Source of the DNA: Octopus vulgaris
Taxonomy: Eukaryota
Direction: 5' to 3'
Assembly (NCBI GenBank): GCA_951406725.2
Contig: OX597821.1
Span: 30,256,001-30,320,000, forward strand
DNA length: 64,000 nt
The first letter of the stretch is position 1. Each line of letters starts with the position of its first letter. The translations under genes and the position numbers were made by a program. Positions 1 to 64,000 of the stretch are shown here, piece after piece. The notes beneath the pieces are model-generated. The model saw only the letters and a program-made list of their open reading frames with translations, did not search any database and was not told the DNA's origin.

Positions 1-54
1 GTGTGTGCATGTATGTGTACAGCTATCCTACTCAGCTTCGATACATGCTTGTTT

Positions 55-237
<183 letters not shown>

Positions 238-506
238 CACAAATGCATATTCATTTGACTCCTTCATATACCCACACGTTTCTACTTTCTACACACACCA
301 GAAGCCTACGCATGCTATTATATCCTCCACTATACACTATATGCAGAGAAAACTGGGAATCAATATAACCAATTGAAAATCTTGTTACGGTGATCTTATC
401 CGCCATATTGATCACGTTTTCACATGCGATATCTTAGTTAATAAGTTGCCGTATATAAATCAGTTGACATATCACGATACACATTGTGAAAATGATGTAT
501 TTCATA

Positions 507-865
507 GTGATGATGACATTGAAGGCGATGATGATGATGATGATGATGACGATGAGGATGAGGATGATGATGATGATGATGATGGTGGTGATGATGATGA
601 TGATGATGAGGATGAGGATGAGGATGATGATGATGATGGTGGTGATGATGATGATGATGATGATGACGATGATGGTCGATGATGATGATGATGATGATGA
701 ATATGGTGATGATGATGATGATGATGAGGAGGAGGAGGATGGTGGTGGTGATGATGATGATGATGAGGATGAGGATGAGGATGATGATGAGGATGAGGAT
801 GAGGATGAGGATGAGGATGATGATGATGATGGTGGCGATTATGATGATGATGATGACGATGATGG

Positions 866-896
<31 letters not shown>

Positions 897-900
897 GGTC

Positions 901-936
<36 letters not shown>

Positions 937-1247
937 TATGGTGATGATAATGATGAGGAGGAGGGGGAGGACGACAACTATATCTATGATCATAATTATG
1001 ATGATATCATTTAGGATATCATAATAATAATAATAACAATATGATGATGATGATGATGATGATGATGAAGAACAGGAAGAAGAAGAAGAATAAGAAGAAG
1101 AAGAAGAAGAAGATGAAGGTGAAGAAGAAGAAGAAGAAGAAGAAGAAGAAGAAGAAGAAGAAGAAGAAGAAGAAGAAGAAGAAGAAGAAGAAGAAGAAGA
1201 AGAAGAAGAAGAGCAACAGTAATAATATTAGCAATAATAATAATAAT
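507..1247. repeat. Compound trinucleotide tract (GAT)n/(GAG,GGT)/(GAA)n/(TAA)n
   Basis: Directly visible; the poly-D/M/K/H ORFs are artefacts of it. Confidence 0.95.
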
Positions 1248-1439
1248 TGTCATCCGCTGTGCATCTTCACGTGAGATTACCATTATATGGTTGTGATGTA
1301 TGAACCTGATTCGACCATATCAGACGGGTAGTCATTATGAGTATATTGGGCTCCGTATATTCGTACCCCTGTAACACTTTATTGCATGCACTCATTTCTC
1401 ATTCGTTAATAATAATGATAGTAATAATGTTGATAATGA

Positions 1440-1760
1440 TTTCAAATTTTGGCACGAGGCTAGCATATACGGTGGGGGTGGGGCCTTAAGTCGATTACGT
1501 CGACAACAGTGTTCAGCTGGTTCTTATTTTATCAATTGGGAGAGGGTGAAAGACAAAGTCATCCTCAGTGGAATTTGAGCGTGAAGATGGTCAAAGTGCC
1601 GCTAAGAATTTTGCCCGTTGAAAACCTATCTATTATAGGTTGAAGGCTTGAAAATGTGGAGCGGGGTGCCAGTCAATTACATTGACCTCAGTTTTTGAGA
1701 ATTATTTTATATTATTGTTATCGAAAAGATAAAATGCGAAGTCGAACTCGGCGGAATTTT
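1440..1760 (-). mobile_element. Two decayed SINE family B fragments
   Basis: Degenerate matches to aagtcgattacatcgaccccagtg...ggcaaagtcgacctcggcggaatttg. Confidence 0.6.
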
Positions 1761-1779
1761 CCAGTTGTTGTAGCATTCA

Positions 1780-1988
1780 GATTAGGCCCAAACTTCTGCT
1801 TCATAGGGGACAGCTAGTATTTTCAGATTAGTGCTTGGGTGTGGAGTGTCTTTCACAATAAGTTAACATCCAAGTACCAAAATTATAATTTGCGGAGAGA
1901 CACTGTGAGACCGCTGACGACGGGTTGCTCACATATAATCAACCAGTGCAAGTACGGCCGAGACCTATGAGGAGTAAAATAAGAAATG

Positions 1989-2043
<55 letters not shown>

Positions 2044-2136
2044 TACTGATAATATATCAATACCAGCAGATGACAACGTTTCTCTAAAAGAAATGGAGAA
2101 ACTTTCAAAATACAAAGACCTGGAAATAGAGGTAAC
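1780..2136 (+). mobile_element. R4/Dong-type (RLE) non-LTR retrotransposon fragments around a (TAA)n tract
   Basis: GTASIFRLVLG-like C-terminus at about 1806-1840 followed by a 3' UTR and (TAA)n; after the tract, ISIPADDNVSLKEMEKLSKYKDLEIEV resembles the restriction-like endonuclease region. Confidence 0.6.
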
Positions 2137-2137
2137 A

Positions 2138-2545
2138 CTATTTTTAGGTAACTAAATAATTTTAACCTTCGTTTACTGGTAGAATGTATTTATAAAACAT
2201 CTTTTTCTCTTGGCTTTATTGAGAAAATTCTATAGTTTGTAAGATATTTGTTGTTTTATTTTCTTCAATTTCAACCAATCAATGACGTCCATTGAGGTAA
2301 AAAAAAGAACATTCTGTACCGTATGAATATGTCCCTCGTTTAAGAAACAGATAGGGTTTATTTACATTTGTGAAGAAAAAAAGATACCCTTCCCACATTT
2401 CTAGCCCTCACCCTAACCCTAACCCTAACTAACCCTAATCCTAAACTAGATTGAAATGCAATAGATCGATACTAGGGTCATAATTATGGGTGACAATTTC
2501 ATATGACACCGCTAGAAAAAACTACCGTTCAAACCGAAAAGATCC
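2138..2545 (+). mobile_element. Left-truncated copy of Merlin-like MITE with degenerate (CCCTAA)n
   Basis: Colinear with 16711-17152; right TIR ...ccgttcaaaccgaaaagatcc is present. Confidence 0.8.
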
Positions 2546-2559
2546 CAAGCGATATATTT

Positions 2560-3450
2560 GCATCGTTGCCCAGTTCATGTTATGCGTTCAAGAAATTTAT
2601 GTGCGAAGTGTTGTAGATACTTATTCACAACCAATACCACGTTGTTTGTGTTATGAAGACGGCGTTTGCAATGATTGCTTGTCATTCAGAGAGACGAACA
2701 GGTTGGAGTAGGAGGTTACCAGATGCGAGCTGTACGTTGAGTAGAAAACCACAGGAAACCCTAATTTAGCGATGGCCTGATTCATAATCAAAATATACGT
2801 ACAGTTCCTAAATATCACGGGAAATGATGATGACGATGATATACCCAATTTTGCTCCCCTCTCACCAAATCGAGGAATAAAAGCATACATAGGTTCGAAA
2901 GATTGAAGGAGGTCAGTGTACATTTCTATCCTTCTGTCCTTGTATCCAGGATCAACAGCCGTCATGGACACTTTGCACGGAAATTCTAATACTCGAATGT
3001 CATCTGTAGTGTGTTGTAACCGCAGTGCAGCTGTGCAGTAAGGTACCGTTAGTCACTTGTCTCCACAAATCATTCGTGTCAGTGCAGTGATCACTTTATA
3101 GGGCATCGCATTACGTAAGTTTCTTCAATGATGTTTTCCCATTATTCAAACTTCACCATCAGTCTGTATGCGTTGTTCAATTCTCTGTGACATTTCCGTA
3201 AACAACTTCTAACCTTCTGTGAATGCCGGAGAGAAGTACATTTCTCCTTTCTCAAGAACTGAGTAGAGTCTAGTTGCTTCTACGTTGGGTCCATGCTTAG
3301 AATTGGGAGAACAGGAAAAAGTGTTGCTATGGACAAAATTGTCCTACCTATATGTGCAATCTGAATGGCGATGTCAGGAAAGAGAACATTTTATATAAAA
3401 TTATACATTCAACTGTTTTAAAAAGTTCATTTCCGAATTGTTTTCAATGG
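2560..3450 (-). pseudogene. Highly decayed mariner transposase
   Basis: Minus-strand LTRMICGDK resembles the ITGDEKW motif; YSTYSSHLVTSYSNLFVSL resembles HPPYSPDLAPSDYHLFRSL. Confidence 0.5.
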
Positions 3451-3574
3451 ACTATTAACAACACAATTTCGCAAGAGCAGTTTTTAACGTGTAGTCACTT
3501 GTATGAGACTTAAGATGATTGGTGTTTCCTACAAGTGCCAGAAATGAAATGAAGAACGTGAGTTTGAAGACAGT

Positions 3575-3780
3575 GAGATGCAGAAAGTTTAGCACGTAGG
3601 GCAAAATACTTAGCGGTATTTCCTTTGTCTTTATGTTCTGAGTTCAAATCCCGCCGAGGTTGACTTTGCCTTTTACCCTTTAGGGTGTCGATAAATTAAG
3701 TATCAATTGCATACTGTGGTCAATGTAATCGACTGGTCCCTCTCCCAAAAGTTTGGGCCATGTGCTTAGAGTAGAAAAGA
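3575..3780 (+). mobile_element. SINE family B
   Basis: gagttcaaatcccgccgaggttgactttgcc...gtcgataaattaagta. Confidence 0.75.
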
Positions 3781-4052
3781 AAAGAAAAAAACATGTGTGA
3801 AACATGTGTTCAAAACAGTTTTCACACGTATCATTCACCCGAGGTTCTTAAAATACCAAGTAGATCAGCATTTCCTTGATATTTTTGTATAAGACATTGT
3901 CAGCCTTTCAGTTACAATATATTACATGATACTGTGCACTTACACGTTGCATTGCTTAATTTATAGTTTTTCGGCGAATTAACACACATACACACACGCG
4001 CACACACGTATACACACATGCGCATGCACACACACACACATCTATCTATCTA

Positions 4053-4153
<101 letters not shown>

Positions 4154-4181
4154 TGTGTGTGTGTGTGTCTGTATACTCTTC

Positions 4182-4583
4182 TACTCTTTTACTAGTTTCA
4201 GTCATTTGACTGCGGCCATGCTGGAGCACCGCCTCTAATCGAGCAACTCGACCCCGGGACTTATTCTTTTGTAAGCCCAGTACTTATTCTATCGGTCTCT
4301 TTTGCCGAACCGCTAAGTAACGGGGACATAAACACACCAGCATCGGTTGTCAAGCAATGCTAGGGGGACAAACACAGTCACACAAACACACACACGCATA
4401 CATATATATATACATATATACGGCGGGATTCTTTCAGTTTCCGTCTACCAAATCCACTCACAAGGCTTTGGTCGGCCCGAGGCTATAGTAGAAGACACTT
4501 GCCCAAGGTTCTCCGTAGTGAGATTGCACCCGGAACCATGTGGTCGGTAAACAACCTACTTACCACAGAGCCACTCCTGCGCC
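4182..4583 (-). mobile_element. SINE family A (tRNA-derived head, CORE-like ccttgggcaag, internal microsatellite)
   Basis: Reverse complement of the 35046-35440 copy. Confidence 0.9.
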
Positions 4584-5399
4584 TGTGTATTTATATATAT
4601 ACATAAATACAAAATGCCGAAGTTCTAAGGTATAGTTAGAAATGCATATTTTATACTGTGTAAACATATTTGATACAGAGCAAAATTTGTGGATAGACTG
4701 GAATGATAATATTTCATCAAACCAAAAGCTCACAGTCTAATTTAAATGACACCCAACTGTGAGGTAGATTAAAACGTTAGCAGTTGATATAACGATGGGT
4801 TCTCCTGTATGCGACTGATGTTATAAGTTGTTTTCAAAGTAATTTGAAGATGTAGAGTTTATAATGTTACTATCAAATGTGTGTTTAATAAGAATTACAG
4901 CCATGAATAGTCTTCCCTGATTTAGACACGCATCCACTCAAGCACACACACTTATAACAATACACATACGCAATATACCCCCAAACAGTCTGATACAGTC
5001 ACTCATACATCTAGACTGTAATAGAGGTAGCTGCAAAGACTGTTTTAAAATATGCAAATCGGTCTATTCGATTTTGCACTCCATTAGCAATTTTATGAAT
5101 ATAAATAATGAAAGAGGCCAGTCGTGTATTAGTTTAACCTATGTACAGGAGTATAAATGAATAGTCGGAGATATTTGATAATATTAGCCTGTGTCTTGAA
5201 TGAGTCTTCAGTTTCGTTATTGGAACATAATTTCTGCATTTTTCATTTGAGAGCAAAAGGAGTAAAACTAATATGTTGCCTACTGTCCATGAAGATATCG
5301 TATATAAGGTAAAGTCAAGCTATTTACATGTTTGCATCTATCGTCTACATAGTGCGTTGGATATATGTATATATATATGCATATATTTATTCCATCTCT

Positions 5400-5545
5400 G
5401 TTTATTTACTTGTGTTCCTTTCTGTTGATGAGCGTAGGCTCGAAACGTAAAAGACCTTTTCACCTTCCTGAGCGTCAAACTAGTACACATGCTTGTTGTT
5501 TATACACTTGTCTTCGTGTTTTGTTTTTTTTAAGTTTTAACTATA
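5400..5545 (+). mobile_element. Short pLTR-like hammerhead-bearing repeat
   Basis: Homologous to 59305-59495; ends in (TA)n. Confidence 0.65.
5418..5453 (+). ncRNA. Minimal type I hammerhead-like motif with atypical CUGUUGA core
   Basis: cttt-CTGTTGA-t-gagc(gtag)gctc-GAAAC-GTA-aaag. Confidence 0.55.
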
Positions 5546-5926
5546 TATATATATAAGAAATTAAAAAAAACAATACGCACACTTACATAGTTTTAATATA
5601 ATTTTTAATATATCGAGCGGTTTCGCTATCGCTGTTCATGATATTATGTTTTACTTATTTGAATATATATTTTTTTCTTAAGACGAAATTTGGTCCATGT
5701 TGTGTGTGATGAAATTCACGAGTGAATGACTTCACAAGGAGATAAATAAAGGGAGGTAATTGGTTGTCGTTATTATTGTTATCGTTGTGGGTAAGGGAGA
5801 TAACTGTTCAGCTTTCGGTAATGGCTGGGGATTATATATGTGTACAGAGACAAGTTTCAAAAACCTAGGGGATTTATGTACAGTGATGTAATCGTGAAAT
5901 GAAATATGTAAAAAGATAAAAGTTGG

Positions 5927-7190
5927 TTATGAGTGCATATTAAGACGTGTTTTGTATTTTTCAATGAAAAAAGTTTCTTTAGTTAAACGTTCTAGCTGAG
6001 AGTTTGCGTCTTTGCAGTGGTAGAAAGGGAAGACTGTGAAATTTGATTTGATATTACCCGCACATGTTTCTATATGTTAACTGAGAGGAATTTGACTATT
6101 TCGGGAAACGGATTTGCACCTTGTGCAGAGTCGTTCTCTTTCTCAAGGTCATACTCGTTTGTCCAATAGAGTGGTGTCCGCAACCCGAGCAGGTTATTAC
6201 ATAAATTAGGTTCTCAGAGGCACAGGCGAAACTAGTTTTAATTGTGAACCTCTGTCCTTGTTTGAAAAGGAAATCCTAGCCTTCAAGCAAGTTGGGGCAG
6301 GTTGCACAGTTTGGGCGTCCACATTTTTCAACCGTTGGTTTCATGATTGTTTTGTAAAGTTTCGCATTTGTTAGTAGTCTCTTTAGCGATTTGTCTTGTT
6401 TTTTGCATTTGATGAGTTTGTATGATTTCAGGATGTCGTTCATTTTAGGATCTCTAGTTAGTAAAGGAAGAGTTTGCACAATAGTGTTGAATGCCTCACT
6501 GTTTCTGGGGTTGTGTGTTGATATAAATAGTAATGTATTGGTTTGAAGTGTGGTGCTATGTTTTTTTGTTCTTAGTGTTTTTGTGTCTAATTGTTTGGCA
6601 CGTTTAATTTCCTCGTCGATAAGAGAGGGTGGATATTGTCTTTCAATAAATTTTGTTTTGAGGTCTTGAAGACGACGGTCCTGAGTTGTTCTATCAGACA
6701 CTATTGTGCAGATCCTTTTTGCTAAATTGAAAGGGATGTTTATTTTTATGTGTTTCGGGTGGCATGAGTTAAAAAGAAGATATTGTTCTGAATCAGTTGG
6801 TTTATAATAAATGTCAGTTAGGATTTCATTGTTAACTTTTTTATCATGATGTCTAAAAATGGAAGTTGTTCTTTGTTATATTCCATTGTGAATAGAATGT
6901 TACTATTTATGTAATTTAGTGTTGTTTTGAAATCCAAAAGTTAGTCGATGTTTTCCTTCTAGATGATAAAGCAGTCATCCAGGTATCGCTTCCAATTTTC
7001 TCTTATGTAGACGTAAAATGGGTAACCATATTTCTGAAGTGATACTTCATATAAGGTGAATTCAAAATAACCCATTATTAGGTTCACAAGCACAGGAGCT
7101 GCTTTCATCCACATCGCAATTCCGCATTTCTGACGATAGTATGGGTCATCAAATAGGAAATAATTGTTCTGAAGTATAAATTTAAGGATT
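5927..7190 (-). mobile_element. Penelope-like element (PLE) RT/GIY-YIG ORF remnant, 5' truncated and frameshifted
   Basis: RT motifs GIAM...ANL-like and WKRYLDDCF at about 6970-7130; CGRPNCATC linker (ORF 6276-6701); GIY-YIG-like LIYVITCSGCGHHSIGQT at about 6160-6215; stop codon at 5927. Confidence 0.9.
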
Positions 7191-7330
7191 TATGGTGTAC
7201 GATATCCAGGTGGAAAAAGAAATGATCTCACCCTACCTCCACGGACACTTGTCCTCAAGCCATGCCCCAGACATTGACACCCAAACGGCTCCCATAGTCA
7301 CCAGTACCCAACCCTCCACCTCTAACACTA

Positions 7331-7385
<55 letters not shown>

Positions 7386-7742
7386 TGTGTGTGTTTGTGT
7401 GTGTGTGTGTTATTTTTCTGCGTATGTTCCAGTGAAGAGGCAAAGCATTTCTTATGCAAAGGCAGAAGTCCGGGATTTGGAATTATTCAGTAATATTTTG
7501 CTAGATCATTTTGTATTTTTGTCTTCTGTCCTGGTACTCTATGAGCATTTAATGTGATTTTAGAGTCAAATTTTGGCTGTTATTTCCAGCGTGGCGGTAT
7601 CTGATAGATAGCCTAAATTTTAATTTTAATAATAATTATTGCATTTGAAGGTTTGTATTCCCATGCTGGCCACTTGATAAGATCGATATTTAAATTAACG
7701 ATTCTAACCTTATTTATACACACACACACACACACACACATA

Positions 7743-7855
<113 letters not shown>

Positions 7856-7873
7856 TATATGAGTGTATACAAA

Positions 7874-8310
7874 CAGAAGTGTCTGTGTGGTAAGTAGCTT
7901 GCTTACGAGACACATGGTTCCGGGTTCTGTCCCACTGCGTGGCACCCTGGGCAAGTGTCTTCTACTCTAGCATCGGGCTGACCAGAGTCTTGTGAGTGGA
8001 TTTGGTAGACGGAAACTGAAAGAAGCCCGTCGTATATATGTATATAAATAAATTAAATATATATATATATATATGTATGTTTGTATGTGTGTGTATATGT
8101 TTGTGTATCTGTGTTTGTCCCCCCCCCCAACATCGCTTGACAACCGATGCTGGTGTGTTTACGTCCACGTAACTTAGCGGTTCGGCAAAAAAGACCGATA
8201 GAATAAGTACTAGGCTTACAAAGAATAAGTCCTGGGATCGATTTGGTCGACTAAAAGCGGTGCTCCAGCGTAGCCACAGTCAAATAACTGAAACAAGTAA
8301 AAGAATAAAA
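7874..8310 (+). mobile_element. SINE family A
   Basis: Full head-to-tail match to the family consensus seen in this window. Confidence 0.9.
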
Positions 8311-9454
8311 AAGTATACGTACATACATATCAGTGTATGCACGCATGTGTGTGTATGTATATGCAGTGCATATACTGTCTTTATACGATACTACCTATTA
8401 TAGCACAACATAAGGATAGCCATTTATAGAAAAAAACCCTCTCGTAACTACCCATATTTTTGTAACACCTACATCCATTAAATTTTATCATAAAATTACA
8501 ATTCCCTTACTCTCTGTTTTACACTTCCTACACATCATGTACGAACAGAATCACACAACGCCAATAATCCGCCGTCTATAAACTGCCGTCTCTTCCTCGT
8601 TATTGATTCCCATGTGTTGGGGTTTCTTTACTTCAATCTTTTCTTTCCCTCTTTTACTCCAATCTGTAACATATTTATTCAATCTTAGTTTTATATCTTC
8701 ATTCTCTTACAAGATTTTTTCCTCCTCATTTTCTTTAGTTCTTGTTGTTTTCCTTTAGAATCCTCAATCATTCGAACTTAGACTATTTCAAACTTGATAA
8801 ATCTCTTTCCGTTTCTACATTTCATTTGCATGTACACATAATCGGATTGCGACTTGTTAGTATTTATAAATATAAATTTCACAAAAAGTACCTAAGCGGA
8901 AAAACAAACAAACGTAGTGTTAAATAAACAAAATAATTATTAAAAACAAAATTTAAACAAGCAGTAAGAGTTACGTTGCGTGTGCAGTGGATGCTGAATT
9001 AATTAAACGCCGCTCCCTGTTCTTTACTAATACCAGCTCCATTTTAAAGCAGTAGCAATATCAGAACTAACACTACACGATAGAAAGATTACATTTATGT
9101 TATGATAAAACACTCCTGTTAATACTGATATCTTTTGCAATTATTTTTAGAAGATATGTCTGTGCTGGTAAGAAGCAGTACAGGAGATTTTGCTTGTGAT
9201 ATTCGCTGTGGTATTCAGAGGTAATTTGGATTTTAGTGGTGTTGGTTGTGGTTCTTGTTGCACTGCTGGTAGGTGTGGTTTTAGCTACAATAGTTTAGGT
9301 TTCAGTAGTGATAGTAGTTGTGGTTTTGTCTGTTGAGGTGATAGTTGCAATTGTTATGGCTTTGGCTGTTGTCGTGATGGTAACTGTGGTTGTTGTAGTT
9401 TTGACTGCACTTGTAATGGTTGTAGTCTTGGTTGTAGTTGTTTTGTTTGTTCCT

Positions 9455-9737
9455 TCTCGAGCCATTCCTGGCTCATAAGGGCCGGTTTCCCGGTTTCCTT
9501 GGCGAATGCGTTCCCCACCTGGACGGGACGCCGGTCCGTCGCAGGTGAGCTAGAAGAGGAAAGAGTGAGAGAAAGTTGTGGCGAAAGAGTCAGCAGAGGT
9601 TTCGCCAATACCTTCTACCAGAGCTGCGTCGAGCTTAGGTGTTTCGCTCATAAACACACACATTGCACGGTCTGAGATTCGAACCCTCGATCCCTCGACC
9701 GTTAGTCCGCTGCTCTAACCACTAGACCATGTACCTC
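9455..9737 (-). mobile_element. SINE family C (tail type 1)
   Basis: tRNA-like head (reverse complement of gattcgaacc...ctaaccact); closely similar to 13013-13300. Confidence 0.85.
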
Positions 9738-10024
9738 CTCCTTGGTTGGAGTGGTGATTCTTGAAGTGGAAATAGTTGTAGTTGTCACGGTTGTGGTTCT
9801 GATTGCAGTGGTGGTGATTATGTTTTGGATTTTTGTTGTGATGGTGGTGACGGTGGTGCTTGCGGTTTTGGTTACAGTGGTGTATAGTGCTTGTACTAAC
9901 GGGAAGTACTAGAAATCAATGCAGTGATAATGTTGGCTGTGGTGATTATGGTATTATTATTGAGTGAGAGAGCAGCGCATGCCATGAAAGTGACATAGGG
10001 GTCGCACATACGAAACCCAGTATA

Positions 10025-10623
10025 CCTATTTCTTTACTACCCACAAGGGGCTAAACACAGAGGGGACAATCAAGGAGAGACAAACGGATTAAGCTGACTA
10101 CATCGACTCCAGTGCGTAACTGGTACTTAATTTATCGACCCCTAAAGGATGAAAGGCAACGTCGACCTCGGCGGAATTTGAACTCAGAAGGTAACGGCAC
10201 ACGAAATACCTATTTCTTTATTACCCACAAGGGGCTAAACATAGAGGGGACAAACAAAGACAGACATAGATATTTAGTCGATTACATCGACCCCAGTGCG
10301 TAACTGCTACTTAATTTATCGACACCGAAATGATGAAAGGCAAAGTCGACCTCGGCGGAATTTGAACTCAGAAGGTAACGGCACACGAAATACCTATTTC
10401 TTTATTACCCACAAGGGGCTAAACATAGAGGGGACAAACAAAGACAGACATGGATATTTAGTCGATTACATCGACCCCAGGGCGTAACTGGTATTTAACT
10501 TATCGACTCCGAAATGATGAAAGGCAAAGTCAACCTGGGCGGAATTTGAACTCACAACGTAACGACAGACGAAATACGGCTACGCATTTCGCCCGGCGTG
10601 CTAACGTTTCTGCCAGCTCGCCA
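10025..10623 (-). mobile_element. SINE family B with its 3' part tandemly triplicated (184-bp period)
   Basis: Three units starting at about 10025, 10209 and 10393; head at 10560-10623. Confidence 0.9.
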
Positions 10624-10969
10624 CAGTTGAAGCGGTACATGAGGTTTCAGTTGTGACGTACAGCAGTTGGGATGGTGGTTTTGTTAGTGGTTGTCGTTGT
10701 TGCTATTGATTGTTGCATTGGTTATAGTTGTGTTGTAGTATAGCTTTCGTTTCGATTATAGCCGAGATTGTGGATTTAAAAAGCTGCGGATCTGGTGGTG
10801 GTGTTGATAGTGGCGAAGGCAGTGGTGGCGATGGAGATGCTGGTGCTAATGATGGTGGTGATGGTTATGATGGTGTTGATGGTGATCGTAGTGGTGGTGG
10901 TGGTGCTGATGTTTGTGTGGGATTTCCGTCAGATCTATTTTCCTCAAAGTTTCATTCATCAAATTAATG

Positions 10970-11047
10970 CTTTTAGCTTGTTGTTGCTGTTGTTATTGTT
11001 GTTGCTGTTGTTGTTGTTGCCATTCTTGATGCTGTTCTTGTTGTTAT

Positions 11048-11100
<53 letters not shown>

Positions 11101-11217
11101 GGGATGGCGGCGACAACGATATTGTTCTTATCTGATAATGAAAAGATGATATTGCTGGTATTGCTGCTGCTGCTCATGATAATAGGAGGCAGAGTAAGAT
11201 TTCTGCACGGGATGATA

Positions 11218-11288
<71 letters not shown>

Positions 11289-11390
11289 AATGATGATGAT
11301 GATGACGGTAGTGGTGGTGATGAGACAGTTGTGTTGTTGGTGGTGGTGGTGGTGGACGTATTGATGATGCTGGTGAGGAGGATGGTGATG
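10970..11390. repeat. (GTT)n/(GAT)n/(GGT)n low-complexity tract
   Basis: Directly visible. Confidence 0.9.
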
Positions 11391-11547
11391 CCCGAAGCCG
11401 ATAGCGAAATATCGTGCACATGAAAACGAAACCACAACAAAGCATATTTGAGAGATTAAGAATATTTTACATGTAAAAATATTCAAGCAAGATTATATCG
11501 AGGAGTAACTCAATATTTTCACGGAGAATACACACACACAAACAGAG

Positions 11548-11590
<43 letters not shown>

Positions 11591-11756
11591 GACACACACA
11601 CATCTATATATGCATTTGTTTCGTCAAGTTTAACTGTATATATATATATATATGAAGGTGTGTATAAATTATGTGTTTTCTCCAAGTATACCAACATCAC
11701 TAACTATATATCCATATACATATCTAGATAAACATATATATATATATATATATATA

Positions 11757-11960
11757 TAGTTAATCCAAACAAGAAAACACAAAAAAAAGACAAAAAAAAA
11801 CACAACAACGCGAGGACGTGGAACAAATAAAGTATTATTGGACGCTCAGGAAAGAAGGGAAAAAGGAGGGTTTAACGTTTCGAGCGGAGCTCTTCGTCGG
11901 AAACATAGGAGAAGAAAAGATCCTGAGAAGGGAAGACAGACGAAAAAAATCACCAGCGGT
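11757..11960 (-). mobile_element. Short pLTR-like hammerhead-bearing repeat
   Basis: Homologous to 28118-28320; abuts (TA)n. Confidence 0.7.
11870..11904 (-). ncRNA. Minimal type I hammerhead (CCGACGA core)
   Basis: Minus strand: gttt-CCGACGA-a-gagc(tcc)gctc-GAAAC-GTT-aaac. Confidence 0.65.
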
Positions 11961-12485
11961 ACTCAGGGAAGTGGCTGAGAGTCTCTCGTTTTGTACACGA
12001 AAACACACACACACAGAAACATACACACACGTACTCAAGCAAACACACACAGACATATAAATCTAATTATACTTACATACACATACATAGATACATACAA
12101 TACAAACAAACATATATATGACTTTGTGTGTGCGCGTGTGTGTCTGTGCGGTTGAATATAATGATTGAAAGGCTTCCAATTATTGTATGGATTAAGTTAT
12201 TTCGTCATGTAACTTATACGAGCCTACACGGATTAAAGAGGCATTCATAAATGCAGGCAAACATGCGTAGGAAGGGATGTGTATTCATACGCACAGAAAC
12301 ATACTCAAGTAAATAGTCACATGCACAAACAAACACATGCTTACATAAGGGAAAAAAAAAAGGGTGTGTGTATGTATGTGTGTATGTGTTTGTGTATGAA
12401 TACACATATAATACCTTCATCCCTATGTATATTTATATAAACATATATTTACATACTTAATGTAAATATACTAATTGTATGTATG

Positions 12486-12551
<66 letters not shown>

Positions 12552-12596
12552 AATATATATATACATACATATATACATACATACATATTTTTATAT

Positions 12597-12654
<58 letters not shown>

Positions 12655-13012
12655 ATATAGCGCATTACTCTGCATACGTGTGTGCATGTGCGTGTTTGCG
12701 TATTTCGTTGTAAAATGTATTTATAGATTCGTTTATTCTCGAGATTATGCACAAGGATAATGATGCATGCAATCATAATATGTAATACCATTGCTATCTG
12801 TTCCTGTTGTATGTTTTATATGTTGTGTAGTCATATACGAAACACAAAGTCACGAATATTGCACACATTATAATTATGTGTGTGCATAATGTTATGTATC
12901 TTTATATATGTAGATATATACATACATTCTTACATACATAAATGCATATAGACATAAATAAATAGCTGAAAATGTGTTTGCGTACTTCAACGTACATGCA
13001 TTTGTATGTTCC

Positions 13013-13300
13013 TTTTCGAGCCACTCCTGGTTCATAAGGAGCCGGTTTCCTGGTTTCCTTCGTATATAGGTTCCCCACCTGGACGGGACGCCGGTCCGTC
13101 GCAGGTGAGCTGCAAGAGGAAAGAGTGAGAGAAAGTTGTGGCGAAAGAGTTAGCAGAAGTTCGTCATTACCTTCTGCTGGTGCTGTGCGGAGCTTAAGGT
13201 GTTTCGCTCATAAACACACACATCGCACGGTCTGAGATTCAAACCCACGATCCCTCGACCACGAGTCCGCAGAACTAACCACAAGGCTATGTGCCTCCAC
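13013..13300 (-). mobile_element. SINE family C (tail type 1)
   Basis: Matches 9455-9737. Confidence 0.85.
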
Positions 13301-13348
13301 AATGCATTTGTATGCTTACATATGTGCATACATCATACACAAACATAC

Positions 13349-13418
<70 letters not shown>

Positions 13419-14665
13419 TTATATATACATATCGAGAGAGATTGAGAGGGAGAGATTGACAGAAATACTCATATATATATCGTATTTTTGTGTACATACA
13501 CTAATAGACAGAAACAGATAGATATAGGAATATATATTCTTTGTTTCTTATATAGGAATCATATTAAATAAATACTGTAATGCAGTTCTTTAATTCTCCC
13601 CATTTCGTTATTGCTCAATATTCTACTGTATATTTGTTGCGTTTGGTACGTATGTAATGCTAATTTCAAGGTTTGAAAATATTTAATTTGGTGTTACAAT
13701 GTGTACATTCTATTGGTGCATCCTCTGTGGTTTCTGTATGTGTTTCATGGCTTTAGGTTCGTCTCGATACATAAGGGAAATCCTGACGCATAATGATCTT
13801 AAAATACGATCACTCCTGCATTTAAGTTAAGGAAAAATATTTTGCTGCGTCGATTTAAATTGATCATGCATCCAGTTTCTAGTTGTGCCGCTGGGATGTG
13901 TTAAAAGGAATAAGACTGAATTATTATCCGTAAAATTTTTTAGCATATCTTTAACATTTATAATAAACTCTGCCTGTTGTTGCTACTATTTCAATCATTT
14001 TAGTTCTGCATAAATTGACTCTTCCACGAGTCTTGTAGCGGGTTTCTTTTTTTCCTTTATAAATGCTACATTTATTTCTATTTTTAAAGGTCTTTATGTG
14101 ACGTCATTCTTGACCTCGATAACTTTGGATGTGAACGCGCTTTTGAACTTTCAGATCTATTTGTTGAATTAAACTCAGCTACATGCACTAACACATCTCA
14201 ATGGCATTTTACATTGAGGTTGCTGCTTAGATGTGTGTTTCTATAATTATACACCGTTTGATTAGATGCGCGTTGCTGCCATTTTGAATATAGCTGAAAA
14301 TCCATAAAATTATCTTTTTGTCCCTTATTATGTAACGCACTCACCGGTAAAATTTCCACGTTTTTCTTATTTTTAATGTCCGCCAAAAGAACTCTCCCCA
14401 GACACAATAGAATATGCTTCAACATACGAACTCATATAAAGAATCTTGCAAACCAAATCCAAAAACGAAGTATAAGATTTTATTATTCAAATATAAGTAA
14501 GGAGTTTATTAAATAAAAACGTTTTAAATACATTATATTTGTAATTACAATAGTAATTACAAATATGAATGAGAAACAGCCTGAGTGATATAAGTTTATA
14601 CTGAACACACATACACAAGGTATGTATTTTGTCAGTTCGCAGCAGGATGCGAGTGTAGGCGTAAC

Positions 14666-14799
14666 AGAATATATTCACACGAATTTCTCTGGTGTTAAAA
14701 CTCCTGGGAGATAATGTGACGGGACCTAATGTGAGTTATCTCACTTTATTATGACCTCTAGGTGTTTTAACACCTGGGGAACATTTGAGAATATATTCT
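14666..14799. repeat. Imperfect inverted repeat (hairpin or MITE relic)
   Basis: agaatatattc...ggtgttaaaac-tcctgg pairs with ctagg-tgttttaacacc...gaatatattct. Confidence 0.6.
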
Positions 14800-16150
14800 C
14801 TTGCACCTACCCTCGCAGCTTGCGCACGGACTGACAAAACACAAAACGTGTGTATGTGTGTTCGATATTGATTATAGTAATTATGTGAAGCATGAAATCA
14901 GATTAAGTATCATAAGAAACATTGTTGCGATGCTTTTGGCTACGGTTATACACTGTGGTAAGTTATGGCATATTAAATACATGTTTCCATGACTACTGCT
15001 TTTTTATACGGGTGGATCTATTCAATTCAGTTCATATTCGGCGCTACATTTAGCCAGGAGCTAGAGGGTGAGTAGCTTTATTGAATATTTCCTTATATGA
15101 TTAAAGATTCAATATTAACCTCCTAATATTATCTTTGATATGCTTGATGATTGCGCATGACGACTGGATTGCTGGAATATTGGAAATATTATTGATATAT
15201 ACATATGCATGTTGTGAGAGAGTGAGAGTGAGAGAGAGAGAGAGAGGGTAGGTACATAGGTATATATGGATATGGTTTCGGGTGGCATGTTATACCACCC
15301 GATAGAGTATAATCATATCTACAAACATAGGGAGACAGCTACCAGATAATTACACGCTTCATCGCTTCACATAGCACTCTCAACATGCTGAGGCGAAATT
15401 CCAGGCAAACCATCTATAAATTTTTATAATAACCTATGTCCATAAATCTCTAGCCGCAACGTAAAACATGACTACATGAATGCAACTGTACGTTTAAATA
15501 AACTAACCCCTTAACGGAAAAAAGATTTATCGAAAGCTTTATCGCAGATAGCTGAGATTCAATCAACAAATGAAGCAAATAAAAAATATATAATAAATAA
15601 AAGAAAAATGAATCCCAGGCAGTGAATTGGCGGAATTGCTAAAAGTTTCTGAAATATATATTTTTTATCTGTTGTAGTTCTGAAGGTAATGCTTGTGACA
15701 ACAGTGATACTAAGCTGGATCGGCCAAAGTTAGCGTTCTTCCCTTTGACCAAATGACATTGGTGGGAAAAAGGAGATTTGCAAATATGCTTCATAGTCAA
15801 TCTTCCATCCAAAATCCTGCTCAGGACTACGCATACATGTGCACAGTGATGATCATCTTATTACTTGACGCCCCTATGAATTTTGTTAGTGTGCAACCTG
15901 CAATGATTCAGAAAGCAATGTTTCGTGTCGTTTATAATTTGCGGCGTTATGTTGGAGAAAGGTTTAGGGTTTGTTATTAACAGGTCTAATCTATGATGAA
16001 TGTAAAATATTGCTTATACTTTTACTTGTTTTAATCAGTGGACGGCGTTCATGCTTGGGCATAGCTTCCAAGTGTCGAACAAATCGTCACCAGTTCATTA
16101 TTGTCACCTTCTTACCAAACTGCTAATTTACGGTTAATACAAAGCAATTT

Positions 16151-16385
16151 GTGGAGGCGCAATGACCCAGTGGTTAGGACATCAGACTCGCGGTCGTAGG
16201 ATCGCGGTTTCGATTCCCAGACCGGGCGTTGTGTGTGTTTATTGAGCGAAAGCACCTAAAAGCTCCACGAAGCTCCGACAGGGGATGGTGATCCCTGTTG
16301 TACTCTTTCACCACTCTTTTTCTCACTCTTTCTTCTGTTGGCCTGCACGCTCAGCCAGCGGGGTGGCGTCATTCGAATGCTAAAA
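16151..16385 (+). mobile_element. SINE family C (tail type 2)
   Basis: gtggaggcgcaatgacccagtggttagg A-box and ggtttcgattccc B-box. Confidence 0.85.
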
Positions 16386-16710
16386 CAACAAACAAAAACA
16401 AAACAGTTTACACCCACCCACGCACAAAACACACACATATGTATTCAGTGGATTCAAACACTGTTTCCACCAACCTAATCCATTCACAATGCGTAGGTCA
16501 GCACAGGGCTATGGCAGTGGACACGGTTTTAAAGGTCTTGCACATTGGTAATGAATGCGAAACGATCTGTTTGCGAAATTTATTGAACGCTAAGGTTATA
16601 ATTTTAATCATACTGACTAATTACAGTAATTATGTGTTCCCAGATATATTTGTGCATGATTTTGCCTAATTTTGTCAAAGTCTACTAAAGGCTTGAGTGA
16701 TGCAGTGGTG

Positions 16711-17152
16711 GGAATTTTCGGTTTGAACGGTAGTTTTTAACATAATTTCTAGGTAACTAAAAAAATTTAAACTTCGTATACTAGTAGAATGTGTTTATAA
16801 AACATCTTTTTCTCTTGGTTTTATTGAGAAAATTCTATAGTTTGTAAGATATCTGTTGTTGATTATCTTCAATTTCTGCAATTTCAACCAATCAGTGACG
16901 TCTATTGAGTTAAAAAGCATTCTGTGCCGTATGAATATGTCCCTCGTTTAAGAAACAGATTGGGTTTATTTACATTTGTGAAGAAAAAAGATACCCTTCC
17001 TCCACCCCTAACCCTAACGCTAACTAACCCTAACTCTAACCCTAACCTTAAAAGGGATTGAAATGCAATAGATCGATACTAGGATCATCATTATGGGTGA
17101 CAATTTCATATGACACCGCTAGAAAAAATTGCCGTTCAAACCGAAAAGATCC
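16711..17152 (+). mobile_element. Full Merlin-like MITE with 8-bp TSD cagtggtg and internal degenerate (CCCTAA)n
   Basis: TIRs ggaattttcggtttgaacggtagttttt / aaaaattgccgttcaaaccgaaaagatcc; TSD at 16703-16710 and 17153-17160. Confidence 0.85.
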
Positions 17153-19956
17153 CAGTGGTGTAATATGCAGAATAACTCCTTTTGTTTTGATTAACGAATA
17201 CGTAGTAGGTTTATGCTCATGAGCGCAATCATGCGTTGTGTTTTATTTAATGCTATTTAATAACAAAAGAAACATTTTCGTTGATTGATCTTCATTTAAG
17301 TCTGTTGTTTAGAAGAGAAGATCCAATCTAGATAATTGATTCCGAGTTGGAGAAACTGTGTCCATATATGTGAGAGTAATGTCATCGGTGTATAAGATTG
17401 TGTATGTACATGGAATTGGACACTTGTCATGTAGATAGTGATTGAAAAAGAATGATGAGAGAACGAATAATTAAGATATTCGATACGAAAGGATTCATAT
17501 GAATTCACTGAGTACTACACTCGCTTGTTCTGACGGGAGTCATTTATTAGTTGTATTGTCTCTTATGTATAATTGATATTTTGTTAATAAGTAGTGAACA
17601 AGAAATGCAAGTGAACGATCTAATTCGTCGTAATGTTGATATGAAAGCACGAAGAAAACGTTGAGTGCAATAATTCATATAGAATCTTGATATTTTAATT
17701 ATATTTTCACAGAAATTATGATTTGTTGTGGTGTCAGCATTTTGAATTTTCTAGTGCTTTATGGAAAGACGTAGTCAAAACTGTGGTGTCGATAGCAAAC
17801 TATATATCGTATGTTTTGTGCTCCATTTTGGTGTGCTTAATATTGGGTTCCGTAGGTTTAAAAAAGCGCATTACTTATAAGTGGCTATAATTGCCGATGG
17901 AATGTAGATACTTTACTTTGGGTTATTATTGAGACGTTTTGTGGTTGATGATAGATTTGGGCTATTATTGGAATGTTTTGTTGATGATAAATTTGTCGAT
18001 GTTGTTAATTACGCCGTACTGTCTGTTAGCAATTGTATTCTATTTTGTGTTGGATATAATTATCTGCCAAATAAAAATAAAATAAAACGATGATGATAAT
18101 ATTTCCTTTGTCAAATCTTATTTTAGATCTTTGATTGTGAGTTAGCACTGTGTGGTGAAAATGTGCTCTGTTTGAGTATTCGGTATCACATAACGAATTG
18201 TTTATCATTTCACTTATAATATATATCCTATTGTCCATAATTAATTAATTCATCTCATTTACAATGATACACAGGATTATTGTTCATCTGTTCACTCTCT
18301 ATATGTAACAGTCTGGAGCAGGTTAATGTTTTCTACAGCTACGGTTATTGATGTAGCATAATAAAAAAACATCAAACTAAAATTGTGACATTCTAATACT
18401 TGGTACTAGACTTGATAGCTATTGCACAAATTAGTAAATGCTTTGTTTACCTATTACTATATTGAAACTAGAATGTTCCAGTTTAGCTCAGAACGTTCGG
18501 GATATTTATCATTGAGGAGAGCAAATTAGCTCAAAACGCCAAGCCTAGCGTTCTGTTGGAGTTCTAAGTGAAACCCTGTGATTTTAACACTCGTGCTCTT
18601 TTCAGACGTTTCTCTGAAAGAATGTCTCACAAGTAGTGCCATCCACATTTCTATACCTATTATAATACTAAGATTATTCACTTAGATGTGTGGAGCCTTC
18701 TAGCATTAGTAAACGTAGACTGGCTAAATAGCGCTAGATCTACATAACTGAACTGTATCATAGGTTCAGATGTAGGAAACACAAAAATCTACACTTGTGC
18801 TCCTCGGGAAATGGAAGAAGAACCTATTAAGACGACGTTTTAAATACGATTTTCACTACTCAAATATATAGTTGTGTTATAATAACATTCTCCGAAACAT
18901 TGAATACATCTTGTGTACTAACATCAATTCAGGGTTTGCACAACATTAAAAGAATTACCGATAACATTCTCAGTGACAGGAAGTTATCAATTATTTAGAA
19001 ATATTTTCTCCATTCATGACAGACACTAACCAACCAAAATTACACTCATCTTTGGAAATAATATCCTTTACCCTTTTCAACATGTTATGAACCTATTACA
19101 TTTTCTTCAGGACGTTTATACATCACATTTAAACATCCGAACACTTGATAGAGGAATTTGTAAGTACGATATGTTTTTATTTTATTACATGATATAATAC
19201 ATAGGAAAAGGGGAACGTGCCTTCAATTTTTATCCATTTCATAGTGAATAAAATGGCAGAAGTACATTACTTTCGGCCAAAAAAGTAAAAGAGAAAACAA
19301 ATAACATGTAGTAATTTTCATTACGTATCTTAGGGTTGTAGCAATTGTCTGACTAGTATAGTGTCAGTCGCTCCAAGAAAACAATCGTTTATATATGTTC
19401 ATTAATATCTTCAGTAATAAGAATTTTAAAATTGAGCTAATATTAGACGAGAGCTAAGATTCTGAGTACTTCCATATACAACGTTTAAACGGAAGTAACT
19501 GTTCTCCAACTTACTTTTATTATTCACTTACCTACCTTTATTATACCATTTCTGTCTGCAAATATGTCTACCGTAGCGCCCACTCTCTCTCTCTTTTTTC
19601 ACACACACGCACACACACATAGACACACACGCACACATACACACACACATACTCTCTCACACACACATATACATATGTAAGGATTGTGTAAAATTCTGGT
19701 TTAAAAACAGTAAAACATGGGAGGGCAATTGGGAAAACAATGCATGACATCACCATCAGTGCAGAAAAAAAGTGCAATGAAAGGGTAAACTTTCCATGCA
19801 GTGTCTGCGGACCATTATGCAAGTGCTGGGCTCATTAGACAACAACTGACGTCACAAATGTAATTATAAGATTGTTTGGGCAGACAATGTTCTTATTAGT
19901 CTGTGATAAGTTTCTTCGTTCACGAGTCGACAGCCACCGTATGTAAATTTGTATAG

Positions 19957-20374
<418 letters not shown>

Positions 20375-20473
20375 GGCAGTGGCACAAACGCACCCACAGC
20401 TATCCATCTCTCTATCTATAATATATCTATATGTATAATGTATGTAGATATGTGTGTGTGTGTGCGTGTGTAA

Positions 20474-20507
<34 letters not shown>

Positions 20508-21232
20508 ATTTCAAGTGTAATAAAATATATTGAACAATCAGAAATATAGGCAAAGTGAACACAGAAATTGGAAGTATAAAAACCTGACATTTTATAACTG
20601 CTATCTGTTGACATTGTTTTGTCTCTCCTATTGAACCTGTCACAATAACATCTAAGAGCCATGCACAGAAATCATCTAATGAAAGGCGTCTGGCATGCAA
20701 ATACGAACATATTTCATATAAAGACATTAATTTATACAGCAGATGAAAGAAAGTGGAAGCGATTATAAAAGTATAGGTTTTATAACATCTCCATGCAGGC
20801 TTAACGTGAAATATTGGCCCTAGTGAATGCATATGATAGTAATTTACAGGTTTCGCTTCAAGTCGAGAAAATAATTAATAGGTATAACAAATGTTCACAG
20901 AAGAATCCAGCGATATCCTTTAATTTCGATGAAACCTTGGAAACATCAAATTTCCTTTATTTCTTCCCTATTAATGAAAATATTTGTTCCATCTGTTAAA
21001 TTCTTAGTTCTTTAGATTTAATGTTCAGCAAAAGACAAAACAATGGCGTGTACAAATATGCTGATACGATGCAATTATAAGAATGCGATAAATTTTACGT
21101 AATTCCTACAAGTCTCCCTCTCTCTATATATATTTATTTAGTTATGTATATATATATATACATACATACATATATATCATCGGTGTGTATATATATATAT
21201 ATATATATATATTAATATAGATAACCTCTGTT

Positions 21233-21268
<36 letters not shown>

Positions 21269-21941
21269 ATCCTTAGTCACTTGTTGTCGTGCTATTTTCT
21301 GTATTAATTGCGAATAGCGACCTTAATAATACACACACACATGCTCACACATACATATCTCTATCTCTCTCTATATATATTTACATATAGAAATACATAC
21401 ACACCCACCGATATACACAACACACAAGAGCACACGCACACACACACACACACGCACACACACATATATGTATTTATATTTAGCAGAAGTAACAGAGAGA
21501 GTGGCTACCGTTTTCAAATTTTCCTATATACGTATTATATATATACGTATATATATATATGGATTGGCGATAAAGTCACAAGTGCATACTTACATATATT
21601 ACATATATACATGCCACTTGGATACACTTATGCATCAATGTATATATTCCATCACAAACACACAGAACAGTTGCACGTTACGTAATGGCGCATATATATA
21701 TGCAACTCACAAACGCACAGGTATTTACGTATGCACAGAAACATTGCGCATGCGTACTTACGCATGCACAAATTAATAAGGCGTGAAGAAAGTATTGTTT
21801 TGATGTCAAGATATACTATGAAATAAATCTATAGATTTCAAGTAAAATCTATAAATCTACTATACAGCACGTTATGGCACCTTCTTATAAACATTATGTA
21901 TATGTCTGTATGTATGTATTTATGTATGTATGCATGTATAC

Positions 21942-21999
<58 letters not shown>

Positions 22000-22001
<2 letters not shown>

Positions 22002-22047
22002 GTGCCTGTCTATAAACATACCTATGCCTATTCGAATATATATATAC

Positions 22048-22120
<73 letters not shown>

Positions 22121-22152
22121 ATAGGCATAGGTATGTTTATAGACAGGCACAT
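22000..22152. repeat. Perfect 36-bp inverted repeat flanking a (TA)n tract
   Basis: atgtgcctgtctataaacatacctatgcctattcga / tcgaataggcataggtatgtttatagacaggcacat. Confidence 0.9.
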
Positions 22153-22441
22153 ACAGACACACACATACACAAAGTAATATACACACACGCTCACCTGTCC
22201 ACGCATATTATCGCATGGTTACGCGAATTTTTAGTCCATTCCTTAGAATTTTCCTCGTTCTTAAATTCCTATTTTTCCGCTTTACATCTAACCGATATTT
22301 TTCACGTTTTTCATGCAATTCTTTCTCGCTATCTTTCCAGCATTTCATCATTCAGCCTTTGCGTCGCACTTCGCCCACATAGAACCCCAATAGGACACAC
22401 ACTCACGCTCACACAACTACACACTCAATTACACACACACG

Positions 22442-22510
<69 letters not shown>

Positions 22511-23374
22511 ATATACACACACATATACGCACAAATATTCTTCGAAGCACACACCGATATACACTTTTCCATTTTATCACCTTTCATCTCTTTTATGTAT
22601 CGTAACGTCTTCGCCATTCCCAACTGGTTATAACATAGCTTCTACGCAACAAAAGCGAAGCCTTTCCTTATTTTTCCTTGTAATGCTAAAATATACAATT
22701 ACCCTATCGATCTATTTCTCCAGCCGAGCATTAGAAAACCTTTAACATCGGGAGAGATTAAAGATTTCAGCTGTCGGATTTATAGCAAACCTTTTGGCAG
22801 AGTCTGGTCACCAGGAATTAATAGCATACAGCTTCTTGTGTATGGAAATATTCTTGGAACCGATCATGGTATCGATATTCTTGTTTGTTCATTGTTCATA
22901 TAAAATTCTTTACGTTTCACAAGAATCTTTATCCTCCTATCCATAACTTATCCTACGAAAAGTCTTATCCAGTTTGCTCGTGCCACAAGTTGTGTGTACT
23001 TGTGTGTACGTGTACAGAATTACGCACATTTTTGAAATATATGCTTATGTATGCATGTATAGGTGTATGTAAATGTATTTCTGTGTCTCTACGCGTGTTT
23101 GTAAGTGTATGTGTGTGCATATGTTTTATTTATGAATGGACCGCTTTTGTAACCACTACACCAGCGTCCCCCTACATGCCAATTCAGCATATATGACTAA
23201 CGCTCTTCTTATATCACTTCGTCGCAAAGCATTCGTTAGCAGTGGCAGAAGACGTAGCACCATTATTATTAGAACGGGAAGTGAAATCCATCACAACGCA
23301 TTCCTACACAGCATGTTTCCAACAGATCGCAGACGCTGGGTGTCAGGGAAGCATTCTCAAGTCCCATTAATGGA

Positions 23375-23429
<55 letters not shown>

Positions 23430-23431
<2 letters not shown>

Positions 23432-23691
23432 CTTTATATAATTAGGGTTCAGCAAAAAAATTGCTTTACCACATACTGAACTTTTAGAAATAGCAGCCAT
23501 AAAAATTTAGCTATTTCTTCTACTGTATGAAGAGTCTCCCAGACAATGTATACTCATTGTTTTTGAGTATACATTGTCTGGGAGACTCTTCTTATAGTAG
23601 GGGAAATAGCTAAATTTTTTGTCTGCTATTTCTAAAAGTTCGGTATGTGGTAAAGCAATTTTTTTTTGCAGAACCCTAATTATATAAAGTA
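23430..23691. repeat. Inverted repeat with arms of about 127 bp and a 7-nt spacer, related to the terminus of the 24533 element
   Basis: Arms 23430-23556 and 23564-23691. Confidence 0.9.
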
Positions 23692-23920
23692 ATGTTTAAA
23701 TTAAACCGTAAATGGTCCTTCTACATACTGAACAACACTTGGTAAAATTATTAATTACTAATTAATTAATTAATTAATTTTGCCGTTTATTATTATTATT
23801 ACTATATATATGTATACACAGGAGTAAGCACATAAATGTGAAACAAGGTGGAAAAAAGAGTACTCAAATACCAGAGGTAGAGTAATATGCTTTATTTAAA
23901 ATCAGCAGAAATGTCACAAA

Positions 23921-23956
23921 AACTGTTACTCAGAGTTTCACGTTCCCGTTCGTTGG
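23921..23956 (-). ncRNA. Hammerhead motif, 5' truncated and mutated
   Basis: Minus strand: CCAACGA-acg(ggaa)cgt-GAAACTCTGAGTA-acagtt. Confidence 0.55.
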
Positions 23957-24048
23957 GCCAACTCTCTCACCTACATATACATATATATATACATATGCAT
24001 ATACAGGGGTTGGACTAAATAATGGAAACCCCTTCAAATTTCAAAGGA

Positions 24049-24090
24049 AACTGTCCGACGAACAGGGACGTGAAACTCTAAGTAACAGTT
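24049..24090 (+). ncRNA. Type I hammerhead motif, inverted partner of 23921-23956
   Basis: aactgt-CCGACGA-acagggacgt-GAAACTCTAAGTA-acagtt; 6-bp stem I. Confidence 0.65.
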
Positions 24091-24121
24091 GTTGTGCTTT
24101 TTCTGCTGCTTTTAAATAAAG

Positions 24122-24159
<38 letters not shown>

Positions 24160-24239
24160 TAGATAGATAGATAGATACATACATACATACATACGTACAT
24201 ACATACATACATATACACATGTATACACACACATATATA

Positions 24240-24480
24240 GGCACAAACAGGGCTCTATGGTATGTAGCTTGCTTATCAGCTGCATGGTTCTGAGTTCAGT
24301 ACTACTGCGTGGCACCTTGGCCAAGTGTCTTCTACTGGAACCTAGGGGAGACCAAAGCCTTATGAGTGGATCTACCAGACGAAAACTCGAAGAAGCTAAC
24401 GTGTATATATATATATATAGGTTACAGGGACCCATATACACCAACATCTGATGGTGGGTGATAAACACAGATAAACAAAC
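24240..24480 (+). mobile_element. SINE family A, diverged and partial
   Basis: ctgcgtggcaccttggccaagtgtcttctact. Confidence 0.7.
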
Positions 24481-24713
24481 ATACATGCACATACATGTAT
24501 ATATATGTATGTATATATATATATATATATATAGTAAAGTAAATAAGATGGCTAGCAGCAGGCTGTTTCGCCTCATACCGAAGGAATTAGAAATGGCAGT
24601 CAAAGACCGTTATTTCCATTTTCTATAAGTGGAGATTCCAAAAACGAAGGCCCATGGGGCTCACATACACAAAACCGGAGAAGCAAATAGACGAAAGCAG
24701 TCACTTACCGTTA

Positions 24714-24776
24714 ATAACGAACACGTGTTTCTGGATCACAAACATAGAGTAGTTTGAATTCCGTCATCGGCGCTAT
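24714..24776 (-). ncRNA. Type I hammerhead ribozyme
   Basis: Minus strand: atagcg-CCGATGA-cggaattcaaac(tactctat)gtttgtgatcca-GAAACACGTGTT-cgttat; palindromic stem III. Confidence 0.75.
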
Positions 24777-25637
24777 ATTCGATAGCTTTACCAAATGCCA
24801 CTGGCCCTCACTTCCGACCCAGCGACATCAGATAGTGGGGGGAAGTGTGCAGATGTTAAAACTAGGTAACGACTGGGAACGTAAATTTTCCCTCCAAAAT
24901 TCTGCCATGCGCGCCTTCTGGGTAATCGTAATGGAATGAGGAATCCACATGGTAATACAATAAAAATGGTAAATAATTCACCTGTGATTTTTCATGTAAC
25001 CAACAATTATTTACCGGTAAATTTCGGTATGTAAATACGACAAATTTATTGTCAGGACCTTTGTAAGGTTCAGTATATAGTAAAGTAAATAAGATGGCTA
25101 GCAGCAGGCTGTTTCGCCTCATACCGAAGGAATTAGAAATGGCAGTCAAAGACCGTTATTTCCATTTTCTATAAGTGGAGATTCCAAAAACATTTTGTGT
25201 ATGTGAGCCCCATGGGCCTTCGTTTTGTGGAATCTCCACTTATAGAAAATGTAAATAACGGTATTTGACTGCCATTTCTAATTCCTTCGGTATGAGGCGA
25301 AACAGCCTGCTGCTAGCCATCTTATTTACTTTACTATATACTGAACCTTACAAATGTCCTGACAATAAATTTGTCGTATTTACATACCGAAATTTACCGG
25401 TAAATAATTGTTGGTTACATGAAAAACCACAGGTGAATTATTTACCATTTTTATTGTATTACCATGTGGATTCCTCATTCCATTACGATTACCCAGAAGG
25501 CGCGCATGGCAGAATTTTGGAGGGAAAATTTACGTTCCCAGTCGTTACTTAGTTTTAACATCTGCACACTTCCCCCCACTATCTGATGTCGCTGGATCGG
25601 AAGTGAGGGCCAGTGGCATTTGGTAAAGCTATCGAAT

Positions 25638-25700
25638 AAAGCGCCGATGACGGAATTCAAATTACTCTATGTTTGTGATCCAGAAACACGTGTTCGTTAT
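25638..25700 (+). ncRNA. Type I hammerhead ribozyme, inverted copy
   Basis: aaagcg-CCGATGA-...-GAAACACGTGTT-cgttat. Confidence 0.75.
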
Positions 25701-25784
25701 TAACGGTAAGTGACTGCTTTCGTCTATTTGCTTCTCCGGTTTTGTGTATGTGAGCCCCATGGGCCTTCGTTTTTGGAATCTCCA

Positions 25785-25835
<51 letters not shown>

Positions 25836-26573
25836 TATATATATATAAATATATATGAAAGAGAAGAATACAGTGTACATCCAAACACATAAGCGATACC
25901 CAGGAAATAGGATATCTGACTGACTAGAAAGAGTAGTTAAATTCCAAGCCACTAATTGTTGTAATTCCGAAAGTGATTGAAAAATATAAACTTTTACCTT
26001 AATTATCCTAGATCCTGCCAGGTTTCTGCAGACTTAAATACAGAATGAAATAAAATAATTTCAATCTATATCTGGCGCTCCTTCCTCAGTAGGTTGCCAG
26101 GACTGAAGACATAGATACGGAGCGATAAATGATCAGCCACGTGCCTATATGCTTTAAGTTTTCGAATGAGCGAAGATGTTGTTGAAATCCAACCTGAATT
26201 CCTAAAATTTGAAGGTAATAAATGTGAAGGTAAGAAAACACCTACAATAATCAGCATTTCTTGGAACTGCAAAATTGTCTCCTTAGTCTGCTGGCTGTGG
26301 ACTTCTGACACTTTCCATCATTACTTGCAATATAAACTGCGAATTTTTAATAGAAAAATAATTATAATAATACTTTCTGCTAAAGGTATATTGCCTAAAT
26401 TTTTGGGGAGGGGTTAAGTCGATCATATTGACCTCAGTGTTTCACTGGTAATTAATTTATCGACTCCTAAAGGATGATCATTGTCTTTGCAAAGTAGAGT
26501 GGAAAAAAAATTTGTTGAGGATTAAAAAGTTATGGGGTATGTGTAAAACAAATTGGTATAATGATATATATAT

Positions 26574-26803
26574 ATTTCTTTACTACCCACAAGGGGCTAA
26601 ACACAGAGGGGACAAACAAGGACAGACAAAGGGATTAAGTCAACTACATAGACCCCAGTGCGTAACTGGTACTTAATTTATCGACCCCGAAAGGATGAAA
26701 GGCAAAGTCGACCTCGGCGGAATTTGAACTCGGAACGTAACGACAGACGAAATACGGCTACGAATTTCGCCCGGCGTGCTAACGTTTCTACCAGCTCGCC
26801 GCC
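26574..26803 (-). mobile_element. SINE family B, full length
   Basis: Reverse complement runs ggcggcgagctggtagaaacgttagc...ccttgtgggtagtaaagaaa. Confidence 0.9.
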
Positions 26804-27848
26804 TTATATGAACATGTGGTAGCAGCCATCCTGGTAAAAGAAAGTTTCGAGTTAGGGTCATTCAAGTTAACTCACAATTCCAAATTGCCCTGAACATGAA
26901 GGTTACGGCCCGTTACCCAGCAGTTTCAAATTTGGATAAGTTCTATTCACTCCTTACATTTTCTCCTCAATCTCCCACCTTTTGTCGAATCTTGGAGCAG
27001 AGCACTTTTCTATTCACCCTCATCTTTCTTTAATAAATTAGTTTAGCTTCAAGGACTTTCTGAATTGCTCATCTTTTAATATCTCTCTAAGTTTTAATTC
27101 CCGTTATCTTATCCAAGTCCATTATATCTAACTTTATAGCCTTCTGCACGAACCTGTTAAAGATTTCTTATTCCATTAATTTCTCCCTAATTCTCTTTCT
27201 CTTTCTATCACCCCCTCCACACACATCAAAATCACCTCCATACATTTTAATTCCAAATCTTATCGCAATATCTTCACTAACTCCATAAACCGTTCCTACT
27301 GAACTGTCGCTAAGATTTTCTTTTTTCTTCGCAAAAAAATTTCAATTCATCCATATTGAAAAAGTAATTTACTTTTACGCTGGTTGCCTCTAATTATATA
27401 CACACGAGTTAACGTTATTAGTAGCAGCGTAAAATGTATTAAGCGTAAAGCAAAAAAATCACAGTGGATCAGCTATCTTCTTGAAAGATTCTCCCCACTG
27501 ACTCTCGTACTTCATATTTCTTTTTCCAGCTGAGAAGCTTAATTCTGTTATTTATATACCTATATTCTTTACAATCAACTCTCCTCTATTTTCTGTTATC
27601 GCTACCAAATCTAAATACTTTATTAGCCAGAAATAAGATATCATGCCACAGACTATATTATTTTATGATCGACGCATGTCATTCCGATATTTGTATGTCG
27701 CTTCCTGTCATCGCAGAGAATTAAACTTCTCTATCAGATTATTTATCGTTAGTGACTCTAGATTTCCTGCAGCATCCTATCCTTCCTGCTCCAGTTGTAT
27801 TACATCCTGACTGTATACTTTTATGTGCATGTATAATATATGTACGTA

Positions 27849-27903
<55 letters not shown>

Positions 27904-27990
27904 GTACATATATATATATATATGCATATAAATATGTATATATATATACATACATACATATATATATATATATACACACACATATATATA

Positions 27991-28069
<79 letters not shown>

Positions 28070-28117
28070 TCATACACGCACACACACACAGACATATATA
28101 TATATATATATATATAA

Positions 28118-28320
28118 AGTTAATCCAAACAAGAAAGCACATAAAAGCACAACAACGCGAGGAGGTGGAACAAATATAATATTATTGAACGCTCAGGAAA
28201 GAAGGAGGGTTTAAAGTTTCGAGTGGAGCTCTTCGTCGGAAACATAGGAGGAGGAAATATCCAGAGAAGGGAAGACAGAGGAAAAAAATCGACAACCGTA
28301 CACGCGCGGTCACATTTTGA
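28118..28320 (-). mobile_element. Short pLTR-like repeat with a mutated hammerhead at 28209-28243
   Basis: Homologous to 11757-11960; GAAACTTT instead of GAAACGTT. Confidence 0.7.
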
Positions 28321-29529
28321 ATGTATATATATATATGTGTGTGCACCTGTGTGTGTATGTAGGGACACACATAAATATACATCTACGTATATGTATACCC
28401 CCCCACACACATACACAAACATATTTGTGTGTAAGTCAGTACGCTGTTTTCTGGTATAGTTGTCAAGTGCTTCCCGAAAGTTACAACTGTTCTATCTATT
28501 TAAACTCGTAATTGCGATTTGTAATTCTGCTTTTAACGGTGTTTGGCCACAAGTAAACCCCGATCGGGTAAGCCATATTACGGTAAGAGGCATTCCATTA
28601 TACACTCCTCTTTTCTAAGTGTGTAGAAAAGTTGCATCTACCATTTTGCCTATTTTGTTTATAACACATAGACGCGTTTTTTTTAAAATGATATTCATCT
28701 GCTATTTCTAATAATTCGAGTGATAAGTTGGCGCACGTTTTATTAACATTAATACCGTACTAACAAGAATAACTGCCTAATATTTTCCCAGCGTACCTCC
28801 AGATTGTATAAAGGTGTTCACACTAAATAACACAGAGATTTGTTCCATCAAGAGTTCTTTGGAAACCTACGGTTGTGCAAGAGATCTTTAAGAGTTCCTC
28901 CAGAAAGACTGACAGATAGACTAATTATATAACAATGCATTTCTTATTTTTCACTGTAATAATATTTTCGTAATTGTATTAGACACGCACATCGTATCTG
29001 ACACACTGGCATCTGTCAAGGTTAACATGTTTCTAGGGAGAAATTATGTTCCTTTAATACGGAATTAGGGGGAAAGTTTGAATAATCTTTTTTTCAGATA
29101 AAATTTCTTAAAATGTCTTAGTGGTGTCTAAGTGCTGTCAAATTTTCAAAGACAATTATAATCGATTTAAAATATTATCAAATTTAAATCTATGAATAAG
29201 AAGGTTTTGTAAAGATTTATAATATTCTTTTTCATGTATGTGTTCTCTGAGATTTCTAAGGAAATCCAAGGATTTCAAAAGAACACAGAACTGCTCTCAC
29301 TTGTTTCTACGTCATAGCAACAGCCAATCTCACTCATATTATAGTTTGACTTCCTTGAGATAAAAATTGGAATTTCGTATTCTGCGGTGTAGTCAAAATA
29401 ACTGATTCTGAAAATACGTGATGGATGCTTATATCTACACAATTTTTGATTTATCGCCATTTCAAATGTACATGATAAGAATCCCATTCCTATTAGGTTT
29501 TCCGAGGAATTTTCCACTTTTCCACTTTT

Positions 29530-29950
29530 CACCAGACATTTAACTGTGGCCATGCTGGGGCACCGCCTTGGATAATTTTTAATCAAATGGTACGGTCTCA
29601 GTACTTATTTTAAGACCCGTATTTATTCTGTCCGTCTTTTTTTGCCGACGTGTTAAGATACTAGGACATATACAAACCAGCAATGATTGCCAATTATTGG
29701 TGGGGGACAAATACAGACACGAAGACACACACAGACACGAAGACACACACAGACATATAGATACACACGCATAGATACAGACACACCTGTATACGACGGG
29801 TTTCTTTCAAATTCCGTCTACCAAATCCACTTGCAAGGGTTTGGTTGGACTGAGGCTATAGGGGAAGATACTTGCCGAAGGTGCCACATAGTTAGACTGA
29901 ACCAGGAACCATGTTGTTTGGAAGCAAGCTTCTTAGCACGCAGCCATGCC
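29530..29950 (-). mobile_element. SINE family A, diverged
   Basis: ttccgtctaccaaatccact...tggccatgctgggg. Confidence 0.75.
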
Positions 29951-31009
29951 TTCACTAACATTGTCTGCATATTAAGTAATACTTACATTCAATATACATT
30001 TAAAAATACTTTTCCTTGCAGAGCTAGATAAAACCGTCGTCAGCCAGCGCGGGTGAGGCTGCTAGCATCAGATGTTGCTGTGTATGGCGTCACTTGCCCT
30101 CTGTCTGCCACGTCGTTTTACATACTTCTAATCGTATTTTCTAGTTTCATTGCTGTTTTAGATTGAACAGTGTGGTTTGAGGATCGCTTTGCTTGCATTT
30201 CTATAAGCGTGACAGTTTATATGCTTCCACACTGGCTCCATCGGAGTTTCAGATATCAGAGGTAGTGTCATAACAGCTGTTTCAAGAGCAACGGCGGAAT
30301 CAAGATCATCAATTTTCAAACAAGATAATTGAAAACATATTCATTGTATTTCTACTTCACTGATTTATAACGCAATAGTCTAGAGACCATCTAGAGATTT
30401 TCGAAAGTCAGTCCGAAAAGATAAATCGCATTAAAAATTCAGTAACATTAGTCTACAGTCTGCAAATACGACTAAAATATATACCTTACAGATATACTAA
30501 ATTTTAATGAAAACAACACAACAGTAGCATTAGGATTTATTGGCATTTCCATATATGATAAGGCTGTGAGGTCTAGACGAATAACTAGTAGGAAACTGAA
30601 ATTATGATGACCACTAAAGTTCAATATTTTTCCGTGATAAATACAACTAGTACTACAACTCAAAATTTGCGAATTCGACAGAGATTTACCCAAGTGAAGT
30701 GAGTGGCGAGTATATGTTGTTGGGTGTCAGATTTAAAACATCGCCACGGTTAACATAATTGTTTGACTTTAATGATGATGTTCATATTGTCACGGATATT
30801 CATTAGATCTCGATGAACATTGAATCATTTCACCTTGCCTCCCATCAATGAGATTCTAGAAACCCGACCCCAAACTCACAGAGACACATTAACTGATATA
30901 CATAAAGACATACAAATTCCTCATATCATTTGAAACTTTTTCATAATGCATTTTTCCTTTGCTGTATTAATCTATAACTTGAATTTTTATTTTTGATGTA
31001 ATTATGTTG

Positions 31010-31620
31010 GAAATAAAATTTCCGGTAGTTTGAAATAAGGTAAAGGATGACTCGTCCGAGAATATAACATTCTTCCGCTGCTCTATGGACCAATTCTGTA
31101 GGTTTTTACTCCACTCTAAACGCTATGCACGTTTGTTTGTGAAAGTAGTGATTTTCTGATTGCAGCCCTCCCGTGAAATTCAGATTTGTGCAGATGCTGG
31201 CGAACTTTTGTGATCCTTTCTAACAGATGGCATAAGAGTCCGTTGGTCCCTATCTGAAAGTTTTGGTTTTGTTCCGGAGCTTTGTTTTGACGAGTTTTTT
31301 CCCTCTTTCTTAAAGGCTGTCATTACTTTCGAGACAGTACTTCTTGATAGACCAAACATTTCGGTTATCGTTACGCTAGCGACTGCCATACAGGCACCAA
31401 CAATTTGAGCTCTTTGAAATTCCAATAAATTTGTCATTTTAATGAATTTTAATTACCTTTTTCTAATGATATCTGAAAAGAAAGAGCAATTTTAGCAAAA
31501 TTAAGCAACAGTAATAATAAATAAAAAATAAAATCAACATAGTTTTGATGGTTTTATAGATATTTCAAAATTATGATGATATGATGCTAGCTTTTTCCAT
31601 TATATTGCCCAGCCCCTTAT
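31010..31620 (-). mobile_element. Tc1-like transposon 5' part: TIR plus HTH domain of the transposase
   Basis: ORF 31180-31437 MTNLLEFQRAQIVGACMAVASVT...SRSTVSKV...GTKPKLSDRDQRTL; TIR at about 31592-31620 matches an isolated TIR at 24002-24030. Confidence 0.85.
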
Positions 31621-32274
31621 GTATATACCTGTAGTGAGAATATATCTTCAGTATCAAGTATTGATATGGCTGCGTGTATATTATTACAAGAATTCTTACA
31701 GAGAACAAGAACAAATTTTAGAACTATATATTTACTACATAAAATATATATACTACATAATAATATATTTCCTTAATTCGTCGAGGATGAAACATAATTA
31801 AAATGTTGAATCTAGTTGAATGAAATAGTCTATGCAAGAAAATTCAGAAATAGGAAATGTAGAAATAACAGCTAAATAGAGGTTTTCAGTCATGTGGCGT
31901 AGAGAAATAGAAGGACATAGCAACGATGTGAGTGGCTCTGAGTCTAATCGACTAAGATGCAAAGAGCAGGGTAAGCAAGCTGTTTTTATTGATAGAACGC
32001 TAGACATTCTAGAAACTTCCAAGGGAAACGCGAAGCTTCTTGAATAATTAAGAATTACATCTCATGGCACAGATGCCTCGAGACACTTAGTAAAGGGAGG
32101 TTACTCTATAAAGCTTCTTGCAAGATAGATCATTCAACTATTTAGCTGCAGACTACTACATGCTCATAAAATGAGAATAAAAATCACGTTAGTGCTTATT
32201 ATCAGCTAGTTAGCATAGAATAATAATTTATAAGTAATTTATATATTAAATTAATAATTTTATGTACATATATT

Positions 32275-32435
32275 TAATTATAATAAGGGAGAAGGTCAAA
32301 AAATGACTTTTTTCCTCCATGCTGAATGAATGTCGAAGGGAATGCGATGCATGATTTCGTTTCATGCTCTGATTTGACATTCATTCAGCATGGAGGAGAA
32401 AAGTCATTTTTCGACTATCTTCCTTAAAATAATTA
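32275..32435. mobile_element. Small foldback/MITE with inverted arms of about 60 bp, next to (TA)n
   Basis: aaaaatgac...cctccatgctgaatgaatgtc / gacattcattcagcatggagg...gtcattttt. Confidence 0.8.
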
Positions 32436-32463
32436 TATATATATATATATGTATATATCTATC

Positions 32464-32552
<89 letters not shown>

Positions 32553-32590
32553 TATCTATCTATGTATCTATCTATCTATATCTATCTATC

Positions 32591-32621
<31 letters not shown>

Positions 32622-32626
32622 CTATC

Positions 32627-32658
<32 letters not shown>

Positions 32659-33682
32659 CGTGTGTGTGTGTGTGTGTATGTATATATATATATGTATGTA
32701 TATGTATATGTATATGTGTGTGTGTGTGTTTGTTTTGTATCCACAAACACTCGGCATGTACGATGCATAATTTAGTATGACGATATCCTTGCAAAATCCA
32801 AAGGCGTGTGACCGCTAATCTAATGGGAAGAAAGCTTGTCATTTTCACCCTAATATAAAACCCCGTGACTACCCACTCTTGTGTAATGCAGTGCTATGTA
32901 CAATCGAAGCCATACATGCTAACCCGTGAATTCAAAATGCTATACGTATTTCTCTTCCACCATGCCTCTCTGTCTGTCATGTTTCTCATTCTTTCTCTCT
33001 CTCTCTGTATATATATATATATATGGATGGCTGTATACATACAGGCGTATGCTCTAAAGGAGTGAGATTTAGATAATTTTATCATGAGTGAGTAAAGTTA
33101 CTATGTTTTGTGCGGTAGCATTTTCCTGAACCAATTTAAACTGAACTGAGATATATATCACACGAACTCTAGGGAATGCGATGCAGGATTTCGTTTTACT
33201 GCTCTGTATATCCTGAAGAGTGTCTGAAGTAACACCCTTCTACCGTAGGTGATCTCACATGTCATAATAGAACGCTTCAATCAGTGCTAGAAGCGAAGTG
33301 ATTTACTCGGCTTTCTTCAGAACCTGATGCAGAGATACGCTATCAACTAAATCAAGAATACATAATGTCTGCTGCAGCTATCTCATTCAGAAAAATGTGT
33401 AAAGTGTTGAATGATCAACATGGTGAAAACACTGAGATTGGGCACACAACAAACAAATACTACAATTTCACCGCGTAACAAAATATTTATTTATTTACCT
33501 TTGTCTTTCGTCTGTAAGTGTTATTTTCTATTTGCTTGTATCTAGAAATCAAAGGAAATTACTGCTATTCCCTCCAGACATTGCTTTTGTTACCTGGATA
33601 TCACTTATCATTTCAAATACATATAACGCTGAGTTTCGAAAATATATTGGTACTTTTCCTCAAGTTCCGTGTAGTGTTATAA

Positions 33683-33756
<74 letters not shown>

Positions 33757-33760
<4 letters not shown>

Positions 33761-33910
33761 AATTCCACCGAGGTCGACTTTGCCTTTCATCCTTTCTGGG
33801 TCGATTAAATAAGTACCTGTTATGCACTGGTGTCGATGTAATCGACTTAATCCCTTTGTCTGTCCTTGTTTGTCAGCTCTGTGTTTAGCCCACTGTGGGT
33901 AATGAAAAAG
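33757..33910 (+). mobile_element. SINE family B, 5' truncated
   Basis: gaggtcgactttgcctttcatcctt. Confidence 0.8.
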
Positions 33911-33971
<61 letters not shown>

Positions 33972-33978
33972 AACAAAC

Positions 33979-34651
33979 AAGGATAGGGTAAACGTTTTTA
34001 TTTCTCTTTCCATTTCAGAATTACAACTATTAGTGGTTTGGAGTTTAACTGCTCTTTCTAGTGAGTCGGATGTCCTATTGTGGCCATCCCTTATATGTTT
34101 GAATGTATATTACATAGTCTATTGACTATTTTTTCTTTCTCACCTGACCGCTGGTAGTAGAGAATTTTTCTAGAATTTTTTGCTACTCTAAAAATTATTA
34201 ATTAATGATTTTTTGGCTAATTTTGAAGTTAAATCGGTAGTTTATATTTACTGCTGAGAAAACCGCGCGAGAGTGGTGGATTTTAAAAAGTTATAGCATA
34301 TAGACTCGAGGCATGGCTATTATCGCCTCGTGGCTATATGCTAGTCCTTGGCTTTCTGCTGAAGAGTGCAACGCCAGTCGTAAATAAATTTATTCTATTT
34401 ACAAAAGATTGCCGAAACTATGCATAGTCCAGAAAGGATAGGGTAAACGGTTTTATTTCTCTTTCCATTTCAGAATTACAACTATTAGTGGTTTGGAGTT
34501 TAACTGCTCTTTCTAGTGAGTCGGATGTCCTGTTATGGCCATCCCTTATATGTTTGAATGTATATTACATAGTCTATTGACTATTTTTTCTTTCTCACTT
34601 CACCGCTGGTAGTGGAGAATTTTTCTAGAATTTTTGCTACCCTAAAATTTA

Positions 34652-34655
<4 letters not shown>
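33979..34655 (+). mobile_element. Retrozyme-like element: about 1.5 tandem units of 455 bp inside (TA)n
   Basis: aaggatagggtaaac at 33979 and 34434; hammerhead at the unit junction. Confidence 0.85.
34352..34436 (+). ncRNA. Type I hammerhead ribozyme with canonical core; predicted cleavage after 34429
   Basis: ctttctg-CTGAAGA-gtgcaa...ttgcc-GAAACTATGCATA-GTC-cagaaag; 7-bp stem I and palindromic stem III. Confidence 0.85.
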
Positions 34656-34711
<56 letters not shown>

Positions 34712-34714
34712 TAT

Positions 34715-35030
34715 CACCGTGATCAAGGTGACCGACCGGGCTATCAGATGTTGCTAAACATCGCTGGTCACTATGCTCTTCTCATTGTTTTAGCCTTGAA
34801 ATGACGCCACCCCGCTGGCTAAGCTAGCAGGCCAACAGAAGAAAGAGTGACAGAAAGTTGTAGCGAAATAGTACAGCAGGGATCGCCACCACCTCGTGCC
34901 GGAGCCGCGTGGAGCTTTAGGTGTTTTCGCTCAATAAACATTTACAACACCTGGTTTGGAAACCGAAACCACGATCCTACAATCGCGAGTCCGCTGCCTT
35001 AACCACTGGGCCATTGCCTTAACCACTGGG
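34715..35030 (-). mobile_element. SINE family C (tail type 2)
   Basis: Reverse complement of the 16151 copy, with a complete tail. Confidence 0.85.
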
Positions 35031-35045
35031 CCTATATATATTATA

Positions 35046-35440
35046 GGTGCAGGAGTGGCTGTGTGGTAAGTAGCTTGTTTACCAACCACATGGTTCCGGG
35101 TTCAGTCCCACTGCATGGCACCTTGGGCAAGTGTCTTCTACTATAGCCTCGGGCCGACCAAAGCCTTGTGAGTGGATTTGGTAGACGGAAACCGAAAGAA
35201 GCCCGTCGTATGTGTGTTATTTGTGTGTCCGTGTTTGTTCCCCTAGCATTGCTTGACAACCGATGCTGGTGTGTTTATGTCCCCGTCACTTAGCAGTTCG
35301 GCAAAAGAGACCGATAGAATAAGTACTGGGCTTACAAAGAATAAGTGCCGGGGTCGAGTTGCTCGATTAAAGGCGGTGCTCCAGCATGGCCGCAGTCAAA
35401 TGACTGAAACAAGTAAAAGAGTAAAAAGAGTAAAGAGAGT
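35046..35440 (+). mobile_element. SINE family A, full length
   Basis: A-box tggctgtgtggt, B-box ggttcagtcc, (AAGAGTA)n-like tail. Confidence 0.9.
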
Positions 35441-35940
35441 ATATATATAAGACGGAGAAAAGGTAGAATTGTTTGGACGCCAAGCGCAATGCTTAGCAAC
35501 ATTTTGTCTGTCTTTACATTCTGAGTTCAAGTGCCTCCGGGGTCGATTTTACCTTTCAACCCATTTCTGAGTCCAAGTTGACTCATCCCTTTCCCCATAA
35601 TTGCTGGCCTTATGCCACACTTAGAATCCAGTATATAAACGAAGTGGTTCTCAAAGCCCTGAAGGCAATGGCTAATTATTTTCACTTTTATGACTTTTGA
35701 ACTGAGAGAGGCGTGGAGGGAGTCTCTCTGCTAGGTCTCGATTTGACCGTAAGGAAAGTCAGACATTTTCTTTCAAGAACTACGTGGTATATAGGTAGAT
35801 ATGATGTGTCTCTTTCTGTCACTTATTGGAAATGTGACGTTATATTCATACACAAACGCGCACACGCACGCACATACTTACACGCACATACATACGTATA
35901 TATATATACATACATACATACATGCATGCATACATACATC

Positions 35941-36058
35941 GGCGCAGGCGTTGCACCTTGGGCAAGTCTCTTCTACTATCGCTTCGAGCCTACCAAATCC
36001 TTGTGAGACGGAAAGGGAAAGAAGCCCGTCTCATATATATATATACATATATATACAT

Positions 36059-36095
<37 letters not shown>

Positions 36096-36285
36096 GTTAT
36101 GTGTCTGCGCTTGTCCTCACGCTAACGATTGACAACCGTCTTAGCGATCCGACACAAGAGACCGATAGAATAAGTACAAGGCTTACAAAAATATGCCCTG
36201 CAGTGGATTTCTTCGACATAGACCCTGTAGAGCAGTGCTACAGCATGACCTCTGTCAAATGATTAAAACAAGTAAAAGAATAAAA
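35941..36285 (+). mobile_element. SINE family A, internally deleted
   Basis: caccttgggcaagt...gaccgatagaataagtac. Confidence 0.7.
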
Positions 36286-36807
36286 GCATAAATACATACA
36301 TACATACACTATACTTTGTGTAGTGTTTTAAAGCTATATTTATATGTAATCACACACAGTCTCTCTCTCTTCCTCTCTCTCTCTCTAGTATGCGCTCGCA
36401 GAAGCAGACACACATAAGCTCAGGCATACACACACACACACACACATATTTAATTTCCTCATCGACTGTATTGTCAGTTTATTTACGTATAGTCCTGCCT
36501 GGAAAGAGTCTTTATAAAATTCTGAAACTATATAAAAATAGGGACATGCGAACCTACGAAATGCGGAAAGAAAAATAGAAAATGAAAGCAAATTAATTGA
36601 AGGATGAAATACATCAGTAAGTGAAGCGAACGTTTAAATTTCCCTTGATACATTTCTCAATTAACCCTCGGGCTGTTGCACGCTTTTATAGGAAATTGTT
36701 GAGGAATAAATAGGTCTTCCTTGTTCAATAACAGCCACTGAATTCAATAATATCGACTTCTTTCTATTATCTCTGCTTGCTTTTTTGTCTGTTTATTAAT
36801 ATTTTTA

Positions 36808-36885
<78 letters not shown>

Positions 36886-37454
36886 TTTATATATATGTAT
36901 CTATCCATATAAATATATCTATCTATCTCTGTAGGTATATATATAAATATATATATACCTAAATAGACAGATAGATTGTTAGGTATATATACGATATAAA
37001 TAAATGTATATCTATTTGTGAGTGTGGGTGTTTGTACTACCTTTGTATTTGCTTTTCCTTTTTGTTTAAACATTTCTTAGCTTTTGTAACAATGTTTCCA
37101 ATATCGAGTAAATAAGAGTAGATTACTTTCTTATTTCCATATTGTTATCATATTTAACTCTTATTTCATTTTCCAAGTTGCATTCCAACAATAATGATAA
37201 TATCAAATATAGGTACAAAGATGGTAGTTTTAAGAGGTTGGTGTAAGTGAATACCGTTAACTCTCCTTCTTGACGGGTGCTTGATGTCTCTTTCTTGACG
37301 GGTGCTTGATGATATGGATACTAGAAAGGTGACATTCAAATTTAACCTTGGTCGAATTTGAACTCAGTACTTAGAAATTCGGAAGAAATAACGGAAGGCA
37401 TTTTGCCCGACATTTCAACAATTTTACCCAATGGTTGCTTTAATATTGGTAATG

Positions 37455-37635
37455 AAAATCAGAAACGTTTGCAGGCCGGATGAAATACGTAGTGGTATTT
37501 CGTCTGTCTTTACGCTGTGAGTTCGAATTTCACCGAGGTCGACTGTGTCTTTCATCCTTTCGGGGTCGATAAATTAAGTACCAGTTGCATACTGGGCCAC
37601 CAATATTTTGTGCCTTAAGCCTAGAGTAGAAAAAA
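37455..37635 (+). mobile_element. SINE family B
   Basis: catcctttcggggtcgataaattaagtaccag. Confidence 0.8.
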
Positions 37636-38199
37636 CAAAGGTAATTTTTTTGAATCACGAGCCAAATATTGTAGACAGTACAAAAAAAAAGCAGGATTTA
37701 ATGCAAGGAAATTTTTCATCGATTATGTAATATAATAGATAGAACATAATGCTGGCAAATATAGAGAATAACAATAAGTGCCTAGTGGGCAGGACAGCAC
37801 GCTAGTTACAAGGAAGAAATCTCATAAGTTCAAAATTCACCTCACCATCAATGAAACTTACCCCTTCCAGGTCATCATTATGGAGCTGAAAGTAACATAC
37901 TGGGAAGAGGGCCATTTCACCCATATTGAGTGAAATGGCCCATTCTTGACATTTCGAGCTGGAGCTCAGCATCTCTATCTCCCTTTTCGCACTCTCTTAA
38001 TTGTTATCTGAAATATCTATGAGTACTTTTCGGAGGAGCCAGTTGTCTTGTCACCGGACTTTTTTCATCCCGTCTACCATCATACATTCAAAAGAAAAAA
38101 AGAAAGCAGGGTAAGTTTCCTTAATAACTTGCTCGATACCCGGATTCGTCACCCGCACCACAGCTTCGTCCTCCTGCATGTATCTCGAAACTTGCATTT

Positions 38200-38620
38200 G
38201 TCTAGAGCTGCCAATCCTCATCGATAAATTGTGAGTTATCCATAATACTTTGACCGTAACTGTTCATCCAGATCATTCTCCATGATTCCCGCATTTTTAG
38301 AGAGCATGATGAGAGTCCACACGGGGATGTCACACCATATTTTCAAACTGGCTGGATAGTGTGATTGTTTGATAACATTCTAGAATCAGAATACGAGACT
38401 AAGTCATTCTTTGATCCAAGATTGGAGCGCCAACGAGAAAAAAAGGGGCCTAGAAAACGGACTTTACTAACGATGGCGAAACCAGCTGGATGACCATTAA
38501 TTTGTGAGTTGCTGAGTTGGTGTAGCATCAGAACTAGTTTGTTCACTGCCAATCACGGCATACGTAGAAGACGATGAAGGTGTTTAGAACAGCTGACCGC
38601 GGAGAATCGAATAATGGTCA
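38200..38620 (-). pseudogene. Possible very decayed Tc1-like transposase C-terminal part
   Basis: Minus-strand HYPASLKIWC and GIMENDLDEQLR loosely resemble Tc1 VMVWG and NPIENLW motifs. Confidence 0.3.
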
Positions 38621-38623
38621 GGC

Positions 38624-38751
<128 letters not shown>

Positions 38752-38754
38752 ATA

Positions 38755-38968
38755 TACTAAGTAATTAAGGGTTTAGCAACGATTTGCCTCACCACACACC
38801 GAATTTAGAAATAGCAGTCAAAGAGTTATAGCTATTCCTTTCTACTAAAGGGAGATCTCAGTAAAACCACAGCACTTGAAAGGCAAACACAGACAGGCAA
38901 GAGAGAAAGAAAATGACGACAATCGATCATACAATAAAAAGTCACCTACGGACGTACGTTTCGAAATC
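38755..38968 (-). mobile_element. Truncated retrozyme/pLTR-like element with the 3' half of a hammerhead
   Basis: Terminal motif shared with 23430 and 24533; minus-strand GAAAC-GTAC-GTC at 38951-38962; (TA)-type repeats on both sides. Confidence 0.6.
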
Positions 38969-38988
38969 GTATATATATATCTATATTT

Positions 38989-39021
<33 letters not shown>

Positions 39022-39089
39022 AAAGAATTGTTTGCGTAATAAGATTAAAAACCACAAGGCAGTTTAGATATTAGAGCATTCATAGATAG

Positions 39090-39141
39090 GTCTTACAGGT
39101 GTTTCTAAGATATTTATTAATTATATCCCTTCATCGGAGAC
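39090..39141 (-). ncRNA. Type I hammerhead motif
   Basis: Minus strand: gtct-CCGATGA-a-gggatat(aattaataa)atatctt-a-GAAAC-acct-GTA-agac. Confidence 0.65.
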
Positions 39142-39204
39142 GATGTGAGAAGATGGTTAAGTTATAGTTAGTTTAGATGTGACACATCTCTCTCTCTCTC
39201 CCTC

Positions 39205-39291
<87 letters not shown>

Positions 39292-41711
39292 ATTATGAAC
39301 ACTGTTCCTACATTCAATCAAATTTTCAGAGATACACCCCTCTCACCTTATTTCTGGACGAAAATGCACACTCTGTTCATAAGATCGTCCATCTCCCTGT
39401 GCTTTCGAATGATCCATTCAAAACCATAACTAAACCTCTACCTGAAGTATCGACCAGACTCTACTACGCTAGCAGTTTTTGCAGTAGCGCCTCGAAAATC
39501 AGGACACACAATTGCTGAGAGACTTTGACCGACCATGTTTCTTATTTAATTTTCGGATATGTTGCTATTTATTCTAACCACTGAGCAAACGTCACTGTAC
39601 GTTGAAAGTATTGAACGTTTCTAAAGGGTATCAAAATCGTCTGCTTCGGAACAAACACCTACTACCTATAATCAACTTCTTCGATCCAAACTTATTAGAG
39701 CAGCATATATCTCTATGATGTACTGGATTATATGAGGGGAAGTCTTAGCGGGAAATATCTGTTCAGGATATAGGCCTAGATTTGCTAATTACATCACCAA
39801 AAGCAATCACTAACCTCATTTCAAACGCCTATGCAAAAGTTATCAACTTGACATCCAGTTTATCTATAGGATGAACATTCTCCATTGCGTTACTCTTATT
39901 CGCATAGTTCCCCAACATTGCTGTCACATCTCATCTAAAATGGATAGAAATTTCCTTGTCTTGCTGGAATATGAACGTACGTCCAACAATATCGACTTAC
40001 TTTCCCGGTCTGGGAGCATTGTCTTTCCTTGTTATAATTATAATATTCGCTAGTGGAAACGGTGATAGACAGAAACAAAGTAAAATAATGATTGCGTTTT
40101 GAAAGCAGCACGCAAGACTGATAAAGAATGATTTATGTTTAAATCTAATACTTGGAGATAGAGACCTTATACATCTACAAATCTATTACAAAGGACATAC
40201 AGTAGGACTATAAAAATATCTAGTAAAAGATAAAATCTAAACAGATAAATAACAAAAAATTCTGTCTTCAAGGAAACCAATAAAGTCAGAATAGATAGAA
40301 ATAAATAGGAAACAGGAGAAATACTCTGCCAGTTATAGTCATTACATTATCCAGTATGTGTGTGCGTGTGTGTGCGTGTGTGTGCGTGTGTGTGTGTGCT
40401 TTTACGGTTGACAGTTAATAAATCTCGATCAATAAATGAGTAAAATACGTCTACTCTTCTAAAATATTCTATTTGCGCATGAGCAATGTATTGTGGGTCA
40501 CTCAAGAGTTACACACAATAAAGGATGCACAGTGGTAATGGGAGAAAATGTATCCATCACTGTGAATACTGAATACTTCCAGCGTTAGAACTTCTTATTA
40601 TCCATATTATAACGTCTATAAAATTGAATATACATGTTAGTATCCATTTATCTTTTGTCCGCATTTTCCTAGAACGGCCATTCCCGTTGCAGATACGTTG
40701 AGCATTGGGTGGAGGCATTTGTCTCGATCACAAACAAATCTTCTTAATTCTACTCTCCACTCTCAAAAGGAAGAACAGCAAACCCCGTCCCAGTGAGATT
40801 CGATCATAAAATACGGCGTCTCAGAATTATCTAATGCTTTTCTCTACGTCTTTTTATTGCAGTAATCATTATCAAATTTTAATAGAGTTACCAATTTATT
40901 TATTTATTTATTTATTTATCTATTTTTGTTTTAGTTCAGTGAATGTCATTTCCTATTTGCTTCTATTGAGAAACCAAAAGAAATAAGTACTATTTCCTTC
41001 AAACTGCTTTTGTGACTGGCCATCGATTTTTGGAAAGTGACCTATTTTCCATTTCACTTCGGCCCGATTCAGCGCTGAGTTGCTGAAGCAGAAATATAGT
41101 TATAGCAAATATTCTGCTCAATACCACAGATTTGCTTGACAGTTGCTTGACGTTATCCACTAAAGCATGTCCCTTAATAGGTGGAAAAACGTGCATCTCT
41201 GATGATCATCACGAATAATGGAGGAGCGTCATAGCCATATGTTGAGAGGGGTACTTTGCGGCTTGAAGAGTTATAAGAAAAGCAAAGTTTGAAGGAAATA
41301 TTGACCATTTTTCATACGTTCTCTGGGTAAGTAAGTAGGAGATAGCTGTTACTCCCCAAAGAAAAATGTAATGTGAAATAAAACTCACTTCTACAGTAAC
41401 CCATGAGTTCAATTAACAACCAAGGTCTTGATAAACTTATGAATTCCACGTTCTGCATGTGAGGCTCGTAGGAATTAAATAGATATTTAATTTTTCATTC
41501 TAATCGTTTCTTAATGGGACTGCATCTCAACCTTAAAATCCTGGTTAGATTGTGTTAACGCCCTGTTACGGGGTTTTGAAGCAGGCTGGAATAAACTTAA
41601 ATTAAATATATCCTTGATTCTGGATAATTGACGAAGCTTTGACATAGAAATAAAAGACAAATAACAAGTTTAAATAATATATGAATCAATAAATTAATAA
41701 ATGAAATTTAT

Positions 41712-42126
41712 AGGCGTAGGAGTGGCTGTGTGGTAAGTAGCTTGCTTACAAGCTACATGGTTCCGGGTTCAGTTCTATTGCGTGGTACCTTGGGCAAGTG
41801 TCTTCTACTATAGTCTAGGGCCAATCAAAGCCTTATGAGTGGATTTGGTAGACGGAAACTGAAAGAAGCCTGTCGTATATATGTATAATATATATGTGTG
41901 TGTGTTTGTGTATATGTTTGTGTGCCTGTATCTGTACCCGCCAGCATCGCTTAACAACCGATGCTGGTGTGTTTACGTCCTTGTAACTTAGCGGTTCGGC
42001 AAAAGAGACCGATAGAATAAGTACTAGGCTTACAAAGAATAAGTCGATTTGCTCGACTAAAGGCGGTGCTCCAGCATGGCCACAGTCAAATGACTGAAAC
42101 AAGTAAAAGGGAAAAAGAGTAAAAGA
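41712..42126 (+). mobile_element. SINE family A
   Basis: Full match to the family. Confidence 0.9.
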
Positions 42127-42276
42127 GAAATATAAATTAAATAAAAATGAATAAGATATAAATAAATCTAAGTAAAATGGTAAATAAATTTAACAGAAAT
42201 AATTAAAATACAAATAAGAAGTATATCTTATCTGTTAGTTTTGAGAATGTTTCCCTGAACGCTTTTGAATCTCATT

Positions 42277-42860
42277 TGCATACGCGCACCCCACGCGCGC
42301 GCGCACGCACACACTCACGCGCGCGCAACCACACACGCACACATACACCACAAACACACACAGGTATACACACACAGACAGATAAAAACACAGACAAATA
42401 TACATACACACATATACACGCGCTCACACACAAAAAAAGAAACGAACACACACGCGCACAGACATACGCACAGACACAGACACACGCACATACACACAAA
42501 TGCGCGCGCATACACACACGCAACCACACACGCACACATACACCACAGACATACACAGGTATACACACACAGACAGATAAAAACACAGACAAATATACAT
42601 ACACACATACACACACGCTCACACACAAACAAAGAAACGAAAAGACACATACACGCACAGACACACACACGCACAGACACACACACGCACAGACACAAAC
42701 ACGCACAGACACACACGAGCACATACACACAAACATACGCTCACACACAAACAAAAGAAAAGAACAGGCACACACACGCACAGACACAGACACGAGCACA
42801 TACACACAAATGCGCGCGCATAGACACACACACAAACGAACGCGGACACACACACACACA
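42277..42860. repeat. CA-rich compound repeat with a higher-order duplication of about 195 bp
   Basis: gcaaccacacacgcacacatacaccac...cagataaaaacacagac at about 42325 and 42520. Confidence 0.85.
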
Positions 42861-43172
42861 AGCAAAATTCTCACACTAAAACGCAACTGAAAGTAACGTA
42901 AATTATGATAAGACCGTCATATATTACAATAACTGTAACATAGGTCAAATGTTGACAGAATTCACGAACAGCTTAGAAAAAGAAACATATTTTACTCAAT
43001 AATTGAACAAGATTTATCAACTCTCAACCGTAACCCCACCCCTACACGCACACTGGAAACTGTAATGACCTCTGAGTATTTCTCCTCTCTTTCCTGTTTA
43101 TTTCTATTTTTTCTGTCTTTACTGGTCTCCTTGAAGGCAGCATCGTTTGCTAGATATCTCTTTAGGTTTTAA

Positions 43173-43488
43173 CTGGAATTATTGACGGAATACGCCGTTC
43201 TATTTAACACTAGATTTTAGGTGCCTGAAATAAAGTTCATTTTCTCAAAAGAAGAATTCAGGCTAAATCCGCTTGCCTGGAATTATTGACGGAATACACC
43301 GTTCTATTTAACACTAGATTTTAGGTGTCTGAAATAGAGTTAATTTTCTCAAAAGAAGAATTCAGGCTAAATCCGCTTGCCTGGAATTATTGACGGAATA
43401 CACCGTTCTATTTAACACTAGATTTTAGGTGTCTGAAATAGAGTTAATTTTCTCAAAAGAAGAATTCAGGCTAAGTCCGCTGGTCTGG
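43173..43488. repeat. 104-bp tandem repeat, 3 copies
   Basis: ctggaattattgacggaatac starts at 43173, 43277 and 43381. Confidence 0.95.
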
Positions 43489-44211
43489 TGTTGACCTCTA
43501 ACCATTAGATGACCTGATAAAACTGTAATGGTAACTGCCAGTAGTCTCCTCTTATGAAAAAAGTAGAAACTCAAACGAAGTTGTGTATTGAAATTCAATG
43601 GATTCTACTTATACTTATTCCCCTGGTTCTTCGCCGAATGAAAAACTGATGAATTTGCTGAAAATTTATATTCTGGAATTAATTTTGAATCAAGGATTTA
43701 TCTACTTTTCTTGTTTGATCCAGCTTGCTTTAAAAAAAGGGTAACAGGGCTTTGAAACAATCTAACTATAATTTTAAGGTTCAGATACAATCCGTTTAAT
43801 TTTGAAAATACAAAAAATCGCATTATTTATAGGATGGCACAATGTATATGTATATATTTATATGTGTGAGTGCGTGCGTATGTATGTATATATGTGTGTG
43901 TATACATACATGCATACATATATATATGGTGGGGAATTCACAAAAAGCAAAAGACGAAGACAGGTATATCTATGAACATTATATATATATCAAGTATTAT
44001 ATGCACACACACACTTTTAATTTCGTAGTTCTAGGCTAGAATCTAAAGTAATTATCATTAAAACTAATGATTGTTTTCTCATTTTGTATATATTTTAATT
44101 TCAAATAATATTAAAAAATATCGAGCGACTCTCTAATGTAATAATTTTAGAAAATTAGATCACTGACAATGTTAGTTTAGTTGTGCATAAGTGTGTGTGT
44201 GTGTGTGTGTG

Positions 44212-44253
<42 letters not shown>

Positions 44254-44360
44254 TAACAATATATATATATATATTTATTTATTTATGTATGTATGTATTT
44301 ATATATATGTTTTGATATGTACATTTATATATATATATATATATCGATATACATAACCAT

Positions 44361-44416
<56 letters not shown>

Positions 44417-45404
44417 TGATATGTACACATATATATATATACATGTGTGTGTATATATGTACACACTCATAGAAGCACGAGTATGTGTGTATATATATGT
44501 CTGTTTGTGTGTGTGTGTGTGAGTGTGTTTGGCTTTGGCCAGGAACTGTATGAAATCAAATCTAAAAATAATGACTCCAAAATACAAATTCTTTCCCTAT
44601 ATCTTTCTTATTAATGCCAGTTGAATCCGATACCGAAAGCAATATTCTGCGTTGTTCCTGGGACAGCCAAAGCAATGTGATTGAAGATACTAAAATATTC
44701 ACAATATTCTATTACATTTACATTATTTACATTATTTATGTTATATCAGTATTTAAAGCATTCAAAGAAATTTATAGTTATTTCTTATGTTTTTGAGAAA
44801 AATACTTTTTCTTCATCTATTATTTTTGATATTTTACTTGTTTCAGTCGTTAGACGGCGGCCATGCTGAGGCACCGCCAAGAAGAATTTTTAGTAAAATG
44901 AATCGATTCCAGTAGTTAATTTTATTAATCCTGGTACTTGTTCTATCCGTGTCATTTAACGAGCTGCTAAGTTACGAGATCGTAGACATAGTAATACAGT
45001 CTGTCATGTGTTTATGGGTGGATAGACATAGAAACAAAGACACACATACAAACACACGCCCACCCTCTTCGCCATATATAGAATAGGTTTCTTTACTTTT
45101 CTGTCTACCAAATCCACTCTGATGCTTTGATCAATTTGAGTCTATAGTAGAAGACACTTACTCACGATGCCAAGCAGCAGACCTTGGACTTTGTGGTTGG
45201 AAACTATGTGGATGGGAACCATTTGGTTGGGAATCAAGCTTCTTTACATTTGTCCTCAATTTGTTCTTTATTTGTCCTCATTATGTTTGTTGTTAACACA
45301 ACGTAGGCATATGACGTAGCGGTTAAAAGCGCAGGCTACTAAGCCCAAGTTTCCGAGTGCGATTCCAGGCAGTGACCTGATTTATAATAATAATAATAAT
45401 AATG

Positions 45405-45474
<70 letters not shown>

Positions 45475-45478
<4 letters not shown>

Positions 45479-45606
45479 AAGTACAAAACCAAATATATGG
45501 CACCCTAGACATAACACCAACATGAACTTCCAACTTGTTGTCTCTTGAGGTCTTTGGGTGAGACTTGGAGCCATCTTGTGCAAATGTAAAGCAAAAGTCA
45601 AACATA

Positions 45607-45608
<2 letters not shown>
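45475..45608 (+). mobile_element. Probable 3' UTR fragment of an R4/Dong-type element inserted in (TAA)n
   Basis: Unique 130-bp segment flanked by (TAA)n on both sides and absent from the second hammerhead-SINE copy; weak similarity to the 62690-62750 tail. Confidence 0.5.
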
Positions 45609-45699
<91 letters not shown>

Positions 45700-45750
45700 C
45701 AACAACAACATCGAAAAATACCTTAAGAATGAGAAGCCAGGTTTCCCCAA

Positions 45751-45796
45751 GACACCTGATGATGGCTGGAGAGTATATCAGTCGAAACGTCGTGTT
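45751..45796 (+). ncRNA. Minimal type I hammerhead with CUGAUGA/GAAA/GUC; predicted cleavage after 45791
   Basis: gacac-CTGATGA-t-ggctgg(agagtata)tcagtc-GAAAC-GTC-gtgtt. Confidence 0.8.
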
Positions 45797-46054
45797 AACA
45801 ACAAAAAAGATGAGGACAAATATTCGACAAATGTAAATAATGTAAGTAATGTACATAATTCTTCATCTCTCAAATATAGAACAGCAAGCTTCTTACCTCA
45901 GAGCAAGTCCTACGCCTGTTTGCAATAAATAAAGAAAATGTCGGATTGCAACATTTTTCAAAATAAAAATGGAGAGAATTTAAGTAAAATCTAAATGTGT
46001 TGCAGAATGTACCATTGGCTAAACTTCTGAAGTGACTCTGACGAACTGGTTGCA

Positions 46055-46447
46055 GGTGGATGGATGGAAGCACTCCGTCGGTTACGACGACGAAGGTTCC
46101 GGTTGATCCGAATCAACGGAACAGCCTGCTCGTGAAATTAACGTGTAAGTGGCTGAGCACTCCACAGACACGTGTACCCTTAACGTAGTTCTCGGGGATA
46201 TTCAGCGTGACACAGAGAGTGACAAGGCCGGCCCTTGAAATACAGGTACAACAGAAACAGGAAGTAAGAGTGAGAGAAAGTTGTGGTGAAAGAGTACAGC
46301 AGGGATCACCACCATCCCTGCCGGAGCCTCGTGGAGCTTTAGGTGTTTTCGCTCAATAAACACTCACAACGCCCGGTCTGGGAATCGAAACCGCAATCCT
46401 ATGACCGCGAGTCCGCTGCCCTAACCACTGGGCCATTGCGCTTCCAC
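46055..46447 (-). mobile_element. SINE family C (tail type 3)
   Basis: Same head as 16151 with a different tail; ctggttgcagg occurs on both flanks (TSD-like). Confidence 0.9.
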
Positions 46448-48255
46448 TGGTTGCAGGTACAGCGAAAATAAAAAAGAAATGTATCTGGACACCATCTGTA
46501 GCGATTAAACTACTTTGGCCAATTACTTTATTCAAGGAGACAGTGAGAGAGTGAGAGAGTGAGATGGGTCAAGAAGGGGAGAGAAAGAAAGAATAATAAT
46601 TGCGAACTGGTCCGTGACTTGAAATGTTTTATGTACAAAAATTTCTTGAATTATTTTAAATATATTACATGTACAATTGTAGAATGAAGACAACGTTTCA
46701 GCATGCCTGACGAAGCAATTTGAGAGAGTTTTCCCTTAATCGATAATGGTGGGTGGCACTCGGATTTCCACTTTACTCTCTAAAGGAACAAGAAAAAAAA
46801 GCAAAGAAAATTTTTGTAGGAGCTAATCAGTTTATAAACGTGGATGGCAGGTGGTAATGAAAAAAAAAAAAAAAAAGAGATGCGTCAAATGGTTATTTGA
46901 ATTTCTGTGAGAAAGTGAACAGAATTAGAGTGCAGTTATTGTTAAATCACTTCACAAAAATACGCACATGTTCGTCTTAGAACAAAATTTTTATCACTGT
47001 GAGACATTTTCTTCTGCACTAAAAGTTATAATCTGTTTAAGATATTAGTTGAAAAGTGTCAGTGTTTCTATCTCTCTCTCTCTCACACACACGCACACAC
47101 ACACACACGCGCGCATTCTCTCTCTCTTTCTTTGAAGTAGATATTTATTCTAACGTAGTTTATTTACCTCAAATGGCGGTTTCTTTCTCTTTCTATCGGT
47201 AGGTGTAAATTTTCCATGATGTGTTCAGCATGAAAAACAATTAGGAGGTAATTGTCATTATTATTGTAAGGAAGACTCTTTTAATTATTGGAAAAATTAT
47301 CGGTAATGATCAGATTATTCTTAATTCTTAATTTTCAAAGTACTTTTAGTGAAAGTTGAGGGAAACAACAACAAATTCCCAACTGTTTAAAGTCAGTCAG
47401 TCACCGGCTGACACTCGCTGACGATACATTGAAGAGGCCAGGGAACAGAAGAAAGAAGAATGAAGACATGCACCCAACACTAGAGCTGAAGACACCTCCA
47501 AACGTGGGGGCCGCGCCACGTCAAAACGGTAGAGGAGTAGGGACCGAAACCGGACGTGGTTCCTCCTGATGATGTCTTGAGCTAACTGGATGCTATAAAG
47601 GAGCTGTTGTAGTAGCAGACCACGAAACACGGTTGTGATTCCTCCTAAATTGGAAGAATGCAGTGGGATGTGAAGTCAGATGCTTGATATTCAGGGAAAA
47701 ACACAGAACACGTTTTGGACTAATTGTACTTTCTCAGTGAAGCATAGTTATAATCGTACTCATCATACCTTAAAATCACTGAGTTTGCGCAGATTCGTTC
47801 ATAAGTATTTACACGAGAAATTTTAAAATTCCAGGGTGTGATTTTCGTACGCGGAATATCTAGATAAGTGGGGCATATTGCATTTAATGTTGTGAATAAT
47901 AATTGATAAATGAATTCAAATCACGCCAGTAATTAAACGAAACAACTTTCTTCCTAGCATGTAATTAAGTTGTGTCCTGGCTGATCTAGTAAAGGGCAAC
48001 GTATAAAATGATTTTGCCTCCTTTAGCTACGGTCCTCTGTGTTCAATTTTGAATCAGTAAGTGTCGCAGGTTATCACATAGTTGAGCTTCACAGTTTGAT
48101 TGTGGTGGGCCAGTGAATGTCAATGTAACAAAGAATAAAACAAAAGTAGAAGCAAATGGGACAGAAATCGCTATTCTAAAATTTCACGGGATACGATGGT
48201 GTGGGCAAAAACTGAAACGGAATATCCTATAATGAGAATGCTGAAGATATAACGA

Positions 48256-48317
<62 letters not shown>

Positions 48318-48332
48318 GTAATAGTAGTAGCA

Positions 48333-48400
<68 letters not shown>

Positions 48401-49311
48401 AACATAAAGTGACTAGCATGTATATGTACAAAAATATTCGTCCTTCGAGATATAATATCTAACTGCATGAACAGCGTAACAGAAATCATCTCGAAACTAA
48501 TAGAATTTTACTTCAGTTGTGGATTCATTATAACTAAGCGAGACTTTGGAATTTTGCCAGAAGAAATGTGTGAAATTGGGAAAGGTAATATCTTTGAAGA
48601 AGTCAAACATTTCGCTTTTGCTGAATGGTTCATCTTGGCGAAGTAACGAATAATTTATTACCTCGTTTTTCATTCTATACTCACTCTGTATTCATTTCTC
48701 AATACAAATTGTTGCAGGACTAAACTTTAAATTCTCTGTTGATTCGTATTCACTCACTGACACTATCGTATCAGTCGAATACGCACAACATAAAAAGAGC
48801 GAAACACCTCACTCGCAAATTCATCATTCTACACTTTTCGAATGAAAAAAAAAAGAAAGAAGGGAAAAAACGATAGAATACTTTAAACTGTAAAAGAATA
48901 TAAAAAATATGAAGCTTTATTTATTCACTAAACAATCTCCCAAAATCAGTCAGTTGTGAATTGTACCATTTGTTAGGGATTTGGTTCCTCACAAAACGCA
49001 CATCCTTAATTAGTTTTACAAATAACTCCATTTATAAAACACCTTTCTTAAAGCAACCTTTAGAACATTACACAGAGGCAGAAATCAAATGCTTTCTCCA
49101 CCTAACAAATAAGCTCTAGACAATTCAATAGACTGCATCTCTATCACTTATTATTACCAAAAGTACAAAGTCAAAATTAGAAAGAATATAGATTAAAAAG
49201 AAAAACAATAAAGAAGCCAAAATAAAGCGCACCCTAGCAATAATTGCAAACCAAAGAAAAGCAAAACGAATAAGCATTAGAGGTCTCATATGCTCAAAGA
49301 GGTACACGCCT

Positions 49312-49369
<58 letters not shown>

Positions 49370-49463
49370 CATACACGTTCTAGTTTTATGCAAACGTTGC
49401 ACTTGGATCCATCCCTGGGCTGGATGTACAGTTTGGATTGGATTGGGTACATACGTGTGGGTA

Positions 49464-49536
<73 letters not shown>

Positions 49537-49596
49537 GTCTATCTATCTATCTATGTATCTATCTATCTATCTATCTCTCTATATATATACATACAT

Positions 49597-49763
49597 ATTA
49601 TTTACATTATTTACATTTGACGGATATTTGTCCTCATCTTTGTTGTTAAGACAACGTTTCGTCTGATATACCCTCCAGGCTTCATCAGGTGTCTTGGGGA
49701 AATTCCGAACCTGGTTCTCATTCTCAGGTATTTTTGGATGTTGTTGTTGTTACTGTTATTATC

Positions 49764-49795
<32 letters not shown>

Positions 49796-49870
49796 TCAGG
49801 TCATTGCCTGGAATCAAACTAGGAATCTTGGGGTTAGTAGCCCGCGCTCTTAACCCCTACGCCATATGCC
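49597..49870 (-). mobile_element. tRNA-headed hammerhead SINE, second copy
   Basis: Minus strand: ggcatatggcgtaggggttaagagcgcgggctactaaccccaagattcctagtttgattccagg-(TAA)n-hammerhead-tail. Confidence 0.8.
49648..49693 (-). ncRNA. Minimal type I hammerhead
   Basis: Minus strand: gacac-CTGATGA-a-gcctgg(agggtata)tcagac-GAAAC-GTT-gtctt. Confidence 0.7.
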
Positions 49871-50007
49871 GGTGGGTATATACTTATACATATATACATA
49901 TATATGAATATATGAATATATTTCCATATATATACACATATACACGGAAAGATAAATAACTATATATATAAATTAAATTAACAGAATGAGATTTAAAAAA
50001 TCCAAGG

Positions 50008-50056
50008 GTATGAAAGCTGTTTCCTTGATATTATATATATCCCTTCATCAAAGACG
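50008..50056 (-). ncRNA. Degenerate hammerhead of the 39090 family
   Basis: Minus strand: cgtct-TTGATGA-agggatat...atatcaag-GAAAC-agct-TTC. Confidence 0.4.
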
Positions 50057-50273
50057 GTGTGACAAAATGGTAAAGCAATAGTTATTATAGAGAAAATATA
50101 TAAAATACAGAGTGGAGTGAATGATAGAAAACAGAAGTGAGATACGTACGGATATTGTATCGGCTGTTGCATTATTTGAGCAGAATGGTGTATATATAAG
50201 TTTCCAGTACCTTCTGTGTGGGTTCCAATGTTTCTTATAATTGGTCTTCTTGACACCATTACCTCTCATAACC

Positions 50274-50345
<72 letters not shown>

Positions 50346-50353
50346 CTTGTGTG

Positions 50354-50610
50354 AAGGCGCGTGGCTTAGTGGAAAGGATATTAGGCTTATGATCGTAATG
50401 TCGTGAGTTCAATTCCCGGCGGCGCGTTGTGACGTTGAGCAAGACACGTTACCCTAATCAACTCAGCTGATAAAAATGGGCATTACCTGTATTTCAAAGG
50501 CCCAGTCTCCTCACGCTGAATCTCTCGGAGAACTACGTTGACGTTACATATGTTTCTGGAGTGCTTAGTCACTAGCATGTTGATTTCACGAGCAAGCTCT
50601 TGCGTTGATC
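50354..50610 (+). mobile_element. SINE related to family C tail type 3, diverged
   Basis: tRNA head plus cacgctgaatctctcggagaactacgtt. Confidence 0.7.
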
Positions 50611-50689
50611 TGATATGTATATACATTCTTTTTCTTTTGTTCACGGTCAATTACAGAAGTTTTAAGAAGAGACATCTATCAATTTCAAT

Positions 50690-50945
50690 GAAGTACAAAA
50701 CTATAACATCCTTTGAAGCGGGATCCTCTAACTTCAATGCACTGGTAGCATTCCTCCCACTCAGTAAACAAACCACGGAAGCTCTACAAATGTAAAAATG
50801 TCTTATGACTCTTTCATATTCCCAATTTTTTTATGAACACCCACATCTTAAGATGTTTCTTCGCCTTGAAGAACAACCAAAACTCAAAGGCGGCAAGGTT
50901 TGAAGTGAAGGTTTTGTGAGGAAAAGTTTGGAAGCTTATTCTCTA
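50690..50945 (-). pseudogene. Decayed mariner transposase C-terminus
   Basis: Minus-strand FTSNLAAFEFWLFFKAKKHLK resembles YSPDLAPxDFWLFPKLKxxL. Confidence 0.55.
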
Positions 50946-51721
50946 TCAAGTAATTGTTTGCCATGATGGAATCAGGGGCTGGTGCATTCTCCTACTGAAG
51001 GGGCTTTTCGACGAAATCCCTTCTTGAACTAACAAAATCCTCCACAAAGTTCTCGTTATAGACGACGTCCTTGTTGCGATGAGCGTGCTGGGCGATGATA
51101 AATAAAAGCGCAACGTTAATACCAGTTCGAATATGCTAAGGTCACGTTCGAACTTGCAAAGGATCCATTCACCGTATTTTGTAATGGACAATATTTCTCG
51201 TTGTAGACATACAGTGTAAAGTACACCCAAATCAGCTCCTACCGCCACCTATCTAGAATCTGGAGTGTAGGCGCTGCGAGCTACTATGTCTACATAAGTC
51301 TACAGCGATAAATTATCTCCATGACAAAACACGGTGAATAGGTTGTTTACAACTCTGAACGTGCTAAGAGCATATTCAAACTGGTATTAATATGGTATCC
51401 CTGCTATCGTAAAAGATGCGCAGCATGAGCATCCCGGTGGACTGAGCTGATCGGCTCCTACAAGTTAATCAGTAAAAGTCTATTAGATGTTCCTGTAGCG
51501 TTTTTGTTTAGTTCAACACAAAATGTTATTGCATAGAGAGCTTCCAAATTGTCTTCGCATCCAGACTGCAATCTGCAAATTAATCACCTTTTGGCGAGTA
51601 GTGTTTAGGAGGAAGCTTTGAAAGTGTTGTGACAGCCGTCGTCTCTTTCAATCTGGAATAACAACAGTTGGCAGGTCAGCTTGATAGGTACAAGGAAATA
51701 TATAGAAATTATATATATATA

Positions 51722-51897
51722 GGCGCAGGAGTGGCTGTGTGGTAATTAGCTTGCTTACCAACCACATGGTTCTGGGTTCAGTCCCACTGTGTGGCACCTT
51801 GGGCAAGTGTCTTTTACTATAGTCTCGGACCAAAACCTTGTTAGTGGATTTGGTAGACGGAAACTGAAAGAAGCCCGTCGTATATATGTATCTTATA

Positions 51898-51939
<42 letters not shown>

Positions 51940-52142
51940 CTGTGTTTGTCCCAACATCGCTTGACAACCGATGCTGGCGTGTTTACGTCCCCATAACTTA
52001 GCGGCTCGGCAAAAAGAGAACGGTAGAATAAGTACTAGGCTTACAAAGAATAAGTCCCTGGGTCGAGTTGCTCGACTAAAGGCGGAGCTCCAGGATGGCC
52101 GCAGTCAAATTACTGAAACAAGTAAAACTGTAAAGAGTAAAG
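51722..52142 (+). mobile_element. SINE family A
   Basis: Full match to the family. Confidence 0.9.
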
Positions 52143-52794
52143 AATATATGCTGAAAATACAATAGTTAAGGACAGTTATATTTGCCTCTCCGAAAGAAAT
52201 CTCAAAACTTCAGGAAAATACACTGCACAGACACATACCCACACATACACACACACCCGCCCATATACACTGATGCTTACACAGACGCGCGGGCACACAT
52301 AAAGAAACACACTGACACACGTACACAAGCACACACAAACGTACACACACATACACTCATGCACACACACTACACCCGTACAAACTTGCATACACACAAT
52401 CATGCGCGCACACACACATATATATGCTATGGTATTCGGATTATACTTCTACCATGAATCGGGCGGTTTTAATTTTCCACTCATTTGAGTTTTCCTTTGG
52501 CTTAAATATACTGTCAAGGAGAAAAGCGGTTTATGTACGATTATCCCCCTCTAATTACCCTCTTTAGCGTTTTGGCGACTATAAAACCCAATGTACCTCC
52601 CCGCCCTCACAACAGTAAGTTATAATTTTAAAGAGATTTTGTTGATAATAGTTGTAGACGGTCTGACCAAAATGTGTTCAACAGTTCACTCCTTTGCTTT
52701 TCTCTAATTTGTATAACAATTTATATATATGAAAGCTTATTTTTTTCAGTTTACTTTCAGGAAAGTTTGTGATAGAATTAAGTATATATAGTTA

Positions 52795-53224
52795 GGATCT
52801 TTTCGGTTTCAACGGCAGTTTCTTCTAGCGGTGTCATATGAAATTGTCACCCATAATTATGACCCTTTCAACACCTTCAATCTGTTTTAGGGTTAGTATT
52901 AGTTAGGGAGAGTTAGGGTTAGTTAGGTCTAGTTAGGGTTAGAGTTAGGGTTAGGGGTGAGGGGAAGGGTATCTTTATTCTTCACAAATGTAAATAAACC
53001 CAATCTGTTTCGTAAACGAGGGACATATTCATACGGCACAGAATGGTTGAAATTGCAGAAATTGAAAAAAAACAACAACAAATATCTTACAAACTATAGA
53101 ATTTTCTCAATAAAGCCAAGAGAAAAAGATATTTTATAAAAACATTCTACCAGTATACGAAGTTTAAAATTTTTTAGTTACCTAAAAATTATGTTAAAAA
53201 CTGCCGTTGAGACCGAAAAGATCC
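52795..53224 (-). mobile_element. Full Merlin-like MITE with 8-bp TSD tatagtta and internal degenerate (TTAGGG)n
   Basis: TIRs ggatcttttcggtttcaacggcag / ctgccgttgagaccgaaaagatcc; TSD at 52787-52794 and 53225-53232. Confidence 0.85.
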
Positions 53225-53900
53225 TATAGTTATTTATAAAGATTTACAAGATAATACTGTTGTAATTTAATACCTCTTTCCTGCCTTTATTTGCCAACTT
53301 GGTGGCTTAATATAGGATTGGAATTTTATATTTTTAGAACGAGGCCGAATATATTTTTCGATTGTGTTTCACTTCGTGTTAAGGACATTTAAAACCGTCT
53401 ACCCCGATGACGTGTGTCTCTTTTCTCATAAGCAACATACACTTGTGATTTTTATTTCTTTGAAAGCGGTCTGTTCAACGCTTGTAAATGTGTATGCATG
53501 CATGTATGTATGTATTTATGTATGTATGCATTTATGCGTGTGCGTGTGTACGTGTGTGTCTGTGTGGGTGTGTGTGTAAATAAAAATATCTAAAGTTTCT
53601 TATAAATTCCCTAATTGAAATGTGAGCGGCTAAGAAAAGATAAAATACATGTGGGAGGAGACGCGGTCGTTGTTGGTGGCGATAGTGGGGACAAATAACG
53701 AACGTATGGCTCCATCGTTAACTTTAAGAATAGTCATCGTCGTGGGCTAAAAATGTATGCCTCCAGAACATGGATGCAGGATCAGGTCCGCTGCGAAAGC
53801 CTTGAGCAGATATCTTCTACTAGAGCCTTGACTTCAGGCGGACCAATGAAATGCGGATAAATCTGTCTGATGCAAACTGCCTGGAAATTCATCGTACCTA

Positions 53901-53931
<31 letters not shown>

Positions 53932-53932
53932 A

Positions 53933-54020
<88 letters not shown>

Positions 54021-54037
54021 CCTATCTATCTATATAC

Positions 54038-54150
<113 letters not shown>

Positions 54151-55043
54151 AAGACATACAGATGTGTGCATGACTGTATTGTTGCGTGCGTGTGTATGTT
54201 CGTATGTATCATCTGAGGCTGGTGCTCGCATTTGTTTCTCACTGCTTGAGAATCTACGTTAGTTTGCTTGTTTCCGTAAGTTAACCTTCCGCCCCGAAGT
54301 AATCGACAGATTGATTGATAGTATTAAAAAATAAGTACTGAGGATAGTTTGTTTGGCTATGTCGGTCAAGATAATATCATGCCACCGTCTATCCCCATGA
54401 GTGAAACACATAAAAGAATAAAAGTAAAGATAATTGTAATGAGGGAAAGTATGGGGAGTGAGTAAACGATAGTGATAGTAGAAGACTAAAGTGCAAGAGG
54501 TAATATATTAAGAATGTTACTAATCTGAAGAATATAATAAACTGGTAGCAAAGGGCAGATGGAACGTGATCAGAAGAGAGCAAATCAAACGAGAAAAATA
54601 AAGGGGACAATACCAACAAATATACAGTTCATTTCAAAAAGTTGTTCCTGACAGTAACAAATAGGACACATATCTCTGCATCATAACCTAGAATACGAAG
54701 GATGGTTTCAAAAGTTGATGTTCGTGTTACAGACTTTGTGACTTCACGGCCAAGCGTTCGGCTCTCCTTATCCAAACAGCCACCCTTTCATTATTTTTAT
54801 CCCATCAGTTTTTATATTTCTTATTCTATCTTCACTGATTTCGAGGTATATTTCCTCTTTTCATGATAATCAAAACATTGCAGCCAGTGTTATTTCACGT
54901 ATAATTTTACACACGCTCTATCTGAAACATTATCAGGTGGCTCAGCCCCTTCGTCTCCTTCTCTTAAGGCAGTGGAATGTAAGGTGAATGAAATTTAGCT
55001 CCCGACAACCTAAAGTTCTCTTAATGAAATGAATAAAGAGAAA

Positions 55044-55092
55044 GGATGAAAGCAACTGCGGATGAAAGCAACTGCGGATGAAAGCAACTGCG
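55044..55092. repeat. 16-bp tandem repeat, 3 copies
   Basis: ggatgaaagcaactgc x3. Confidence 0.9.
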
Positions 55093-55861
55093 TTAGTCTC
55101 AGGAATATTGTTCATGCATTATAACTGGGAAAACTGAATGGAAATCTCTATGCGCTTTTCATATCTGCATCTAAACTAATATCTAAGAAACCGAAGGCGA
55201 CATGGGAAACTTATATGCAAAGCTACGAATCTTTTTACTTCCTAAATATTGGTTAAATAATGAGTATCATTGTAGAAATGACTTCAGATATTAAAAAGTT
55301 ATTATTGAATTGTACTTGCTTCGCAGGGATTTTGGTATAAAATCGTATACTACAGCCTATTGAAACACTGACATCAGGGTTCGTCAAAGATGTTAGTTAC
55401 AGGAGGAAAAGTGTTGAAATTGTTGCATGTTCTCCCAGGAGGTGATATCAAAAGATAAACCTAGTGAGTGAGTGACGTGATTGAATGCCAGCGAGAAGCT
55501 AATAAAATGCACTGAATTGAAAAGGTGCTGCAGTGTGGGAGTGAGATAATGCGAAGTTCTGAAAATTTGTAGCAAGCTGGTATAAAGCAGAGAGTGTTTG
55601 AGACCTGTAAAAATATTTACTGTCTCGTCTCCTAGGTCTCATAGTGTGGTTATCCAGTTTTCATGGCGTATAAGGAACGGAAATTCCAACTCTGCCCTGA
55701 AAGGGGACACCAGTTCGTCCCAGTTTTACTCATTTACAACAACTGTGAAATGGAGCTTTGTGAAATGAAATGTATTCCTGCAGAACACACTGCAACACCA
55801 ATCTCGAAAGCAGGATCTATTGACCATGAATGGAACATCCTGACTAGAATGCCACACACCT

Positions 55862-56310
55862 TCTATTTCTTTACTACCCACAAGGGGCTAAACACAGAGG
55901 GGACAAACAAGGAGAGACAAACGTATTAAGTCGATTACATCGACTCCAGTGCGTAACTGGTACTTAATTTATCGACCTCGAAAGGACGAAAGGCAAAGTC
56001 GACCTCGGCGGAATTTGAACTCAGAACGTAACGGCAGACGCAATACTCCTACGCATTTCGTCCGGCATGCTAACGTTTCTTATTTCTTTATTGCCCACAA
56101 GGGGCTAAACATAGAGGGGGACAAAAAAAAGACAGACAAAGGGATTAAGTCGATTACATCGACCCCAGTGCGTAACTGGTATTTAATTTATCGACCCCGA
56201 AAGGATGAAGGGCAAAGTCGACCTCGGCGGAATTTGAACCCAGAACGTAACGGCAGACGAAATAAGACTACGCATTTCGCCCGGCGTGCTAACGTTTCTG
56301 CCAGCTCGCT
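55862..56310 (-). mobile_element. SINE family B, tandem dimer
   Basis: Two consecutive copies of about 217 bp. Confidence 0.9.
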
Positions 56311-57080
56311 GCTTTCATGTAGTGAAGCCCACACACCTTCACTGCATGAGATATGTAACAGGCGAGAAACAATTCCCCCCGCAAAAAAATGTAACTCAGA
56401 CATGTCTTTAACATTTCCAACTAGATTGATGATAGTTACTCCAAAATTGTAGAAGCTATTCGCGGATAAAGAATATCTGAATTTCCTGAGATTCAGCTAG
56501 TATACTCCAGATACGTCTATGTCTATTGAACTGATACGAACAATGAATCAATTGAGTACATTTCCTATAGATTCGATCCTAAATGCAGCTGGTGACAATA
56601 ATAAAAAGAAAAAAAAAAAACCAAAAACAAACGGAAGCAATAAATTTGTCTGTATGACGTCATTTCGACCTGGAGTAAGAAAATCTATTGATATAAATGT
56701 TGGTATTAGAACAGATTTAGATAATTCTATTGGTTACACATTCGTGGAGGACATATAAAACATATAAAACTAACGTTGATGTATTTTATTGGACAACTTT
56801 GGCCAAGACACACACAGAGACAGAGTTATTGCTAAACAGGATATCGTTAAATAATAACCAATTTCAAGCAAGAAACAGAAGGCAGATTACTTTTTTGTGA
56901 AGCATCAGACATATTTACGGACACAGAAGCTTTAATAGTTTTCTTAGAAAACTTTTAAATACACATGTGCATATACATATGCAAACATACATATACATGC
57001 ATATACATACACACACACACTCACACACACATATATATATATATATATATACATATATAAATACATACACACACACACAC

Positions 57081-57118
<38 letters not shown>

Positions 57119-57548
57119 ACATGCACACACAGATACGTAAGCATACACATACAATCTAAGAAGCATGTGAAGACCTAATACGATAGCTTTCTTACGCAAC
57201 AGGCGATGTCGCATTGTGTAAAATAATATTATAATTGAATAAATATACATTTAGTATATGACTGGTATTTCAGTTTATGAACCTCAAAGGAACACAAGTG
57301 AAATTCTAAGCAAGCAACATTTCGTGACTGACAGACAGACAGACTCGGAAATAAATCCTCTGAAAGTTTTACTTCGGTGTTCTGCTTTCCTGAACTCCTC
57401 ACCGTCACATTTCTATACAAACATACATTTATGAGCTATCGGTATACATACATATATCGTTACATGGTTCTCTATTCACATGCATAGCTCTATTCATTTA
57501 TATAACTATTCTTATATACATATATATAAATATGCATAATAAATACAT

Positions 57549-57631
<83 letters not shown>

Positions 57632-57728
57632 AATGAGGGTGAAAAATCGATATTAATTTAATAATACCATTAATTTAACACCAAGTGGCTTAGCAAAAAA
57701 ACTACGGAGAAAATACAAATTTATATAA

Positions 57729-58110
57729 ACTAGCAGTATCGCCCGGCGTTGCTCAGGTTTGTAAGGGAAATAACTATAAAGCATTTTTAGAGAGTTATAG
57801 CCAAAAAACAGCAAAAAAATGGAAAAAAATGATGGTAAATTTTTTTTTTAGTTAAAAAAACTGGAGTTGCGTCCCCTAGACAGTTTGCGGTTTGTGTTTC
57901 TGATTCTCGATCCCATGTTGAATTTATCGATTTTTTTCAGAACTGGGGGAACTTTTCAAAATTTTCGCTGCGTTAGTTTTGAATTATGACATTGGGCTAT
58001 GTGTGTGTCAAGTTTCATCAGAATCGGTTGAAAGCCGTGGTCAGGGTGATACGAGCAAACAGACACACAGAAACACGCACAGACAAACTGCCGTTTATAT
58101 ATAGAGAGAT
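57729..58110. mobile_element. Non-autonomous Helitron/Helentron-like insert
   Basis: actagcagtatcgcccggcgttgctc... terminus, aagtttcatcagaatcgg motif, (ACAG/ACAC)n and tttatatatagaga end; interrupts the array unit. Confidence 0.65.
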
Positions 58111-58247
58111 TATTAGAGAGTTATCCACTATGTGGATAAATCTAGTGCTAAAAATAGCTCCGAAGCAACCACAGAAGATCCGTTTCCAACTAGAACCAAC
58201 ACACATTTAACTGAAGGAAAGTGAAATACAACGAATAAAATAGATTG

Positions 58248-58323
58248 ACTCTATACAATTGTTTCATTACTAATGCAATATGTAGTTTTACTTACACTTG
58301 CATCCATAAATCTTCGGTAGAGT
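58248..58323 (-). ncRNA. Type I hammerhead, array copy 1
   Basis: Minus strand: actcta-CCGAAGA-(long stem II, atgcaa/ttgcat)-GAAAC-AATT-GTA-tagagt. Confidence 0.75.
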
Positions 58324-58702
58324 TCGTCAGAAATGCAATTAATTAGATCGATTCGAGCGTCAAAAACACGAGCGGTCCAACCAATTACATTTTTAGTTAC
58401 GTCTCAAATTCCGCGCCAAAAGCATGCCTAGACTCCATTGGAAACGTATGCCGCATCAAATAAAATATTAACTGCCGCATGGTTAAATTTATAAAATTAT
58501 AAATGAGGGTGAAAAATCGATATTAATTTAATAATACCATTAATTTAACACCAAGTGGCTTAGCACAAACAACTACGAGAAAATACAAATTTATACATTA
58601 GTGCTAAAAATAGCTCCGAAGCAACCACAGAAGATCCGTTTCCAACTAGAACCAACACACATTTAACTGAAGGAAAGTGAAATACAACGAATAAATAGAT
58701 TG

Positions 58703-58778
58703 ACTCTATACAATTGTTTCATTACTAATGCAATATGTAGTTTTACTTACACTTGCATCCATAAATCTTCGGTAGAGT
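58703..58778 (-). ncRNA. Type I hammerhead, array copy 2
   Basis: Identical motif 455 nt away. Confidence 0.75.
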
Positions 58779-59008
58779 TTGTCAGAAATGCAATTAATTA
58801 GATCGATTCGAGCGTCAAAAACACGAGCGGTCCAACCAATTACATTTTTAGTTATGTCTCAAATTCCGCGCCAAAAGCATGCATAGACTCCATTGGAAAC
58901 GTATGCCGCATCAAATAAAATATTAACTGCCGCATGGTTAAATTTATAAAATTATAAATGAGGGTGAAAAATCGATATTAATTTAATAATACCATTAATT
59001 TAACACCA

Positions 59009-59091
<83 letters not shown>

Positions 59092-59103
59092 TATGTATAT
59101 ACA

Positions 59104-59215
59104 TACGAGGGGTGTATGAATACTCGTGAGTCTCCCAAGAAATCGTATTTTGATGAAGGTACAAGACTTCAAAGTTCAAAGGCTTTGAAGGCTCAAAACT
59201 TTTTATACAACCCTC

Positions 59216-59220
<5 letters not shown>
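59104..59220. mobile_element. Mariner-derived mini-MITE in (TA)n
   Basis: ta-cgaggggtgtatgaa ... tttatacaaccctcg-(tg)ta terminal inverted repeats. Confidence 0.65.
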
Positions 59221-59304
<84 letters not shown>

Positions 59305-59306
<2 letters not shown>

Positions 59307-59491
59307 TCCTTAGCCACTACACACATTTTTTGTCTCCTTGTTTCTCTCCTTGTTTCTTTTGTGTCCCTTTCTGTAGAAGAGCGTAGACTCGAAACGTAAA
59401 ATACTTTTTCTATTCCTGAGCGTTATACTAATACATCTGCTTGTTTTGTACACCACCTGTCTTCATCTTTGTTTTTTTTTTCGTAAACCCT

Positions 59492-59495
<4 letters not shown>
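59305..59495 (+). mobile_element. Short pLTR-like repeat with a hammerhead-like motif at 59367-59402
   Basis: cttt-CTGTAGA-a-gagc(gtag)actc-GAAAC-GTA-aaat; homologous to 5400-5545. Confidence 0.65.
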
Positions 59496-59547
<52 letters not shown>

Positions 59548-59549
<2 letters not shown>

Positions 59550-59750
59550 CCTTTTATTCTCTAGTTTCCGTCATTCGCCTGCGGCGATGCTGGAGCGCCG
59601 TCTTTAGCCGAACTTATTATTTAGGACTTATTTTCTGTAAGCCTACTACTTATTCTATGGTCTCTTTTGCCGAACCGTTAAATTACTGGGATGTAGACAC
59701 ACTAACATCGGTTGTCAAGCGATGGAGGGGGACACAAACACAGAGATACA
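59548..59750 (-). mobile_element. SINE family A, 3' half
   Basis: ggtctcttttgccgaaccg...catcggttgtcaagcg. Confidence 0.75.
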
Positions 59751-59795
<45 letters not shown>

Positions 59796-59852
59796 CATCT
59801 CTTTCTGTGTCTCTGTTGGTCTCTCTTTCTTTATATAGATATATATGTGTAT

Positions 59853-59885
<33 letters not shown>

Positions 59886-59900
59886 CACACACACCCACAC

Positions 59901-59951
<51 letters not shown>

Positions 59952-60244
59952 CCGACATACATACACACATGTATATAGACCAACGTATTTGTCAATAAAT
60001 ATCAACAGGTTTTCTCTTAAGATAAACGTCACTTTGTCTGTAACAGTAACGTAGGAGATGATCAGTTTTATAATAGGACTATCTCTTTTAAGTCAAATAT
60101 GAAAACATCGGAAGCAAATACTATTAACTTGTTGAGTGGGCTGGTCACTCCCGAGAAACGCAGTTCACAGGATTTTCCTCCCGAAAACATAAGCATATGA
60201 ACGTTTCAAAATCGCATGTTGGTTTACACACACACACACACACA

Positions 60245-60310
<66 letters not shown>

Positions 60311-61419
60311 AGAGAAAAGCTAACATACATGGACTTAAATATGCACACATAGATATGGAAGTAGATAGAAGGATAGTCATATTTGCCTCTGTGCGAGTAG
60401 GCGTGTAGGCGTGTGTGGGTGTTTGTGTGTGTCTGTATGTGTGTGCATGTGGGCATGTGTTTGGCTATACGCACAATCAGTTCTCAGGATTTTTCCCCCG
60501 AAAACATAAACATACGAAAGCTTCAAAATCGCATGTTTGTTTACTAGAGAAATTAATTTTAGACGACTTTCAATATCGTAGTGAAAGGCCGCACACCCTC
60601 GAAGTAAATATCGATAAACATTTAGGATACATGTTTTAAAGAGTTATATATAATATTTGTATTGTAGGTTTGATAACTTTGAGCCAGAAACGCACAATAA
60701 ATGTCGTTTAATAATATGCAATTTCGAAAGCGAAACAATACAGTTTACTGTTTCGTGAACTATAGAAATATTTTACATTCACTGCAGCGTTTAACTGGTT
60801 TCCATTGAAATATATTTAAGTATATTGACATTCACATGCTTTCACACACATGTCGCCATGTGTATATATATACTCACCCTATATATACACACATAAGCAC
60901 ACACATAATTATACGTAAATACACACACTCATACAAGTTGATATAATGAAAGAGACACTAGCAGAAACACACGAGCACAAGTATATACATATACGCATAC
61001 GCGCAAGTATCCATACATACATACATACATACCTACATACATACACGCACAAGTATATACACAGATACATATATTTGAAGTCATAATATAATAAATTCCT
61101 AACGCACTAGGAGATGATGTATTGTGTAATATAATATTTTAATTGAATAAATATACATTTAGTACATAATCGGCATTTCCTCAGTCTGCAGACCTCAATG
61201 GAACACAAGTGAAATTTTAACCCAGCAATACTTTATGACAATCAAACTCGACAGATTCAAAAGAAATAAGGAAAGAGTATAAAGCACCCCCATCTCCATC
61301 TTTTCTCTCGTATTAAAGGAAAGATATAACTGACGTTTCACACAGTTGTTCGTAGTAATTAGGCGAAAAAGCGAAAAGGAAATAATAATAATAATAATTA
61401 TAACAACAACAACAACAAC

Positions 61420-61632
61420 AACAAAGTTCAAAATTTGACACAAGGCCTGCAGTTTTTGCATATGGGATAAGCTGATTGCAACGACCCCAGCGTTCGACTG
61501 TCACTTACTTTACCGATCCCGAAGGATGAAAGAGAAAATTGACCTCGGTAGAATTTGAACTCAGAATCCAAAGACGGTCGATATGATACTATGCATTTTG
61601 CCCGACGTGCTAATAATTTTGCCAGCTCACCG
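61420..61632 (-). mobile_element. SINE family B, diverged
   Basis: gacctcggtagaatttgaactcag...ttttgccagctc. Confidence 0.75.
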
Positions 61633-61703
61633 TAATAGTAATAATAATGATAATGATAATAATAATAACAATAATATTAATAATAATAATAATAATAATA
61701 ATG

Positions 61704-61757
<54 letters not shown>

Positions 61758-61760
61758 GTA

Positions 61761-61818
<58 letters not shown>

Positions 61819-61824
61819 TAATAA

Positions 61825-62352
61825 TTTGTCTTGGTATAAAAGATGGGCTTCAGCAAATATTCTGCTCAATACATTTGTCTTGGTATAAAAGATGGGCTAC
61901 AGCAAATATTCTGCTCAATACCACAGATTTGCTTGTCAGTTATTTGTCTGTAACCAGTTAAACATGTCTCTTAGTGGCTGACGATATGTGCATCTCTGAT
62001 CACGAGTAGAAGTAGTGGAGAAGCATCATAGCCATATGTTGAGAACGATTCTTTGGGGTTTGAATGATTCACCTCTGGAAACATGGCTGTTTCATTCAAC
62101 ATCCTTAAACAACCCTTAATCACGGACCTTTTGATTGGGATGGGTTACACAACCAGAAGAAAATTCTAACTGGGCCCCACCCGCAAGGTCATGCGCTGTT
62201 TATCTTGTTATGAGATCACCATGTCGCGCACATATGGTTGTGATGCATATGCCTGGTGTACCCTTATCAGACGGATAGTCATGATGGGTATACTGGGCTT
62301 CGTATATTTGTACCCTAGTGTCACTTTGATGGCATGCACTGCTCTCTCACTC
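61825..62352 (+). mobile_element. LINE-like 3' end with (AAT)n tail and a duplicated 5' junction of about 49 bp
   Basis: Related fragments at 41100-41270 and, inverted, at 9960-10025; ends ...ctctctcactc(aat)n. Confidence 0.6.
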
Positions 62353-62396
<44 letters not shown>

Positions 62397-62399
<3 letters not shown>

Positions 62400-62769
62400 T
62401 ATAAAGACCTACTCATTGAAATTGAGAAAATGTGGCATCTCAAGGCGGTCACAATACCAGTGATCGTAGGAGCACTAGGAATGATCAAGAAGGGAACCGA
62501 AAATTATATGAGAATGATCCCTGGCTTACCATCCCTGCAAGAAGTGCAAAAGATTGTCTTAACTGGTACATCACACATATTGAGAAGAGCATTGTCGATG
62601 TGAGAACTGTTGCTGCTCATGTATTTTAATTTAAAAAAAAAAAAATGAACGAACTATTGAGTTTGGTTTAATGGCCTATCAATGTATACTGAGTTTCTTT
62701 GCCCTAGGAGTCGGGAAGACACTCGGCAAGAAATGGAAGCAAATTTGAAAGAAGAAAAAAAAAAAAAAA

Positions 62770-62770
<1 letters not shown>
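62397..62770 (+). mobile_element. 5'-truncated R4/Dong-type retrotransposon in (TAA)n
   Basis: Frame from 62397: KYKDLLIEIEKMWHLKAVTIPVIVGALGMI...VQKIVLTGTSHILRRALSM*, then 3' UTR and poly(A); (TAA)n on both sides. Confidence 0.85.
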
Positions 62771-62800
<30 letters not shown>

Positions 62801-62822
62801 TTAATAATAATAATAATAATTA

Positions 62823-64000
62823 ATTCTTTTTTATTGGCCACAAGGGCTGACACGCATGATTACATAAAGGGACAAGACAGGACGAAAGGTTACAAAGGGT
62901 TTTGTCCGTTTGTTAAAAAAATCCGTGTAAAAAACTTTAAAGCAATGATTATTAAAAACAATGAAAAACTCCCAAAAGGGGAGACGTCTCGAAATGTTCC
63001 CGGTGGAAAAAACCCTACAAAAGCCAACGGGAGCCTGGTCAAAAAAAGGGGGTGTAGAGAGTCCCCTTTCTTCTCCCTTTACATTACCTTTTTCTTTGAA
63101 ATCACAGGCGAAACCTGAGAACTGGTCCATTTATACAGGCCAGTCTCGCACAATTCACCCACCTTTCATAAAACTTGCTATCGGACAGCACTTTCCTCTC
63201 TAACCTCATCTTCCTTTTCAAGTGAAACTTGAAAAAGTTGATGAGGCCTTGACCAAAGAGGAAAGTGTCTGACTTTAGCCCTTTCAAACGAGTCCACCAC
63301 ACGACTTCTTTCGCCACAGCCACAAGGCACAAGAAAACGGCCTCGCCCTCCTTGTTAAAGGAGGTCGGCGGGGCAATCTTCACTATGGATTCGGCCGATA
63401 GTCGGATCCGTCCTACACGTGACAGTAGCTGTTCGACATAAACCCATATTTCAGCAATACTCGGGCACTGGACGAGTGCGTGCAGAACGGTTTCGTCGTC
63501 CTGGCAACACCTCGGGCAGGCCCGGCTGACGGCACTTCCGTGCCGGTAGAGTTTATCTCGAACAGGCAGAGCCCCTCGGTAGCACTGCCAGGCGAGAGAC
63601 CTCTGGAAATTATCCATCGGCCCCGGCCCGAAAGTCCTCCCGAACAGACCGCACAGTTCGTCATCTTCAACGCCTAGAGTTTCCCCGAGAACGTCGTCGC
63701 ATTTTCCTCCACTAACCCTCTATAGAACGCTAGAGTGGAGCTGTAACCGACCGCATTGCCCGCCTGGCGGAGGGCGGAGAGGGCTTGACGGCACTCGAGG
63801 TGCCAAGCGCCCTTTCTCGGTCTACGTTTGATCCAGGTCTGCAGCTCCGTCAAAGAGACGAGCTGCGGAAAATCGCGTCTGACAAAAGACGACCACACCT
63901 GTTCACCGTCTAGGAAGCGCTTGAGATGCCGCAGCCTGAGCGCATGTCTGCGCAACAGCAACCACGGCATTCCAAGACCTCCGTTCAGCGGTCGTTGACA
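62823..64000 (-). mobile_element. Tx1/L1-clade LINE: ORF2 C-terminus (zf-RVT) and 3' UTR, frameshifted, continuing beyond the window
   Basis: GGLGMP...; CPRCCQDDETVLHALVQC zinc knuckle (ORFs 63102-63617 and 63674-63970). Confidence 0.9.

Follow-up and report, generated by a model that had tools for sequence, protein, structure and literature searches.

Insertions of Penelope-like elements (PLEs) show the layout described in parts of PMC8557442 and PMC3846280 as partial tandem copies with an adjacent inverted and truncated copy, a tail of 30–40 bp that is frequently found at one end only, and a bias towards (TA)n; non-autonomous PLE derivatives are described in them as well. Sections of PMC11167929 show that the PLE tail is delimited by a pair of internal sites at which the RT starts, and that both target strands are cleaved and extended; a dimer is predicted, and the PLE hammerhead requires protein and is dispensable for insertion in vitro. 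Pairs of hammerheads on opposite strands appear in part of PMC4209133, where more-than-unit reverse transcription on circles is proposed, and inverted pLTRs with short extensions are treated as routine in passages of PMC8969392. For retrozymes, sections of PMC7229834 report circles in coral, mussel and axolotl and name PLEs as likely mobilisers, and a recent preprint (bioRxiv 10.64898/2026.07.22.740005) argues in its main text, by phylogeny, that retrozymes are derived from pLTRs, and reports cleavage in one of nine predicted retrozyme dimers. Recently active Penelope families from Octopus vulgaris are described in PMC13282606, in sections that do not mention hammerheads; the repeat library of that work may already contain the family analyzed here. 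A literature search that covered few subscription papers retrieved nothing on cephalopod retrozymes.

We analyzed a stretch of 64,000 nt from O. vulgaris (contig OX597821.1; hereafter the window) containing, at positions 24533..25790, a foldback composed of units of a dispersed 546-bp family. We interpret this foldback, with a probability of about 0.8, as the product of a single retrotransposition event of a non-autonomous, hammerhead-bearing non-LTR retrozyme of 546 nt, mobilised in trans by a PLE. As in animal non-LTR retrozymes, in so far as parts of PMC7229834 and bioRxiv 10.64898/2026.07.22.740005 characterize them, the family has tandem, non-coding units that each bear a single predicted type I hammerhead, a GC content under 45%, dispersed copies from monomers to multimers and co-occurring PLEs; its unit is within the 51–972 bp range given in the preprint and longer than the typical ~300 bp. 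In contrast to these retrozymes, the 546-bp family is dominated by head-to-head insertions with two fixed ends, and its self-cleavage and circular RNA are putative; the terms "tail" and "head-to-head" are not mentioned in the main text of the preprint.

These insertions resemble those of EN+ PLEs, as depicted in sections of PMC8557442 (fig. 2), PMC3846280 and PMC11167929, in having partial tandems, an adjacent inverted copy, a one-sided extension, microsatellite targets without a readable TSD and, in a hammerhead of the PLE type, a base bulging out behind A9. They differ in the absence of an ORF and in a tail of 118–130 nt, versus the published 30–40 nt; additionally, short stretches of TA microhomology are shared between their ends and the target, in contrast to PAc, which initiates in vitro without homology (PMC11167929, in part). 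In Schistosoma PLEs, part of PMC4209133 reports minimal hammerhead pairs on opposite strands separated by 100–700 bp, whereas in our foldback they are ~860 bp apart and reside in arms that exceed one unit, the tandem element being non-coding. MRC1 and other non-autonomous Chlamys PLEs from Chlamydomonas (PMC8557442, in part) share with the 546-bp family their non-autonomous nature, a pLTR-like redundancy and a multicopy head-to-tail arrangement, but their 3′ end is generally similar to that of the autonomous partner, whereas for the 546-bp family the sampled PLEs matched only in short AT-rich motifs at the ends. The single locus at 24533..25790 matters little in itself, and the value is carried by family-level rules: through the anatomy of its insertions (tail, inversion and target), the family connects the enzymes of PLEs with non-LTR retrozymes, a tie that the main text of the recent preprint (bioRxiv 10.64898/2026.07.22.740005) made by phylogeny, and it bears on two open points of PLE biology, the priming of the second strand and whether or not the template is circular.

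Structure of the foldback and its hammerhead motifs

Unit positions (1–546) were counted in the sense of the hammerhead. A first-pass annotation of the window had proposed a foldback of about 1.25 kb made of phase-shifted 546-bp units and bordered by (TA)n at both ends, and this architecture was borne out by our analysis: the arms lie head to head with a 546-bp period, comprise 1.22 (left) and 1.09 (right) units, and their longest inverted pairing (24624–25190 with 25224–25790) spans 567 nt with 98% identity and a 33-nt spacer. The flanking target microsatellites occupy 24498..24533 and 25787..25856, and the final TATATA of the left one (24528–24533) is common to the flank and to the element template. 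The left arm (24534..25191, minus strand; 664 nt if counted from 24528 to include the shared TATATA) has its 3′ end at one of the two standard sites of the family, E1 (24534), and is 5′-truncated at unit position 435 (25191). Its terminal redundancy is of 118 nt, with 25074..25191 (minus strand) being 100% identical to 24528–24645, and the arm includes an internal copy of the segment, or tail, from E1 to the second standard site, E2 (24953..25079, minus strand; unit 1 to ~125); E2 (~24953–24957) is inside the left arm and is not used as an end in this foldback.

A single untemplated A (25192) constitutes the head-to-head junction between both 5′-truncated arms. The right arm (25193..25790, plus strand; 598 nt) runs from unit position 406 round to 452–456, a non-standard outer end at which the template TATA merges into the (TA)n flank, and has a redundancy of 52 nt (25193–25244 versus 25740–25790, 98% identity). 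In unit coordinates, the inner ends are then 435 and 406 and the outer ends 546(+6) and 452–456; neither of the arms corresponds to an uninterrupted part of the other, since one extends from 435 via a full unit to 546 and the other from 406 to 456, and the outer end of the right arm falls ~20 nt from the inner end of the left arm, with an overlap of 22 bp. The TSD is unreadable within the (TA)n tracts. The few substitutions between the arms noted in the first pass amount to eight, which together with one 1-nt insertion make nine differences; the eight are near-private, six being derived on the right arm and two on the left, and 17 non-majority bases are common to both arms.

Each arm contains one outward-pointing hammerhead motif, at exactly the positions where the first-pass annotation had placed them: a type I motif of the PLE type at 24714..24776 (minus strand), with a predicted cut between 24720 and 24719, and a second one at 25638..25700 (plus strand), with a predicted cut between 25694 and 25695. 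The two are on opposite strands and ~860 bp apart. The motif consists of a 6-bp stem I, a CCGAUGA core, a long stem II and a palindromic stem III, and a private T>A change at 25639 disrupts one pair of stem I in the right arm. The core is atypical, with U4C, an extra A ahead of GAAA and a GUU site, which is a permitted but weaker site for hammerhead cleavage. A base bulging out after A9, a long stem II and a stem III that is palindromic are also found in the PLE-type hammerheads presented in part of PMC4209133.

In an alignment of 23 copies of the family, the core reads CCGAUGA in 14 and CUGAUGA in nine, and the core and stems I–III are present in all of them; the three stems were recovered by unconstrained RNAalifold, and 99.3% of the cells pair, versus 27–48% with slid partners, for a structure that was derived from these same 23 sequences. 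Variation is concentrated outside of the core (0/10 variable columns, versus 11/16 in loop II), and covariation is limited to a single two-sided change, a single event at a CpG. Isolated 91-mers containing the motifs did not fold better than shuffled sequences (z of 0.58 and −0.12). Using gathering and E-value thresholds, Rfam did not retrieve any hammerhead at 24533..25790, but it also missed the canonical hammerhead of a sister family with a 586-bp unit, and its blank result therefore says little. Our designation of these motifs as putative hammerheads is based on the conserved core letters and on the consensus fold of the family. As is typical of retrozyme sequences, a predicted type I hammerhead occurs in every unit of the 23 aligned copies; two hammerheads in tandem, another retrozyme trait, are found in other loci of the family (e.g., L006, L022, L027 and L028), whereas the foldback at 24533..25790 has one per arm, on opposite strands. 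No unit could therefore be released by double cleavage from this copy, which is probably a dead end considering this arrangement and its non-standard end.

A donor-like GTAAGT motif lies ~11 nt past the hammerhead (25706–25711, plus strand; unit 372–377) and is invariant in the 23 aligned copies. PLEs retain an intron in this region, and this motif could possibly be an intron donor. The foldback would form a hairpin of 567 bp in a read-through transcript, and the long dsRNA suggested in the first-pass annotation as a possible ADAR or small-RNA substrate would follow from the sequence. No host exon was found when 150 of the 162 filtered ORFs of the window were compared to Pfam, a search that short exons would escape, and an intronic location is conceivable.

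Fixed ends and targets of the 546-bp family

The genome searched comprises 2.8 Gb in 227 contigs. A search with the unit retrieved 1,222 candidates, with 92–97% identity for full-length matches among the 40 that were scored; an exact 20-mer produced 480 genome matches and the hammerhead half 182, with 0 for the controls. We classified 89 distinct loci by script. The first set (49 loci) combined the 32 best unit matches, which are biased towards full units, with 22 loci found via an exact 30-mer, five being shared, and the second set consisted of 40 new loci from the first 100 listed matches of the 20-mer, and is the least biased sample.

Foldbacks were the commonest form of the family (53 of the 89 loci; 34/49 and 19/40 in the two sets). 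The inner ends of the foldbacks were variable, and the outer ends clustered at two fixed sites separated by ~123 nt, E1, at unit 546, where the template continues with TATATA, and E2, at unit 118–130. All 34 foldbacks with two standard ends combined one E1 with one E2 (21/21 and 13/13), a pattern with a chance of ~1 in 10^10 assuming independent ends at even odds, and neither E1+E1 nor E2+E2 occurred in any of the 53 foldbacks; the remaining 19 had one standard and one non-standard end. We found no strict one-of-each rule for the ends in the literature searched. In 84 of the 89 loci (48/49 and 36/40), one or both flanks were TA-rich. Arms of more than one unit were found in 7/22 and 15/40 loci of the less biased sets, which disposes of the possibility, singled out in the first-pass annotation as fatal to its reading, that no other copy exceeds one unit (546 nt); both arms exceeded it in five of the 89 loci, and the longest arm reached 4.56 units. 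Loci L061, L062 and L175 contain arrays of 2–4.6 units with tandem hammerheads and are candidate source loci for circular RNA.

Among 13 non-standard ends inspected, nine directly adjoin (TA)n and, of these, six stop at a template TA, TAT or TATA as judged by eye, compared to 17% of positions by chance. The end at 452–456 of our foldback is also used in L020, whose other arm ends at 359; this end might stem from alternative, microhomology-guided priming, from a deletion that subsequently reached into the (TA)n, or from twin priming. The foldback at 24533..25790 is then one ordinary insertion of a common non-coding element, not a rare object, and such a structure, the commonest insertion form of the family, was already described for PLEs. 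The family has a short, non-coding, dispersed tandem unit and has the sequence features of a non-LTR retrozyme. We rejected a MITE or DNA foldback transposon because the outer ends are different sites, the arms vary in length and 36 of the 89 copies were not classed as foldbacks. We also rejected an autonomous PLE: the longest ORF in the unit is of 97 aa, the unit ORFs have no Pfam match, and no PLE ORF was contiguous with any copy examined.

The family displays 5′ truncation, partial tandems and adjacent inverted copies, as well as two fixed 3′ ends with a one-sided extension (34/34) and a microsatellite or AT-rich target (84/89 loci), all of which are hallmarks of PLE insertions. At the level of anatomy, the E1+E2 pairing in 34/34 is the PLE signature of an inverted copy plus tail; together with the (TA)n targets and the same pattern in autonomous PLEs, it strongly supports PLE-style priming from both sides, and it is likely that a non-autonomous RNA was inserted from two ends in the manner of a PLE. 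The genome harbors at least four families of autonomous PLEs with RT and GIY-YIG, some with open frames of 750–780 aa. Their foldbacks are head to head, of 0.8–2.9 kb, inserted in (TA)n and of similar age to the 546-bp family (arms 97.6–100% alike), with tails of roughly 30–50 nt, much shorter than the 118–130 nt of the 546-bp family; in four of the five examined there was one tailed and one untailed end, the fifth being unreadable. One copy of the 546-bp family sits in (TA)n immediately after a PLE 3′ end. Comparison of the unit with a non-exhaustive sample of 50 PLE loci (30 from a linker-protein search and 20 from a GIY-YIG search) yielded only matches of 18–21 bp, at chance level; when aligned locally to the 3′ UTRs of two PLEs, the unit obtained lower scores than shuffled sequences, and the likeness of the ends of one PLE family to E1 and E2 is confined to short AT-rich motifs.

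Origin of the two arms and nature of the template

We examined 30 sites that split the 546-bp family into subfamilies. Unit pairs from the same locus were discordant in only 8 of 1,539 comparisons (3/1,075 in the 49 loci and 5/464 in the 40 loci), versus 42% and 37%, respectively, between loci, indicating that each insertion started out with identical arms and units and that new variants reach all the units at once. The divergence between arms versus that to the nearest other locus did not discriminate, because members of a subfamily are as close to each other as the arms. These uniform haplotypes, in arrays of up to 4.6 units, would be most simply explained by a circle, although an RT jumping from one identical monomer to another, or a source array that is long and uniform, is a possible fit too; a circular or re-used monomer template appears favoured, and we lean slightly towards the circular one. 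The unit is predicted to be highly folded in the sense orientation (z of −4.96 linear and −5.2 circular, compared to shuffled sequences) and less so in antisense (−3.1), with values of −4.6 versus −1.4 for the sister family and of −0.1 to −1.5 for five flank controls. The 5′ ends did not pile up at the predicted cut site (6 of 83 within 10 nt, with 3.2 expected), indicating that cut linear monomers copied once were not the main template. The first-pass annotation had offered reverse transcription of a circular RNA and PLE-style priming from both sides as alternatives: the PLE component is upheld by the 34/34 E1+E2 foldbacks and the circle receives indirect support, but the opposition between them does not hold, since PLE-type ends and one-haplotype arrays suggest that both probably act together.

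We envisage that source arrays of at least two units would be transcribed to generate a unit-length, highly folded RNA, most likely a circle cut by the hammerhead. The flanks suggest that the endonuclease of a Penelope-like RT/GIY-YIG enzyme, acting in trans, would cut both strands of a (TA)n tract, and the genomic pattern shows both DNA 3′ ends priming cDNA at internal sites of the same unit, usually one at E1 and one at E2, ~123 nt apart. As the pattern also shows, the cDNAs extend variably, often beyond the hammerhead and beyond one unit; the two truncated products would be end-joined head to head. At 24533..25790, one arm would have initiated at E1 and extended for 664 nt, the other one, ending at the TATA in 452–456, would be of 598 nt, and both would have been identical at insertion and drifted by ~1.5% afterwards.

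Other origins are conceivable and differ in the template or in the source of the second arm. Two-ended PLE priming could have occurred on a linear, uncleaved multimer, or with an RT jumping between identical monomers, in which case there would be no circle and the hammerhead would be vestigial or dispensable. The atypical core, with U4C in 14 of the 23 copies, agrees with this explanation, as does the finding, in a section of PMC11167929, that the predominant PLE substrate in vitro is RNA without processing, and the absence of a 5′-end pile-up suits uncleaved multimers as well as circles. However, several subfamilies each contain arrays with a single haplotype in all the units, a state that requires a single-unit bottleneck in each round; additionally, none of the core letters varies, in contrast to the free variation of loop II, and the sister family keeps a canonical hammerhead together with the same anatomy, and we regard this origin as possible but doubtful. 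Twin priming of the L1 type, in which a second primer anneals just inside the reach of the first cDNA on a transcript of at least 2.3 units, could account for the single 452–456 end, given the 22-bp overlap of this end with the inner end of the left arm and an exact match at L104 (318/318). Yet 34 of the 53 foldbacks have E1 and E2 as their fixed outer ends, irrespective of where the inner ends fall, L020 combines the 452–456 end with another arm ending at 359, there is no poly(A) tail and the targets are (TA)n, and we consider this origin improbable.

Even less probable is that the mirror arm is a copy of the first one, made by snap-back self-priming or by a later inverted duplication of the DNA. 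Self-priming on an antisense template was proposed for Penelope in part of PMC3846280, and many foldback junctions show overlaps of a few bases; nevertheless, a plain copy does not predict the strict alternation of E1 and E2, and copying is also contradicted by the arms not being contiguous pieces of each other and by short foldbacks such as L108, in which each arm holds unit positions that are absent from the other. Palindromes are a familiar artefact of long-read data, and the foldback could in principle derive from the assembly of chimeric fold-back reads; of the public contigs covering 25130–25735 (4/24 runs), none listed spans 25192, but contigs drop rare variants, and this result speaks neither for nor against the junction. 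Nonetheless, an artefact is highly improbable, because the arms show nine differences, with six of the eight substitutions derived on the right arm and two on the left, differ in phase, and have as outer ends one standard site of the family and one that also serves another locus, and because the same layout recurs in 53 of the 89 loci and in unrelated PLE families.

In returning to insertion by a PLE acting in trans, it is tempting to propose a broader scenario, to which we assign somewhat less than even odds: that Neptune-like PLEs are parasitised by circular RNAs of the 546-bp family and of its sister families. Each two-ended insertion would then entail the obligate use of both RT start sites, one per DNA strand (34/34), as by an asymmetric RT/endonuclease dimer on one RNA, and all arms and units would come from one unit-length template by rolling-circle reverse transcription; neither rule was encountered in the literature searched. 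If so, the unusually long tail of ~120 nt would be a convenient substrate for the study of PLE second-strand synthesis, and long hairpins of near-perfect pairing would number in the hundreds in the genome and could supply ADAR or small-RNA pathways.

Related and neighbouring elements

The 586-bp sister family, with a canonical hammerhead core and 2,396 search candidates, shows the same anatomy as the 546-bp family, with foldbacks having two fixed ends ~103–110 nt apart, although in L083 the first end is seemingly on both arms. The window contains a 5′-truncated copy of this family (38757–38970, minus strand). A third related family is represented by a small foldback (23430–23800), located in (TA)n and 750 bp from 24533..25790; it shows a self-inverted match of 285 nt (88% identity), and inspection by eye places the end of one arm at an E1-like site, with the other arm continuing for ~100 nt more.

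A young PLE family (L051–L057 and L060) possesses foldbacks of 1.7–2.9 kb with 99.6–99.9% identity and is likely to be still active; it also has a separate upstream open frame of 367–380 codons with no Pfam match. One of its members, L055, contains a hammerhead-like motif with a U3-A8 core, and another with an A3-U8 core appears in L058, both identified by eye. L058 is a close relative of a decayed PLE located in the window at ~5560–7200 (minus strand), which preserves remains of the RT, the CxxC linker and the GIY-YIG. Beside this remnant, at ~5415–5470 (plus strand), a different short repeat contains a compact hammerhead-like motif (U3 variant).

Two Pfam matches were obtained among the 150 window ORFs, which we read as transposon remains: a zf-RVT remnant of a non-LTR element (63102–63719, minus strand) and a weak HTH frame (31180–31452, minus strand), which presumably corresponds to the start of a Tc1 transposase. 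The window also includes a 455-bp tandem duplication (58143–59009; 1.9 copies, 99% identity) that ends in (TA)n, a short MITE-like element (23885–24126) with inverted ends of 72 nt at 86% identity around a (TA)n/(GA)n core, tandem repeat copies at 10022–10577 (184 bp, three copies) and 55864–56299 (219 bp, two copies) that we take to be SINE-like, and short interstitial, telomere-like (CTAACC)n tracts at 2401–2444 and 17006–17051.
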